The notes under the pieces: generated by a model | Databases searched by the model: none | What the model was told of the DNA's origin: nothing | Seen by the model: only the letters and a program-made list of their open reading frames with translations | Part shown: positions 1 to 11,507 of the stretch, piece by piece | Numbering within the stretch: the stretch's first letter is position 1 | Layout of the letters: each line of letters opens with the position of its first letter | Program-made: the position numbers and the translations under genes | Virus record (IMG/VR): IMGVR_UViG_2657245521_000005 | Coordinates: 1 to 11,507 of that record | Length of the DNA stretch: 11,507 nt | Direction: 5' to 3' (one strand) | DNA from: a virus | Taxonomy: Duplodnaviria > Heunggongvirae > Uroviricota > Caudoviricetes

Positions 1-584
1 TTTCCCAGTTTAACCAATAACTCATCTCGATTTGGAATCATAAGCGCTTTTCCAGTCAAGCAACGTTTTCTGGTTCCTTGTTCAAGGGATAAAAAAACAG
101 GGTTGTTATTAAGTCTCTCAGTTATTATATCTTTTTGTTCATGATAAAAATCCAATGCTTTCGTATTATCACTAGATGTAAATAACTCAATTCTCTTTAC
201 ACAATCATTCATGTGCATGACATTCAACTTTGCTGACCACTCCTCAGTTGAATCTGGATTCTCAGATAAATACATAAACAATAACTCAGCTTCCAGAATC
301 GCTCTTACATGAGGTGCAATCGCCGAAAAATCCCAAAAGTCATAATCCCGCTTAGCCCATCTTGATTTTGGTACGTTGGAAATCATTATTGAAGCATGAA
401 TGCAGATTCGTGAAAAAATGTATGTAGACCACCCTTTAAAAGCCTCAGCCATTCGCACACCAACCCCCTGACTTACAGCATTCGCTTCACATACAGCTTT
501 ATCAAACTCCCTTAAGTAGTGATGGAAGTCATCCATCGAAAAATCGTTTCGTTCAAGTGGATTTTCGGGATTATCTATTTTCAT
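1..584 (-). CDS. Hypothetical protein, N-terminal 194 codons only (C-terminus beyond window start); AT-rich cargo (moron) gene downstream of Q and its terminator
   Basis: Hand translation of the reverse strand from ATG at 584..582 (MKIDNPENPLERNDFSMDDFHHYLREFDKAVCEA...) stays open for 194 codons to the window edge despite AT-rich composition, where stops are frequent by chance. AGGTGA Shine-Dalgarno lies just upstream. Absent from the supplied ORF track, presumably because no in-window stop exists. No recognisable motif. Confidence 0.6.
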   Translation of the reverse strand, partial: MKIDNPENPLERNDFSMDDFHHYLREFDKAVCEANAVSQGVGVRMAEAFKGWSTYIFSRICIHASIMISNVPKSRWAKRDYDFWDFSAIAPHVRAILEAELLFMYLSENPDSTEEWSAKLNVMHMNDCVKRIELFTSSDNTKALDFYHEQKDIITERLNNNPVFLSLEQGTRKRCLTGKALMIPNRDELLVKLG

Positions 585-633
585 ACTTCACCTATTTAAA
601 ACAATTGGTTTAAATCGGTGAATTATAACGCAA

Positions 634-655
634 AAACCCGCTCATTGGCGGGTTT
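634..655 (-). terminator. Intrinsic terminator-like hairpin (tR'-like) between Q and the cargo gene
   Basis: Minus-strand reading gives AAACCCGC-CAATGA-GCGGGTTT followed by TTGCGTTAT: an 8-bp stem with GC core, 6-nt loop and U-rich tail. The tail is U-rich only on the minus strand, matching the direction of Q and the downstream gene. Confidence 0.45.
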
Positions 656-688
656 ATAAAACTTTGGCAACATATCAAATACGCTTCA

Positions 689-717
689 AATATGGCTTAT
701 TTTGTTGCATTTTGCAA
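689..717 (-). promoter_or_regulatory. Putative late promoter (pR'-like) immediately downstream of Q
   Basis: Minus-strand TTGCAA (717..712), 17-nt spacer, CATATT (694..689). Position between the Q stop (748) and the terminator hairpin matches lambdoid pR'/qut/tR' layout. Sequence match to sigma70 consensus is only moderate. Confidence 0.2.
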
Positions 718-747
718 GCGCGTTTGAAGGAGATAGTGAAATTTACT

Positions 748-1437
748 TCACATTTCTGCCACTTTGAGGGCTTCTTCTTCCTCATAGTATTCAAGAGCCA
801 TTGCCAACGCAGATTCATCAAGCTGGGTAAAAGCGGCCTTTAACCCAGCCCAGTGCCCTGAATAGACACGCAACCATGTCGAACGATCAACGCTAACCAT
901 GCGGGCCAACGCTGCACCAGCATAGTCTTTATAGGTTTCATTATTTCTGGTTGCGGCAATTTCCTGCCCTGCCAGCCATACCAGGCCAATCAGTTTCTTT
1001 ACTACGCGCTCCTGAAGGGAATTATCACCCAGGCATTTCTGATAAGTTTTCCAGACGTATTCACACATCATCACTTGGTGCTTATAGCTAAGGTCAAAAC
1101 CGTAGCAGTACCGCAACCAGGCCTGCTGGTATCCACTAAGCGCGGACACTGCCCTACGCCACGGCGCGGACTCAAATTCCGCATCTTTTATCGGCGGCAT
1201 TGGCCTGCAGCGGCTGCGTGTTTCCAGTACATACAATGGCGCGGAAAGCGAGTTAACAAAGCGAGGCCCCTTCTCTCCTTCGAGTTCGACGAGATGAATT
1301 CCACGGCGCGGGGTGGCATTTTTGTCTGCTGGTGGGTGTTCACTGAAAGCCTCAAGCTGCCCTTTTGTTCCCCCAGAGAGGTCAGGTAGCGCGCGGCGCA
1401 ATTCTATTCTTACAAAATTCAGGTCTTGTTGATTCAT
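748..1437 (-). CDS. Antitermination protein Q-like late-gene regulator
   Basis: ORF 748..1458 begins with GTG abutting the upstream stop; internal ATG at 1437 (MNQQDLNFVRIELRRALPDLSGGTKGQLEAF...) has GGAG upstream and is the preferred start. Assignment rests on recalled resemblance to the 21/82-type Q family and on synteny: last gene of the early operon after the nin-like genes, followed by promoter-like and terminator-like elements and a cargo gene. Confidence 0.55.
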   Translation of the reverse strand: MNQQDLNFVRIELRRALPDLSGGTKGQLEAFSEHPPADKNATPRRGIHLVELEGEKGPRFVNSLSAPLYVLETRSRCRPMPPIKDAEFESAPWRRAVSALSGYQQAWLRYCYGFDLSYKHQVMMCEYVWKTYQKCLGDNSLQERVVKKLIGLVWLAGQEIAATRNNETYKDYAGAALARMVSVDRSTWLRVYSGHWAGLKAAFTQLDESALAMALEYYEEEEALKVAEM

Positions 1438-1458
1438 GCTTCTTTGCGCTCCATACAC

Positions 1459-2487
1459 TTAAGCTTTCGCAATTACGCCGATCGCCAGCGCCCGATCCAT
1501 AAAACGCAGTAGCAGCTCAAGCTGCGTACCATGCTTCTGCTCGAATGCCGATACATCGGCGTGTAACTCGTCGTGGCACTCTCTGCACAGAGGGATCACG
1601 AAGAGGTCATGGGCTTTTGTTGCTGTACCACCCATACCGTGCCCTACGATATGGTGCGGATCATCTGCTGGCCGTCGGCAACACTCACAGGGTTGTGTTT
1701 TTACCCAGCGGGTGTAAGTCTCATTTATCCAGCGGCGTCGCTTTGGCCTGAGCATGAAAGATTCCGGAGACTCCGGATCAACAGAGAGCGTGAGGATCTT
1801 CTTCGCCTTCTCCTGCACGAGGCTGGTTGCAGTAGCGGAAGGCACAATGTCGCTTTCCCTCATGACCGAGCGGATCTTCTCATCCGGAAGGCGTAGCCCC
1901 TTGTGCGCAACGCTTTCCGGAATAACATCAGCCAGGTCGTTTCTGACCATCCACCAGCACAGTTCCGGAAGCGTCAGGATATGCGACTCGGGAAAACCAG
2001 AATCACGCCGAATGACTTCCAGAATCCAGGATACCAGGTTTCCTGCCGCTATACCTGCAAGCCGTTCGGTATGCTGCCCCGACAAAGTGTGATCGCAATG
2101 CCAGCACAGGCGAATACTTCCTGGTGGGTGCCGCATTGTTGTGAAGTTCTTGTCGTGCCACGATGAATGTGGCCACTGGCATTCAAACCGAGAACTCAGC
2201 CACTGCTCAAGGGAAGGAAGTCCACCGGCACGCTGAATAACCCGCTCATTCCCGAAGACCTGCCGCATTACCGGATCATCAGCCAGCGGCTGAATGGCTG
2301 CCGGAACAGCCCCGGTACTGAATGACGCCATTTCTTCTGGTTCAGGCTCGAGCAGAACGCGACCACGCATGAAGAGGTGCATCAGTTTAGCACCGGGACG
2401 GAACAGCACAATCCCCATACGATGGGCGATCTCGGGGGTAAGCAGAGCTCTCACGCGACCTGCCCCCTGGCAATGTGTTCTGCCCAC
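1459..2487 (-). CDS. DUF968/YdfU-like prophage protein with C-terminal HNH-like Cys/His cluster
   Basis: 342-codon ORF directly upstream of Q, as ydfU precedes quuQ in E. coli Qin prophage (recalled synteny). C-terminus carries CECCRRPADDPHHIVGH...CRECHDELH, a CxxC...HH...CxxCH pattern typical of HNH/zinc-finger nuclease folds. Start uncertain: GTG at 2487 (GGTGG SD) overlaps the upstream gene by 37 nt; in-frame ATGs also at 2418, 2382, 2370 and 2331. Confidence 0.5.
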   Translation of the reverse strand: MGRTHCQGAGRVRALLTPEIAHRMGIVLFRPGAKLMHLFMRGRVLLEPEPEEMASFSTGAVPAAIQPLADDPVMRQVFGNERVIQRAGGLPSLEQWLSSRFECQWPHSSWHDKNFTTMRHPPGSIRLCWHCDHTLSGQHTERLAGIAAGNLVSWILEVIRRDSGFPESHILTLPELCWWMVRNDLADVIPESVAHKGLRLPDEKIRSVMRESDIVPSATATSLVQEKAKKILTLSVDPESPESFMLRPKRRRWINETYTRWVKTQPCECCRRPADDPHHIVGHGMGGTATKAHDLFVIPLCRECHDELHADVSAFEQKHGTQLELLLRFMDRALAIGVIAKA

Positions 2488-3134
2488 AGTCCACCAATCC
2501 AGCGCACGCCTTTCGCAGTGAAACGTGCCTGGCTGAATGCATGATTTGAGGTTACGGATGTGCCGGTTTTCACTTCAAAACGGCCCGCATCAATATGCTG
2601 ATACCGTGGGGTCATCGTTCCACCAAGGCGATACATGATGTCGTTCTCAAGGAGGAATAACCGCAGATCTGGCTCTTTTGCCTTAAGCAGTTTTGCCACC
2701 TGGCGGAATGACATTGACCCACTGGCTGTACAGTACCGATCAACAAACGCTACCTTCGGCGCCGCGGCAGCCAGTTCGTTAGTCAACTGCTGTTTTTGTT
2801 CTGCAAGGTCAGCGGCAAGACGTAGGGCTTCAGAGAATGATTGAGGAATCGTCTGCTGCTGTGCCTGCTCAAGCTCCTGCCAGCGATCAACCAGACGCGC
2901 GGTAAACTCCGGCGACAGCTGCGCGACAACGATATAACTGTCCCGCTTCCCTATCAGATAAACCGATACCGACTGATTGAGGTGATTTTTAACTTCCCCC
3001 ATTGGGGGGAGTTCAATAACACCGCGCTCTGCCAGGCGTTCAATGGACCGTTTAACATGGTCATGTCGTGATTCCACCAGCTCAGCAATATCGCTGCTGG
3101 ACATGGTTAATGCTGTTGTTGCTAATTGGCTCAT
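2451..3134 (-). CDS. Phage regulatory protein Rha / antirepressor with KilAC-type C-terminal domain
   Basis: N-terminus MSQLATTALTMSSSDIAELVESRHDHVKRSIERL matches the Rha-type HTH signature (recalled). C-terminal YCTASGSMSFRQVAKLL...DIMYR...RYQHIDAGRFEVK resembles the ANT/KilA-C module. ATG at 3134 with GGAG 9 nt upstream is preferred over the ORF-track start at 3173. Confidence 0.7.
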   Translation of the reverse strand: MSQLATTALTMSSSDIAELVESRHDHVKRSIERLAERGVIELPPMGEVKNHLNQSVSVYLIGKRDSYIVVAQLSPEFTARLVDRWQELEQAQQQTIPQSFSEALRLAADLAEQKQQLTNELAAAAPKVAFVDRYCTASGSMSFRQVAKLLKAKEPDLRLFLLENDIMYRLGGTMTPRYQHIDAGRFEVKTGTSVTSNHAFSQARFTAKGVRWIGGLWAEHIARGQVA

Positions 3135-3147
3135 ACTTTTCTCCATA

Positions 3148-3534
3148 TCAGGCGGCCGCACCCGCCGGTTCATATCTGCTGATCGTTATCTCTACCCGAC
3201 CTTTCGGCACTACGGGTCCCCATTCCACCAGCATGCGCTTAATCTGGCTGTCATCTTCCCAGACACCCGCATGCGTCAGCGCGTCAAACAGGGCTTTGTT
3301 GTAATTATCGATATCCCGGCGGCGCGCATCCGGCGGGTACAGAGTGATTTCTACCGCAGCCAGTTCAGTCGATGGCTTCGGGAGACGTCGTAATTGCTCA
3401 ATGATCGCCACGCAGGCAGCGCTCTGGTATTTACGGCCTTCAGCGCTAATGAGGTGACGACCAGCCAGCGCCCCCTTGTTAGGAGCGCGCCAGTAAGTGT
3501 TCACGCTGGGTGGAAATGGGAGTATGAGCCTCAT
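3148..3534 (-). CDS. rusA: Crossover junction endodeoxyribonuclease RusA (Holliday junction resolvase)
   Basis: 128 aa, MRLILPFPPSVNTYWR...RRRDIDNYNKALFDALTHAGVWEDDSQI... aligns by eye with E. coli RusA including the conserved acidic residues. GGAGG SD 5-6 nt before ATG at 3534. Confidence 0.85.
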   Translation of the reverse strand: MRLILPFPPSVNTYWRAPNKGALAGRHLISAEGRKYQSAACVAIIEQLRRLPKPSTELAAVEITLYPPDARRRDIDNYNKALFDALTHAGVWEDDSQIKRMLVEWGPVVPKGRVEITISRYEPAGAAA

Positions 3535-3648
3535 TAAAAGCCTCCGTCATAATTCCTGAAACATACCTCAACTTTCCCGCTATAGTGACGAACACGTTGA
3601 ACAACATCCGAAATAGGCGCTATACCGGCAGGGCGATAAAAGACTGTT

Positions 3649-4971
3649 TCACGCATGAGTTACCCCCTGCATGCTGTCGACAAGACCACGCGCAATTGTG
3701 ATTATTTCGCTGGTGGACATTCGTTCCAGCCAGAGTTGATTGATGTTGGCTTTCAGCTTGTTCTGCTGTGATTCATCCAGCATGTCAGCACCATCCACCT
3801 GGTCGAATACAATTCCAACCTCCAGTGGCCATATACGGGACTCGGGAAGCTGATCGGCTACTGGTTTAGCTTTCTCACGGATGTGCATGCGGATCTGGCG
3901 AATATTGGACCAACTGGAAACATCCAGGCTTCCCATAGCTGCAATGAAATCAGTACTGTTCATGCCATATTCACCAGATGCTTCAAGGGCAACAGTACGA
4001 ATACGTTCCGACATATCCAGGCGCGCAGCAGCGTCATCGAATTCAATCGACAACAGCCACTCATCCACACCGAGCAAAATACTCTCACGAATAAGCAGCT
4101 TCGCTTTGTCGATCGTTAATGGTGATACCTGAGTGAATTCCGGTGCTTCGACAGAATCCGCCGCCCAGGTATGCCCAAACTTCGATTCACTGAATGTGTA
4201 TTCTTCTTTATCGCCGAACGCAGCTCTAACGCATGCCCACGCCTCAACACCGCTGATATCAAAAATATCTTTCTGGGTAAGTGGCAACTCTGCTTCTGGC
4301 TTGTCAGCTACAGGTGGTGTGGCGGTTGCTGGCTGAGGTTTGCTGGTGGCAAACTGTGCCAAAGCCATAAACGCGCGCCCTTTTGTTTCCAGTTCTGTGC
4401 GGTTGATATAGCTGAATCGCTCGCCACGCCATGACTTATCGAATACAGCTATGGCTCCGGAAAAAAACGCGCTGGTGGGCTTCTGTTTTTCGTCAGCAGG
4501 TACAAACCACACTGGCAGATCGAAACCAATGCGCCCGCGAATGAATACAATGTGATCGGCATCTTCCGGCCACCACGTTTCACTCGGCGCGGCTTTTATC
4601 AGGAATACATAGCGACCGCCCTTCTCGCGCTGGGTTGCTGCGTACTTCATGATGTGCGTCATACCAGTGATCGCCTGTTTCTCGTGGTACTGCGAGCGGC
4701 TATATGGAGGGTTGGCAAAAGCCGCGCCACCCAGTTCTGCCAGACGTTCAGACCAGTCCTGCGTCAGTGCGTTATCTTCGGCGGTGTACCATGCCGGGCA
4801 TTTCGCGTTGTCGTCGTCAGCAAACAAGTCCAGAACTAATGGACCAAATAGCGCGTTGATACCCCAGAAAAGCAGATCCGGTGTCCGCCACTGATCGCCA
4901 ACTTCTTTCAATTCGTGAGCTGGTTTTGAACGCAGTTCGGCCAGCGCGCGGCAGTATTTGTTTTCAATCAT
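3649..4971 (-). CDS. Phage-type DNA N6-adenine methyltransferase (Dam-like) fused to a ~230-aa C-terminal domain of unknown function
   Basis: N-terminal ~190 aa contain WRTPDLLF and the catalytic NPPY motif (FANPPYS) of phage Dam-type MTases. A Pro/Ala/Thr-rich linker (KPQPATATPPVADKPEAE) precedes an unassigned domain. The start ATG overlaps the upstream stop as ATGA (4968..4971), suggesting translational coupling. Confidence 0.75.
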   Translation of the reverse strand: MIENKYCRALAELRSKPAHELKEVGDQWRTPDLLFWGINALFGPLVLDLFADDDNAKCPAWYTAEDNALTQDWSERLAELGGAAFANPPYSRSQYHEKQAITGMTHIMKYAATQREKGGRYVFLIKAAPSETWWPEDADHIVFIRGRIGFDLPVWFVPADEKQKPTSAFFSGAIAVFDKSWRGERFSYINRTELETKGRAFMALAQFATSKPQPATATPPVADKPEAELPLTQKDIFDISGVEAWACVRAAFGDKEEYTFSESKFGHTWAADSVEAPEFTQVSPLTIDKAKLLIRESILLGVDEWLLSIEFDDAAARLDMSERIRTVALEASGEYGMNSTDFIAAMGSLDVSSWSNIRQIRMHIREKAKPVADQLPESRIWPLEVGIVFDQVDGADMLDESQQNKLKANINQLWLERMSTSEIITIARGLVDSMQGVTHA

Positions 4972-5900
4972 CCTCTGAATCCCTCTGGAATTTTGGTATC
5001 TACCGGGCCGAACTTCATCGGGTCATGTTTCTTCTCGCCCCAGCTTTCACGAGGGGGACGGCCTTTCTTATCCCAGCGGAGCCCGCTTTGCAGATAACCC
5101 TCAAATTTTTTCGGCCCAAACAGAGTTTCAGGCCGCATGTACTGATACTGCGCGTCATTGCCGTTCCAGTGTTCATGCTTGAGGTCAATCACCAGCGTTA
5201 AGTCGCTGACGGTATAACCTTCACGCAGACGGGCACGTATGTTTTCCAGAGAGGTTTTAGATTTCTGGTACCGGGAGCCGCTTACCTGGTTCAAATGAGT
5301 TAAAACCAGGATGGCGTTATCAGTGATCAACACCTCAGGGTCTGGTTGCGGCGCAACCGGACAAGAGGGGTTAATGATCTGTTTGTGGTGATCTGAGTAA
5401 TGATCTGTATAGAGAATAGGTTCCGCGACTTCGCGGTTAGGGTTCCGCGATTCTGCGTTTTCGGTTCCGTGATTCTGCGGAATAGGTTCCGCGACTTCGC
5501 GTTTCCCGTTCCGCGATTCTGCGGAATCCAGCGTTGCCGGGAATAAAACATTGATTAGCGCTTCGCCATTGATACGGTAATGCGTCTTTTTCGTGCCGTT
5601 TACCTGTCGCTGCGCCTTTTCAACAACCCCTGGTAGCCAGCGGGTACAAATCTTGTTTACCAGGCGCTGCACCTGATCTTCACTCACGCCGCGAATCTCT
5701 GCCGCAAGCTCGCTGTGCTCTTTATAAAACCAGCCATCATTCAGATCTGATTTACCAGACCAGAACACGAGCTGGTTTAGCACAGCGCCCAAAGCATGCG
5801 CCTGCTGATCGCCGGAGAAATAATCGAGGTACGGGACCGGAATGGTGATGCTATTCCTTTGCCCCGACAGCGATTGAACGATTTCAAATATCTGGCTCAT
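4968..5900 (-). CDS. Replication initiation protein (O-like) with origin iterons embedded in the coding sequence
   Basis: 310-aa ORF. The central linker (SAESRNGKREVAEPIPQNHGTENAESRNPNREVAEPI) is encoded by five tandem dyad-symmetric repeats, as the ori iterons sit inside lambda O. The C-terminal segment (HEHWNG...YMRPETLFGPKKFEGYLQ) resembles the conserved C-terminal domain of prophage replication proteins (recalled). Confidence 0.7.
   Translation of the reverse strand: MSQIFEIVQSLSGQRNSITIPVPYLDYFSGDQQAHALGAVLNQLVFWSGKSDLNDGWFYKEHSELAAEIRGVSEDQVQRLVNKICTRWLPGVVEKAQRQVNGTKKTHYRINGEALINVLFPATLDSAESRNGKREVAEPIPQNHGTENAESRNPNREVAEPILYTDHYSDHHKQIINPSCPVAPQPDPEVLITDNAILVLTHLNQVSGSRYQKSKTSLENIRARLREGYTVSDLTLVIDLKHEHWNGNDAQYQYMRPETLFGPKKFEGYLQSGLRWDKKGRPPRESWGEKKHDPMKFGPVDTKIPEGFRG
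5419..5523. repeat. Five 22-bp-period iterons (GGTTCCGCGAYTYYGCGG-like, each with internal dyad symmetry CCGCGA/TCGCGG); putative replication origin
   Basis: Direct reading: units start at 5419, 5441, 5463, 5485 and 5507. An adjacent stretch on the gene-downstream side (5382..5418) is about 68% AT with two GATC sites (5390, 5402). The ORF 5327..5551 (-) in another frame is just the translation of these repeats. Confidence 0.7.
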
Positions 5901-6069
5901 GATCGTCCGTTATCTCCCTGAACTTTCGCCTGAAATGCTCAAGTGGGCTGAAGCATTCGTGCGGGTAGCCATCACGCAGATAGATAACGCGCTGTGTTTC
6001 AGGTTCCCAGCGGATAACACGGACTGGCACTCCACGGTAGTCTTTGAACCTTCGGTTAAGTTCGCGCAC
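5884..6069 (-). CDS. Small basic hypothetical protein (61 aa) directly upstream of the replication gene
   Basis: GTG start at 6069 with GGAGG 11 nt upstream; 3' end overlaps the replication-gene start by 17 nt. No recognisable motif, so this could be a spurious ORF. Confidence 0.3.
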   Translation of the reverse strand: MRELNRRFKDYRGVPVRVIRWEPETQRVIYLRDGYPHECFSPLEHFRRKFREITDDHEPDI

Positions 6070-6241
6070 AGGCGTTTTGCCCTCCGGTTGTAGACCCCCA
6101 CAATTGAAACCGCCCTACTGTGGTTACACGGAACCCAGCGGTTTGATAATCTGCGTTCATACCGAAACAACGGAGTACCCGAAACAGGGATCATCCTGAG
6201 TTGCGGTAGACGGTTAAAAGCCGTTAAACTATTCATGCGGA

Positions 6242-6790
6242 TTATTTCTCCATACTCGAAGAGTTGTTCGCCAAGGCGCCCGGAGCTGCACACTCGCGGG
6301 CGTCACTCTTTTCTGGAAGGCAGTAAACACGGGCAATCAAATTCAGAAAGGTCATCAGAGTTACCCTGAACTGATATGCAATGTCGTTAAGGCTCTGCCA
6401 CTCACCCTTATCAACAACCCCATCGTCGATATACCAACGGTAAGCGTTGACCAGTTCTCCTAGACGCCCCACCAGCTCGGCCAGCTTTAAGCCAATTTCT
6501 TCGTTTTCGTCATCTGGCACCGCACCCGGAACGTGTATCCCGTTATCTGTTTGACGAGAAAACGCATCAGCTATGTAGCTGACACCGGCGGCTTTCTGTA
6601 ACACCATCGCCCATCCCATAGGGAAGATCTGATCCCCGTCGACGCGAAGGCGGTTAAACAATGCGTTCTCTGTCACCCCCAACCATTCCGCCGCTTCGGC
6701 GTAGCCACCAGGCAGATCGGTAATCGTTTTTTTAATCGCTACCACCAGCCAGGCTGGCTGACGTTCGACTTTCCATTGCGGTTCGTTCAT
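6242..6790 (-). CDS. CII-like phage regulatory protein (HTH-containing)
   Basis: Preferred start is ATG at 6790 (MNEPQWKVERQPAWLVVAIKK...) with GGAG 8 nt upstream; the longer ORF-track start at 6877 adds a low-complexity extension. The segment GGYAEAAEWLGVTENALFNRLR looks like an HTH. Located between cro-like and replication genes as cII is in lambdoid phages. Family assignment from memory only. Confidence 0.5.
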   Translation of the reverse strand: MNEPQWKVERQPAWLVVAIKKTITDLPGGYAEAAEWLGVTENALFNRLRVDGDQIFPMGWAMVLQKAAGVSYIADAFSRQTDNGIHVPGAVPDDENEEIGLKLAELVGRLGELVNAYRWYIDDGVVDKGEWQSLNDIAYQFRVTLMTFLNLIARVYCLPEKSDARECAAPGALANNSSSMEK

Positions 6791-6875
6791 TACTGCAACT
6801 CCATTATTGGCGCCGAACTTCCTGACGGTGATAGCCTGCAAGCTCTCACACCAACAGAACCGAAGGAGGTTCGAC

Positions 6876-7112
6876 ATGTCTGTAAATTCACTGCCTTACG
6901 GCAAGTCTCCCGAAGAAGCCGCTCACGATCTGGCCATGAATCTTGTCTTGTCTGGTCACTTCAAAACATTCCAGAAGTCGCCAGAAGAGGTTTTTCAGTT
7001 GATCACCAATGCAGAACTGGTCTTCAGTGAGCTTTACCGAAACAAACTGAAGGAAATAGAGTCCGCCAGATCAAAAGAAACCGAAGAGCAATATCAACGT
7101 ACGCAGTGCTAG
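6876..7112 (+). CDS. Small hypothetical protein (78 aa) encoded antisense to the early operon
   Basis: Perfect AGGAGG SD at 6864..6869 with 6-nt spacer to ATG 6876. Acidic/helical-looking product (MSVNSLPYGKSPEEAAHDLAMNLVLSGHFKTFQKSPEEVFQ...). Its stop overlaps the stop of the convergent minus-strand ORF at a shared CTAG (7109..7112). Confidence 0.5.
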   Translation: MSVNSLPYGKSPEEAAHDLAMNLVLSGHFKTFQKSPEEVFQLITNAELVFSELYRNKLKEIESARSKETEEQYQRTQC

Positions 7113-7354
7113 CCATGAACAAACGAAAGATAGAACGTTGAATAACCACGGGCGGCGCTTTCAACTGCCGCCTGTATTTCCTCCGCGGATCTCCCTCTAA
7201 GGATCATCTCGTTTATCAGCTCGCCAATAAGGGGAAGGACAATTGGCTGGAATGACATGTAAACCCGCATCTTTCCTTCGGAAATGGTTATTTGTCCTTC
7301 ATCGCTTTTAGCGGTCACGCTGTTTGTATCTTTTGTCTCGCTGCTGTTACCCAC
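7109..7354 (-). CDS. Small hypothetical protein (81 aa) downstream of the cro-like gene
   Basis: GTG start at 7354 preceded by AGGAG with a 6-nt spacer. Co-oriented with the cro-like gene and the early operon. No recognisable motif. Confidence 0.45.
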   Translation of the reverse strand: MGNSSETKDTNSVTAKSDEGQITISEGKMRVYMSFQPIVLPLIGELINEMILRGRSAEEIQAAVESAARGYSTFYLSFVHG

Positions 7355-7383
7355 GGTTAACTCCTCTCTTTTGTGGTTGTTGA

Positions 7384-7626
7384 TTAAGCTGCTGAATCTG
7401 CAGACTTTTGGAAAACATCAGGACGCAGTCTTTCTTTTGGGATGCCAGTAACGCTCTCAATGTACTGAGATTGCTTTATTGGCGACCTTTTTTCTCTGTT
7501 GAGCCAGTTCCATACCTGTTGTTGTTTAACTTCCTTCCCGGAACTTGCAGTTAGTTTCCGGGCTAACTCAGACTGGCCACCAGCAGTTTCAATTGCCTCT
7601 GAAAGGGCTAACTGCTCAGGTGTCAT
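7384..7626 (-). CDS. Cro-like HTH regulator (YdaS-type)
   Basis: Preferred start ATG 7626 (MTPEQLALSEAIETAGGQSELARKL...RLRPDVF) with GGAGA SD and 7-nt spacer. The pattern AIExAGGQSxLAR...ERLRPD resembles the YdaS/Cro-like HTH family (recalled). Divergent from the CI-like repressor across an operator-rich spacer. Confidence 0.7.
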   Translation of the reverse strand: MTPEQLALSEAIETAGGQSELARKLTASSGKEVKQQQVWNWLNREKRSPIKQSQYIESVTGIPKERLRPDVFQKSADSAA

Positions 7627-7763
7627 AGTTTTTCTCCTGTGGTTTGAGGTAAAAGTTGTTGGCACCATTGATCATACAACCTAAACAACTTTTACCACAA
7701 CTTTTAGGTGTTGGAAAGCTAAAACATAAAGTTGTAATCTCTCCTAATACAGGGGGTAAAGTT
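7627..7763. promoter_or_regulatory. Immunity switch (OR-like): operator half-site cluster with divergent pR-like and pRM-like promoters
   Basis: The 8-mer AAAGTTGT occurs at 7652, 7728 and 7758, and its reverse complement ACAACTTT at 7685 and 7697, all within 137 bp. Candidate pR (minus): -35 TTGTGG (7700..7695), 18-bp spacer, -10 TATGAT (7676..7671). Candidate pRM (plus): -35 TTGGAA (7711..7716), 18-bp spacer, -10 TAATCT (7735..7740). Confidence 0.55.
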
Positions 7764-8450
7764 GTGAATACACTTGCGGAACGACTAAAAATAGCTAGAG
7801 AGAAGAAAGGCATGAGCCAGGCTCAGTTAGCCGAGCTAATAGGCCTGTCTCAACAATCTGTGGCGAAAATTGAAAATGGAGATACGCTTCAACCTAGAAA
7901 GATCAAAGATATTGCGAAAGCTTTAGATGTATCCCAAAAATGGCTACAGCTCGGAATTGAGGAGAATGGCTCTATTTCTGATTTTGTAGTTGAGGAACTT
8001 GAAGAAGCAAAACTTGATCCTGAAGTATTTGCCAACATACCCGTTCTCGATGTTGAGTTCTCTGCTGGCAATGGATGTGAAGCCGAAATTGTGGAATCAG
8101 TTGTTGATTCGTTCCCTCTTCGTCGTTTCGATCTTAGAAAAGCTGGAGTCAGTCCTGCTAACGCAAGAATCGTAAAGATTTGGGGCAACAGCCTTTTGCC
8201 AGTATTGAATAATGGGGATCATGTCGCGATTGACATGTCACAGTCGAAACCTATCAGAGATGGTGATTTATACGCTGTTAGAGATGGAGTTTTACTTCGA
8301 GTTAAAGTTCTTATCAATCAACCAGATGGTGGTTTGATACTGCGGAGTTTCAACAAAGAAGAGTACCCGGATGAAGTACTCAACTTTGATGAAAGAAGAG
8401 CCAGAATACACGTTATTGGTCGCGTGTTCTGGTCTTCACGTTCATGGTAG
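7764..8450 (+). CDS. CI-like prophage repressor (HTH_XRE N-terminal domain plus LexA-like S24 autopeptidase domain)
   Basis: Preferred start GTG 7764 (GGGGG SD, 7-nt spacer); the ORF-track start at 7656 would lie inside the operator region. HTH: LAERLKIAREKKGMSQAQLAELIGLSQQSVAKIENGD. Candidate Ala-Gly cleavage site in FSAGNG. S24 motifs: WGNSLLP (Ser) and LLRVKVL (Lys). Confidence 0.85.
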   Translation: MNTLAERLKIAREKKGMSQAQLAELIGLSQQSVAKIENGDTLQPRKIKDIAKALDVSQKWLQLGIEENGSISDFVVEELEEAKLDPEVFANIPVLDVEFSAGNGCEAEIVESVVDSFPLRRFDLRKAGVSPANARIVKIWGNSLLPVLNNGDHVAIDMSQSKPIRDGDLYAVRDGVLLRVKVLINQPDGGLILRSFNKEEYPDEVLNFDERRARIHVIGRVFWSSRSW

Positions 8451-9323
8451 AGCGTGAAAAAGCATTTCTTCTGAAATGATTTTTAACTTAGCCCCTTCAT
8501 CATCTCTATATGAGACTGCTTTTTCTATTTTCCTTCCGTGACTGGAGAACTTCCAGTCACGCGAGGAAAGAGTACCAATTACGAGAAAATCAATTCTCTT
8601 TGTGATTCCGCTGGAAATCAGTCCATTATTCTTTTTAATTAGGTCTTCAACATGTGCTCTCTTTCCTGCCAAAAAAACACCCGTTAAGCAAAATGTTTTA
8701 TTTTCAACAGAAACTTCAGCAGTATTATCTAATGGTAATTTAGTAGAAAGCCCATCTACGACGCCGCTTGCAAGGTCACAACCAGTAAAATCTACCAGCG
8801 CCTTGTGTAGATTTTCACTTTCTTCAGTGGTGATGATCCCATCGCTCAGAATCTCTTTTACTAAAGCGTATAGTTCCTTTCCTGGATAATTACTTTTTAG
8901 CGCCCCGTTCTGTGTTAACCACCAGTCCAGGTATCTCACTTCTTCTTCACTTAAGGTTCGATCTGATATTAAACCCTTGCAAAGACCATTCAACAGATGC
9001 AGATCTGACTCACTGGAGAATAAATCCACATCGGGTATATCGAGTATTTGTCTTTGTATATCATTAAGATGCAGTTTTAATTCACCACGCTCATCATCAG
9101 AAACAACACCATCGGCCAGTATTTTAGAAACCCTAACACTTAGACTCTTGATAACACCATTTCTAATGGTTTGGTTGGCTTCAAGTAGCCAAGTATCAAG
9201 ATATAGCACCTCTTCATCCCGCACATGTCCATCGGCAAGAATCCCATCAATAATGCTGATTAAATTTGCAAAAAGCTTATTTCTATTTTGTGTGTAGTTA
9301 AAAACGTAGAGCTTGTCTTCCAT
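8442..9323 (-). CDS. Hypothetical protein with four TerB-like helical repeats and a C-terminal BRCT-like domain; candidate immunity-region accessory (defence or exclusion) gene
   Basis: Preferred start ATG 9323 (MEDKLYVF...) with AGGAGG SD. Four repeats of I-L-[AS]-D-[GR]-x-[VIL]-x-x-[ED]-E at aa 28, 68, 118 and 158 (ILADGHVRDEE, ILADGVVSDDE, LISDRTLSEEE, ILSDGIITTEE). C-terminal KTFCLTGVFLAGKRAHVEDLIKKNNGLISSGITKRIDFLVIG...KIISEEMLFHAL resembles the BRCT domain of NAD-dependent DNA ligase. Markedly AT-rich relative to flanks; 3' end overlaps the repressor stop by 9 bp. Confidence 0.75.
   Translation of the reverse strand: MEDKLYVFNYTQNRNKLFANLISIIDGILADGHVRDEEVLYLDTWLLEANQTIRNGVIKSLSVRVSKILADGVVSDDERGELKLHLNDIQRQILDIPDVDLFSSESDLHLLNGLCKGLISDRTLSEEEVRYLDWWLTQNGALKSNYPGKELYALVKEILSDGIITTEESENLHKALVDFTGCDLASGVVDGLSTKLPLDNTAEVSVENKTFCLTGVFLAGKRAHVEDLIKKNNGLISSGITKRIDFLVIGTLSSRDWKFSSHGRKIEKAVSYRDDEGAKLKIISEEMLFHALP
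8463..8486 (+). terminator. Weak terminator-like hairpin just after the repressor stop
   Basis: CATTTC-ttct-GAAATG followed by ATTTTTAA. The stem is short and AT-rich, and the element lies inside the 3' end of the convergent gene on the other strand. Confidence 0.2.
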
Positions 9324-9375
9324 ACAGCCTCCTTTTTTGAACATCCTTACATTCAGACGCCCCACAATCAAACCA

Positions 9376-9456
9376 CATAAAGTTGTTGACATAACCATTA
9401 TTCACAACTAAATTACACCTTAAAGTTGTTATTACGATTTACAACATTACAACTAG
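9376..9456. promoter_or_regulatory. Second operator cluster (OL-like) with near-consensus rightward promoter (pL-like)
   Basis: Plus-strand -35 TTGACA (9386..9391), 17-bp spacer, -10 TAAATT (9409..9414). AAAGTTGT at 9379 overlaps the -35 and recurs at 9422 near the predicted start site; ACAAC-type half-sites at 9404, 9441 and 9449. Same 8-mer as in the cI/cro spacer. The divergent promoter for the 8442..9323 gene must also lie here. Confidence 0.5.
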
Positions 9457-9559
9457 CCATAAGCAACAGCGAACAGGCAGGACGCCCACGAAGTAGCCGC
9501 CGGTGGCGTATGAATAACCGGATGATTCGCTCAATAAAGTTAGGTAGGGGAATTTCACG

Positions 9560-9772
9560 ATGAATGCAGCACAACGCCGAAGGGCTTATCACAAACACCC
9601 GAAAGTTGGGGACACTGTAATTTTACGAGGCATTCCTCGCCTAGTACTGGGTCCGTGTACGTTCAACAGCCTTACTGGCGAAGAGCGTAGCAAACCTTCG
9701 GTAAGCCGTGTCAGGGTTCAAATGACTGGCGGCTCAACAGCTGCACCACTCGTACGTAATTTAAAGTTTTAG
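9560..9772 (+). CDS. Candidate small N-like protein with N-terminal arginine-rich motif (speculative)
   Basis: First ORF after the pL-like promoter, 70 aa. N-terminus MNAAQRRRAYHKHPK resembles the arginine-rich RNA-binding motif of lambda N (DAQTRRRERRAEKQ, recalled). Upstream CGCTCAATAAA is a weak boxA-like match. SD is poor (GGGG about 10 nt upstream). Could be non-coding. Confidence 0.3.
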   Translation: MNAAQRRRAYHKHPKVGDTVILRGIPRLVLGPCTFNSLTGEERSKPSVSRVRVQMTGGSTAAPLVRNLKF

Positions 9773-10558
9773 CGATAAACAGGTGTCTTCGGGAGGGGTT
9801 ACGGGCTGGAGTGACTACCAGCATCGACAGCTCTATCCGACGAAACGGAACCGTCTAACCCGCGGTTGTCGGTGAAAAGTACCGTAGGGATGCCAGCTAG
9901 TCACTGGCCCCCGCCCGAAGATACCTACCACCGCGCCTGATGTGGTTAAAAGCAGGCCAAAGCAATAACAAGTACTTCCCTGTTCTGGCGGCCCGGTGTT
10001 TTCCCACTTGTCCGGTCACCGCCAGCCTTTTTCAGGGCACAACGACGAGAGCATTGACGAGCAAGGCATAAGTGCTGGTTCGATTCCAGACAGTCCCATT
10101 CTGTTGGGAGGGTTGGGCAGGGAAAAGGTTCGTTCGATTCGAACACCGGCAGTGCTCTCTTCGTTGTGGTGAATGCGCAGGCTGATGCGCTAAACCGTGA
10201 GGGAGTGTCCCGAAAGGGTGCGTCACTGGTAATCAACCCATGCCGGAATATCGTAGTACCGGCCACCACAACCAAATCACGCTTAGGACCGTGATAACCG
10301 TAGTTCCAGTATTGCTGTGTGTAGTCTTGGCGGTACCAGGGTCTTCAACCTTATGCAAGGGGGACGAAGATAATGTTCTACCTCGGTACCGCCCTTTTTA
10401 CGCAACAGAAAAGGGCATCACCGGGCGACGGGCTCATAACCCAATCCACCCTGGCAAAAGACAGCGGTCTCTGCAAGCCGCCGACCAATGCAGGTGTCCT
10501 TCTCTGTTGTGTATGGAGAAAACACGGCGGTGGAAGCCGCCTTAACGAGGGTAAAACC
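9773..10558 (+). other. GC-rich ORF-poor transcribed leader; candidate structured non-coding RNA or decayed gene remnant
   Basis: Hand translation of all three plus frames from 9781 to 10240 gives a stop every 20-65 codons; track ORFs on both strands are short, overlapping and of junk-like composition. Contains GC-clamped hairpins (CUUCGG 9787..9792; CCC-GAAA-GGG 10209..10218), a palindromic GTTCGATTCGAAC (10131..10143) and a G3N1G3N2G3N2G3 motif (10106..10122). Confidence 0.3.
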
Positions 10559-10930
10559 ATGAGTAATGACCGCATGACCGTAGTGCCAGATTTTCTTGGC
10601 GAACTGGATGCCGGCGTGTTCATGAACAAAATCGCGGCAGCACTTAATACCACCGCGCTTGGCGTTCTGAACAATGGCAACAAAGGCAAAGTAGTCCTCA
10701 CCTTTGATTTTGAGCGTATGGGTAATTCCGTTGAAGAGAAGCGCGTGAAGATCAAGCACAAGCTGAACTACAGCACCCCGACACCGCGTGGTAAAGCCTC
10801 CGAAGAGGACACAACCGAAACCCCTATGTGGGTTAACAAAGGCGGGAAGCTCACCATCCTGCAGGAAGACCAGGGCAACTTGTTTACCCTCGGCGGGGAT
10901 CCGGACGGAAAGTTACGCGCGGCGAAATAA
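10559..10930 (+). CDS. Hypothetical protein (123 aa)
   Basis: ATG 10559 with GAGGG SD and 7-nt spacer (MSNDRMTVVPDFLGELDAGVFMNKIAAALN...). The ORF-track start at 10373 adds a Cys/Trp/Gly-rich junk-like extension and is rejected. No family recognised. Confidence 0.55.
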   Translation: MSNDRMTVVPDFLGELDAGVFMNKIAAALNTTALGVLNNGNKGKVVLTFDFERMGNSVEEKRVKIKHKLNYSTPTPRGKASEEDTTETPMWVNKGGKLTILQEDQGNLFTLGGDPDGKLRAAK

Positions 10931-10987
10931 GCCGCGATTGATAGCCCTTAGTTTCAGTTTTTCTACATCTATCTTTAAGGAATTTTT

Positions 10988-11425
10988 ATGTCTCAGTTAG
11001 ACAGCGGTACCTTCAAGCAGGTCAAAGACCTGGTTCTTTCCGGTTATCACCTGAATGATATTCATGGCCTGGCTTGCCCGACCGCATTACTGCCAGAGGG
11101 TACTGGCGTTGAAAGCCTCGAGCGTTTTTCTCTGGAGCGTTTCCGCTTCCGCGGTGCCATGACCACGACCAGCATTGAAGATTTTGCTCGTTATTCAAAA
11201 GGCTATGCCAGCGCCACTGAAAAAGCACGCTGCTTTATTGACGCTGACCATATGACAGCCCGTTCAGTATTCAACATTGGCACACTCGATAACCCCGGTC
11301 ATGCGGACAATGTTGCATCCATCACCCTAAAACAGACCGCACCATTCCGTGCTCTTCTCCAGATCAACGGTGAACGTCTGAAACAAAAACAGATCGCCGA
11401 GTGGCTGGAAGACTGGAGCGATTAA
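10988..11425 (+). CDS. Hypothetical prophage protein (145 aa)
   Basis: ATG 10988 with AGGA SD and 7-nt spacer; coding-like composition (MSQLDSGTFKQVKDLVLSGYHLNDIHGLACPTALLPEGTG...). A vague recollection of DUF2303/YfdQ-like prophage proteins is not strong enough to name it. Confidence 0.6.
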   Translation: MSQLDSGTFKQVKDLVLSGYHLNDIHGLACPTALLPEGTGVESLERFSLERFRFRGAMTTTSIEDFARYSKGYASATEKARCFIDADHMTARSVFNIGTLDNPGHADNVASITLKQTAPFRALLQINGERLKQKQIAEWLEDWSD

Positions 11426-11507
11426 CCGGAAATCAGCATGACAGGATGCGGGACTTTGATCCGGACAGCCCCGAAATAAAATTCAGTGATCGCAGGGCAG
11501 CCCTTGA

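Follow-up and report, generated by a model that had tools for sequence, protein, structure and literature searches.

In the lambdoid model, RNA polymerase that starts at the late promoter PR' becomes resistant to terminators once it has been modified by Q. Classical lambdoid morons include bor and lom of phage lambda, and nmpC and csp, which are found in the Q-S slot of cryptic prophages in K-12. Another classical lambdoid moron is gp15 of HK97, as cited in PMC11364771. In Stx-converting lambdoid phages, stx is placed between Q, PR', and tR' on one side and holin S on the other (PMC8065619). Genes for defense systems are carried both by prophage moron loci and by integron cassettes (PMC11364771, PMC8585504, bioRxiv 10.1101/2024.07.02.601719).

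The window, i.e., the whole stretch of 11,507 nucleotides that was analyzed, is the early-right and late-control region of a lambdoid prophage when its minus strand is read from high to low coordinates (Table 1). The labels RusA, cI/cro, cII, and replication are taken from related loci and translations rather than from scanning the window's ORFs against families. At the low end of the window lies an AT-rich gene, here called the cargo gene.

Table 1. Annotated features of the window, in order of coordinate.
Feature	Position	Strand	Basis
DUF5677-family cargo gene, codons 1-194 of 283	1..584	minus	translation and identical contigs
Leader of the cargo module: -10-like TATAAT (627-622), Shine-Dalgarno AGGTGA (593-588), predicted hairpin pairing the Shine-Dalgarno sequence	585..631	minus	sequence, folding
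tR'-like intrinsic terminator: stem AAACCCGC / GCGGGUUU, loop CAAUGA, U-run	632..655	minus	sequence and folding
PR'-like late promoter, TTGCAA (717-712)-N17-CATATT (694-689)	689..717	minus	sigma-70-type pattern match
Q antiterminator gene (longest ORF)	748..1458	minus	PF06323 Phage_antiter_Q, E 3.7e-36, 125 bits
DUF968 protein	1459-2487		
Rha/Ant antirepressor	2451-3173		
RusA	3148-3534		related loci and reading of translation
440-aa ORF; counterparts in related prophages annotated N-6-adenine methyltransferase	3649-4971		
cII-like gene, then replication gene	after the cro-like gene		related loci and reading of translation
cro-like gene, facing the cI-like repressor	7384-7668		related loci and reading of translation
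cI-like repressor	7656-8450	plus	related loci and reading of translation

A moron in the Q-to-lysis slot is a well-known kind of feature, and the cargo gene shares several properties with the described examples. Like the stx operons, it is foreign cargo located 3' of Q, a late promoter, and a terminator and 5' of a lysis cassette. By the same transcription logic, Q-dependent read-through of the gene would be expected on induction. A first reading of the DNA, made from the sequence alone (the sequence-only reading), had assigned the gene to the slot that Stx phages use for stx, and this assignment is borne out, with the gene situated between Q/PR'/tR' and a cassette of two holins and a GH19 endolysin. 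Unlike stx, the cargo is one protein of the DUF5677 family, predicted to be cytoplasmic and all-helical, with no AB5 toxin, signal peptide, or RIP domain, and relatives of its gene also occur outside phages.

The shared position relative to Q, PR', tR', and the lysis genes (PMC8065619) and the AT-rich, foreign nature of the DNA would suit a virulence toxin of the Stx kind, i.e., a product made massively on induction and released by lysis against eukaryotic cells or grazers. This is very unlikely. The cargo is a single gene without an A/B subunit pair, and its product matches no toxin family in Pfam. The N-terminus, MKIDNPENPLERNDF, is acidic and by inspection has no signal peptide or hydrophobic signal sequence. 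Furthermore, the family occurs widely among free-living marine bacteria (Vibrio, Shewanella, and Photobacterium) and plant pseudomonads, where it is carried by cassettes and plasmids with no release by phage lysis.

Like the classical morons, the cargo gene is absent from sister phages, deviates in GC content, has its own leader and 3' terminator, and is inserted between two conserved phage modules. It is unlike them in its protein family and in that a -10-like hexamer is the only candidate for a promoter of its own. BstA, Tai, and the defense cassettes of mobile integrons are likewise solitary, AT-rich, and patchy and are borne by prophages, cassettes, or plasmids (PMC8585504, PMC11364771, bioRxiv 10.1101/2024.07.02.601719). 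The DUF5677 cargo differs from these in having no similarity to any PADLOC v2 model, and defense is here a hypothesis only.

The cargo frame is opened by a minus-strand ATG at 584-582 and is unbroken to base 1, which agrees with the 194-codon frame originally described as running off the window. No further overlapping ORF of at least 40 aa is present on either strand of 1-584. The remaining 89 codons fall past base 1 and are supplied by two IMG/VR contigs, L025 and L031, whose DNA does not differ from the window in any of the gene's 582 nt (100% protein identity). L025 is 98.9% identical to window positions 1-1916 and closes the ORF at 283 codons (4145-4996). Downstream of the gene, this contig has ~1 kb more of AT-rich DNA, followed by a PF16931 holin, a PF05449 holin, and a GH19 endolysin. 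The cargo protein itself has no match to holin, endolysin, or spanin families in Pfam, PHROGs, or NCBIfam. The sequence-only reading had named two outcomes that would overturn it, a frame interrupted just beyond the window and a completed ORF that proves to be a lysis gene. Neither was found, because the ORF closes at 283 codons and the lysis cassette follows separately.

The 194-aa fragment, used as a query, retrieves 30 homologues across genera, nearly all of them 278-295 aa in length. The exact 283-aa protein is recorded from E. coli and as 'MULTISPECIES Enterobacteriaceae', and its 90% cluster is often found in Klebsiella pneumoniae (145 contigs), Citrobacter koseri, and Raoultella.

Two facts could speak for a chance ORF in an AT-rich spacer: the frame is truncated by the end of the window, and the 194-aa fragment, taken by itself, matches nothing in Pfam at E 0.1 or better. 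The probability of this is close to nil. Among 2000 shuffles of 1-584, the longest open run has a mean of 68 and a maximum of 151 codons, and 194 codons are reached in 0/2000. Homologues from Hafnia share 79% nucleotide and 85% amino-acid identity with the cargo gene, and the comparison gives a pN of 0.077, a pS of 0.715, and a dN/dS of ~0.035, with synonymous sites saturated. The homologues are full-length and span genera, an exhaustive profile search yields 1059 cluster representatives at E ≤1e-3 (560 at ≤1e-10), and the AlphaFold model described below is confident. A chance ORF is thus already refuted by the homologues, shuffles, dN/dS, and model. The cargo ORF is a real gene under strong purifying selection. 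It is also compositionally foreign, with a GC content of 37.3% in 1-584 vs. 52.5% in the prophage backbone at 748-7000; the earlier estimate was ~38%.

The control region ahead of the cargo gene (585-1458) comprises the Q gene, a promoter, and an intrinsic terminator, all co-oriented and directly 5' of the cargo gene. The cargo gene had been described as the first gene after a Q-like antiterminator, a putative late promoter, and a terminator hairpin, and each of the three is recovered as a PF06323 Q protein, the TTGCAA-N17-CATATT pattern, and the hairpin at 655-632. The likely start of the Q gene is the ATG at 1437, giving a protein of 229 aa that matches the gene call in the related locus L001. 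The homologue in E. coli Nissle 1917 carries the annotation 'bacteriophage antitermination protein Q'. The PR'-like promoter has 9/12 consensus matches, and by eye, TTGCAA or TTGACA promoters of a comparable kind are located 3' of Q in six related loci (L002, L028, L033, L037, L040, and L042). The position of this promoter suggests that it is Q-dependent.

The stem of the tR'-like terminator is an 8-bp GC-rich hairpin that is present in the minimum-free-energy fold of the 106-nt leader (z = -3.48). Most related loci have a terminator of the same type in the same place, and the terminator is also kept in the Nissle prophage. A generic promoter/terminator scanner listed neither the PR'-like promoter, nor the 655-632 terminator, nor a TATAAT-type promoter. 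The terminator was perhaps overlooked because part of its T-run is taken up by the stem. As both elements were missed by the scanner, their assignment rests on direct reading, folding, and conservation in related loci.

The leader of the cargo module is composed of the 47 nt that follow the terminator. Its TATAAT has no -35 and no extended -10 evident by eye. Of 13 related leaders, eight carry a -10-like hexamer between -43 and -29 vs. 3.7 expected, in loci that are not independent of one another. In the predicted fold, the Shine-Dalgarno region has a mean P(unpaired) of 0.14 vs. 0.42 in shuffles. The idea that a hairpin controls translation by hiding the Shine-Dalgarno sequence was considered and rejected as a general feature; the hairpin is seen in the window and in some relatives.

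The upstream boundary of the module is defined by the prophage of E. coli Nissle 1917. This prophage is 97.6% identical to window positions 632-3516, and the similarity ends at the last base of the terminator T-run. Past the terminator, Nissle encodes a hypothetical protein, an SDH-family Clp-fold serine protease, a second hypothetical protein, and a DNA methyltransferase. Because the Nissle similarity ends at 632, the leader at 585-631 arrived with the cargo gene, and the module begins at 631. Megablast of positions 1-760 against 5,426 complete E. coli genomes and the INPHARED phages gives matches to the Q/terminator part only. The downstream end of the module falls outside the window. In L025, a hairpin and T-run start 24 nt past the cargo stop codon, and a terminator-like hairpin is found 3' of the cargo gene in 10/13 prophage loci.

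The same arrangement recurs in prophage loci drawn from assemblies and IMG/VR. In 21 such loci, the cargo gene has a GC content of 35-38% vs. 49-58% upstream. The upstream neighbor is a Q protein in 21/24 related loci and belongs to one of three mutually unrelated families, PF06323 (11 loci), PF06530/DUF1133 (seven), or PF03589 (three). The downstream neighbor is a holin in 13/21 loci, and these holins fall into four families (PF04971, PF16931, PF16080, and PF05106). In repeated, independent events, unrelated lambdoid backbones have acquired the cargo gene in the slot between Q and the holin. In the window, the gene is very probably a self-contained, one-gene moron placed right after tR' and ahead of the lysis cassette. 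A two-gene system was also considered and rejected, as a conserved neighbor is absent.

A gene in this slot could serve the phage itself through a late function, e.g., host shut-off, counter-defense, or modulation of lysis or late expression. The cargo gene is co-oriented within the late operon and is directly ahead of the holin in most loci, and Q-dependent read-through is its most obvious route of expression. Several observations speak against such a function and make it unlikely. The gene is missing from the Nissle prophage, which is close and has the same Q/PR'/tR' module. A tblastn search (E 1e-5 or better) of the cargo family against 50,697 isolated phage genomes (INPHARED) finds no relative. 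In Raoultella, a decayed prophage remnant that lacks a complete lytic apparatus still has the gene; the remnant reads integrase, Xis, exonuclease VIII, several genes, DUF968, a 200-aa Q-like protein, the cargo gene, a holin, and a tail-fiber fragment. Finally, relatives at ~50% identity are found in integron cassettes, plasmids, and chromosomal islands that have no phage genes around them.

The integron-borne relatives are promoter-proximal. In Vibrio rotiferianus, the gene is flanked by two of eight ~126-nt attC-like repeats (TAACAAA...GCGTTA) on a 7.2-kb contig, and this copy is a single-gene cassette of a chromosomal integron. A cassette-type 5' end, in which GCGTTA is followed directly by TGTGTTTATGAGG, lies ahead of the gene in Shewanella, Celerinatantimonas, and Rheinheimera. 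Nine plasmids carry a family gene. In Shewanella baltica, the plasmid is conjugative. In Photobacterium damselae, the plasmid-borne gene adjoins a RelE/ParE pair and an integrase, and on a Pseudomonas amygdali plasmid, it is located between IS66 and IS5. A chromosomal island of Pseudomonas has a family gene beside a Zeta-toxin gene, and a small Aeromonas island with a resolvase also carries one. No neighboring gene is conserved among these settings, which indicates that the family gene works alone.

DUF5677 is represented in Pfam by PF18928. The full-length 283-aa cargo protein scores 21.6-21.7 bits on this model (E 2.3e-4), below the gathering score of 27.1. Closer and more distant relatives that align along their whole length exceed the cut-off. 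P0010 (63% identity to the window fragment) reaches 28.9 bits, distant family members score 29-47.5 bits, and the profile matches P0057, P0090, and P0108 score 40-47.5 bits. Of the 71 family members that were aligned, 65 match PF18928, and no other family is hit repeatedly. In NCBI records, proteins of the same 90% cluster bear the name 'DUF5677 domain-containing protein'. These matches place the cargo protein in a divergent enterobacterial clade of the DUF5677 superfamily; it is filed as such, and not as a Pfam-defined member, because the operational 27.1-bit cut-off is not reached. At 283 aa, the protein exceeds the 166-position Pfam model, and it has a basic tail and conserved helices at both termini.

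Pfam lists DUF5677 without an assigned function, and the searchable literature on DUF5677/PF18928 gives none. Other searches with the cargo protein return no significant match in PHROGs and no match in NCBIfam. A sequence search of the PDB with two profiles gives nothing below E 0.08. PADLOC-DB v2 gives nothing at E ≤1 for the fragment. With the full-length protein and with eight relatives, among them the fusions described below, it gives nothing at E ≤0.1. The sequence-only reading had recognized no motif in the product. This can be refined, as the protein belongs to a family that is already cataloged, although uncharacterized.

Structure prediction, one of the checks proposed at the outset, yields a confident model. 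AlphaFold2, run with a 26-sequence alignment, predicts an all-alpha protein (pLDDT 87, pTM 0.85) of 11 helices, nine of which have at least seven residues. Foldseek of the model against the PDB and BFVD returns nothing below E 0.3. Among 71 family members that are only 21-57% identical to P0001, the near-invariant residues are S38, P72, W84, D85, R94, E98, Y105, D127, R131, F164, G178, S208, H212, P215, and G229. The most conserved stretch is a Gly-rich loop, YYRMExNGRGxG, which is also the least confidently modeled. The conserved polar residues and this loop may form an active or ligand-binding site. The HEPN motif Rx4-6H, located in the fourth helix of a four-helix bundle, is absent from the cargo protein. 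A membrane protein, an idea prompted by rhodopsin matches, was rejected, as by inspection no hydrophobic stretch is long enough to span the membrane.

Some family members have additional domains. P0139 is a fusion with a C-terminal zinc-ribbon-like CxxC pair and a RES toxin domain, the latter identified by a Pfam match. P0050 is extended at its C terminus, and by eye, the extension shows two hydrophobic stretches that resemble transmembrane segments. Each of these two fusions is represented by one metagenomic cluster representative. Several other relatives have an N-terminal extension of ~200 aa with no recognized identity.

The spread of the family over cassette arrays, plasmids, and islands, all of which carry many kinds of accessory genes, is also compatible with a function unrelated to phages. 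The gene could be host-beneficial or selfish, e.g., a stress or metabolic enzyme or an addiction-type stabilizer, and could hitch-hike in a permissive site. The conserved polar residues suggest an enzyme, and no defense family in PADLOC is matched. We regard this as improbable. No partner such as an antitoxin is conserved, and the prophage loci, with gaps of ~100-170 nt, leave no room for one. No similarity of the cargo family to any metabolic family was found in Pfam or NCBIfam. Repeated independent capture in the Q-to-holin slot of unrelated backbones also argues against simple hitch-hiking.

A conflict or anti-phage factor is the best-supported guess for a gene that is solitary, mobile, AT-rich, and patchy, that is found in prophages, cassettes, and plasmids, and that is occasionally fused to a toxin domain. 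On induction, Q-modified RNA polymerase would pass tR' and the module's own terminator, and the cargo gene would be strongly transcribed along with the lysis genes. The -10-like element in the leader may permit low expression in the lysogen. The DUF5677 protein would act as a stand-alone, enzyme-like conflict factor that shields the lysogen, or the phage once induced, from other phages or from mobile elements, with abortive infection or exclusion as the route of protection. Our best guess is that the product acts in the cytoplasm as a single, enzyme-like protein of conflict or anti-phage type, and a secreted virulence toxin or a lysis component is less likely.

The defense reading is held with caution. 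Guilt by location is weak evidence, because the same Q-to-lysis slot houses many kinds of cargo, including toxins, porins, cold-shock genes, and methylases. Behind tR', the cargo gene would be silent in the lysogen unless the weak -10-like element works, which would be a poor fit with classical superinfection immunity. In favor of the reading, DUF5677 is statistically enriched beside defense-associated serine recombinases (bioRxiv 10.1101/2025.10.07.681051). However, the one DUF5677 ORF assayed for defense in the same work, which came from lactic acid bacteria and was placed in E. faecalis against six phages, is not among the ORFs reported as protective (bioRxiv 10.1101/2025.10.07.681051). The combination of the proposed anatomy with a defense-type function is nearly balanced, with slightly more weight against it than for it. 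A defense function of the cargo gene is tentative, and we consider it somewhat more probable that the gene does something else. The broadest proposal is rather doubtful. Under this proposal, DUF5677 would be an unrecognized family of single-protein anti-phage or abortive-infection effectors with a new enzyme-like helical fold, an R/E/D/R/S/H constellation, and a flexible loop. Its members would spread as minimal one-gene modules by way of the Q-to-holin slot of lambdoid prophages, integron cassettes, and plasmids, and in prophages, induction would boost them strongly.

The searchable literature has no description of recurrent capture of a DUF5677 clade in the slot behind three Q families. It likewise has none of the parallel life of DUF5677 in integron cassettes, the conserved-residue set, or the exact module boundaries. 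The Q-to-lysis slot keeps the most consequential lambdoid cargo, including Shiga toxin, and its occupants therefore matter for prophage annotation in E. coli, Klebsiella, Citrobacter, and Enterobacter. What was an unlabeled, truncated ORF is now a defined 283-aa, one-gene module with clear boundaries, a confident model, and a list of conserved residues. The family to which it belongs has more than 1000 clusters at 50% identity and no functional annotation, and as it recurs in three types of mobile vehicle, it would be a sensible candidate in defense screens. If the product is a defense or abortive-infection protein, a new one-gene system would be added, and the late-operon slot would be shown to be a defense hotspot. 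If it is not, the gene would be one more uncharacterized moron. To a specialist, the module would be plausible rather than surprising, and it would offer a testable candidate without opening a long-standing question.

The content of the slot varies among prophages. In L025 and L031, the cargo gene is followed by an extra AT-rich ORF that is on the opposite strand, is hydrophobic at both ends, and is absent from other loci. The prophages of Citrobacter, Hafnia, and Enterobacter use the same slot with varying content. The downstream neighbor is an N6/N4 DNA methylase in 3/21 loci, and in 4/6 of the Citrobacter loci examined (L011, L012, L013, and L041), the cargo gene is followed by a methylase and then a holin.

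The leader of the DUF5677 gene carries a -10-like hexamer, TATAAT or TACAAT, in the window and at the equivalent site in related loci. The hexamer lies within the cargo module, directly 3' of the tR' T-run and 29-43 nt upstream of the start codon. It is present in 8 of 13 leaders, whereas shuffles would give 3.7. A -35 element for the hexamer is not evident; in the Enterobacter locus L004, TTGAAG is found 5' of the hexamer at a spacing of 15 nt. The Shine-Dalgarno of the window's gene is paired in a predicted leader hairpin (UCACCG...UAGGUGA), with a mean unpaired probability of 0.14 versus 0.42 for shuffles. Comparable pairing is predicted in the leaders of L008, L028, and L035. Folding of the related leaders did not find it in L002 (a Hafnia prophage), L004, L034, or L042, and it is therefore not a family-wide feature.

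Coordinates and composition of the features discussed
Feature	Location	Strand	Description
-10-like hexamer	window 622-627	-	TATAAT (TATAAT or TACAAT in related loci)
Leader hairpin	window 585-631	-	predicted; pairs the Shine-Dalgarno
440-aa ORF	window 3649-4971	-	counterparts in related prophages annotated N-6-adenine methyltransferase
BRCT-domain cargo gene	window 8442-9398	-	318-aa product; AT-rich
ORF of ~220 aa	L025 5215-5934	-	opposite strand; lies past base 1 of the window; shared with L031
DUF4145 protein gene	L025 7666-8367	-	E 8e-11
DUF5677 homologue cassette	L023 2765-3885		Vibrio rotiferianus CAIM 577; attC-like repeats on both sides
DUF5677 gene and two hypothetical genes	L014 8998-10448		Shewanella oncorhynchi chromosome
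DUF5677 gene and two hypothetical genes	L047 5969-7419		S. baltica OS223 conjugative plasmid
P0139	L046 6001-7983		DUF5677-like, CxxC pairs, RES domain
P0050			DUF5677-like with C-terminal extension; two hydrophobic, transmembrane-like stretches (by eye)
P0057/P0059/P0061			N-terminal domain of ~200 aa without a family name, then DUF5677

Members of the DUF5677 family are also found as integron cassettes. In V. rotiferianus, a chromosomal integron has eight attC-like repeats in 7.2 kb, and two of them flank the homologue, which forms a single-gene cassette. The same type of 5' cassette junction is shared by L014, L021, and L022. In both Shewanella loci, L014 and L047, the DUF5677 gene is followed on its 3' side by the same two hypothetical genes, encoding 269 aa and 187 aa. 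This three-gene arrangement could be a co-transferred block or a set of adjacent cassettes. Upstream in L014 are an AAA ATPase and Peptidase_S8 pair and an IS110 element. The fused forms of DUF5677-like proteins are metagenomic relatives, and each architecture was seen in one cluster representative or in a few.

The BRCT-domain gene, at ~39% GC, is the second AT-rich cargo gene in the window. It is convergent with the cI-like repressor gene, which it overlaps by 9 nt, and is likely a moron expressed in the lysogen. The BRCT domain is located at the C-terminus of the product (PF00533, E 1.4e-5). The protein belongs to phrog_3989 (E 2e-114), a family without an assigned function, and PADLOC gives a weak match to the candidate system PDC-S48 (E 7e-5). 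At the equivalent position adjoining the repressor, the Hafnia prophage L002 encodes a protein of 295 aa that matches BRCT faintly.

In L025, a sister contig of the window, the AT-rich island runs ~1 kb beyond the DUF5677 gene. The ~220-aa product encoded there is hydrophobic in its N- and C-terminal helices and also helical in between; family searches returned no match for it. The ORF is missing from prophage loci other than L025 and its fellow sister contig L031, and it is therefore probably a moron separate from the DUF5677 gene. The DUF4145 gene, on the opposite strand directly after the lysis cassette of L025, is a probable further moron of the same prophage.

The 440-aa product encoded in the window far exceeds the typical length of a phage Dam methylase. 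Its N-terminal part is Dam-like by eye, and about the C-terminal half is without assignment.

Follow-up and report, generated by a model that had tools for sequence, protein, structure and literature searches.

Members of the small phage Dam family (PF05869/TIGR01712), among them those encoded by phages HP1 and T1, are N6-adenine DNA methyltransferases, and GATC is the target of those members that have been characterised. Adenine and cytosine methylation may also be combined in a single phage protein, as in Dmt of phage P1, in which an adenine methylase and a cytosine methylase are naturally fused. Among C5-cytosine methylases, M.AquI and M.EcoHK31I are made of two polypeptides, and the small subunit carries the catalytic motifs IX and/or X (PMC3404938). 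In this study, we performed a computational analysis of a methylase gene from a lambdoid Enterobacteriaceae prophage, where it belongs to the early-right operon (replication to nin to Q), using the whole stretch of 11,507 nucleotides from an IMG/VR virus record (IMGVR_UViG_2657245521_000005), hereafter the window (Table 1). The enzyme itself is of a known and ordinary kind, since stand-alone methylases are frequent in phages and are annotated as a matter of routine; its accessory modules are uncharacterised. About half of the protein consists of two conserved modules, M1M2 and the C-module, for which neither a Pfam or NCBIfam family nor a structural relative was found.

Table 1. Coordinates of the methylase gene, its parts and its neighbours in the window
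Feature	Position (nt)	Strand	Residues (aa)	Description
Methylase ORF	3649..4971	minus	1-440	ATG start, complete, 440 aa; predicted phage Dam-family N6-adenine methyltransferase with two accessory modules
Catalytic Dam domain	4375..4917	minus	19-199	Located by PF05869, TIGR01712 and motif positions
Linker	4297..4341	minus	211-225	Pro/Ala/Thr-rich, flexible; sequence KPQPATATPPVADKP
M1M2	3847..4296	minus	226-375	All-helical domain of ~150 aa; AF2 pLDDT about 83-94
C-module	3652..3846	minus	376-440	Three helices; motif WP.EV...L...IN.LWLE; PHROG 16025
40-aa ORF	3534..3656	minus		ATG 8 nt inside the methylase 3' end; stop overlaps the RusA start
Upstream neighbour	4968..5900	minus		Replication initiation/DnaD-like (Phg_2220_C); PF09524, E 9e-24; phrog_428, phrog_9773
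ATGA overlap	4968..4971	minus		Stop of the replication-initiator gene and start of the methylase
Downstream neighbour	3148..3534	minus		RusA Holliday-junction resolvase; PF05866, E 2e-16

A first-pass annotation, made from the letters of the sequence, had recognised an N-terminal NPPY-type Dam methyltransferase module, and the profile searches confirmed it. In the Pfam scan, PF05869 matched the ORF with 152.7 bits (E 9.6e-45; cut-off 28.1 bits) over profile positions 3-167 of 169, and the NCBIfam model TIGR01712 (phage_N6A_met) scored 205.5 bits (cut-off 97.05 bits); the match was full-length and both cut-offs were passed. Motif IV, NPPY (aa 87-90, nt 4702-4713), and the motif-I-like, SAM-binding VLDLFAD (aa 46-52, nt 4816-4836) were both conserved in the alignment of relatives (A1). 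PADLOC labelled the protein MTase_II (527 bits), yet no restriction endonuclease model matched any ORF of the window in the Pfam and PADLOC scans, which agrees with the earlier remark that no restriction enzyme is adjacent. Instead of the nuclease of a Type II restriction-modification system, the neighbours are the replication initiator, a 40-aa ORF, RusA, Ant, DUF968 and Q. The Dam core (aa 1-210) is intact and has no nuclease partner within the window, and the gene product is predicted from its sequence to be an orphan phage N6-adenine DNA methyltransferase of the small Dam family. GATC showed no avoidance in the window (55 observed versus ~44 expected), although this count is uninformative as to the target. 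The identical protein was called on 10 public contigs, and a prophage of E. coli Nissle 1917 carries a counterpart with ~94% nucleotide identity under the annotation 'phage N-6-adenine-methyltransferase'. Several phage records mislabel the Dam core as 'phosphoadenosine phosphosulfate reductase'. YfdM of E. coli K-12 was considered, on account of a remark in the ST64B record, as a possible C-module and rejected, BLASTP showing that it corresponds to the first 89 residues of the Dam core; it is treated as a methylase, though it is merely an 89-residue N-terminal fragment of one.

The Pro/Ala/Thr-rich linker that had been described after the core is indeed present, its sequence and length differ among relatives, and its pLDDT was below 50 in the full-length model. 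For the ~215 residues that follow it, no sequence match was obtained in Pfam, NCBIfam or the PDB, and Foldseek retrieved nothing for the tail fold from the PDB or BFVD at E<=0.001. Neither module had a fold or sequence homologue hinting at a biochemical role, and a literature search found no paper describing M1M2 or the C-module. This part had been annotated as one unassignable domain of ~230 aa, and a match to a well-known accessory domain of characterised phage methylases had been named as the result that would overturn that view. The sequence and fold searches gave no such match, so the lack of a described accessory domain stands, whereas the single domain does not: the tail is composed of two separable, portable, independently folding helical modules on flexible linkers. 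Relatives of 293 aa comprise Dam and the C-module only, those of ~397 aa comprise Dam and M1M2 only, and hhalign detected no relation between the two modules. Either module occurs in only 61 clusters among 1.84 billion representative proteins, and the C-module alone is represented among the matching PHROGs. Apparently 'stand-alone' M1M2 or M2+C proteins proved to be artefacts, the underlying genes being broken up by frameshifts or by gaps in the scaffolds. The full-length architecture was present in the isolated phages Eeyore and Flotzy; it works in live phage.

Several properties of the tail bear on whether it is simply functionless gene-fusion debris of a decaying prophage, which we regard as most improbable. 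The C5 methylase expected next to it has been lost, fragmentary or split genes make up many of the database entries, and one deletion chimera (P0014) was found, all of which would fit decay; but the dN/dS values of M1M2 (0.12, versus Nissle) and the C-module (0.18, from only ~13 substitutions) are as low as that of the Dam core (0.15), residues are invariant among relatives of 30-45% identity, the isolated phages share the architecture, and the predicted folds of the modules are confident (AF2 pLDDT 83). The dN/dS values place both modules under purifying selection. The full-length AF2 model, built on a 15-sequence alignment, was much poorer (pLDDT 56, pTM 0.34, Dam core poorly modelled), and consequently the packing of the domains is not readable from it.

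The whole C-terminal half might also be a DNA-binding or target-recognition extension that gives the Dam core a new specificity or higher processivity. PF05869 cores are tiny (about 170-217 aa), and K, R, H and N abound in helix 2 of the free 85-aa C-module forms, both of which would suit such an extension. We nevertheless consider this distinctly unlikely: the modules are found apart and on unrelated catalytic domains, a 217-aa relative with a 75% identical core has neither of them, the tail of this protein is acidic, with a net charge of -16 and a pI of 4.56, and a flexible linker precedes it, with no confident packing on the core in the poor full-length AF2 model. A DNA-mimic role was rejected despite this acidity, because the pI of the C-module ranges from 4.4 to 9.1 across its relatives, and a conserved DNA mimic would not vary in this way.

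M1M2 is distinguished by the conserved motifs WAC...AAFG.K.EY.FSESK.AHTWAADS and W.N.R..R and by 16 invariant columns in its alignment (A6). The module also forms the C-terminal part of phage ParB-like proteins, which occupy the same genomic slot as the methylase. M1M2 alone is shared between them; the methylase has neither the ParB/Srx N-terminal domain nor the ParB HTH. We infer that M1M2 may be a self-association or tethering domain, and that it would stand in for the usual C-terminal dimerisation region of ParB-like proteins. Two other proposals about the module were rejected. The residues of a Cys-His-Asp triad in M1 do not vary in the close alignment, yet the distant relatives P0142, P0143 and P0147 have another residue in place of the Cys. 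M1M2 as a marker of a downstream DNA-modification enzyme was suggested by Pantoea phage AH07, in which a DpdA-like gene adjoins the ParB-M1M2 gene; in 20 IMG/VR loci, the next recognisable gene was directly RusA in 11 and a DpdA-like gene in none.

The C-module was assigned by its match to phrog_16025 (E 1.4e-11, aa 379-434), and the residues W, E, L, L and E are invariant in its alignment (A4). It is C-terminal in nearly all representatives and was also found fused to an MT-A70 methylase (P0168), a class-I methylase (P0165) and an unknown N-terminus (P0160). In addition, it exists as a free 85-aa ORF; of 805 profile matches, the best 120 were all 71-91 aa. PHROG 16025 bears the annotation 'DNA methyltransferase' by association only.

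The gene context of the C-module was largely constant. In 39 of the 48 loci that were read, the ORF with the C-module at its end overlapped the start of a C5-cytosine methylase gene encoding 620-715 aa. The C5 methylase lay directly downstream in all 25 loci of one set and in 14 of 19 species-representative genomes, and it held that position in none of 79 loci without the C-module (Fisher p about 1e-23, the loci being related prophages and not phylogenetically independent). In phage Eeyore (PP925821; CDS0032 and CDS0033), it directly follows the full-length Dam-M1M2-C gene. The ribosome-binding site and start codon of the C5 gene are embedded in the last C-module codons of the relatives. Programmed frameshifting into the C5 gene was rejected by inspection, the site not being slippery, and the GGGGG lying 6 nt before the C5 ATG fits an ordinary ribosome-binding site. 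The partner methylases themselves carry motifs I, IV, VI, IX (RMLQPHELYKAQGFPD) and X (GNAVPPP), and probably have several target-recognition regions. Whatever its fusion partner, the C-module accompanies a large phage cytosine methylase near-obligately.

No C5-methylase homologue was found anywhere in the window, and the C-module is not followed here by the overlapping gene of 620-715 codons. The tail of the protein (...DSMQGVTHA) is nearly the same as that of the Citrobacter form (...GSMQGVTHA), whose last codons hold the C5 start, and the ATG of the 40-aa ORF lies where the C5 methylase of relatives has its start codon. This ORF shares ATGCGTGAAA with the C5 gene of relatives; beyond that, only 14 of 25 nt agree in fixed register, and the local alignment is no better than with shuffled sequences. 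The 40-aa ORF is probably what remains after loss of the C5 methylase gene, and with that gene absent from the prophage the C-module is orphaned. Altogether, the C-module was intact without a C5 methylase in nine of the 48 loci, this window among them, which suggests that the C-module may have a use of its own.

Such a use would be expected if the C-module were a protective factor, made obligatorily just before the C5 methylase to counter the harm that foreign cytosine methylation does, for instance through inhibition of restriction systems that depend on methylation (Type IV, McrBC/McrA-like), and persisting here as an independent anti-defence module. Its place upstream of the C5 methylase and translational coupling to it with any fusion partner, the existence of a free 85-aa protein, its retention in loci that lack the C5 methylase, and its confinement to enterobacterial prophages, as expected for a host-specific target, are consistent with this proposal. 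We still hold it to be unlikely, because the C-module has no similarity to any known anti-restriction protein, its only functional match among PADLOC and PHROG models is the association-based 'DNA methyltransferase', its variable pI is not that of a conserved DNA mimic, and the idea is drawn from gene context alone.

The ATGA start/stop overlap between the replication gene and the methylase is real, and the first-pass annotation had read it as a sign of stoichiometric co-expression. That reading did not hold. Overlaps of 1-17 nt occur at five of the seven gene junctions of the operon, and in relatives the methylase follows a gene for a PerC-like, lambda-O-like or hypothetical protein instead; as overlaps are generic and the upstream genes differ, the ATGA overlap is no specific sign of stoichiometric coupling to replication. 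A broader version, in which the methylase acts with the replication initiator through ATGA-coupled stoichiometry and the tail brings the enzyme to the replisome or origin of the phage, is very unlikely as well. It would explain the overlap with the DnaD-like/Phg_2220_C gene and the same order of replication gene and methylase in Nissle and several Citrobacter prophages; yet overlapping junctions are the rule in this operon, module-bearing relatives adjoin lambda-O/P, DnaT/DnaC-like or PerC-like genes with no constant replication partner, and hhalign found no relation between the tail and the replication protein.

Taken together, the findings give a somewhat better than even chance to an explanation in which a Dam core is joined to two portable modules with docking or tethering roles, the C-module being the conserved upstream partner of a large C5 methylase that has been lost here. 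The Dam core would be produced after prophage induction and would methylate replicating phage DNA, most likely at GATC, as its characterised family members do; this methylation would shield the packaged DNA from restriction in the next host, and anti-restriction, which the first-pass annotation had raised, would be a reasonable role for the core. Judging from gene order, the C-module may serve the C5 methylase as a docking or regulatory subunit without catalytic activity, and its fusion to the upstream adenine methylase would tether the two enzymes.

More tentatively, and with a good deal less than an even chance, the C-module, of roughly 60 aa, could be a portable adaptor that physically couples whichever enzyme is encoded upstream (Dam, MT-A70 or a class-I methylase) to the C5 methylase, or an obligatory antidote, and M1M2 an undescribed self-association or tethering domain. 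If the C-module is an adaptor, lambdoid phages would possess a non-covalent adenine-plus-cytosine methylation complex, in which the C5 methylase may be multi-specific. If it is an antidote, it would allow a phage to carry a cytosine methylase in hosts with methylation-dependent restriction. As a subunit or an antidote alike, it would account for the joint use of several DNA methylases by temperate enterobacterial phages and provide a handle for sequence-based prediction of phage methylation phenotypes. Should the reading of M1M2 be true, one tethering domain would be common to DNA-modifying and ParB-like phage proteins.

Compared with known systems, the protein first resembles the small phage Dam family, sharing the NPPY core, the lack of a partner nuclease and the location in the early operon of a temperate phage; the 217-aa enzyme of a Stx2-converting phage (Stx2a_1447) is 75% identical over aa 1-203. 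Those enzymes have ~170-217 aa and end after the core, whereas ~230 extra residues with two modules follow here. The 293-aa proteins annotated 'phage N-6-adenine-methyltransferase' in Citrobacter and Salmonella prophages (PHROG 111; PADLOC MTase_II PDLC03332) have Dam and the C-module, the near-identical C-terminal residues and the same slot after the Phg_2220_C replication gene; unlike the protein studied here, they have no M1M2, and the gene of a 644-aa C5 methylase, absent in the window, overlaps their end by 8 nt. Second, the ParB-like proteins (e.g., gp48 of Pantoea phage AH07) possess a homologous M1M2 with 36-45% identity and the invariant motifs, and likewise lie between replication genes and RusA, but their N-terminus is ParB/Srx plus HTH_ParB in place of the Dam core and they have no C-module. 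Third, the small polypeptides of M.AquI and M.EcoHK31I are, like the C-module, encoded beside or overlapping a C5 methylase gene and maybe required by the C5 methylase (PMC3404938); they differ in supplying motif IX and/or X, while the C-module is without any C5 motifs and the large C5 methylase of the relatives has its own motifs I, IV, VI, IX and X. The free 85-aa PHROG 16025 protein has the same three-helix C-module, but it is an ORF of its own, carries an additional amphipathic helix at its N-terminus and is not fused to an adenine methylase; it overlapped the C5 methylase start in the loci read. Finally, P1 Dmt unites m6A and m5C methylases in one phage unit, a pairing also present in the relatives in which Dam-C is followed directly by C5; unlike Dmt, these relatives make the two enzymes as distinct polypeptides, with the C-module as a possible bridge, and the window lacks the cytosine enzyme.

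By every sequence test, the methylase is a member of the PF05869/TIGR01712 family, and the enzyme itself is of a known kind. The Pfam Dam domain PF05869 covers residues 19-199 (E 9.6e-45, 152.7 bits, cut-off 28.1), and the NCBIfam equivalog TIGR01712 ('phage N-6-adenine-methyltransferase') is matched at 205.5 bits (cut-off 97). The motif-I-like VLDLFAD lies at residues 46-52 and the catalytic NPPY at residues 87-90, and the core (residues 1-210) is followed by the linker KPQPATATPPVADKP (residues 211-225). These matches and positions confirm the first-pass annotation, which had described a methyltransferase core with NPPY, a linker and an ATGA overlap; the strand, left unsaid there, is minus. 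It had also reported no adjacent cognate restriction endonuclease, and indeed neither a restriction endonuclease nor another defence nuclease was detected among the window ORFs by Pfam or PADLOC. The methylase stands outside any restriction-modification pair, and its Dam core is an intact orphan in an early lytic operon.

Several phage records, including those of Eeyore and ST64B (sb44), name Dam-family methylases 'phosphoadenosine phosphosulfate reductase'. This looks like a spreading mis-annotation whose probable source is the title of PHROG 33262, a family of fusion proteins that carry the Dam core at their C-terminal end. In addition, YfdM of E. coli K-12 MG1655 (yfdM, b2356, prophage CPS-53; locus L006, 8113-8388), a 91-aa 'putative methyltransferase', corresponds to no more than the first 89 residues of a Dam-family core: it is 81% identical to methylase residues 2-90 and stops at NPPY. 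A phage-propagation phenotype has been ascribed to YfdM as a Dam methylase in a preprint (10.1101/413146). Because YfdM is a truncated fragment, methylation of DNA by it seems unlikely.

The early region is of lambdoid type, with the minus-strand order Cro-like, CII-like, DUF4222, Rep, methylase, 40-aa ORF, RusA, Ant/KilAC, DUF968 and Q, and a LexA-type repressor gene divergent on the plus strand.

Features and gene junctions around the methylase gene
Feature	Position	Strand	Description
Rep	4968..5900	minus	Phg_2220_C / DnaD-like replication initiator
Methylase ORF	3649..4971	minus	440 codons, ATG start
40-aa ORF	3534..3656	minus	MRETVFYRPAGIAPISDVVQRVRHYSGKVEVCFRNYDGGF; start 8 nt inside methylase, stop overlaps RusA ATG
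318-aa BRCT protein	8442..9398	minus	adjoins LexA-type repressor gene
DUF4222/Rep junction			17 nt overlap
Rep/methylase junction			4 nt overlap
Methylase/40-aa ORF junction			8 nt overlap
40-aa ORF/RusA junction			1 nt overlap
Ant/DUF968 junction			4 nt overlap
RusA/Ant and DUF968/Q junctions			short gaps, no overlap

The ATGA common to the Rep stop and the methylase start (4968-4971) had been taken to suggest stoichiometric co-expression with the replication gene. This did not hold up: overlaps are common in the operon, and the methylase of relatives is preceded by a PerC-like, lambda-O-like or hypothetical gene. Since the operon junctions are mostly overlaps, the ATGA is not special to the Rep-methylase pair. 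The idea that the tail recruits to the replisome draws on this tie to the Rep gene and meets the same variety of upstream genes; we regard it as very improbable. At the DNA level, the methylase gene is ~94% identical to its counterpart in a prophage of E. coli Nissle 1917 and in 24 other complete E. coli genomes (of 5,426); the label given there is 'phage N-6-adenine-methyltransferase'. Gene calls on 10 public contigs give the identical protein. Elsewhere in the window, the 318-aa protein has a C-terminal BRCT domain (PF00533, E 1.4e-5), falls in phrog_3989 (unknown function) and weakly matches PADLOC PDC-S48; it may be a lysogeny-expressed moron.

The first-pass annotation had treated the remainder of the methylase as one unassignable domain of ~230 residues. 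Unassignable it proved to be, as no known family, fold or well-known accessory domain was found: residues 226-440 gave no Pfam match even at E<=10 and no NCBIfam match, a profile search against PDB sequences returned nothing, and Foldseek returned nothing at E<=0.001 against PDB and the viral BFVD. The single domain has to be given up: the tail is two selected, independently folding modules, separately distributed in relatives, namely M1M2 (residues 226-375) and the C-module (residues 376-440). With residues 201-440 as the query, 611 matches of several lengths were obtained from 5.8 billion proteins. Alignment showed that 293-aa Citrobacter and Salmonella relatives consist of the Dam core and the last ~60 residues only, that relatives of ~397-412 aa consist of the Dam core and the equivalent of 226-375, ending there, and that a few possess all three parts. 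When 1.84 billion representative proteins were searched exhaustively with profiles, either module turned up in only 61 clusters, which were sorted by local HMMs into C-module alone (32), M1M2 alone (18), Dam + C-module (5), Dam + M1M2 (2), all three parts (2) and fragments (2). To assign DNA binding or specificity to the tail as a whole would be to treat as one unit what relatives carry separately, and we find this reading quite unlikely. AlphaFold2 modelled residues 222-440 as an all-helical chain (mean pLDDT 83) with a low-confidence break at model residues 150-160, between M1M2 and the C-module. Furthermore, both modules are maintained by selection, because dN/dS against the Nissle orthologue is 0.12 for M1M2 and 0.18 for the C-module, the latter on few substitutions (Dam core, 0.15); that the tail is functionless fusion debris sits badly with these values and is hardly credible. 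Among PHROGs, the C-module is represented twice, in the C-terminal portion of phrog_111 and in phrog_16025, a family of 85-aa proteins; the name 'DNA methyltransferase' was given to both by association only. M1M2 had no match.

M1M2 is found not only behind Dam cores but also as the C-terminal 140 residues of ParB-like phage proteins (ParB/Srx N-terminus + HTH_ParB), including Pantoea phage AH07 gp48 and several metagenomic representatives, with 36-45% identity and 16 invariant columns in the alignment; it is the sole part that they share with the methylase. The slot is also the same: in 20 prophage loci from IMG/VR, the ParB-M1M2 gene lies between the Phg_2220_C replication gene and RusA. Since the C-terminal region of canonical ParB is a dimerisation domain, the most economical guess, by analogy, is that M1M2 would be a self-association or tethering domain. 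Dam-M1M2 proteins that lack the C-module are frequent in IMG/VR, with 441 matching stretches. Stand-alone M1M2 ORFs were rejected as pieces of genes broken by scaffold gaps or frameshifts. In AH07 (locus L003, 1625-3699), gp48 is followed by gp49, a queuine/archaeosine tRNA-ribosyltransferase-like (DpdA-like) gene, which hints at a ParB-like and DpdA DNA-modification pair; no DpdA-like gene was seen beside ParB-M1M2 in 20 other loci. A metagenomic protein of 405 aa (P0014) joins the Dam core, M1 and part of M2 in frame with the last ~90 residues of a C5 methylase (motifs IX and X), and looks like the product of a deletion spanning the C-module and most of the C5 gene.

Four unrelated kinds of N-terminus precede a terminal C-module: the Dam core, an MT-A70 methylase (P0168), a class-I methylase (P0165) and an unknown one (P0160). 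Its commonest form is a free 85-aa protein in prophages of Citrobacter, Enterobacter, Klebsiella and Salmonella, and the best 120 of 805 profile matches are all 71-91 aa. Directly 3' of the C-module ORF, either overlapping it by 4 or 8 nt or separated from it by 4 nt, lies a C5-cytosine methylase of 620-715 aa. This partner was present in 25 of 25 loci read, one with a frameshifted C5 gene, and followed the free ORF, the 293-aa Dam-C form, the ~440-aa Dam-M1M2-C form (including that of the isolated E. coli phage Eeyore) and the MT-A70-C, class-I-C and unknown-N-terminus-C forms. A search with the C-module of the window found 19 species-representative genomes, and the partner was directly downstream in 14 of them. 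None of the 78 Dam-M1M2 loci without a C-module has a C5 methylase after the gene (a LexA_DNA_bind-like protein comes next in 76), and none is present beside the 217-aa Stx2-phage enzyme, which lacks the C-module. Overall, the C5 methylase accompanies 39/48 C-module loci versus 0/79 without (Fisher p ~1e-23, for loci that are related, not independent). The C-module could instead be an antidote or anti-Type-IV-restriction factor; we consider this unlikely. The C5 methylases (L030, 4875-6809, L014, 5255-7297, and other related loci) possess motifs I, IV (SPDC), VI, IX and X, and their long central region contains four T[IV]TAGG repeats, a layout that recalls enzymes with multiple target-recognition domains. 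Their Pfam matches are only weak.

The C-module is thus the conserved 5' companion of a C5 methylase, and this partner is missing here: the adenine methylase carries the PHROG 16025 module outside its usual context, with no C5 methylase 3' of it and no C5-methylase homologue anywhere in the window. The end of the protein, ...DSMQGVTHA, is of the Citrobacter type, in which the last codons (CAG GGG GTA ACT CAT GCG TGA) include the C5 gene's ribosome-binding site and its ATG. This ATG heads the 40-aa ORF in the window, which is called by gene callers on public contigs and has no PHROG match. Beyond the shared ATGCGTGAAA, it resembles the C5 gene weakly, agreeing at 14/25 nt in fixed register, and local alignment was not above shuffles. 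We read the ORF as a putative leftover of a C5 gene that was deleted or replaced immediately behind its start. The Nissle tail differs (...NMRGEAA) and leads straight into RusA. Because the last ~18 methylase codons (window 3649-3720 versus Nissle prophage L001, 7250-7400) read ...IARGLVDSMQGVTHA here and ...AASELVRNMRGEAA in the otherwise 94%-identical Nissle gene, they mark a recombination breakpoint inside the C-module.

After induction, the Dam core would methylate replicating phage DNA, most likely at GATC, since this is the target of characterised members of the family, among them the enzymes of phages HP1 and T1, and methylation would shield packaged DNA against restriction once a new host is entered. 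The C-module would serve the C5 methylase as a non-catalytic subunit for docking or regulation, brought beside the nascent enzyme by translational coupling; where it is fused to an upstream adenine methylase, it would hold the adenine and C5 enzymes together, with M1M2 as an oligomerisation or tethering domain. We hold this whole package to be somewhat likelier right than wrong, and its uncertainty lies nearly all in the module functions. No description of M1M2 or the C-module was found in the literature searched, and the division of the tail into modules, the connection with ParB-like proteins and the near-obligate pairing of C-module and C5 methylase are, on the evidence of the libraries and literature consulted, undescribed. 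Nor does the C-module supply a detached catalytic piece, as the small subunits of M.AquI and M.EcoHK31I (PMC3404938) do, because the C5 methylases carry the catalytic motifs themselves.

Follow-up and report, generated by a model that had tools for sequence, protein, structure and literature searches.

Bacteriophage lambda carries its replication origin within the gene of its own initiator, O, where four iterons spaced at 20, 24 and 23 bp are followed by an A-rich, strand-asymmetric tract that is free of GATC. [quoted passage not shown] Some lambdoid phages appear to manage with O and nothing else, as O-only modules have been described in 34 of 314 of them (Zheng et al., 2025; PMC12315714), among them LLS, a complete phage that forms plaques on E. 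coli K-12. According to the same report, which makes no mention of origin sequence or iterons, replication of O-only phages is 'not yet understood' and none has been studied. The iteron plasmids are a further point of reference: their unwinding elements hold sequence-specific 13-mers, and their initiators, by contacts between Rep and DnaB, draw on the DnaB-DnaC of the host and need no loader encoded by the plasmid (PMC4980987, PMC5043065).

The stretch of DNA analysed here (the window, 11,507 nt; positions 1 to 11,507 of IMG/VR record IMGVR_UViG_2657245521_000005) covers the immunity and early-right region of a lambdoid prophage, whose early-right operon runs on the minus strand (Table 1). The genes follow one another in the order cI-like, cro-like, cII-like, DUF4222, initiator, Dam, RusA, Ant (Ant/Rha), DUF968 and antiterminator Q, which is the order of phage LLS and of the CPS-53 type. 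The initiator has 2156 homologs at E ≤ 1e-5, the best of them from the Enterobacter cloacae complex (97% identity), and its gene is 92.5% identical in DNA, across its length, to E. coli prophages; the prophage is CPS-53/LLS-like and probably of the Enterobacter/Citrobacter group. No Rfam family is present in the window, and promoter and terminator predictions between 4900 and 6300 are in no excess over chance. We consider it likely, with a probability of roughly 0.8, that the locus is the vegetative replication origin of this prophage, lying inside its own initiator gene.

Table 1. Positions of the main features within the window
Feature	Position (nt)	Strand	Basis or remark
cI-like repressor	7656-8450	+	
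cro/YdaS-like gene	7384-7668	-	
cII/YmfL-like gene	6242-6877	-	
DUF4222 small protein	5884-6069	-	overlaps initiator start
Initiator gene, 310 aa, origin-containing	4968-5900	-	ORF list; Pfam Phg_2220_C; PHROG 428, 9773
N-terminal winged-helix domain, aa 1-122, presumed iteron-binding module	5535-5900	-	
Iteron array, five 22-nt units	5417-5526	-	TRF, pattern search, conservation
Iteron units	5505-5526, 5483-5504, 5461-5482, 5439-5460, 5417-5438	-	
Candidate DNA-unwinding element, 46 bp	5371-5416	-	coding strand CTATTCTCTATACAGATCATTACTCAGATCACCACAAACAGATCATTAA; nearest-neighbour stability, conservation
CAGATCA repeat 1	5401-5407	-	GATC 5402-5405
CAGATCA repeat 2	5389-5395	-	GATC 5390-5393; 12 nt after repeat 1, codon frame identical
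CAGATCA repeat 3	5375-5381	-	GATC 5376-5379; 14 nt after repeat 2, other codon frame
Helical C-domain, aa 188-278, Phg_2220_C/TIGR02220, DnaD-like, presumed host-replisome recruitment	5067-5339	-	
Dam N6-adenine methyltransferase fusion, 440 aa	3649-4971	-	Dam aa 19-199 + 240-aa helical extension

What the locus has in common with ori-lambda is a layout. In both, the origin region sits in the middle of the initiator gene, and dyad-bearing direct repeats about two helical turns apart precede a low-stability tract, so that along the direction of transcription the order is N-domain, iterons, tract and C-domain. In both, the repeats encode the flexible stretch that joins an N-domain for DNA binding to a C-domain for replisome recruitment, and in both, as in the Stx phages 933W and P27, the N- and C-terminal modules recombine right after the AT-rich tract. 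The differences are that five iterons are placed here at exactly 22 bp, that the tract carries three CAGATC 12/14-mers, that there is no P gene and that the N-domain has no match to Phage_rep_O. The sequence-only reading had held that the locus mirrors ori-lambda, and for the array, the position of the linker and the low-stability tract this comparison supports a lambda-like origin; because the N-domain falls outside Pfam Phage_rep_O, however, the likeness is one of architecture and not of family membership.

The array itself reads on the plus strand as five copies of GTTCCGCGAYTYCGCG, which start at 5420, 5442, 5464, 5486 and 5508 and are thus spaced by exactly 22 nt. A search of the window with this pattern (≤3 mismatches) gives 5 matches where 0.32 are expected, a number reached in 0 of 200 shuffles, with neither further copies nor a second cluster elsewhere in the window, and TRF reports a period of 22/44 with scores of 108-140, so that the five units at a strict 22-bp period proposed at the outset are well founded. 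The symmetry within them is less regular than had been thought. The units share a core of 18-19 nt, (T/A)(T/A)(C/A)CGC(A)GAA(G)TC(G/A)CGGAAC, but the dyad CCGCGA-AG-TCGCGG, which had been ascribed to all of them, is exact in unit 5 only: unit 2 retains five of its pairs (CGCGA-AG-TCGCG), units 1 and 3 have a different, outer dyad (TTCCGC-6 nt-GCGGAA or TTCCG-8 nt-CGGAA) and unit 4 is barely symmetric. The units therefore form two subtypes, with imperfect dyads in three of the five (1, 3 and 4). One natural variant, through a deletion of 66 nt, retains just two of the five units.

The iterons encode residues 125-161 of the initiator, DSAESRNGKREVAEPIPQNHGTENAESRNPNREVAEP. Successive units are read in frames 2, 0, 1, 2 and 0 and yield the peptides AESRN, REVAEP and PQNHGT; because the 22-nt period places the units in three frames, the iteron is a repeat of DNA and not of peptide. 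An AlphaFold2 model built on a 47-sequence alignment divides the initiator into a winged helix (aa 19-120), a disordered linker (aa 123-183) and an all-helical part (aa 188-278), and the linker is precisely what the repeats and their flank encode. Residues 125-161 have pLDDT values of only 29-40, as against 87-96 for the C-domain. The linker is thus hydrophilic, as had been suggested, and disordered, but it is not the repetitive peptide that was envisaged.

Adjoining the array is a tract for which an AT content of about 68% and two GATC sites had been noted. The AT content holds for 5371-5418 (68.8%), which is the natural extent of the element, whereas 5380-5419 reaches just 65%; likewise, two GATC sites lie within the latter interval, and a third, at 5376, falls slightly outside it and joins those at 5390 and 5402, each of the three being part of a CAGATCA. 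Nearest-neighbour calculation puts the stability minimum of the gene, among 40-bp duplexes, at 5371-5411 (z = 2.9), which also ranks first of 6090 in the early operon (748-6877); some regions of the window outside the operon are less stable still. Window-wide the AT-richness of the tract is modest (lowest 3.9% of 48-nt windows), and three GATC within 30 nt are not significant alone, with P ~0.29 for at least one such cluster anywhere in the window; the significance of the tract therefore rests on its conservation and not on its composition. No DnaA box lies close to the origin, the nearest TTATCCACA-like site (1 mismatch) being at 6408, and the number of DnaA boxes in the window is not above that in shuffles.

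Conservation was followed in 29 genomic loci found by protein similarity, in six phage and E. coli loci, and in 76 viral contigs found by DNA pattern. Because the CAGATC pattern was the very criterion by which these contigs were chosen, they are circular as evidence of conservation, and the statistics given here for third positions, synonymous codons and CAGA spacing use only the loci found by protein similarity. The origin layout is retained in 29 genomic and 75 viral loci, about 100 homologous loci in all. Relatives have the array at the same position in the gene, and nearly all N-domain homologs, from Enterobacterales to Vibrio and Algicola, possess a mid-gene array with the 22-nt period. 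The core of the dyad is lineage-specific (CCGCGAAGTCGCGG, CGGCAATATTGCCG, CGGCACAAACGCCG, CGGCTCTTAAGCCG, CGTCGAAAGTGCGG or GGCGAAGTCGCC), yet its two arms vary in concert, which preserves the symmetry across lineages, and the phasing of about two helical turns persists among lineages whose repeat sequences are unrelated.

The flank is the best conserved DNA of the initiator gene, with the consensus TCTcTATACAGATCattAcaCAGAtcaaaACaaACAGAtcattAA. Third-codon conservation is 0.81-0.89 in the flank and 0.63-0.78 in the iterons, against 0.45-0.70 in the N-domain, and where the residue is conserved, the major synonymous codon has a frequency of 0.93 in the flank versus 0.58 in the N-domain; the codon for T165 is ACA in 27 of 27 sequences. 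Conservation of third positions and of synonymous codons above the level of the flanking domain indicates that selection acts on the DNA. The spacings of 12 and 14 between CAGA motifs are kept in 20 of 26 unique loci, and three GATC in 17 of 26. A search of IMG/VR with the pattern TATACAGATCNNTANNCAGATC gives 76 contigs; 75 of these have it within a homolog of the initiator, near nt 489 in every case where that gene is complete. GATC is missing from the tracts of phage mEp390 and of two further loci (L012 and L027), where ACAGAC or ACAGAG stands in its place, and so it is not obligatory, nor is methylation essential to the family. We found no earlier description of this conserved GATC-bearing unwinding element in the literature, and a DNA search of a phage database with the segment spanning N-domain and origin returned two weak relatives only, so that no well-studied phage carries this cassette.

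Array and tract do not evolve in the same way. Across 93 non-redundant loci, iteron identity follows that of the N-domain (Spearman 0.73) and hardly that of the C-domain (0.20), and in pairs whose N-domains are at least 90% identical and whose C-domains are unrelated, iteron identity is still 92%; since the iterons adjoin the coding region of the N-domain, this co-inheritance could reflect linkage alone. Where N-domains are 45-60% identical, the iterons have fallen to background similarity (0.34) while the CAGATC tract remains at 0.72, as would be the case if the tract had a shared recogniser, whether supplied by the host or residing in a conserved portion of the initiator. This pattern suggests that the CAGATC tract is read by something shared and not by the lineage-specific surface that would read the iterons.

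The initiator belongs to the DnaD-like replisome organizers, a broad winged-helix family that is uncurated. Its C-domain matches Pfam Phg_2220_C (PF09524; aa 199-271, E 9e-24) and NCBIfam TIGR02220, and the PHROG matches of the protein are 428 ('replication initiation protein'), 9773 ('replication initiation O-like') and 1701 ('DnaD-like helicase loader'), so that the DnaD-like organizer layout, a winged-helix N-domain followed by a 2220_C-type helical C-domain, is present. The N-domain (aa 1-125) belongs to no family in Pfam or NCBIfam, a PDB sequence search gave no relevant match, and fold searches report a 'winged helix' without telling the families apart. It does not match Phage_rep_O (PF04492) even at E ≤ 10, where lambda O scores 5.7e-36, and PF04492 is found in none of 113 distant N-domain homologs. 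The N-domain family numbers 1066 cluster representatives at E ≤ 1e-3, and the partner domains seen in its distant members are all related to replication: DnaB_2 in 12, 2220_C in 3, and DnaT, Prim-Pol/PriCT and DnaA_N in one each. The C-terminus of lambda O has itself been assigned to PF09524 by HHpred (PMC5509034); when the C-domain of the initiator was aligned with that of lambda O by hhalign, the probability was 7.5% (E 0.005).

Organizers of this kind are familiar from Firmicutes phages, an example being G38P of SPP1, whose oriL lies inside gene 38, and those phages usually encode an adjoining loader and/or helicase. The locus differs from them in that neither a phage loader nor a helicase adjoins the initiator, and to our knowledge the host of the prophage has no DnaD pathway.

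Natural recombinants show that the two halves of the initiator are exchanged as modules. Two loci (L010 and P0049) combine an N-domain 95-99% identical to that of the window, and the same iterons, with a lambda-O-type C-domain that has 33% identity to lambda O aa 117-270. The reciprocal arrangement is seen in Eeyore (L003) and in the locus P0120, where a C-domain 94-96% identical to that of the window is joined to an unrelated, HTH_36-type N-domain and to 15-nt repeats. LLS and Flotzy share this C-terminal segment of the gene (87-88% DNA identity). In this 15-nt-iteron class, too, GATC-bearing motifs lie downstream of the repeats: L005 has three copies of GATCCGTCATTA at a 12-nt period, and Eeyore has two related GATCC(G/A)TCA motifs.

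By its gene content, the locus is an O-only lambdoid replication module: the 11.5 kb contain one O-type initiator and neither a helicase nor a loader gene. That no P- or DnaC-like loader follows the initiator, as had been stated from the outset, is confirmed by domain searches, which reveal no P-, DnaC- or DnaB-like gene after it in the window, and by tblastn with lambda P and two other P-like proteins, which finds nothing there. The next gene had been called a methyltransferase, and rightly so: it encodes Dam (PF05869, aa 19-199, E 1e-44; TIGR01712) and overlaps the initiator gene by an ATGA at 4968-4971, an overlap of the kind that gives translational coupling. When the next three ORFs after the initiator were surveyed in viral contigs, a loader was present after 13 of 29 lambda-O-type C-domains (11 P-like, 2 DnaC-like), after none of the 25 C-domains of the 2220_C type and after none of 11 of other types. 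The first downstream gene is mostly a DNA methyltransferase (Dam 22, C5 13, N6_N4 5, MT-A70 2, D12 1). The 240-aa extension of the Dam protein in the window is predicted by AlphaFold2 to be helical (pLDDT 80-93) and exists only fused to Dam. It was considered as a hidden loader and is unsupported in that role: its homologs are all Dam fusions, it has no Pfam or PDB-sequence match, and Foldseek against the PDB gives a best E of 0.85 with no match to the fold of P, DnaC or DnaT.

Two phages come closest to the locus as a whole. LLS shares with it the order yfdQ-like, repressor, cro, cII-like, O, Dam, Ant, DUF968 and Q, a C-domain that is 94% identical, a Dam-family gene next to the initiator, the lack of a helicase or loader, and richness in Chi; its complete genome of 42.9 kb contains no replication gene besides the O homolog. 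The LLS/Eeyore group is unlike the locus in its HTH_36-type N-domain (seen directly in L003), its 15-nt repeats and its GATCC(G/A)TCA-type motifs. The initiator of mEp390 (JQ182729, mEp390_042), by contrast, has the same N- and C-domain families as that of the window (54% identity over the full length) and a mid-gene array phased at 22 nt, and the 9-kb early-right region examined contains no loader after this initiator. It differs in its iterons (CCGCGAAACTGCG / CGCAAAAGTACGG), in tract repeats (ACAGAC, ACAGAG and GCAGAC) that lack GATC, and in having no methyltransferase gene after the initiator in that region.

Beyond the phages, the iteron plasmids (RK2 oriV, P1 oriR, F and R6K) resemble the locus in their iterons phased at about 22 bp, their winged-helix initiators and the repeated 12-13-mers of their unwinding elements, and P1 oriR has GATC-containing heptamers. 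The locus departs from these plasmids in that no DnaA box is nearby, no Rep_3-type fold is detected and the origin lies inside a coding region. There is also a resemblance to oriC, whose 13-mers (GATCTATTTATTT, GATCTGTTCTATT and GATCTCTTATTAG) begin with GATCT as do the tract repeats when read on the plus strand (GATCTGTTTGTGG, GATCTGAGTAATG and GATCTGTATAGAG, each starting GATCTG), but the spacing of the repeats is 12/14 nt here and 16/15 in oriC.

How might such an origin work? The initiator would be expressed from the early-right operon, whose gene order is observed and whose promoter is presumed. By analogy with lambda O and the iteron plasmids, dimers of its winged-helix N-domain would bind the five iterons, all of which lie on one face of the DNA since 22 bp is about two helical turns, and assemble an O-some-like complex; that iteron sequences diverge together with the N-domain supports this step. 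Strain from the complex could then open the adjoining 46-bp tract of CAGATC 12/14-mers, a step supported by the position of the tract, its duplex stability and its conservation at the level of DNA. The Phg_2220_C domain would in turn recruit the host's DnaB, most likely as DnaB-DnaC in the manner of iteron-plasmid initiators, or else possibly through the PriA/DnaT primosome. It is tempting to speculate that Dam methylation and SeqA act through the three GATC on the opening of the origin or on its repeated use.

The repeats could instead be initiator sites that serve control only (autorepression, handcuffing or incompatibility), with replication starting elsewhere. Iterons of plasmids do take part in both initiation and control (PMC4980987, PMC5043065), sequence alone cannot separate the two roles, and a natural variant gets by with two of the five units. 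[quoted passage not shown] Even less probable, and in our view very much so, is that the periodicity stems from selection on protein or mRNA, for a flexible linker peptide or for stem-loops that slow translation, and has no role in DNA binding. The region does encode a disordered, hydrophilic linker, and its RNA is more stably folded than shuffled sequences (-49.2 kcal/mol, z = -4.0), but this fold pairs distant units, as is automatic for any array of dyad repeats. Against selection on the peptide or the message, a 22-nt period that runs through three frames gives three different peptides, conservation at synonymous sites exceeds that of the folded domain, and two-turn phasing is kept among repeats of unrelated sequence.

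It is also conceivable that the locus is an origin at which an unrecognised phage factor loads the helicase, the candidates being the Dam extension, the DUF4222 protein or a gene outside the window. The extension has a confidently predicted helical fold and is coupled to the initiator through the ATGA overlap, DUF4222 precedes the initiator both here and in one further locus (L001), and just 11.5 kb of the prophage is visible. Yet the extension occurs only in fusion with Dam, and its predicted structure matches that of neither P nor DnaC nor DnaT; in many relatives Dam is short or missing altogether; mEp390 has neither gene in the region examined; and LLS, with its 94% identical C-domain, contains no candidate in its whole annotated genome, where its describers found no analog either (PMC12315714). 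A hidden phage loader therefore seems unlikely.

Taking the origin inside the initiator gene as the preferred reading, a more specific proposal can be put forward, tentatively and in the knowledge that it is rather unlikely to be right in full: the CAGATC triplet may be a dedicated helicase-entry element and not a mere melted spacer, at which a solo O-type initiator would load the host's DnaB without a phage loader, by way of DnaC or PriA/DnaT. Firing would be gated by Dam and SeqA, and the adenine methyltransferase genes so often found just after the initiator would keep the origin fully methylated, allowing it to escape sequestration during lytic growth.

The O-only arrangement is already known. 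With about one in nine lambdoid phages (34/314) being O-only, this locus and its roughly 100 relatives give the question of their replication a defined cis element: an almost invariant 46-bp tract with three CAGATC, adjoining an array whose specificity follows a single protein domain. The pattern TATACAGATCNNTANNCAGATC is in addition a highly specific marker of this origin type for the annotation of prophages. Finally, one and the same cassette of origin plus N-domain pairs with lambda-O-type C-domains, with P present or absent, and with DnaD-like C-domains that have no loader, and nature has thereby provided a swap series in which to ask what replaces P.

The number of iterons in the initiator gene varies in nature. 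At one compared locus (L070, IMGVR_UViG_3300029184_000060; proteins P0002 and P0005), the initiator gene lacks exactly 66 nt, corresponding to three of the 22-nt units, and is otherwise identical to the window's gene over all of the remaining nucleotides (867/867). Two iterons are thereby retained, and the loss looks as if units 2 and 5, which are identical, had recombined with each other. As the repeat period is 22 nt, the reading frame is kept only when units are gained or lost in steps of three. P0002 was found on 12 contigs.

Another feature of the initiator is its extreme C-terminus, which carries a tail of the form D(T/Y)x(I/L)PxGFR(G/S) that is common to initiators with differing C-domains, both the 2220_C and the lambda-O type. 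It resembles lambda O's own NTDWIYGVDL as well as the NTDWAEGVLG of the P-linked relatives, and may be a docking peptide. At the other end of the protein, a few distant homologs of the N-domain (alignment A4) carry a fusion partner, in one member each: a DnaT DNA-binding domain, Prim-Pol plus PriCT_1, and DnaA_N. The first of these fusions recalls the DopC protein (PMC5509034), and hints at a primosome connection.

In most of the loci compared (L001-L112), a DNA methyltransferase is encoded among the first ORFs past the initiator gene, an arrangement that may be no more than the gene order usual in lambdoids. These enzymes represent five or more families (Dam PF05869, D12, MT-A70, N6_N4 and C5), and are fused in some cases. 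The window's own Dam fusion continues into a predicted helical extension for which searches of Pfam, PDB sequences and folds returned no match; it is seen only in fusion with phage Dam domains, and is absent from the shorter Dam versions of relatives.

Features of the window and their positions.
Feature	Position (nt)	Strand	Detail
Segment missing from the deletion variant	5436-5501		three iterons
Initiator C-terminal tail	4971-5012	-	aa 297-310
Dam-fusion helical extension	3652-4374	-	~240 aa (aa 200-440); AF2 pLDDT 80-93
Chi sites	1328, 3709, 4342, 4471	+	GCTGGTGG match
Chi sites	1951, 3074, 3225, 6469, 6742, 7577	-	GCTGGTGG match
BRCT-protein gene	8442-9398	-	318 aa; C-terminal BRCT domain, E 1.4e-5

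The window is also rich in Chi, with 10 sites in 11.5 kb where 0.49 would be expected, a count that no shuffle reached. The ten sites span 1328-7584. Phage LLS, which is Chi-rich and RecBCD-dependent, has one Chi per 1.86 kb (PMC12315714); Chi is denser in the window, at ~1 per 1.15 kb, and its orientation bias is weaker than in LLS (6 top and 4 bottom in standard lambda orientation). The BRCT-protein gene sits in a markedly AT-rich block adjoining the repressor gene, a position typical of a prophage accessory or defence gene.

GATC-bearing motifs directly after the repeats also occur in a second, unrelated class of initiators, whose N-domain is of the HTH_36 type and whose repeats have a 15-nt period. 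Just past such repeats, L005 (3406-3441) carries three copies of GATCCGTCATTA, to which two GATCC(G/A)TCA motifs in the Eeyore gene (L003, gene nt 375-444) are related, a hint that in-gene origins of this sort generally have GATC repeats. In some relatives, such as L013 (4526-4560) and L015, the sequence switches directly past the CAGATC tract to a near-copy of the segment that follows the AT-rich tract in lambda (L036:551-580), reading ...TCGTCGGAGAATTCTGGCGA in the relatives and TCGTCAGAGAATTCTGGCGA in lambda. The lambda record annotates hybrid-phage recombination points at this same segment. The point just past the CAGATC tract, or past lambda's AT-rich tract, is a shared module junction.

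Follow-up and report, generated by a model that had tools for sequence, protein, structure and literature searches.

The stretch of DNA analysed here (11,507 nucleotides, called the window, or W where it is compared with other loci) is the early region of a lambdoid prophage, with its early-right operon on the minus strand. Between the cro-like and the cII-like gene of this operon lie two small genes, A on the plus strand and B on the minus strand, which converge upon each other in the following surroundings:

7764 to 8450, plus strand (the strand of gene A): cI-like repressor with HTH and S24 peptidase domains (Pfam HTH_3, Peptidase_S24)
7644 to 7766: operator-like repeats ACAACTTTTA and TAAAGTTGT, beside the cI-like gene
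7384 to 7626, minus strand: cro-like HTH gene (cro/YdaS-like; Pfam YdaS_toxin/HTH, E = 4e-13; PHROG 35)
7361 to 7365, minus strand: Shine-Dalgarno sequence AGGAG of gene B, read from the sequence
7109 to 7354, minus strand: gene B, an open reading frame of 81 aa encoding an early-operon protein; the first gene after cro
7109 to 7112, both strands: CTAG, the overlapping stops of A and B, read from the sequence
6876 to 7112, plus strand: gene A, an open reading frame of 78 aa encoding an acidic predicted helical hairpin; antisense to the early (pR) operon
6863 to 6869, plus strand: Shine-Dalgarno sequence AAGGAGG of gene A, 6 nt before its ATG, read from the sequence
6242 to 6790, minus strand: cII-like gene of the YmfL family (NCBIfam NF041471, E = 3e-38)

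The cII-like gene also matches PHROG 101 ('CII-like transcriptional activator', E = 7e-43) and, weakly, Pfam Phage_CP76 (E = 0.003), and is followed downstream by DUF4222, a replication protein, a methylase, RusA and Q. Homologous gene calls and the homology boundary in loci L015-19 (numbers from L001 onward denote the individual loci collected for comparison) show that its true start is the ATG at 6790 and not position 6877, where the list of open reading frames begins it. The 211-aa version of this gene that reaches the start of gene A is an artefact of that listing, the intervening DNA being conserved as DNA in frames that differ between loci. With the cII-like gene starting at 6790, the operon strand has a non-coding stretch of 320 nt opposite gene A, where the longest minus-strand open reading frame does not exceed 46 aa. 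A sequence-only reading of the window had described a tail-to-tail pair between cro and cII, 78 aa on the plus strand behind a strong Shine-Dalgarno sequence and 81 aa on the minus strand behind AGGAG, with CTAG as the joint stops. Coordinates, strands, lengths, ribosome-binding sites and stops all proved correct, and Pfam, NCBIfam and PHROGs identify the flanking genes as cro/YdaS-like and YmfL/CII-like.

Gene A runs from an ATG at 6876 to a TAG at 7110-7112; a 101-aa version starting at a TTG at 6807 was rejected, since the DNA ahead of the ATG is conserved in differing frames. Homologues of A form 5 clusters at 90% identity, and an exhaustive profile search of 1.84 billion proteins yielded a family with 7 representatives at 50% identity; their lengths are 57-80 aa, and the six that are full-length measure 66-80 aa. 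The family has an N-terminal core, LPxGK(S/T)PEEAAHDLVxxLVxSGHF, and homologues at 33-48% identity retain both the length and this motif. In one locus (L020, a short-read assembly), gene A is frameshifted within a C9 run. Gene B starts with a GTG at 7354, its TAG stop being the complement of 7109-7111, and is found in 26 clusters from prophages of Salmonella, E. coli and Klebsiella. It stands directly after a cro/YdaS-like gene or after YdaT, with one reverse-oriented gene between in L001-L004, and as an ordinary early-operon gene would be transcribed from pR.

Some 25 loci have both reading frames intact, and at a dS close to saturation dN/dS stays well under 1. By the Nei-Gojobori method on locus DNA, pN of gene A is 0.12-0.18 against a pS of 0.57-0.75 (W, L001, L005, L006 and L026), and its dN/dS is about 0.05-0.2 where dS is unsaturated; for gene B, dN/dS is about 0.2-0.6 with the fast-evolving, predicted-disordered N-terminus included. 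Each gene encodes a small protein family of constant length, and since A and B have only 4 nt in common, the conservation of neither frame can be a by-product of the other's. Judged by these substitution patterns, A and B are both genuine conserved protein genes under purifying selection. The sequence-only reading had named conservation and dN/dS of both frames as a check on its suggestion that either A has a promoter of its own inside the operon or one of the two frames is spurious. The second of these options is refuted by selection on both frames and by the constant length of both families, which leaves A in need of its own promoter.

PGAP already calls A and B, as adjacent hypothetical proteins, and gives A this name in both E. 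coli and Salmonella. The earlier remark that neither product has a recognisable motif holds for the public libraries searched (Pfam, PHROGs, NCBIfam, PADLOC, PDB and BFVD). Gene A has no match in Pfam, PHROGs, NCBIfam or PADLOC, and gene B none in the same four libraries other than one PHROG of unknown function (E = 0.025). Against PDB sequence profiles, the sole match of A and B is a de novo designed helical repeat protein, attributable to an idealised helix-loop-helix composition, and Foldseek searches of their models against PDB and BFVD returned nothing better than E = 1. Neither gene was found in GenBank phages (tblastn) or in complete E. coli genomes (blastn), and the GTDB representative genomes contained no match to a protein pattern or to a pattern of the DNA leading into A. 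The AF2 model of A (pLDDT 81) has helices at 12-26 and 36-76, and that of B (pLDDT 73) a disordered N-terminus followed by helices at 26-52 and 57-80; both proteins are acidic, with a net charge of about -3 counted from their sequences. As small acidic predicted helical hairpins, the two products are more likely to bind protein than nucleic acid, to go by these models. A and B are two new small-protein families, in an arrangement of a kind that is already known.

We charted the distribution of the two genes with tblastn and HMMs over all fetched loci. Gene A converges with a B gene in 7 lineages and in three unrelated settings, in all of which B lies along the surrounding operon and A against it, and every close homologue of A found (at least 41% identity, 7 lineages) is arranged in this way. 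Each gene also occurs alone:

A with B, between cro or ydaT and cII or replication genes: W, L001-4, L006-9, L020-25
A with B, shortly before the small terminase gene of Klebsiella-type phages: L005, L026-28
A with B, between the tail-assembly-chaperone and tail-tube genes: L029/30
B without A: L012, L015-19
Distant A without B, between Q and terminase: L031-33
Distant A without B, directly after cro on the cI strand: L034-36
Distant A without B, after an HTH gene: L037

In every context found, including the loci without B, A is antisense to its neighbours, so reversed in five settings (early operons, upstream of terminase, among tail genes, between Q and terminase, and directly after cro). 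The 4-nt CTAG overlap recurs in L001-5 and L026-28, and elsewhere the two stops are spaced by overlaps of 35 or 14 nt or by gaps of +15 or +17 nt. We therefore rejected the overlap as a functional feature, its length varying among lineages; on this comparison it is incidental. In L029, the B-like frame beside the most distant paired A has no start codon, and the copy in L030 is cut by the end of the contig.

What precedes gene A travels with it, and also without it:

6806 to 6875, plus strand: portable leader, roughly 70 nt that take in promoter region and 5'UTR, conserved in front of A and of other cargo
Behind the same leader in L012 and L015-19: alternative cargo, a 153/158-aa family
Behind the same leader in L038 and L041: alternative cargo, a 152-aa protein
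Behind the same leader in L042: alternative cargo, a protein of at least 95 aa

Mean column identity over 10 leaders is 83%, and the sequence ahead of them is divergent. Loci do not agree in the reading frame that passes through the leader, which marks the leader as non-coding, and the Shine-Dalgarno sequence of A is invariant or nearly so across the leaders that precede A and other cargo in early-region contexts. The same leader, Shine-Dalgarno sequence and ATG precede unrelated reverse-oriented genes in other prophages. No known family or annotated function was found for the cargo proteins of these other loci, and a test of A and the 153/158-aa genes against PADLOC found no known defence family. 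The exchange is sharply delimited in the prophages that have B and no A, where B is kept at 93% nucleotide identity (W 7129-7378) and the leader stretch (W 6769-6881) at 89-96%, and other cargo replaces A together with the last six codons of B. In ST64B, which has the same cII type, the ymfL-like gene comes directly after cro (sb39), and both B and A are absent. This adjacency makes B plus A an insertion relative to that backbone, and the locus shows the mark of a moron, an extra gene between genes that are adjacent in a related phage. Because the same leader stands before unrelated cargo, the space between cro and the cII-like gene is, to judge from these alignments, a slot that holds, with B, interchangeable reverse-oriented cargo.

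Three elements within and beyond the leader bear on how such cargo would be expressed:

6829 to 6837, plus strand: candidate TG-extended -10 element (TGaTAGCCT) of the A promoter, with a putative transcription start near 6844
6814 to 6823 and 6864 to 6873: inverted repeat of 10 nt, its upstream arm CGAACTTCCT and its partner AGGAGGTTCG in the Shine-Dalgarno region of A
7148 to 7175, plus strand: GC-rich hairpin found by folding, with a 10-bp stem and an 8-nt loop, then UAUUUCCUC

Ten of the 11 A lineages have a hexamer of the form TA[AGT][CT]CT at 30-38 nt before the ATG. In the early-region leaders this -10-like hexamer has the TG extension and no -35 element; in L005, L029 and L036 it has no TG and is accompanied by a TTGGTN -35 element at 17-18 nt. 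The homology of L005 and L026 to the window begins at about the -10-like element, as would be expected if the conserved part were a transcribed 5'UTR. On these sequence grounds the other option of the earlier reading, a promoter of A's own inside the operon, gains support. A strict consensus scan for promoters did not call the candidate, and among the repeats of 6700-7800 none near the leader corresponds to the cI-operator repeat (ACAACTTTTA and related). The TAGCCT hexamer is weak and has no -35, and the promoter may need an activator instead of being constitutive.

The inverted repeat, which is long-range and has its upstream arm in the promoter spacer, forms the minimum-free-energy stem of the leader RNA. 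In 10 leaders, 94% of its cells are paired, one change being compensatory and three being wobble changes; shuffle controls make it only marginal. The wobble pairs were also tried as a guide to the strand on which it acts (alignment A5) and were balanced, about 3 versus 4, with no preference. Were the repeat to act in plus-strand RNA, transcription would have to start upstream of 6814, and a search of the leaders for a conserved promoter upstream of that position found none. Rfam returned nothing relevant over the whole window.

The hairpin lies 36 nt past the stop of A and within the coding sequence of B, in the codons for QAAVESAARG. It is present in every B gene, and its alanine codons are always GCR GCR ... 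GCC GCC even though synonymous divergence is near-saturated. Its fold is stronger in A-sense than in B-sense RNA for all 11 lineages compared, as the variants form G-U pairs on the A-sense strand. Taken together, the invariant codons and the A-sense stability imply selection at the nucleotide level for structure in plus-strand transcripts, and we regard the hairpin as a candidate 3' stem-loop or weak terminator of the cargo mRNAs. Its U-tract is only moderately U-rich, and poor in the L006, L023 and L012 types, and a strict terminator scan did not call it. The idea that the hairpin is specific to loci containing A was rejected, for it is also found in loci with B only.

We think it probable, from this combination of portable leader, exchangeable cargo and selected hairpin, that A is an autonomous reverse-oriented moron in a variable-cargo slot and that B beside it is a normal early gene of pR. 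Gene A would be transcribed from a sigma-70 promoter in the leader, with the TG-extended -10 at 6829-6837 and a start near 6844, and its transcript would end or be stabilised at the hairpin (7148-7175); an end there would make the 3' end of the transcript complementary to the last 66 nt or so of B. In the lysogen, with pR repressed, A would be expressed. Upon induction or infection, transcription from pR would have to traverse B, and then A in the antisense direction, before it arrives at cII and the replication genes, and this read-through would shut A off by polymerase collision and antisense pairing, so that B would be made in the phase opposite to A. In the contexts outside early regions, a late promoter firing through A would silence it likewise. 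The convergent transcription with pR would in this scheme be a simple means of confining expression of the cargo to the lysogen, and the apparent conflict in annotation, with one gene pointing opposite to the early operon, would resolve into an anatomy of own promoter, strong Shine-Dalgarno sequence and a 3' hairpin housed in the facing gene.

The moron as an independent promoter-gene-terminator unit between conserved phage genes is reportedly a concept of Juhala and Hendrix. Gene A is like such units in that it is absent from the ST64B backbone, antisense to lytic genes and replaceable by other cargo, and in that it has its own Shine-Dalgarno sequence, a promoter-like leader and a downstream hairpin. 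Unlike the case of known morons, its expression in the lysogen is a prediction and its candidate terminator is embedded in codons of gene B, which converges with it; and unlike the case of the classic ones, its leader is common to several unrelated cargo genes. The locus also recalls the hotspots of P2 and P4, where variable cargo lies between conserved anchor genes of temperate phages and satellites. As in those hotspots, interchangeable cargo is bracketed here, by B on one side and by the leader plus the cII-like start on the other; in contrast to them, the slot is placed within the early-right operon and faces the opposite way, and the cargo tested with PADLOC belongs to no known defence family. 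For Salmonella lysogens, genes that have their own promoters, lie antisense to lytic genes and are expressed in lysogeny have been described as bearing the signature of accessory genes or morons, with STMMW_20121 of ST64B as an example from transcriptomic data (PMC7067206). The two small-protein families add to the accessory repertoire of lambdoid prophages of Salmonella, E. coli and Klebsiella, and the slot would be a convenient one in which to seek new small effectors if its cargo has a role in superinfection, in defence or in the lysis-lysogeny decision.

It is also conceivable, if unlikely, that the leader is a CII-activated establishment promoter, an analogue of lambda pRE or 186 pE firing from beside the cII-like gene towards cI. 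Gene A would then come first on a transcript that continues through antisense B, antisense cro and cI, and would be made only transiently while lysogeny sets up. The leader (6806-6875) abuts the cII-like start at 6790 and points to cI on the same strand at 7764; its -10 is poor and has no -35, as in activator-dependent promoters; and in L034-36 a homologue of A follows cro directly, on the cI strand. Lambda pRE and phage 186 pE are establishment promoters met by convergent transcription from pR (PMC7708051). Like them, the leader would be a promoter region of leftward type immediately upstream of a cII-like gene, on the cI strand and facing pR, so that convergent transcription with the early operon is to be expected here as well. 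Their transcripts, however, have no protein gene before cI, whereas here A comes first and is separated from cI by a hairpin that appears to be selected on the plus strand. Moreover, the same leader is also found beside replication or Bro-N genes in place of cII-like ones (L006, L023 and L024), and homologues of A with a similar -10 are located among late genes and tail genes, remote from any switch. The leaders contain no conserved repeat resembling a CII site, no CII-type site having been identified at the locus, and the TG extension suggests independence of an activator.

That every close homologue of A converges with B, in three unrelated contexts, raises the thought of an obligate two-component module, a toxin with its antidote or a heterodimeric switch, in which the convergent 3' overlap would give mutual antisense control; we consider this quite improbable. 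Some loci do have B alone, as with orphan antidotes, and the probably paralogous hairpins (see below) could heterodimerise. Strict co-occurrence and co-evolution, however, are not what the loci show: the distant homologues of A in L031-33, L034-36 and L037 have no B, and a B of 93% nucleotide identity is elsewhere paired with unrelated cargo. The two phylogenies are also incongruent, B being 72% identical to that of the window in L021 where A is 49% identical, and only about 50% in L001 where A is 77% identical, which indicates that recombination freely separates A from B. With each gene occurring alone and the phylogenies in disagreement, an obligate partnership appears unlikely. The geometry of the overlap is not conserved, nor is either protein hydrophobic or similar to any known toxin, antitoxin or defence protein. 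The nearest parallels would be type I toxin-antitoxin loci such as txpA/ratA, or par/Fst of pAD1, whose two genes converge and overlap at their 3' ends. The convergent units of A and B would likewise give complementary 3' ends, but each of the two codes for a conserved, soluble and acidic protein; neither a small hydrophobic toxin nor an RNA antitoxin is present, and the two do not strictly co-occur.

The families of A and B each have a conserved core of their own, and the two cores are alike: that of A reads DLVxxLVLSG...K(S/T)PEEVF.LI.NAE..F..LY and that of B, ELINxLVLEGKSxEEIxAAVxxAAxGYSxFY, aligns with it in one register. Comparison of the two profiles with hhalign gave E = 3e-4 for small profiles and 1e-3 for larger ones in the same register, the probability falling from 38% to 20% with the larger profiles; column-shuffle controls reached the true score in one of 200 trials, and reversed controls about half of it. 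Among the 3,943 segments obtained by six-frame translation of all loci, the best non-self hits of the B HMM were almost all A-family open reading frames (the best with E = 0.0035, of the P0036 type); the reverse search, with the A HMM against B, was not significant. The AF2 helix-loop-helix models of the two proteins are congruent. On balance, we lean towards A and B being remote paralogues. If so, their products may bind each other or the same partner, which is speculative.

A bolder construction can be put on this likeness, and we give it little chance of being right. The two would be paralogues of opposite phases, A made in the lysogen by its own promoter and B in the lytic cycle by pR, whose products pair with each other or vie for one target and whose genes silence each other by collision and 3' antisense, the whole forming a mobile cassette toggle in a hitherto undescribed shared-leader hotspot. 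As for a chance open frame in either A or B, both are short and annotated only as 'hypothetical protein', A is frameshifted in L020 and the B frame of L029 has no start codon, but the roughly 25 intact loci with dN/dS well below 1, and the distant homologues of A that keep their length and motif, make it exceedingly improbable.

One further repeat of the region, the motif TTATTGGCG with three copies, was judged to be driven by coding, as two of the three copies lie inside the coding sequences of B and cro. The copy in gene B encodes a conserved LIGE.

Besides A, the 78-aa gene antisense to the early operon between the cro-like and cII-like genes, our leader comparison across loci placed at least three unrelated families of reverse-oriented cargo genes (153/158 aa, 152 aa and at least 95 aa) behind the same ~70-nt leader, Shine-Dalgarno (SD) sequence and ATG. 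The leader-SD-ATG copies, and an inverted repeat within the leader, are located as follows:

Window 6806-6878: leader-SD-ATG of A
L012 3887-3972: leader-SD-ATG copy
L015 4423-4508: leader-SD-ATG copy
L017 3971-4056: leader-SD-ATG copy
L038, L041 and L042: further copies
Window 6814-6823 and 6864-6873: arms of a long-range inverted repeat with conserved pairing

The leader common to A and unrelated cargo marks a slot for variable cargo within the early operon of lambdoid prophages of Salmonella/E. coli, served by one shared putative expression signal. The complementarity of the inverted repeat, which joins the candidate promoter spacer (first arm) to the SD region of A (second arm), is itself conserved, with 94% of positions paired and one compensatory change among 10 leaders.

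The window has other repeated or paired elements:

7644-7766: operator-like repeats ACAACTTTTA, TAAAAGTTGT and TAAAGTTGT, in the cI-cro intergenic region
6804-6812 and 7476-7484 (plus strand) and 7222-7230 (minus strand): 9-mer TTATTGGCG, three copies within 700 nt
7148-7175: hairpin within gene B, the 81-aa gene convergent with A

When 6700-7800 was searched for repeats, none of the operator-like copies lay near the leader of A. The repetition of the 9-mer is probably coding-driven, as two of its three copies fall within the coding sequences of B and cro, and the B copy encodes a conserved LIGE. Comparative evidence points to the hairpin in B being under nucleotide-level selection: its GCC GCC alanine codons do not vary among 11 lineages, and the stem formed by the strand antisense to B is always the more stable one.

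Several further features were observed in the window and in other loci:

Window 6804-6790, minus strand: mini-ORF (ATG GAG TTG CAG TAA), read from sequence
Window 8442-9398, minus strand: 318-aa BRCT-domain protein gene adjoining the cI-like gene at its 3' end
L001 4745-5212, plus strand: second reverse-oriented gene (155 aa; PHROG 6315, faint SLATT_4-like match)
L015, L018 and L019 ~5000-5640: reverse-oriented TumE / HVO_A0114 gene pair

The stop of the mini-ORF overlaps the start codon of the cII-like gene (TAATG), and GTG-initiated equivalents occur in L015 and L017; it may be a leader peptide for translational coupling of the cII-like gene. The BRCT protein gave a weak PADLOC match to candidate system PDC-S48 (E=7e-5), and a 293-aa BRCT gene occupies the corresponding position in L001, L003 and L004. 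In the L001-L004 prophages the 155-aa gene separates cro from B, so the region can stack several antisense accessory genes. The TumE / HVO_A0114 pair, found in prophages carrying B only, follows the cII-like gene and DUF4222 on their downstream side.

Finally, frames are defective at two other loci:

L029 1372-1620, minus strand: B-like frame without a start codon, beside a tail-region A homologue
L020 ~277-480: A frame interrupted in a C9 run

The L029 frame gains a start codon only with a -1 shift at an A6 run. For either frame, a pseudogene and an error in the assembly are both possible explanations.

What the first reader, a model, noticed from the sequence alone, without database searches (positions are those of the whole stretch)
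7627..9456. Shared 8-bp operator half-site AAAGTTGT/ACAACTTT at both flanks of the immunity region
The 8-mer or its reverse complement occurs five times in the 137-bp cI/cro spacer and twice more (plus related ACAAC half-sites) around the pL-like promoter at 9376..9456. By rough estimate fewer than one occurrence would be expected by chance in the whole window. This defines a likely repressor recognition element and shows the 8442..9323 gene is bracketed by OR and OL. Half-site spacing is irregular, so the full operator architecture is unresolved.
Basis: seen in the sequence. Interest (0 to 1): 0.45.

Follow-up and report, generated by a model that had tools for sequence, protein, structure and literature searches.

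The report
Prophage repressor operator sites, 434-like
The repeated 8-mer is real and marks the DNA sites where a prophage's phage-434-like repressor most likely binds, at the two control regions on either side of its immunity genes; this is an ordinary lambda-type switch, but of an immunity type that nobody has characterised.

Summary
AAAGTTGT or its complement occurs 7 times (0.56 expected by chance), only in the 137-bp cro/cI spacer and at the promoter near 9386. It occurs about once per 100 kb of E. coli chromosome. Four of the seven 8-mers are the strong half of a 15-bp imperfect dyad, ACAACTT-N-AAGTTGT: OR-a 7697-7711, OR-b 7721-7735, OL-a 9372-9386 and OL-b 9415-9429. The other three, plus ACAAC at 7676 and 9404, are half-sites with no partner. 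The repressor (7764-8450, HTH plus S24 peptidase) is most similar among solved structures to the phage 434 repressor. It keeps the Gln-Gln-Ser recognition helix that reads ACAA. Its sites follow the 434 pattern, ACAA...TTGT, but with 7 rather than 6 bases between. All 88 related prophage loci, from several genera, keep these sites while the spacers between them vary. Relatives with a different recognition helix have different repeats. By inferred promoter positions, OR-a and OR-b sit where lambda OR2 and OR3 sit. No repressor from a sequenced phage is more than 43% identical. This is a new member of a known kind. No binding has been shown experimentally.

The parts
7384..7626 (-). cro-like gene (80 aa, YdaS-family HTH). 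Its helix 3, VKQQQVWNW, resembles VKQQSIQL of 434 Cro.
   Evidence: Pfam PF15943, E 4.6e-13. Translation. The helix is invariant in 23 distinct homologues. The comparison with 434 Cro is from memory of its sequence.
7652..7659 (+). Unpartnered half-site AAGTTGT (first 8-mer), about +7 of the inferred pR.
   Evidence: Column identity is 0.97 while the flanks are 0.57 and 0.39. The partner half matches only 2/7. In L006 and L007 it lies 10 bp closer to the next half-site.
7671..7700 (-). Inferred pR: -35 TTGTGG (7700..7695), 18-nt spacer, -10 TATGAT (7676..7671), start near 7664.
   Evidence: Read from the sequence. The -10 position is conserved and reads TATAAT in many loci. The consensus scan did not pick it up.
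7676..7682 (+). Unpartnered half-site ACAACCT abutting the pR -10 (about -14).
   Evidence: ACAAC has identity 1.0 across 45 distinct sequences. The partner half matches 3/7.
7685..7692 (-). Unpartnered half-site (second 8-mer, ACAACTTT on the + strand), in the pR spacer (about -23).
   Evidence: Identity 0.98. The partner half matches 1/7.
7697..7711 (.). OR-a, 15-bp dyad ACAACTTTTAGGTGT (contains the third 8-mer). Its centre, 7704, is -40 of pR and -43 of pRM.
   Evidence: 2 mismatches to ACAACTTNAAGTTGT. Present in all 88 loci, as GGTGT or GATGT. Identity 0.98.
7711..7740 (+). Inferred pRM: TTGGAA, 18-nt spacer, TAATCT, start near 7747. Weak, as expected for an activator-dependent promoter.
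   Evidence: Read from the sequence. The block 7712-7740 has identity 0.89-0.99. The scan did not detect it.
7721..7735 (.). OR-b, 15-bp dyad AAAACATAAAGTTGT (contains the fourth 8-mer). Its centre, 7728, is -19 of pRM.
   Evidence: Identity 0.99.
7758..7765 (+). Fifth 8-mer, between the Shine-Dalgarno GGGGG and the GTG start of cI. The role of this half-site is uncertain.
   Evidence: GTTGTG 7761-7766 has identity 1.0, but the AAA part varies (ATGTTGTG in the E. coli type). The partner half matches 2/7.
7764..8450 (+). cI-type repressor, 228 aa: 434-like HTH domain plus S24 self-cleaving peptidase domain.
   Evidence: Pfam HTH_3 6e-16 and Peptidase_S24 2e-14. PDB 1per, 434 repressor, E 1.1e-10. 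Ser143 and Lys181 are invariant.
8442..9323 (-). Passenger gene between cI and OL: 293-aa protein with a C-terminal BRCT domain, function unknown.
   Evidence: Pfam BRCT 1.2e-5. phrog_3989, E 1.5e-114, unknown function. Vibrio phage K139 orf2, 32% identity. Internally deleted in 14 loci.
9343..9371 (-). Candidate leftward promoter for the BRCT gene: TTGATT (9371..9366), 17-nt spacer, AAGGAT (9348..9343) preceded by TGT, start near 9336.
   Evidence: Inference from conservation: hexamer regions 0.85-0.87 against 0.49 for the spacer. The scan did not detect it.
9372..9386 (.). OL-a, dyad ACCACATAAAGTTGT (contains the sixth 8-mer). Its centre, 9379, is -42 of pL and -43 of the candidate BRCT promoter.
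   Evidence: Identity 1.0.
9386..9414 (+). pL-type promoter TTGACA-17-TAAATT, start near 9421.
   Evidence: 10 of 12 consensus matches. Hexamer identity 0.96-0.99 against 0.33 for the spacer.
9404..9410 (+). Unpartnered half-site ACAACTA abutting the pL -10 (about -15).
   Evidence: Identity 0.97. The partner half matches 1/7.
9415..9429 (.). OL-b, dyad ACACCTTAAAGTTGT (contains the seventh 8-mer), centred on the pL start.
   Evidence: 1 mismatch. In related loci the strong half switches sides: ACAAC...GGTGT or GATGT.
9441..9453 (+). Two further ACAAC pentamers (9441, 9449), specific to this lineage.
   Evidence: Present here but absent or different in most related loci. Probably not essential.
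9469..9530 (+). Conserved structured leader RNA of the pL transcript. It is not part of the operator finding.

Best explanation
This is the operator set of a lambda-type lysogeny switch whose repressor belongs to the phage 434 structural family. The repressor (7764-8450) has a 434-like helix-turn-helix domain with the Gln-Gln-Ser recognition helix. It also has an S24 self-cleavage domain, so the prophage is probably induced through RecA and the SOS response. Dimers most likely bind 15-bp imperfect dyads of consensus ACAACTT-N-AAGTTGT. That is the 434 pattern ACAA...TTGT with 7 bases between instead of 6. There are two dyads at OR and two at OL.

The promoter positions below are inferred from the sequence. 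OR-a lies at -40 of pR and -43 of pRM, which is the position of lambda OR2. It would repress pR and could activate pRM. OR-b lies at -19 of pRM, the position of lambda OR3, and would shut off repressor synthesis. OL-a (-42) and OL-b (+1) flank the strong pL promoter. Instead of a third dyad, each lytic promoter carries conserved half-sites without partners. One abuts the -10 hexamer in each promoter (7676 in pR, 9404 in pL). pR has two more (7685 and 7652). These are probably filled cooperatively by repressor, or by the Cro-like protein, whose recognition helix also begins Lys-Gln-Gln.

Shown here: the enrichment, the dyad symmetry, the conservation, the homology to 434, and that relatives with a different recognition helix carry different repeats. 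Inferred: actual binding, the transcription start sites, activation of pRM, and which protein reads the unpartnered half-sites.
For: Enrichment: 7 copies against 0.56 expected. About 1 copy per 100 kb of E. coli chromosome and none elsewhere in the window.

Dyad symmetry: 4 of the 7 8-mers have a partner half matching at least 5 of 7 positions at the dyad position. The background rate is 2 of 274, giving a binomial p of 1e-7. Exactly 4 window sites lie within 2 mismatches of the 15-mer, against a shuffle mean of 0.04.

Conservation: 88 loci with repressors 58-100% identical keep all four dyads at fixed spacing, 24 bp at OR and 43 bp at OL. They come from E. coli, a Citrobacter metagenome assembly, Rosenbergiella, Tatumella, a record labelled Pseudomonas lundensis, and IMG/VR prophage contigs. 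Site columns have identity 0.92-1.0, against 0.33-0.57 for spacer columns.

Symmetric swap at OL-b: the forms are ACACC..GTTGT (24 loci) and ACAAC..GGTGT or GATGT (62 loci), never a perfect dyad.

Homology: the best solved match is the 434 repressor, E 1.1e-10. SQQSVAKIENG aligns with 434 TQQSIEQLENG, and the Pro-Arg at 42-43 is kept. In 434 the outer 5+5 bp are contacted and the outer 4+4 are conserved (PMC1636474).

Relatives with other helices: Hafnia phage Meifeng has helix KQQSIAS and repeats of ACAG-N6-CTGT. Stx1 phage SH2026 has helix SQPAIQK and repeats of TATAAC/GTTATA. L008 has helix SRVSVSQ and no AAAGTTGT.

OL travels with cI when the BRCT gene is deleted. The half-site at 7652 is 10 bp (one helical turn) closer in L006 and L007.
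Against: There is no binding or transcript data of any kind. pR, pRM and the candidate BRCT promoter fall below the threshold of the consensus scan; only pL is detected. Positions relative to start sites are therefore inferred. Only two full dyads are present per region, not the three of lambda or 434. Three of the seven 8-mers have no recognisable partner half, so a simple dimer-per-dyad model does not explain all conserved sites. The 15-bp spacing differs from the 14 bp of 434 and of the Meifeng relative. The 88 loci are related by descent, so conservation alone overstates independence. The argument rests on the contrast between adjacent conserved and variable columns.
Confidence: 0.8

Rival explanations
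1. The motif is mainly the recognition element of the Cro-like YdaS-family protein (7384-7626), not of the S24 repressor. The repressor would then read something else, or only some of these sites.
For: The Cro-like protein has an invariant helix VKQQ(Q/H)(V/I)WNW across the family. It begins Lys-Gln-Gln, as I recall 434 Cro does. Half-sites without a dyad partner, in either orientation and abutting the -10 of both lytic promoters, fit a protein that binds single half-sites better than a symmetric dimer does.
Against: In lambda and 434, Cro and repressor share the same operators, so this is more an addition than an alternative. The repressor's own helix matches that of 434 repressor. Four sites are dyads with the ACAA-outward orientation that 434 repressor uses. 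No structure or DNA site is known for this Cro family; the best PDB match has E 0.44-0.52.
Confidence: 0.12
2. The repeats serve another DNA-binding function, such as replication iterons, recombinase or partition sites, or sites for a host factor like DnaA or IHF. On this reading they only happen to lie near the promoters.
For: The tandem direct repeats ACAAC-N4-ACAAC-N7-ACAAC (7676, 7685, 7697) look superficially like iterons.
Against: The sites lie exactly over promoter elements of divergent regulatory genes at both ends of the immunity region. The replication genes lie elsewhere, at 4968-5900. Their sequence matches what the adjacent repressor's helix is expected to read. They do not resemble DnaA boxes or IHF sites (my own knowledge of those consensus sequences).
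Confidence: 0.04
3. There is no function. The 8-mers are chance or leftover copies from a duplication between OR and OL.
For: OR-b and OL-a share ACATAAAGTTGT, and OR-a and OL-b share 14 of 15 positions as reverse complements. A past duplication of operator sequence is therefore likely.
Against: None of 200 shuffles reaches 7 copies. The sites stay fixed while neighbouring bases vary, across repressors down to 58% identity. The symmetric swap of the strong half at OL-b indicates selection on the dyad.
Confidence: 0.02

Closest known systems
Phage 434 immunity region (434 repressor and Cro with 14-bp operators ACAA-N6-TTGT at OR and OL)
   Same: The repressor's N-terminal domain is homologous (E 1.1e-10) and has the same Gln-Gln-Ser start of the recognition helix. 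Half-sites begin ACAA and face inward as dyads. Five bases per half appear to be specified, as in 434 (PMC1636474). The central bases are A/T-rich. Operator clusters lie at both a rightward and a leftward early promoter. The Cro-like helix also starts Lys-Gln-Gln.
   Different: The dyad is 15 bp (ACAA-N7-TTGT), not 14. Position 33 of the helix is Lys instead of Gln, and the fifth base is a fixed C. There are two full dyads per region instead of three, plus conserved half-sites without partners. Cro is a YdaS-family protein, not a paralogue of the repressor domain. Identity is confined to the roughly 65-aa DNA-binding domain.
Phage lambda OR/OL switch (CI, Cro, pR, pRM, pL, with rexAB between cI and OL)
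   Same: The genes cI and cro diverge from a short spacer. The repressor has an S24 domain. By inferred starts, pR and pRM are about 83 bp apart (82 in lambda). OR-a lies at -43 of pRM and -40 of pR, like OR2. OR-b lies at -19 of pRM, like OR3, 24 bp from OR-a. A passenger gene sits between cI and OL, where lambda has rexAB. The lambda figures are from memory, not checked here.
   Different: The recognition sequence and repressor family differ. No full dyad is present at the OR1 position. The passenger gene is convergent with cI and has its own candidate promoter, rather than being co-transcribed. OR and OL are 1.68 kb apart, or 0.94 kb in the deletion variants.
Hafnia phage vB_HpaM_Meifeng immunity region (an uncharacterised relative, 40% identical repressor)
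   Same: It has a Gln-Gln-Ser recognition helix and ACA-type half-sites at both flanks of cI.
   Different: Its sites are regular 14-bp dyads, ACAG-N6-CTGT, with three in the cro/cI spacer, like 434. The window's family uses ACAAC, a 15-bp spacing and unpartnered half-sites.

Membership tests
Lambda-type (lambdoid) CI/Cro immunity switch | Divergent repressor and cro genes separated by a short control region | tested here: met
   cro 7384-7626 (-) and cI 7764-8450 (+) with a 137-bp spacer. Related E. coli prophages have the same layout.
Lambda-type (lambdoid) CI/Cro immunity switch | Repressor with a C-terminal S24 (LexA-like) self-cleavage domain and a Ser/Lys catalytic pair | tested here: met
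   Peptidase_S24, E 2e-14. Ser143 and Lys181 are invariant, and Ala-Gly is present in 'FSAGNG'. Cleavage itself was not tested.
Lambda-type (lambdoid) CI/Cro immunity switch | Repeated operator sites overlapping both a rightward and a leftward early promoter | tested here: met
   Dyads at 7697, 7721, 9372 and 9415. The pL promoter is detected. pR and pRM are inferred only.
Lambda-type (lambdoid) CI/Cro immunity switch | Three full dyad operators in each control region | tested here: not met
   Only two sites per region fall within 4 mismatches of the dyad. The OR1-equivalent position holds unpartnered half-sites.
Lambda-type (lambdoid) CI/Cro immunity switch | Repressor and Cro shown to bind the operators and set the lysogeny/lysis decision | not testable with these tools
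   This needs EMSA or footprinting and reporter assays.
Phage 434-type repressor/operator family | DNA-binding domain homologous to 434 R1-69 | tested here: met
   1per, E 1.1e-10, residues 4-67 aligned to 2-65.
Phage 434-type repressor/operator family | Gln-Gln at the start of the recognition helix | tested here: met
   SQQSVAK against TQQSIEQ. (S/T)QQ is conserved in all 88 loci.
Phage 434-type repressor/operator family | Operator with ACAA outermost on each half, facing inward | tested here: met
   The strong halves read ACAAC/GTTGT. The weak halves differ at one position each.
Phage 434-type repressor/operator family | 14-bp operator (ACAA-N6-TTGT) | tested here: not met
   All four dyads are 15 bp (ACAA-N7-TTGT) in all 88 loci. 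The relative Meifeng has N6.
HK022 put antiterminator RNA (considered for the conserved pL leader element at 9469-9530) | Structured RNA of about 70 nt just downstream of pL | tested here: met
   A 62-nt element starts about 48 nt after the inferred pL start. 97% of cells are paired and 5 pairs show compensatory changes. The put description is from PMC9378689.
HK022 put antiterminator RNA (considered for the conserved pL leader element at 9469-9530) | Detectable sequence and structure similarity to HK022 putL or putR | tested here: not met
   Covariance model R1 finds nothing in the whole HK022 genome at E up to 10.
HK022 put antiterminator RNA (considered for the conserved pL leader element at 9469-9530) | A second copy downstream of pR | tested here: not met
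   There is only one match in the window, which holds 7.6 kb downstream of pR.

The most novel reading that the evidence does not exclude
The switch may use a mixed grammar that has not been described for lambdoid phages. Deliberately imperfect 15-bp dyads would combine with conserved single half-sites phased about 21 bp apart across each lytic promoter, taking the place of a third operator. The half-sites would be read by a 434-like repressor and by an unrelated Cro that shares the Gln-Gln helix. In addition, OL-a would work in both directions. Repressor bound there would switch off pL and switch on the divergent promoter of the BRCT gene from position -43, in the way OR2 activates pRM. That would make the passenger gene a repressor-activated, lysogen-expressed gene.
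Probability: 0.25. Interest if true: 0.55.

Novelty: new member of a known kind. Interest (0 to 1): 0.35.

Why it matters
It defines the operator sequence and layout for an immunity type that is common in enterobacterial prophages. Eighty-eight related loci were collected here, and 43 complete E. coli genomes carry the cassette over most of its length. No sequenced phage has a repressor more than 43% identical. The consensus allows prediction of immunity groups, design of reporters and operator mutants, and direct tests of three questions. How does a 434-type domain cope with one extra central base pair? What do half-sites without partners contribute? Does the repressor control the BRCT passenger gene? 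It does not change the general picture of how lambdoid switches work.

Tried and rejected
1. Rfam scan of the whole window at E up to 1: only a chance Trp_leader hit, and no family for the pL leader RNA.
2. HK022 put homology for that RNA: covariance model R1 finds nothing in HK022.
3. Literature searches for the 8-mer, for BRCT together with prophage immunity, and for pieces of the RNA sequence: nothing relevant.
4. The 17-nt inverted repeat 7644-7660 / 7684-7700 reported by the repeat finder (I2) looked like a large palindrome. The match beyond TAAAAGTTGT is not kept in other loci, so the extension is coincidence.
5. The same applies to the 11-nt match 7760-7770 / 9399-9409 (I9), which falls in a variable spacer.
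6. I tried to read the OR1-equivalent position as a dyad. The windows 7676-7690 and 7685-7699 give only 3/7 and 1/7 partner matches, so I did not call a third operator.
7. PADLOC for the BRCT protein: only a weak partial hit, PDC-S48, E 5.5e-5. No defence function is assigned.
8. The consensus promoter scan detects pL but not pR, pRM or the BRCT promoter. Those remain inferences.
9. A recurring 2-mismatch 15-mer, ACAACTTTATGCTGT, lies further down the pL operon of E. coli-type loci. It is absent from the window and was treated as a probable chance match carried by a conserved module.
Full report
**Observation.** AAAGTTGT or its reverse complement occurs exactly seven times in the 11.5-kb window: at 7652, 7685, 7697, 7728, 7758, 9379 and 9422. 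Dinucleotide-preserving shuffles give a mean of 0.56, and none of 200 reaches seven. Five copies lie in the 137-bp spacer between a leftward cro-like gene (7384-7626) and a rightward repressor gene (7764-8450, GTG start). Two lie at a strong TTGACA-17-TAAATT promoter at 9386-9414. Outside these two regions the window has no copy of the 8-mer or of the 7-mer AAGTTGT. One hundred kb of E. coli chromosome holds one copy, and phage HK022 holds none.

**Gene context.** The repressor has an HTH_3 domain and a Peptidase_S24 domain, with the catalytic Ser and Lys conserved. The leftward gene is a YdaS-family Cro-like protein. Further left are a CII-like/YmfL-type regulator and replication genes. Between the repressor gene and the promoter at 9386 lies a convergent gene (8442-9323). 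It encodes a 293-aa protein with a C-terminal BRCT domain, phrog_3989, of unknown function. The window is a mosaic related to ST64B-, SfV- and Eeyore-type temperate phages, but the immunity cassette is not theirs. The best repressor match in 50,697 phage records is 43% identical. The cassette does occur in prophages. Forty-three complete E. coli genomes carry it over at least 80% of its length, at 72-79% DNA identity. Relatives were also found in a Citrobacter metagenome assembly, a record labelled Pseudomonas lundensis, Rosenbergiella and Tatumella, and in 80 IMG/VR contigs.

**What the motif is.** The repressor's N-terminal domain is most similar, among all solved structures, to the phage 434 repressor (E 1.1e-10), followed by 434 Cro. 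The recognition helix reads SQQSVAKIENG, against TQQSIEQLENG in 434. Gln-Gln-Ser is kept, position 33 is Lys instead of Gln, and the Pro-Arg at 42-43 is kept. The 434 operators are 14-bp dyads in which the outer five bases of each half are contacted and the outer four (ACAA) are conserved (PMC1636474). I took each GTTGT as the right half of a dyad and asked whether the left half matches ACAACTT. Four of the seven 8-mers have a partner matching 5-6 of 7 positions. The background rate for such a partner is 2 of 274, which gives a binomial p of 1e-7. These four sites are:
- OR-a, 7697-7711, ACAACTTTTAGGTGT
- OR-b, 7721-7735, AAAACATAAAGTTGT
- OL-a, 9372-9386, ACCACATAAAGTTGT
- OL-b, 9415-9429, ACACCTTAAAGTTGT

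They are the only window sites within three mismatches of ACAACTTNAAGTTGT. Shuffles give a mean of 0.04 sites at two mismatches or fewer. The 8-mer is therefore a 7-bp half-site plus the central base of a 15-bp dyad. This is the 434 pattern with one extra central base pair (ACAA-N7-TTGT).

**Comparative evidence.** All 88 related loci that carry the OR core have the same four dyads. The OR pair is 24 bp apart and the OL pair 43 bp apart. Their repressors are 58-100% identical, and all keep (S/T)QQ(S/A)(V/I)(A/G)K.
- In 45 distinct OR sequences, identity to the window is 0.97-1.0 in site columns. It is 0.39-0.57 in the leader and in the spacers between sites.
- In 54 distinct OL sequences the sites and promoter hexamers score 0.92-1.0, while the promoter spacers score 0.33 and 0.49.
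- OL-b exists in two main forms. In 24 loci it is ACACC-TTAAA-GTTGT. In 62 loci it is ACAAC-TTAAA-GGTGT or GATGT. The mismatch thus sits at the symmetry-related position of one half or the other. No locus has a perfect dyad at any of the four sites.
- In 14 loci the BRCT gene has an internal deletion, and the OL pair lies about 740 bp closer to cI. OL therefore belongs with the repressor, not with the passenger gene.
- More distant relatives differ as expected. Hafnia phage Meifeng (helix KQQSIAS) has regular ACAG-N6-CTGT dyads on both sides of cI. An Stx1 phage (helix SQPAIQK) has TATAAC/GTTATA repeats. A Cardiobacteriaceae relative (helix SRVSVSQ) has no AAAGTTGT.

**Layout and likely mechanism.** Only pL passes the consensus scan. 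From the sequence and its conservation I infer three more promoters:
- pR on the minus strand: TTGTGG-18-TATGAT, reading TATAAT in many loci, start near 7664.
- pRM: TTGGAA-18-TAATCT, start near 7747.
- A leftward promoter for the BRCT gene: TTGATT-17-AAGGAT preceded by TGT, start near 9336.

On these assignments pR and pRM start about 83 bp apart. OR-a is centred at -40 of pR and -43 of pRM. OR-b is centred at -19 of pRM. From memory, these are the positions of lambda OR2 and OR3. OL-a is centred at -42 of pL and OL-b at the pL start.

The simplest reading is a lambda-type switch. Repressor dimers at OR-a and OL-a/OL-b block the lytic promoters. Repressor at OR-a helps pRM, and repressor at OR-b limits its own synthesis. 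S24 self-cleavage lifts repression after DNA damage.

What does not fit the textbook is the OR1-equivalent position. No third dyad is present there. Instead there are conserved half-sites with no recognisable partner: 7676-7682 abutting the pR -10, 7685-7692 in the pR spacer, 7652-7659 at about +7, and 9404-9410 abutting the pL -10. Pentamer centres fall about every 21 bp across each lytic promoter: 7699, 7678 and 7657 at pR, and 9384, 9406 and 9427 at pL. In Rosenbergiella and Tatumella the downstream pR half-site lies 10 bp closer, which is one helical turn. This suggests binding on one face of the helix.

These half-sites could be filled by repressor through cooperative contacts, or by the Cro-like protein. 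Cro's helix, VKQQQVWNW, is invariant across the family and begins like that of 434 Cro. I cannot decide between the two. The fifth 8-mer (7758-7765) lies between the Shine-Dalgarno sequence and the GTG start. Its GTTGTG is invariant, but the rest varies, so its role is uncertain.

**A more speculative point.** OL-a sits at -43 of the candidate BRCT promoter, mirroring OR-a at pRM. The strong half is distal and the weak half abuts a TTG-type -35 in both cases. Repressor at OL-a might therefore activate the BRCT gene in lysogens. This rests only on geometry and conservation.

**Comparison and novelty.** In mechanism this is a lambda/434-type immunity switch. It meets the defining features I could test: divergent cI and cro, an S24 repressor, operators at both early promoters, a 434-like domain with the Gln-Gln helix, and ACAA-outward dyads. 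It fails two: three dyads per region, and the 14-bp spacing of 434. No paper in the searchable library mentions the motif in this context. I rate it a new member of a known kind. It is a previously uncharacterised immunity specificity with some unusual operator grammar, and it is not a new kind of system.

**Seen in passing.** Immediately downstream of pL there is a conserved 62-nt structured RNA (9469-9530). It is shared with SfV, ST64B, ZF40, YeP1, AH07 and others, and always lies just after cI at the start of the early-left operon. Covariation support is good: 97% of cells are paired, five pairs show compensatory changes, and slid controls give 20-42%. It matches no Rfam family and does not match HK022 put RNA.

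Noticed in passing
window 9469-9530 (+); also L095 (SfV) 2501-2571, L096 (ZF40), L097 (YeP1), L098 (AH07) and L099 (ST64B) near 1500-1572: A conserved structured RNA of about 62 nt lies at the 5' end of the early-left (pL) transcript. An outer stem CGAAC/GUUCG-type encloses two hairpins with highly conserved loops. It is shared by temperate phages of at least five genera with different immunity regions, and it always lies about 100-120 nt after the cI stop. 97% of cells are paired and 5 pairs show compensatory changes. There is no Rfam family, no match in HK022 and only one copy in the window. It may be a cis-acting leader element such as an antiterminator, but its function is unknown.
   Followed up: partly
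window 8442-9323 (-): A 293-aa protein with a C-terminal BRCT domain and an uncharacterised N-terminal part sits between cI and OL, where lambda has rexAB. It is convergent with cI and overlaps it by 9 bp. It belongs to phrog_3989 (unknown function). It has a 32%-identical homologue, orf2, in Vibrio phage K139, and only a weak PADLOC hit. In 14 related prophages it is internally deleted.
   Followed up: partly
window 9343-9371 (-): A candidate leftward promoter for the BRCT gene has conserved hexamer regions and a variable spacer. OL-a is centred at -43 of it, the same geometry as OR-a at the inferred pRM. Repressor might therefore activate this gene in lysogens.
   Followed up: partly
window 9560-9772 (+): The first ORF after pL (70 aa, no family hits in Pfam, PHROGs or NCBIfam) starts MNAAQRRRAYHKH. 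This arginine-rich N-terminus is reminiscent of the RNA-binding motif of lambda N (a recollection, not tested). The gene in this position differs between related loci, whereas the upstream RNA element is conserved.
   Followed up: no
L010 (IMGVR_UViG_2609459844_000006), OL-b: The locus whose repressor is 100% identical to the window's differs from the window inside OL-b: ACACCTTAAAGGTGT, with both halves weakened, against ACACCTTAAAGTTGT. This is a natural operator variant in an otherwise near-identical prophage.
   Followed up: no
E. coli-type loci, e.g. L003 at +2670 from the OR anchor, and L076 at +1765: A recurring 15-mer, ACAACTTTATGCTGT, with 2 mismatches to the operator consensus, lies further down the early-left operon in many E. 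coli-type prophages. It is not in the window. It may be an extra operator, or a chance match carried by a conserved module.
   Followed up: no
window 3649-4971 (-): A 440-aa ORF in the early-right operon matches both a phage DNA methyltransferase family and a PAPS-reductase-like family (phrog_111 and phrog_33262). It looks like a fusion typical of ST64B-like phages.
   Followed up: no

Follow-up and report, generated by a model that had tools for sequence, protein, structure and literature searches.

The question raised by this locus is what a gene does that lies between the repressor gene and the leftward operators of a prophage, and whose product joins helical repeats to a BRCT domain. The window, that is the whole stretch of DNA that was analyzed, comprises 11,507 nucleotides (positions 1 to 11,507 of the IMG/VR virus record IMGVR_UViG_2657245521_000005). 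The gene, hereafter the BRCT gene, does code for a protein and is an accessory gene in a Citrobacter prophage of the lambdoid, CPS-53/yfd type. Our best guess, held with somewhat less than even confidence, is that it specifies a binder of DNA ends or nicks, which would be expressed in the lysogen and would serve exclusion.

8442..9323, minus strand: gene for the 293-aa protein with two TerB-like units and a BRCT domain (ORF list, sequence, homologues, PHROG 3989, AlphaFold2)
9328..9332, minus strand: Shine-Dalgarno sequence GGAGG, 4 nt before the ATG, kept in all relatives examined

Both the ORF list and the sequence place the start of the ORF at the ATG at 9323 and its stop at the TGA at 8444-8442 on the minus strand. 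With GGAGG at 9332-9328, the 293-aa ORF with consensus Shine-Dalgarno described in an earlier sequence-only reading was confirmed. Close homologues (n = 471) measure 292-297 aa, and the AlphaFold2 model of the protein has a mean pLDDT of 85. A longer version of 318 aa starting from the ATG at 9398 is unlikely, because of these homologue lengths and because a conserved promoter located downstream of 9398 would fall inside the longer ORF. The low GC content pointed out earlier was found again (38.7% against 52% in the outer flanks) but is not specific to the ORF: values are also low for cI (42.4%) and for the cro-cI-BRCT module as a whole (40.8%), so that the BRCT gene by itself does not stand out. 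Rfam searches of the whole window at gathering thresholds, and of 9300-9700 at E ≤ 1, returned no RNA family.

9039..9296, minus strand: helical unit A (residues 10-95), motifs ILADGHVRDEE and ILADGVVSDDE, N-terminal model pLDDT 90
8784..9026, minus strand: helical unit B (residues 100-180), motifs LISDRTLSEEE and ILSDGIITTEE, based on BLASTP duplication and motif conservation
8709..8783, minus strand: acidic linker (residues 181-205) with a conserved short motif, modelled as disordered
8445..8708, minus strand: BRCT domain (residues 206-293), basic (pI 9.4), with T214, G215, R222, W257 and K265 invariant or nearly so

In the model, the N-terminal 180 residues form a helical repeat. The motif ILxDGxIxxxE occurs at residues 28, 68, 118 and 158, and its D and E, seven residues apart, are kept in 57 to 72 of 72 diverse homologues. 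Four repeats of about 40 aa had been proposed; the four motifs are indeed present, but they are arranged as two duplicated units of about 85 aa (residues 10-92 against 100-182, BLASTP E = 1e-10). Unit B is the one kept in short relatives of about 210 aa. With two D/E motifs each, these acidic helical units appear TerB/EF-hand-like, and, as in TerB (PF05099; tellurite-resistance TerB, Shango SngA), an acidic [AS]-D-G-x-I-x3-E motif recurs on their helical hairpins. The TerB profile gave no match to the 293-aa protein itself at E ≤ 0.1, while Pfam matches to TerB were obtained in 12 of the 72 relatives (best 9.5e-5) and to DUF533 in 3. The locus does not belong to Shango (SngABC), as its neighbours are cI and early-left phage genes and include no ATPase or helicase. 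The linker falls below pLDDT 50 at residues 185-194 (AlphaFold2) and follows the consensus G..F..TG...G..T....D. No hydrophobic segment was found in the protein (maximum Kyte-Doolittle 19-residue mean of 1.09), and with no predicted membrane-spanning segment the product is therefore probably cytoplasmic. For lack of a hydrophobic segment, membrane-associated exclusion of the SieB/RexB type was rejected. Also, no enzymatic or effector domain was detected in the 293-aa protein.

The C-terminal part had been compared to the BRCT module of NAD-dependent ligase, and this view was well supported. It matches PF00533 above the gathering score (25.8 bits for a cut-off of 21.3, E = 1.2e-5, residues 207-266), as do 64 of the 72 relatives; its predicted structure shows the alpha/beta BRCT fold, and the domain is of the RFC1/LigA class. 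Residues T214 (70/72), G215 (70/72), R222 (72/72) and K265 (72/72) are conserved among the relatives, and the first three align in HMMER with the phosphate-pocket residues of the RFC1 BRCT domain, T415, G416 and R423 in the 2K7F numbering. A putative phosphate pocket, with S/T-G after strand 1 and a basic residue, is thus present. The closest solved structural relatives are BRCT domains of replication and repair proteins, and a Foldseek search against viral structures recovered BRCT parts of ligases only, with no match to the whole architecture. In contrast to RFC1 p140 and LigA, the protein lacks the clamp-loader and ligase catalytic domains, and its BRCT domain carries an extra insert, S-R-D-W-x3-S-x-G-R-K, which holds the invariant W257 and K265. 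Of the LigA models, only the final ~55 residues match, with 14-25 bits for cut-offs of 369-1051. The database label "NAD-dependent DNA ligase" is thus wrong, as only the BRCT part matches and the LigA catalytic domains are absent, and the label "DNA polymerase III epsilon" was rejected for the same restriction of the match to the BRCT part.

The protein matches PHROG 3989 over its full length (E = 1.5e-114, residues 2-292 on positions 2-292 of a 296-position profile), a family of the category "unknown function". At E ≤ 1e-10, the family of the BRCT gene reaches about 1500 clusters at 50% identity. Its function is described nowhere in the literature searched, which yielded no functional study or phenotype of the gene or its homologues, and its members are often mislabelled as DNA ligase. 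The statement that this is not a described phage system therefore holds for the function, but the architecture is not new as such, since the homologues orf2 of Vibrio phage K139 and kp3 of phage Kappa have long been in databases. These two are full-length homologues of the same architecture located directly beside the repressor gene (31.6% identity over 96% for K139).

7764..8450, plus strand: cI-type repressor gene, HTH_3 and Peptidase_S24 (Pfam), 228 aa from GTG, convergent with the BRCT gene
7384-7626, minus strand: cro, separated from cI by the OR region
8351..8381, minus strand: terminator-like hairpin and U-run for the BRCT-gene transcript (terminator scan), antisense within the 3' codons of cI

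The GTG start of cI was set by 228-aa E. coli orthologues. The stop codon of cI (TAG, 8448-8450) and that of the BRCT gene (TGA, 8444-8442) produce the 9-bp overlap of convergent 3' ends that had been noticed before. The terminator-like hairpin, 60-90 nt past the BRCT stop, is retained in about 32 of the 38 different enterobacterial sequences and displays a paired change (GTAC/GTAC to GTAT/ATAC). Transcriptional interference of the convergent BRCT gene with cI is possible, and the conserved hairpin would limit the antisense overlap to roughly the final 100 nt of cI.

All phage-borne homologues found adjoin the 3' end of a repressor gene, in convergent or co-directional orientation. The convergent layout with cI was observed in 80 of 80 enterobacterial IMG/VR loci, 79 of which have a 3' overlap of 9, 15 or 18 bp, and also in E. 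coli, Serratia, Providencia and Rosenbergiella. The gene is co-directional just after cI in K139, Pseudomonas phage Marin, and Oceanimonas, Aliivibrio, Arhodomonas and Ectothiorhodospiraceae prophages; P2-like prophages likewise carry it downstream of cI in the same direction of transcription. In the Sulfurimonas phage SNW-1, the homologue is divergent from cII, at the position expected for the repressor. Since the partner repressors belong to two unrelated types (S24 and 186-type CI), the link is to the lysogenic transcription unit. Furthermore, cro, cI and the BRCT gene co-diverge as a single low-GC immunity module whose parts are inherited together.

This module does not always include the BRCT gene. 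Among 68 E. coli genomes carrying the cI family, 30 rows were sampled, and 21 of them (about 70%) had the gene, leaving about 30% without it. E. coli prophages with near-identical cI that lack the gene (L095, L096) have other small genes or an empty slot at this place. Because prophages of the same cI family occur without it, the gene is accessory and dispensable for the switch, as expected for the accessory-slot gene that had been proposed. The slot also houses glo (exclusion) in K139 and GmrSD, HEPN and MTase genes in Oceanimonas.

The expected association of homologues with repressors holds for the phage copies, but not for the family as a whole: in about 60 of 80 homologue-bearing species, the genes are chromosomal, syntenic and outside prophage immunity regions, which by one refuting condition of the earlier reading counts in part against it. 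These copies occur in Pseudohongiella, SAR86 and related marine Gammaproteobacteria; 41 of 66 chromosomal-type loci have one conserved neighbourhood in common, and the chromosomal copies have neither conserved repair-gene neighbours nor a repressor partner. Such synteny looks like that of a vertically inherited cellular gene, not of patchy defence cargo.

7652..7765, no strand: OR region, five copies of the operator 8-mer, between cro and cI
9343..9371, minus strand: candidate BRCT-gene promoter, -35 TTGATT (9371-9366), 17-nt spacer, TG (9351-9350), -10 AAGGAT (9348-9343)
9372..9386, no strand: operator-like 15-bp palindrome ACCACATAAAGTTGT (read on the plus strand), based on 8-mer enrichment, between the -35 of the BRCT-gene promoter and the -35 of pL
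9386..9414, plus strand: pL-like promoter TTGACA-17-TAAATT (promoter scan, 10/12 positions; conserved in the alignment), reading away from the BRCT gene
9415..9429, no strand: second operator-like site of OL, ACACCTTAAAGTTGT, which overlies the predicted start of pL

The operator 8-mer AAAGTTGT has 7 copies in the window for 0.56 expected, all of them at 7652-7765 and 9379-9429. The BRCT gene thus sits between a cI with HTH_3 and Peptidase_S24 domains (7764-8450) and the operators (9372-9429) with the pL-like promoter (9386-9414), and its assignment to the slot occupied by rexAB in lambda was correct. The palindrome at 9372..9386 is invariant across relatives; Providencia and one variant have it in perfect form. 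The BRCT-gene promoter escaped the consensus promoter scanner and was found only by comparing relatives: of 50 distinct upstream sequences, 46 retain both hexamers and their distance, with a variable spacer sequence between them, and four deviate at a single base of the -10. Providencia has the same layout with an unrelated spacer.

In lambda, cI bound at OR2, centred at about -43, activates PRM. Here, judging from the hexamer positions, the 9372..9386 operator would be centred at about -43 of the BRCT-gene promoter and about -42 of pL. The likeness extends to the weakness of the promoter, to the contact of its -35 with a repressor operator at about -43, and to the strong lytic promoter placed back-to-back with it at a distance of about 85 bp. 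However, OR2-PRM drives cI in lambda, whereas the analogous layout lies here at OL and would drive an accessory gene. This geometry suggests expression in the lysogen, and it is from geometry alone that we infer activation of the promoter by cI. With repressor on the same operator, the promoter might just as well be shut off, and the BRCT gene would then be an early gene.

Known systems resemble the locus in part. Lambda rexA-rexB occupy the same slot, from the repressor gene to OL/pL, and are accessory to the switch, a likeness that for expression in the lysogen is inferred here. Lambda rexAB are co-transcribed with cI, whereas the BRCT gene has the opposite orientation to cI and a separate promoter, a soluble product and no sequence similarity to them. 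In K139, a P2-like phage with a 186-type CI, the homologue is co-directional with cI in the annotated lysogenic operon cI-orf2-glo-int; unlike it, the present gene belongs to a lambdoid prophage, runs towards an S24-type cI and has its own candidate promoter at OL. Also, the TerB-like/BRCT module was found fused to other proteins: a DEDDh, epsilon-like exonuclease (the PADLOC candidate PDC-S48), a 2042-aa SF1 helicase and REase fusion that matches the PDC-S37, Mokosh and Hhe models, the HhH-BRCT part of LigA, and extra BRCT domains. PDC-S48 is the sole PADLOC model that matches the 293-aa protein, at positions 239-377 of 411 (E = 5.5e-5; relatives down to 8e-10), and both have one TerB-like unit and a BRCT domain in common. 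However, this candidate defence system has an N-terminal DEDDh (RNase T/epsilon-like) exonuclease, which true members (P0187, P0269) match at about 1e-21 and which the 293-aa protein lacks; it is therefore not a PDC-S48 member.

We propose that a weak promoter of its own drives the BRCT gene in the lysogen, and that one repressor bound at OL would turn pL off and the BRCT gene on. Such repressor-activated expression fits with the relatives in which the gene is co-transcribed downstream of cI. By homology, the BRCT domain would bind 5'-phosphorylated DNA ends or nicks, keeping in mind that single BRCT domains also bind proteins, and the acidic repeats may gate or tune this binding through metal or ligand binding or through intramolecular masking. 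The prophage would benefit in that incoming or competing DNA with exposed ends or nicks would be hindered, a form of superinfection exclusion or defence that needs no enzymatic effector; the protein may cap ends so that they are not ligated or circularised, or it may bring in host nucleases. This function step is the weakest part of the explanation. The RFC1-like pocket, the repressor linkage, the accessory status, the promoter footprint, the slot company and the nuclease fusions speak for the explanation as a whole, whereas the absence of an effector domain, the chromosomal and syntenic nature of most homologues and a PDC-S48 match that covers the shared C-terminal module only speak against it.

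As the gene strictly neighbours the repressor gene in phage lineages that are unrelated, and does so in either of two orientations, the protein could also modulate lysis-lysogeny, by sensing DNA damage (gaps or nicks, 5'-phosphate junctions) and tuning (spontaneous) induction, for example by competing at junctions where RecFOR loads RecA or by acting on the repressor/antirepressor pathway. We consider this conceivable but rather unlikely. The co-divergence of cro, cI and the BRCT gene, the convergent 3' overlap with a terminator embedded in cI, a BRCT domain of the DNA-end-binding class and the SNW-1 gene placed where a repressor is expected would all agree with it, yet about 30% of the sampled E. 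coli prophages that have this cI family manage without the gene, and no repressor partner accompanies the chromosomal homologues. We downgraded the idea of a direct role in S24 autocleavage, as the partners include the 186-type CI of K139-type phages besides S24 repressors. A 2026 preprint names cI and BRCT genes in Roseobacter prophages and lists them as presumed DNA-damage-responsive regulatory modules (PMC13345283); this passing remark, the one pertinent item found in the literature, favours modulation but is an annotation-based suggestion.

The syntenic chromosomal copies, which make up most of the family, would be explained by a cellular DNA-maintenance factor borrowed by phages, a scaffold protein that would mark nicks or ends and recruit or assist ligase, clamp or exonuclease, to the general benefit of the lysogen or of phage DNA replication and integration and not against other phages. 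The fusions to epsilon-like exonuclease, LigA HhH-BRCT part and extra BRCT domains point the same way, as do the replication and repair BRCT domains among solved structures. We nevertheless judge it improbable, as phage copies are confined to the lysogenic/immunity slot instead of the replication module, the gene is optional among otherwise same prophages, and the chromosomal copies have no conserved repair-gene neighbours. The match to the non-catalytic C-terminal module of PDC-S48 only, a module also present on the Mokosh/Hhe-like helicase-nuclease, might finally indicate an anti-defence decoy, in which an effector-less targeting module occupies the ends, nicks or ligand recognised by nuclease defences and thereby shields phage DNA. 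Such a role seems very improbable to us: a lysogenic function agrees better than an early counter-defence with the predicted expression in the lysogen and with the co-transcription with cI seen in relatives, and syntenic chromosomal copies do not suit a decoy.

Beyond exclusion by a lysogen-made binder of DNA ends, it may tentatively be suggested, as a generalisation that we ourselves regard as doubtful, that stand-alone TerB-like/BRCT proteins form an unrecognised lysogeny-linked class: a non-enzymatic sensor of DNA ends or nicks, hard-wired to the repressor gene across lineages, repressor-activated from a PRM-like promoter at OL in enterobacteria, and either excluding superinfecting DNA or conveying DNA damage to the lysis-lysogeny decision. 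If this were true, it would be the first bacterial case of a free BRCT domain acting as an immune or regulatory reader of DNA ends.

The repressor-adjacent slot is where temperate phages store lysogen-acting functions such as rexAB, and this very large family is linked to repressor genes with unusual strictness across lambdoid and P2-like phages. Should the gene confer no phenotype, it would be an ordinary conserved hypothetical moron. If its product does read DNA ends or nicks, it would represent a new sensing principle for prophage exclusion or induction control, and the attachment of this module to nucleases in candidate defence proteins would be accounted for. As a piece of switch architecture, the promoter at OL, with its predicted activation by the repressor, can be tested directly.

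The BRCT gene lies in an immunity region with the following elements:

7764-8450, plus strand: HTH_3+Peptidase_S24 repressor gene (cI), by Pfam
7384-7626, minus strand: YdaS/Cro-like protein gene (cro), by Pfam
6242-6877, minus strand: CII/YmfL-like protein gene, by Pfam
9386-9414, plus strand: pL-like promoter (TTGACA-17-TAAATT), pointing from the BRCT gene into the early-left genes

The operator 8-mer AAAGTTGT is present in seven copies in the window against 0.56 expected, all confined to 7652-7765 (OR) and 9379-9429 (OL), and the cI stop (TAG, 8448-8450) and the BRCT-gene stop (TGA, 8444-8442) overlap by 9 bp. With repressor gene, operators, pL-like promoter and stop overlap mapped, the sequence-only reading was therefore correct in placing the gene between cI and OL/pL, its 3' end overlapping that of cI. 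It had also proposed a real ORF with an SD, and the ORF list and the sequence agree: ATG at 9323 preceded by GGAGG at 9332-9328, 8442..9323 on the minus strand, 293 aa. A 318-aa reading from ATG 9398 was rejected because 471 close homologues are 292-297 aa long and the extra stretch would span a conserved promoter. An identical protein is present in a prophage inserted beside icd, and the nearest named relatives come from Citrobacter koseri (97-98% identity).

The low GC content attributed to the ORF was found (38.7% against 52% outside), but it is not particular to it, the low-GC tract being the whole of cro, cI, BRCT gene and OL (7384-9559; 40.8% GC, 52% on either side). GC3 is 32-34% in cI and the BRCT gene alike, and the immunity module as a unit appears derived from a lower-GC source. 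A second low-GC tract (34-40%) occupies the left end of the window (1-750), beyond a Q-like antiterminator gene (748-1458); it holds no complete ORF within the window and may be another cargo region. Elsewhere, five to six tandem 22-bp iterons with a GGTTCCGCGAyTyyGCG core (5414-5545), in a replication-initiator-like gene (4968-5900), are presumably the prophage origin, as in lambda O.

The most striking result is the linkage to repressor genes, as all phage-borne homologues found adjoin the 3' end of one. A convergent cI homologue was present in 80/80 IMG/VR loci retrieved (enterobacterial prophages, 72-100% identity), with 3' overlaps of 9 bp in 42, 18 bp in 30 and 15 bp in 7, and a 28-bp gap in the last. 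The same arrangement occurs in E. coli and, down to 54% identity, in Serratia, Providencia and Rosenbergiella. Elsewhere the homologue is co-directional and directly downstream of the repressor gene: in Vibrio phage K139, with its annotated lysogenic operon cI-orf2-glo-int, in Pseudomonas phage Marin, in P2-like prophages of Vibrio, Oceanimonas and Aliivibrio, and in prophages of Arhodomonas, Ectothiorhodospiraceae and Colwellia. As the repressors concerned fall into two types that are not related to each other, S24 and 186-type CI, what the gene is linked to is the lysogenic transcription unit rather than S24 chemistry. In Sulfurimonas phage SNW-1, a short-form homologue annotated "DNA polymerase" (3929-4552) is divergent from a cII-like gene and occupies the place where the repressor gene is expected, with a thermonuclease gene next after it; the annotation shows no repressor in the vicinity. 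Among the enterobacterial loci, cro, cI and the BRCT gene co-diverge while the adjacent cII-like gene is swapped.

Amino-acid identity to the window proteins at six related loci
L001: BRCT-gene protein 87%, cI 91%
L002: BRCT-gene protein 75%, cI 80%
L016: BRCT-gene protein 77%, cI 71%
L017: BRCT-gene protein 73%, cI 57%
L018: BRCT-gene protein 55%, cI 61%
L023: BRCT-gene protein 54%, cI 67%

Comparison of 50 distinct upstream sequences from the IMG/VR loci, together with the region past the stop, gave these signals:

9386-9372, minus strand: operator ACAACTTTATGTGGT (BRCT-gene strand), invariant in the 50 sequences
9371-9366, minus strand: -35 element TTGATT or TTGAAC, directly after the operator
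9351-9343, minus strand: TG-n-AAGGAT, exact in 46/50, with one-base variants in the other four
8381-8351, minus strand: terminator-like hairpin followed by UUCUUUGUUG (U-run), ~60-90 nt past the BRCT-gene stop

In all 50 sequences the spacer behind the -35 is variable in sequence and constant in length (17 nt), and AAGGAT is followed by a few variable nucleotides, an A-run and GGAGG. Providencia relatives carry a perfectly palindromic operator, and in them TTGATT and AAGGAT are again 17 nt apart, with an unrelated spacer between them. On this comparison, the layout is the predicted footprint of a real promoter. The -10 at 9348-9343 gives a predicted transcript start near 9336, so that the operator centre (9379) is at about -43 of this promoter and -42 of the back-to-back pL, the two predicted starts being ~85 bp apart. 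Lambda cI bound at OR2 activates PRM with the same operator-promoter geometry, and because of this likeness we infer a weak, repressor-assisted promoter that would be active in the lysogen. On the opposite reading, cI at the same operator could equally repress the BRCT-gene promoter; expression in the lysogen, for its part, matches co-transcription with cI in K139-type phages.

The hairpin is antisense within the cI codons for EYPDEVL and is kept in ~32/38 distinct enterobacterial sequences. In one variant the two arms have changed together, GTAC/GTAC to GTAT/ATAC, although this replaces V with I in cI; the pattern suggests that the stretch is constrained both as coding sequence and as RNA. 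If the hairpin terminates transcription, antisense overlap with the cI mRNA would be just ~100 nt. An inverted repeat with 18-nt arms (8529-8569, about -26 kcal/mol), in the most conserved BRCT codons (SSRDWKFSSHGRK) and 80-120 nt past the cI stop, recurs in weaker form in relatives; it may simply reflect the encoded peptide, or serve the cI transcript as a pause or processing site. On the other side of the operators, the ~85-nt non-coding leader of the first early-left gene (9464-9550; ATG 9560) is kept, at 86-97% identity, in 1380/5426 complete E. coli genomes and in the unrelated phages ST64B, SfV, SfII, ZF40, YeP1-3 and phiNP, whereas its flanks are not conserved. This leader includes a boxA-like CGCTCAATAA; it matched nothing in Rfam, and folding prediction yielded no stable structure (z=0.57).

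Concerning the protein, the four repeats claimed earlier were recovered as four copies of [IL][LI]x[DN]Gx[IV]xxxE (residues 28, 68, 118 and 158), grouped as two duplicated units of ~85 aa (10-92 against 100-182, BLASTP E=1e-10, 33% identity). The motif D and the E seven residues on are kept in 57-72 of 72 diverse relatives at each of the four sites. The N-terminal half, modeled separately with confidence (pLDDT 90, pTM 0.87, nine helices), is probably TerB-like by motif only, since Pfam gave no TerB match in the window protein, a profile search of PDB sequences found none, and TerB matched 12/72 relatives (best 9.5e-5; DUF533 matched 3 and EF-hand models a few). With a net charge of about -14 and a pI of 4.6, this half is strongly acidic; the linker is acidic too, and the BRCT domain is basic (pI 9.4); no hydrophobic segment was found in the protein sequence. 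The linker (residues 181-205, window 8709-8783) is disordered in the model (pLDDT <50) and carries a short motif conserved family-wide, G..F..TG...G..(S)T..(F/L)...D, resembling a short linear binding motif.

Several lines of evidence indicate that the C-terminus is a BRCT domain, as had been proposed: PF00533 scores above its gathering score, and the family profile matched the BRCT domains of RFC1 (3e-8) and LigA (~1e-6) among PDB sequences. NCBIfam LigA and epsilon-like exonuclease models match via their BRCT ends only, far under cut-offs. T214, G215 and R222 align in HMMER with T415, G416 and R423 of RFC1, pocket residues which, in the work on 2K7F, reportedly act in 5'-phosphate binding; these three, W257 and K265 are invariant or near-invariant among relatives. 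By these alignments, the domain belongs to the class that binds DNA ends or nicks bearing a 5' phosphate.

With 1.84 billion representatives searched exhaustively by HMMER, the family numbers 2675 clusters at E<=1e-3, of which 1500 also reach E<=1e-10. It has two main forms, with two units before the BRCT domain in proteins of ~295 aa and a single unit in those of ~210 aa. Fusions of the module to further domains were found as well:

P0187 and P0269: DEDDh exonuclease
P0151: LigA HhH-BRCT end
other homologues: additional BRCT domains
P0236: SF1 helicase, 2042 aa, with an MTES_1575 restriction-endonuclease-type domain and DUF3320

The DEDDh fusion is the PADLOC candidate PDC-S48, and P0236 matches PDC-S37, Mokosh MkoA/MkoC and Hhe models. 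The window protein is not PDC-S48, of which it matches the C-terminal, non-catalytic part only; Rex or Sie identity was ruled out by sequence and topology, and Shango identity was also ruled out. Databases list the protein either as "BRCT domain-containing protein" or, in error, as "NAD-dependent DNA ligase", LigA models matching it by their BRCT end only. The architecture had not been recognized as a described phage system; the family is in fact catalogued (K139 orf2, PGAP "BRCT domain-containing protein", and PHROG 3989, "unknown function", of which the window protein is a full-length member), yet a literature search found no functional study of it.

Accessory status was borne out in E. coli, where the window cI family occurs in 68/5426 complete genomes. 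In a spread sample of these loci, 21/30 had the BRCT gene overlapping the cI end; in the others, with near-identical repressors, the slot was either empty or held two genes, one of the ClpX-type zinc-finger kind and one small and hypothetical. Thus, the switch does not need the BRCT gene. Outside phages the picture differs: in profile searches with one genome per species, ~60/80 hits lacked a repressor or integrase in their vicinity. At 41/66 chromosomal-type loci (Pseudohongiella, SAR86 and related marine Gammaproteobacteria), one and the same divergent gene adjoins the homologue in a conserved neighbourhood. The protein encoded by this neighbour (L012/L013 and 39 other loci) is ~515 aa long, contains a thioredoxin-like CPTC motif, matches no Pfam family and may cooperate functionally with the chromosomal form; a small membrane protein is also encoded beside the homologue.

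As to function, we tentatively favour action of the window protein against incoming DNA, because of the slot, the gene company (glo in K139; GmrSD, HEPN and MTase in Oceanimonas), the optional presence and the occurrence of the module on defence-candidate nucleases. The BRCT domain would recognise nicks or DNA ends. The duplicated acidic D-x7-E repeats would either bind a ligand or metal or cover the basic surface of the BRCT domain, and the linker motif may bind a partner or act as an autoinhibitory peptide. That most homologues are chromosomal speaks against a dedicated defence role, and their pattern fits a vertically inherited cellular gene; it also goes part of the way to refuting the sequence-only reading, which had named homologues away from prophage immunity regions as counter-evidence. 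A borrowed cellular DNA-maintenance scaffold seems a rather improbable role for the protein. Somewhat better, though still unlikely, is the prospect that the protein senses DNA damage and tunes induction or lysogeny; the switch operates without the gene, and a DNA-damage-linked tuner role was suggested in passing for Roseobacter prophages (PMC13345283). An anti-defence decoy is very improbable. The earlier proposal of accessory or defence cargo beside cI is partly supported, and the observation behind it is confirmed.

The gene is best described as immunity-region accessory cargo of undescribed architecture, docked to the repressor gene in an unusual and conserved manner. The new findings are a strict linkage of 3' ends, seen in two orientations, the joint inheritance of a cro-cI-BRCT module, the footprinted promoter with an OL operator in common with pL, the terminator-like hairpin embedded in cI, and the division of the family into chromosomal and phage-borne populations. 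This makes the BRCT gene a well-defined, widespread and testable case at a classic regulatory locus.

Follow-up and report, generated by a model that had tools for sequence, protein, structure and literature searches.

The small RNA (sRNA) DicF has been viewed as a curiosity of defective E. coli prophages, the regulon of the envelope-stress sRNA RprA includes biofilm and RpoS-linked genes, and embedded tRNAs have been reported for GOLLD, a large structured RNA. In the ydfC-dicF-dicB operon of the Qin prophage, a DicF species of 190 nt owes its 5' end to RNase III, the 53-nt DicF is made by RNase E, and most transcripts stop at dicF (bioRxiv 10.1101/2023.04.14.536235), so that dicB expression is limited by the terminator as well. 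For a 72-nt form, RNase III generates the 3' end 19 nt past the terminator (PMC5069750); by our own arithmetic this end falls inside the Qin helix immediately behind the terminator, and on our reading of the reported RNA lengths Qin's own helices coincide with mapped RNase III cuts. A 2016 study did not find homologues of DicF or DicB in phage genome databases (PMC5069750). Processed RprA corresponds to the last 47 nt of that sRNA, and narP belongs to the RprA regulon, where repression by processed RprA at the narP 5' end may be indirect (PMC9262595).

The window analyzed here is the whole stretch of 11,507 nt from a Caudoviricetes record of IMG/VR (IMGVR_UViG_2657245521_000005), and all positions refer to it. 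Positions 9422-10558 are the 5' part of the pL-type early-left operon of a temperate enterobacterial phage. The near-consensus promoter that the initial annotation placed ahead of this region was borne out by a promoter scan, with a 10/12 match to the sigma-70 consensus; it is divergent from a 318-aa gene (8442-9398, - strand) and lies downstream of the cI-like repressor gene.

6242-6877, - strand: cII-like gene
7384-7668, - strand: cro-like gene
7656-8450, + strand: cI-like gene
9386-9414, + strand: pL-like early-left promoter, TTGACA, 17 nt, TAAATT (promoter scan)

The region had also been called GC-rich, which is true only in comparison with the upstream immunity island (52-56% vs. 36-43% GC) and not with the rest of the window (48-59%). 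Past the promoter we delineated the following features:

9462-9534, + strand: leader element A, a conserved RNA of ~70 nt (nhmmer, covariation)
9560-9772, + strand: ORF70, gene for a 70-aa protein, a cassette between element A and module B' (homologues, pN/pS)
9782-9925, + strand: module B' (~20 distinct relatives, two interior families)
9927-10032, + strand: unit C, with an sRNA-like layout (conserved in ~40 loci)
9985-10025 (stem) and 10028-10032 (U-run), + strand: intrinsic terminator 1 (read from sequence)
10038-10168, + strand: core module (77 IMG/VR loci, RNAalifold, CM R1)
10163-10272, + strand: variable module, of tRNA-type four-way-junction shape (closing helix shared by sequence types)
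10276-10295, + strand: small conserved hairpin AUCACG-CUUAGGAC-CGUGAU (18 loci of this type, Uetakevirus SPC32H)
10311-10328, + strand: RprA-type seed AUUGCUGUGUGUAGUCUU (18/18 identity to E. coli K-12 RprA nt 59-76)
10329-10399, + strand: intrinsic terminator 2, 3' end of the candidate RprA-seed sRNA (read from sequence)
10400-10512, + strand: module E (layout kept in ~50 loci)
10513-10558, + strand: sequence upstream of yfdP, with an (AU)GGAGAAAC motif, a hairpin and a Shine-Dalgarno sequence (conserved across Enterobacterales loci)
10559-10930, + strand: 123-aa gene of the yfdP family, the first conserved one past the leader (phrog_204, E = 4e-42)

The leader had been described as about 1.1 kb of ORF-poor DNA. 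Judged by its conservation, 9560-9772 is a real gene of 70 aa: ORF70 has 14 homologues with 77-94% identity, the length of 70 aa is kept in 10 of the 13 aligned, and pN/pS is 0.18-0.20 at pS 0.54-0.69. The part without a conserved ORF is therefore not 1.1 kb but 786 nt (9773-10558) together with a 138-nt 5' leader (9422-9559), and for these two stretches the description stands. In other loci element A is joined directly to module B', without the ORF70 cassette. The protein has no Pfam or PHROG match, and its AlphaFold model is unusable (pLDDT 51). We set aside a function as a lambda N-like antiterminator: the sole hint is an Arg-rich N-terminus, no family matches, and the model is too poor for a search.

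Within 9773-10558 the longest ORFs measure 58 and 101 aa on the + strand and 109 aa on the - strand. The four longest (58, 64, 101, and 109 aa) contain stops or frameshifts in relatives at 85-97% identity, all candidate ORFs tested in 9946-10545 are broken in close relatives, and the scanned ORFs of at least 30 aa within 9783-10545 gave no credible Pfam or PHROG match. One profile, phrog_36251, matches the antisense translation of the core module, over 41 of 138 profile positions that lie exactly over the conserved RNA element. A 10-codon uORF (AUGGAGAAA..., 10513-10545) was also discarded, its start and frame varying across the family. It should be noted that such leaders are now left unannotated or are overlaid by spurious "hypothetical proteins".

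Element A is found in 87 loci, with one copy in each, and matches the window at 9462-9532 (nhmmer, E = 4.6e-25). It starts ~10-15 nt past the -10 box in the relatives and ~48 nt past it in this window, and the relatives' promoters ahead of it carry unrelated operator sequences. Its hairpin CCGG...CCGG (~9501-9522) covaries, with both sides of the pairs changed in 16, 4, and 14 of 43 sequences; the remainder is nearly invariant. Module B' is closed by a helix of 17 bp (9782-9798 with 9909-9925, one internal mismatch), which is recovered by the MFE fold, and encloses two hairpins with mutually complementary loops (9811-9817 GUGACUA and 9898-9904 UAGUCAC). Read by eye from the variant list, with no formal count, both the closing helix (GGGUUUUCGGG/CCCGAAAACCC, GAAGUUUCGGG/CCCGAAACUCC) and these kissing loops (e.g., GACCA/UGGUC) appear to vary in a compensatory way. 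Unit C consists of a 5' hairpin (~9929-9945), a conserved single-stranded stretch and terminator 1, which was read from the sequence and has a hairpin beyond the scan tool's loop limit of 8; in three relatives (L093, L094, and L100) the terminator stem is swapped for CUGGCUGCUCAC...GUGACAGCCAG and the single-stranded part is retained.

The core module is closed by a 19-bp stem (10038-10056 with 10150-10168) and contains two hairpins that follow the T-arm pattern (5-bp stem, G-C closed, 7-nt loop UUCRANN) and have covarying stems: 10075-10089, CUGG-UUCGAUU-CCAG, and 10128-10144, GUUCG-UUCGAUU-CGAAC. It further holds a covarying hairpin (10094-10109) and a G-rich linker. RNAalifold supports 41 pairs, 7 of them compensatory, pairing in the first T-arm is backed by CAGG/CCUG in two relatives (L090, L130), the fold has z = -3.9, and CM R1 gives the + strand 172 bits, against 26 bits for the - strand. 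Strong core matches occur in only 8 of the 67 yfdP loci; in Uetakevirus the copy lies between head genes and is accompanied by tRNA-Arg. A promoter spotted by eye before the Uetakevirus copy was unsupported by the promoter scan. The G-quadruplex motif of the initial annotation is present (GGGAGGGTTGGGCAGGG, 10106-10122) but is not conserved, relatives reading ...GGGCAGAGAAAAGG, and we do not count it as an element of the family.

The variable module is closed by GUUGUGGUG (10163-10171) pairing with CACCACAAC (10264-10272), and the GUUGUG is common to the core stem. At least six sequence types occupy this slot, with one closing helix throughout. A real tRNA-Arg or tRNA-Ile replaces the module in a few phages, and ARAGORN detects real tRNAs in only 5 of 147 leaders.

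The 18 nt of the seed are those with which processed RprA starts, and none of 200 shuffles matched it, even when 2 mismatches were allowed. The terminator that follows has a basal stem of GGCGGUACC (10329-10337) with GGUACCGCC (10385-10393), a 47-nt top and CUUUUU at 10394-10399; its 65-nt hairpin is unusually long for an Hfq sRNA. The arrangement of processed RprA, in which a 3' single-stranded AUUGCUGUGUGUAGUCUU is followed by a Rho-independent terminator, was thus found at 10311-10328 and 10329-10399, and at least 119 IMG/VR contigs carry seed and terminator. After the identical seed 32 different stem starts are seen, with a hairpin and U-run in 109 of 124 distinct sequences; the median length of the unit among relatives is 48 nt, compared with 47 nt for processed RprA, and the unit also occurs in many phage contexts without module E or yfdP. 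An invariant seed on at least 32 terminator stems is the pattern of a trans-acting seed and not of a terminator accessory. Complementarity of the seed to the phage's own mRNAs in the window is at chance level.

The Rfam model for RprA (RF00034, gathering threshold 70 bits) gave no match at E <= 10 in window positions 9300-10700, and in the best relative (L092) it aligns seed and terminator at 41.2 bits, below threshold. In relatives the likeness to RprA extends to a stem UUUGCCCAUC...GGUGGGC and a length of ~48 nt. Unlike RprA, the phage unit lacks the 5' two-thirds of the molecule (rpoS-pairing region, hdeD seed at ~nt 30-60), is not at the chromosomal ydiK-ydiL locus, and here follows a phage early promoter instead of an Rcs-dependent one. 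Neither the window nor any of the 117 IMG/VR occurrences examined has the 5' domain with its rpoS-pairing region GGAAAUCCCCUGAGUGAAACAACGA. On its sequence, 10311-10399 looks like a phage copy of RprA's working end.

Module E begins immediately after the U-run of terminator 2 with a 20-bp closing helix (10400-10419 with 10493-10512), which is 94% paired, with 13 of 20 pairs compensatory (0/500 shuffles; slid controls 28-59% paired). Its interior contains CGGGCUCAUAACCC (10429-10442), which we take to equal the anticodon arm of initiator tRNA (tRNA-fMet); this is kept in most fMet-type copies, and other lineages have unrelated interiors. Ahead of yfdP lie the hairpin GGCGG-UGGAAG-CCGCC (10526-10541) and the Shine-Dalgarno sequence GAGGG (10547-10551), and the relatives' yfdP proteins match PF27127 YfdP. 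The K-12 CPS-53 prophage was rejected as a comparison locus, the leader upstream of its yfdP being deleted.

The ORF-poor stretch folds better than its shuffles (z = -3.3, 0/20 as good), as does the opposite strand (z = -3.4), so that the strand is not picked by energy alone. The helices of the + strand are rich in G-U: U-G is the commonest combination at pair 19/26, and G-U is found in 10 of 28 sequences at pair 3/42. Covariation in homologous regions, which the initial annotation had named as a way to check for a structured RNA, was present as compensatory changes, counted for the core, module E and the element A hairpin; helix variants read by eye give pairing support for module B', terminator 1 and the terminator-2 slot. 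The noncoding part is a chain of exchangeable RNA modules, not one large RNA: module borders coincide with coverage steps among relatives, whole modules are absent or slot contents are swapped between relatives, one relative (L001) lacks exactly 10044-10406, and two units (C and 10311-10399) end in intrinsic terminators. No long-range pairing conserved between modules was found except the shared CACAAC/GUUGUG ends.

This organization resembles Qin ydfC-dicF-dicB in several respects: a long noncoding stretch in a repressor-controlled early-left operon, an sRNA unit whose intrinsic terminator starts (U)UUGGCGG, flanking helix-closed modules that begin GUUGUGG/GUGGUGAAUGCGG, and a ~20-bp helix right after the terminator that ends at the ribosome-binding site of the next gene. 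It differs in its RprA-type seed, in the downstream genes yfdP and yfdQ instead of dicB, in its additional modules (A, B', C, the core with two T-arms and module E with the fMet arm) and in a much longer terminator hairpin; a CM R1 search found no core module in Qin. The window itself has no direct BLAST match to Qin, and the link is made by relatives that share its slots. The variable module of the L012 type is 82% identical, along 122 nt (E = 3e-30), to the part of Qin immediately before K-12 dicF; by length arithmetic, the 5' end that RNase III gives the 190-nt DicF lies there. In four loci (L207, L222, L249, and L271) the RprA-type seed is combined with a DicF-like terminator, after which comes the Qin sequence AAAGUGAAUUUUGUGAUG.GGUGAAUGCGGCU, so that this seed sits in the dicF slot of Qin-like operons in some prophages; elsewhere the slot is filled by a DicF-like seed (28 bits with the Rfam DicF model in L112). 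In the window the DicF model (RF00039) reaches 16.6 bits (E = 1.5, 10316-10394; threshold 48), and the seed differs. A noncoding stretch, a terminator and homologous flanks, the marks of a DicF-type locus, appear to be present, with the window linked to Qin through its relatives only.

We consider it likely, with a probability of about 65%, that the leader, apart from the inserted 70-aa gene, is a noncoding modular precursor of the Qin ydfC-dicF-dicB kind that yields an RprA-seed sRNA. The long structured leader or noncoding RNA of the initial annotation was essentially right, and is specified here as a dicF-locus-type precursor with a candidate RprA-seed small RNA. By homology with Qin, RNase III would cut the long closing helices 10163-10171/10264-10272 and 10400-10419/10493-10512, candidate sites that were placed by position and helix length (17-20 bp helices) and not by a cleavage rule, and RNase E would cut the A/U-rich stretch just 5' of the seed. 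The 3' end, again after the Qin example, would come from termination at 10394-10399 or from RNase III cleavage of read-through transcripts. The predicted product, ~90 nt long here and ~48 nt long in most relatives, is an Hfq-type sRNA that displays the 3' seed of RprA and so, on pL derepression, would act on the targets of processed RprA. The conserved interiors of the modules (double T-arm, kissing loops, fMet anticodon arm) are more complex than processing alone would require.

The strongest alternative, which we nevertheless regard as unlikely, is a purely cis-acting leader in which the terminators, helices and element A only gate and time the expression of yfdP and the genes behind it, by termination, antitermination, mRNA maturation that depends on RNase III, and translational control, and no trans-acting RNA is made. 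The first conserved gene is indeed preceded by two intrinsic terminators, module E ends right at the yfdP ribosome-binding region in ~50 loci, the dicF terminator of Qin has a comparable effect on dicB, and element A lies close behind the promoter like HK022 putL. Lambda nut and HK022 put, an RNA that binds the zinc-binding domain of the RNA polymerase beta' subunit and suppresses termination, are elements of processive antitermination in pL and pR leaders. The resemblance to them includes the ~70-nt length of element A, its conservation whatever the immunity type and the terminators downstream. Unlike put, which has two stem-loops and a copy in both early operons, element A has only one covariation-supported hairpin and one copy per locus (nhmmer found no second copy in the ~7 kb of right operon that the window spans), and no N-like partner is consistently encoded beside it. 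It has no sequence similarity to the HK022 putL or pL leader, and we rejected homology to put on sequence. Speculatively, element A might still help RNA polymerase to pass both terminators and reach yfdP in a put-like manner. Against a leader that acts in cis alone stand the invariance of the 18-nt seed while the terminator is replaced by at least 32 stems, the seed and terminator unit found elsewhere without module E or yfdP, and the Uetakevirus copy between head genes. The cis-acting model is compatible with the RprA-seed sRNA explanation.

It is improbable that the locus serves chiefly to make tRNA-mimic decoys, in which the core and the module E arm would titrate or misdirect tRNA-targeting defences or tRNA-binding enzymes in early infection. 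Both core hairpins fit G-UUCRANN-C with covarying stems, the CGGGCUCAUAACCC arm is conserved in most fMet-type copies of module E, and real tRNAs can fill the adjacent slot or, as in Uetakevirus, accompany the core; yet there is no aminoacyl-acceptor end or CCA, the core is optional, as its frequency among yfdP loci shows, and the interiors of module E are unrelated in other lineages. In the window ARAGORN found 0 tRNA or tmRNA genes and Rfam no tRNA-clan match at E <= 10. Like the bacterial Y RNA YrlA and other mimics of the tRNA T-arm, the core combines a long closing stem with an internal mismatch and canonical T-arm hairpins; unlike them, it has two T-arms, no D or acceptor mimic and no match to a Y-RNA model at E <= 10 (Rfam). 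To our knowledge, Rsr/Ro is absent from most of the hosts (E. coli, Klebsiella, Yersinia). As a speculation, the mimics of the T-arm and of the initiator anticodon may serve tRNA-binding factors as recognition or decoy elements.

Less probable again is the large structured RNA that the initial annotation had put forward, a single ncRNA of ~0.8-1.1 kb acting as a unit like GOLLD, ROOL or OLE. Dense covarying structure on one strand and the fold z-score of -3.3 speak for it, and the region shares with GOLLD and ROOL its length, its phage-borne location, a high degree of structure and tRNAs that are sometimes embedded or adjacent. What was found is a mosaic without any single conserved architecture, whose modules come, go, and swap independently among close relatives, interrupted by two internal terminators and a protein gene, and with pairing between modules limited to CACAAC/GUUGUG. 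With Rfam 15 the whole window gave 0 matches at gathering thresholds, including to the models for GOLLD, ROOL, OLE, HEARO, group I/II introns and RNase P; at E <= 10 positions 9300-10700 gave only the weak DicF match, and the window together with 11 loci gave no family at threshold, just weak DicF/RprA matches and unrelated ones. Decayed coding sequence or a degenerate tRNA array without selected function, as suggested by short overlapping ORFs on both strands, tRNA-like fragments and the antisense match to phrog_36251, is scarcely credible: Pfam/PHROG scans and the relatives' ORFs showed no collinear homology across frameshifts and no frame kept, with frames broken in different places in different relatives, the PHROG match is confined to the conserved RNA element, and selection on RNA pairing is evident from the compensatory changes that many helices carry, so that the frameshifted gene remnants of the initial annotation fall away.

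Further phage RNAs were considered as counterparts and rejected. The phi80 M3 RNA, as an RNase P-processed lambdoid precedent, is the oop homologue at another place in the genome, and the core element is absent from phi80; the Pas sRNAs, HnrS and RyeG are located in late or other prophage regions. In its abstract the lambda LPR1/PreS paper shows no connection with this locus.

According to these results, the dicF locus belongs to a large, modular group of leaders of early operons, found in prophages and phage contigs across the Enterobacterales. Their sRNA slot can hold more than one kind of seed, one being an exact copy of that of the core-genome sRNA RprA. Neither the RNA with the double T-arm nor the mimic of the initiator-tRNA anticodon arm has a match in Rfam 15; both are concrete candidates for new phage RNA functions. 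A joint reading, which we put forward tentatively and think doubtful in its entirety, is that a ~48-90 nt copy of the active 3' end of RprA would reprogram RprA-controlled genes at prophage derepression, that tRNA-binding enzymes, the ribosome or anticodon-nuclease defences would be the targets of the tRNA mimics, and that DicF would be one seed variant in a far wider set of phage sRNAs whose seeds can be exchanged. Should the RNA be made and active, induction of the prophage would feed straight into the RprA regulon, and seed swapping on a constant terminator body would be a simple route for phages to host-targeting regulators.

The window carries the immunity and early region of a temperate enterobacterial phage, and everything from the promoter to yfdP belongs to the finding described here. 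The genes, the promoter and the RNA modules are as follows.

6242–6877, minus strand: cII-like gene (gene annotation)
7384–7668, minus strand: cro-like gene (gene annotation)
7656–8450, plus strand: cI-like repressor of the LexA family (gene annotation)
8442–9398, minus strand: 318-aa gene with a C-terminal BRCT domain (phrog_3989), in a low-GC island (36–41% GC) between the cI-like repressor and the early-left promoter
9386–9414, rightward (plus): near-consensus promoter, TTGACA / 17 nt / TAAATT (promoter scan)
9462–9534, plus strand: leader A, the conserved RNA after the promoter, found in 87 loci with one copy each
9560–9772, plus strand: 70-aa gene cassette (homologues, pN/pS)
9782–9925, plus strand: module B', a 17-bp closing helix around two hairpins with complementary loops (GUGACUA and UAGUCAC)
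9927–10032, plus strand: unit C, a conserved single-stranded stretch between a 5' hairpin and an intrinsic terminator
10038–10168, plus strand: core module, a 19-bp closing stem around three hairpins, two fitting the tRNA T-arm consensus and the third covarying
10163–10272, plus strand: variable module, closing helix GUUGUGGUG/CACCACAAC
10276–10295, plus strand: small hairpin
10311–10399, plus strand: seed (RprA identity) and terminator
10400–10512, plus strand: module E, a 20-bp helix from the end of the terminator U-run to a conserved (AU)GGAGAAAC motif
10559–10930, plus strand: yfdP, with the yfdQ/DUF2303 gene the first widely conserved genes downstream of the promoter

Repeated inverted motifs (AAAGTTGTT...ACAACT, 9379–9455) overlap the promoter, extend beyond it and are probably repressor operators; we regard the likeness of their GTTGT/ACAAC to the CACAAC/GUUGUG module ends as a coincidence, given that relatives with other operators keep these ends. 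The BRCT gene has a homologue at the equivalent place in one related locus (L156), and as it occupies the position of lambda rexAB, its product may be an exclusion or defence moron. The yfdQ-like DUF2303 ORF (10988–11425) comprises only 145 aa, whereas relatives have about 275 aa; because it stops at 11425 and the sequence beyond is divergent, the gene appears truncated or interrupted. The E. coli K-12 prophage CPS-53 (L158, 4248–4604) has lost the yfdP leader and carries tandem TTTTGACGG-type repeats upstream instead.

The leader was compared with 151 related loci, comprising an E. coli prophage plus named phages taken from annotated collections, 77 IMG/VR contigs retrieved by a core-element pattern, 68 GTDB genome loci retrieved through YfdP, and 5 loci retrieved through the 70-aa protein. 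Conservation across these loci drops in sharp steps, which mark the module borders, and every module lies on the plus strand. An E. coli relative (L001) lacks exactly 10044–10406, and both junctions carry CACAAC/CGCAAC. Two features mark the plus strand as the structured one, matching the direction of the promoter: its G-U pairs are frequent, and its covariance-model score is 172 bits versus 26 bits on the opposite strand.

The initial annotation had described 9421–10558 as about 1.1 kb of GC-rich, ORF-poor DNA. This was partly confirmed: the structured non-coding leader is real and selected, but a gene lies within it, and the sequence is GC-rich only locally, relative to the adjacent upstream island of 36–43% GC. 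The ORF at 9560–9772 is a genuine protein gene, with 14 database homologues at 77–94% identity (70 aa in 10 of the 13 aligned) and a pN/pS of 0.18–0.20 at a pS of 0.54–0.69 against two diverged loci. The protein has no match in Pfam or PHROG, and its structure model was unusable; since other loci join its two flanking sequences directly, the gene is an inserted cassette. The remaining 786 nt (9773–10558) are indeed ORF-poor: stops or frameshifts break the four longest ORFs (58, 64, 101, and 109 aa) in relatives of 85–97% identity, and no scanned ORF of at least 30 aa gave a credible family match. The sole PHROG match, to phrog_36251, is antisense (minus strand, 10036–10158), covers 41 of 138 profile positions and lies exactly over the conserved core RNA; an annotation artefact is the simplest explanation, the profile itself probably having been built from spurious ORF calls over this RNA. 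The proposed G-quadruplex motif is present (10106–10122) but is not conserved in relatives.

The earlier interpretation was partly supported: a structured non-coding leader was the part that held, as a chain of modules rather than a single large RNA, and the reading as gene debris was rejected. A tRNA reading of the window (below Rfam thresholds) and a known large RNA (no Rfam threshold passed) were both rejected.

Leader A begins about 10–15 nt past the −10 box in relatives, whose operators are unrelated, and about 48 nt past it in the window; it contains one strongly covarying hairpin and is otherwise almost invariant. In module B', compensatory changes occur in both the closing helix and the loop–loop pairing, as read by eye from the variant list without a formal count. 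The terminator of unit C (stem 9985–10025, U-run 10028–10032) has a different stem in some relatives that keep the single-stranded part, and we speculate that this unit is a second sRNA.

RNAalifold assigns 41 pairs to the core module, a double tRNA T-arm mimic, and 7 of these show compensatory changes. The first T-arm of the module is backed by a change of CUGG/CCAG to CAGG/CCUG in the distant Izhakiella, Erwinia, Buttiauxella, and Yersinia copies, which favour this arm over the alternative pairing picked by RNAalifold. The variable-module slot holds at least six unrelated interiors among relatives, and a genuine tRNA-Arg or tRNA-Ile in a few phages. In SPN1S-like Uetakeviruses, such as Salmonella phage SPC32H (L002, 2300–2900), the core lies between head genes, outside the early-left operon, which argues that some modules, at least, can function without yfdP. 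The array in these Uetakeviruses comprises an upstream domain of about 200 nt, which also precedes the core in Stx2a phages, the double T-arm core, tRNA-Arg(UCU), the small hairpin and two terminators, one of them belonging to an RprA-like seed variant. In one of these Stx2a phages (L003, Stx2a_1447), positions 44–245, upstream of an antirepressor gene, match C4 antisense RNA (84 bits) and IsrK (67 bits) in Rfam; this is a P1-type immI module, unrelated to the leader.

The (AU)GGAGAAAC motif after module E is itself followed by a hairpin and then by the Shine-Dalgarno sequence of yfdP. The module E helix shows compensatory changes at 13 of 20 pairs, with 94% of cells paired; none of 500 shuffles reached the observed values, and slid controls were 28–59% paired. 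Within the module, CGGGCUCAUAACCC, which we take to be the initiator tRNA anticodon arm (three G-C pairs and a CUCAUAA loop), is frequent, occurring at 10429–10442 of the window and in most yfdP leaders, where a covarying CCGGR/YCCGG helix surrounds it. In Serratia and Yersinia the interior of the leaders is unrelated and contains a conserved AGUMUAA motif. Any function beyond scaffolding for this mimic, the core T-arm mimics or the kissing-loop module B' is speculative.

The seed at 10311–10328 is identical over 18 nt to nucleotides 59–76 of K-12 RprA, and its nearest counterpart is processed RprA, the last 47 nt of that host sRNA. Processed RprA coexists with the full-length form and, expressed alone, sufficed for a second, possibly indirect, repression of narP (PMC9262595). 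As curated in Rfam, RprA and DicF differ from the window, which falls below every threshold: no family matched at gathering thresholds, and at E ≤ 10 the single match was a weak one to DicF (16.6 bits), over the second terminator. Sub-threshold matches were found in relatives for RprA (41 bits in L092, aligned over AUUGCUGUGUGUAGUCUUUGCCC...GGGC-U-run) and DicF (28 bits in L112). An exact-pattern scan placed the seed on at least 119 IMG/VR contigs. Among the matches listed, the RprA 5' domain was absent from all 117 occurrences examined, 109 of 124 distinct downstream sequences formed a stable hairpin followed by at least four U, 32 different stem starts followed the identical seed, and the median length from seed to U-run was 48 nt. 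A single-stranded seed that stays invariant while its terminators are freely exchanged is the pattern to be expected from a trans-acting, Hfq-type sRNA, making the seed unit a putative one; with the elaborated terminator hairpin of the window, the predicted RNA is about 89 nt. Full-text literature searches, whose coverage was incomplete so that an earlier description may exist, turned up no paper that calls a phage or prophage sRNA RprA-like, RprA-related, or an RprA homologue or paralogue.

In architecture and homology the leader is nearest to the dicF locus of the E. coli prophage Qin, which from ydfC to dicB shares its building blocks. In a related locus (L012), the variable module between the core and an RprA-type seed matches the 116 nt directly upstream of K-12 dicF at 82% identity (E = 3e-30). 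In Qin the DicF terminator is immediately followed by an approximately 20-bp helix (GUGAAUUUUGUGAUGUGGUG with CACUGCAUCACAAAAUUCAU), which closes a module of the type in L008, another relative, and ends at the dicB ribosome-binding site, in the same layout as module E before yfdP. Four IMG/VR loci (L207, L222, L249, and L271) have Qin-type flanks and a DicF-like terminator body with an RprA seed replacing the DicF seed, and by sequence are seed-swapped DicF in Qin-like dicB-operon contexts; DicF-like seeds occur in the yfdP-type leader of other loci. Together these show a slot homologous with dicF and an exchangeable seed, the window being tied to Qin only via relatives that share the slot. 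In Qin, RNase III makes the 5' end of a 190-nt DicF species and RNase E a 53-nt form (bioRxiv 10.1101/2023.04.14.536235); RNase III also makes a 72-nt form whose end lies 19 nt beyond the terminator (PMC5069750). Arithmetic on the K-12 Qin sequence places the RNase III ends at the helix closing the upstream module and within the post-terminator helix.

The leader consists of modular conserved RNA structures on the transcribed strand, with two internal intrinsic terminators and an RprA-identical seed unit, and its slot and flanks are homologous with the dicF locus. By homology, derepression of the promoter would yield transcripts that are cleaved by RNase III within the long closing helices and, 5' of the seed, by RNase E; the sRNA thereby released would have its 3' end at the second terminator and, presenting the RprA 3' seed, should act on targets of processed RprA. 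More speculatively, leader A may promote read-through of both terminators and thereby expression of the yfdP operon; its placement and size are like those of HK022 putL, but its sequence is not, and it has no copy in the right operon. Judged on these comparisons, the chain of modules is a locus of the DicF-type prophage sRNA kind, and what is new relative to known DicF-type loci is the RprA seed, the tRNA-mimic modules and the yfdP context.
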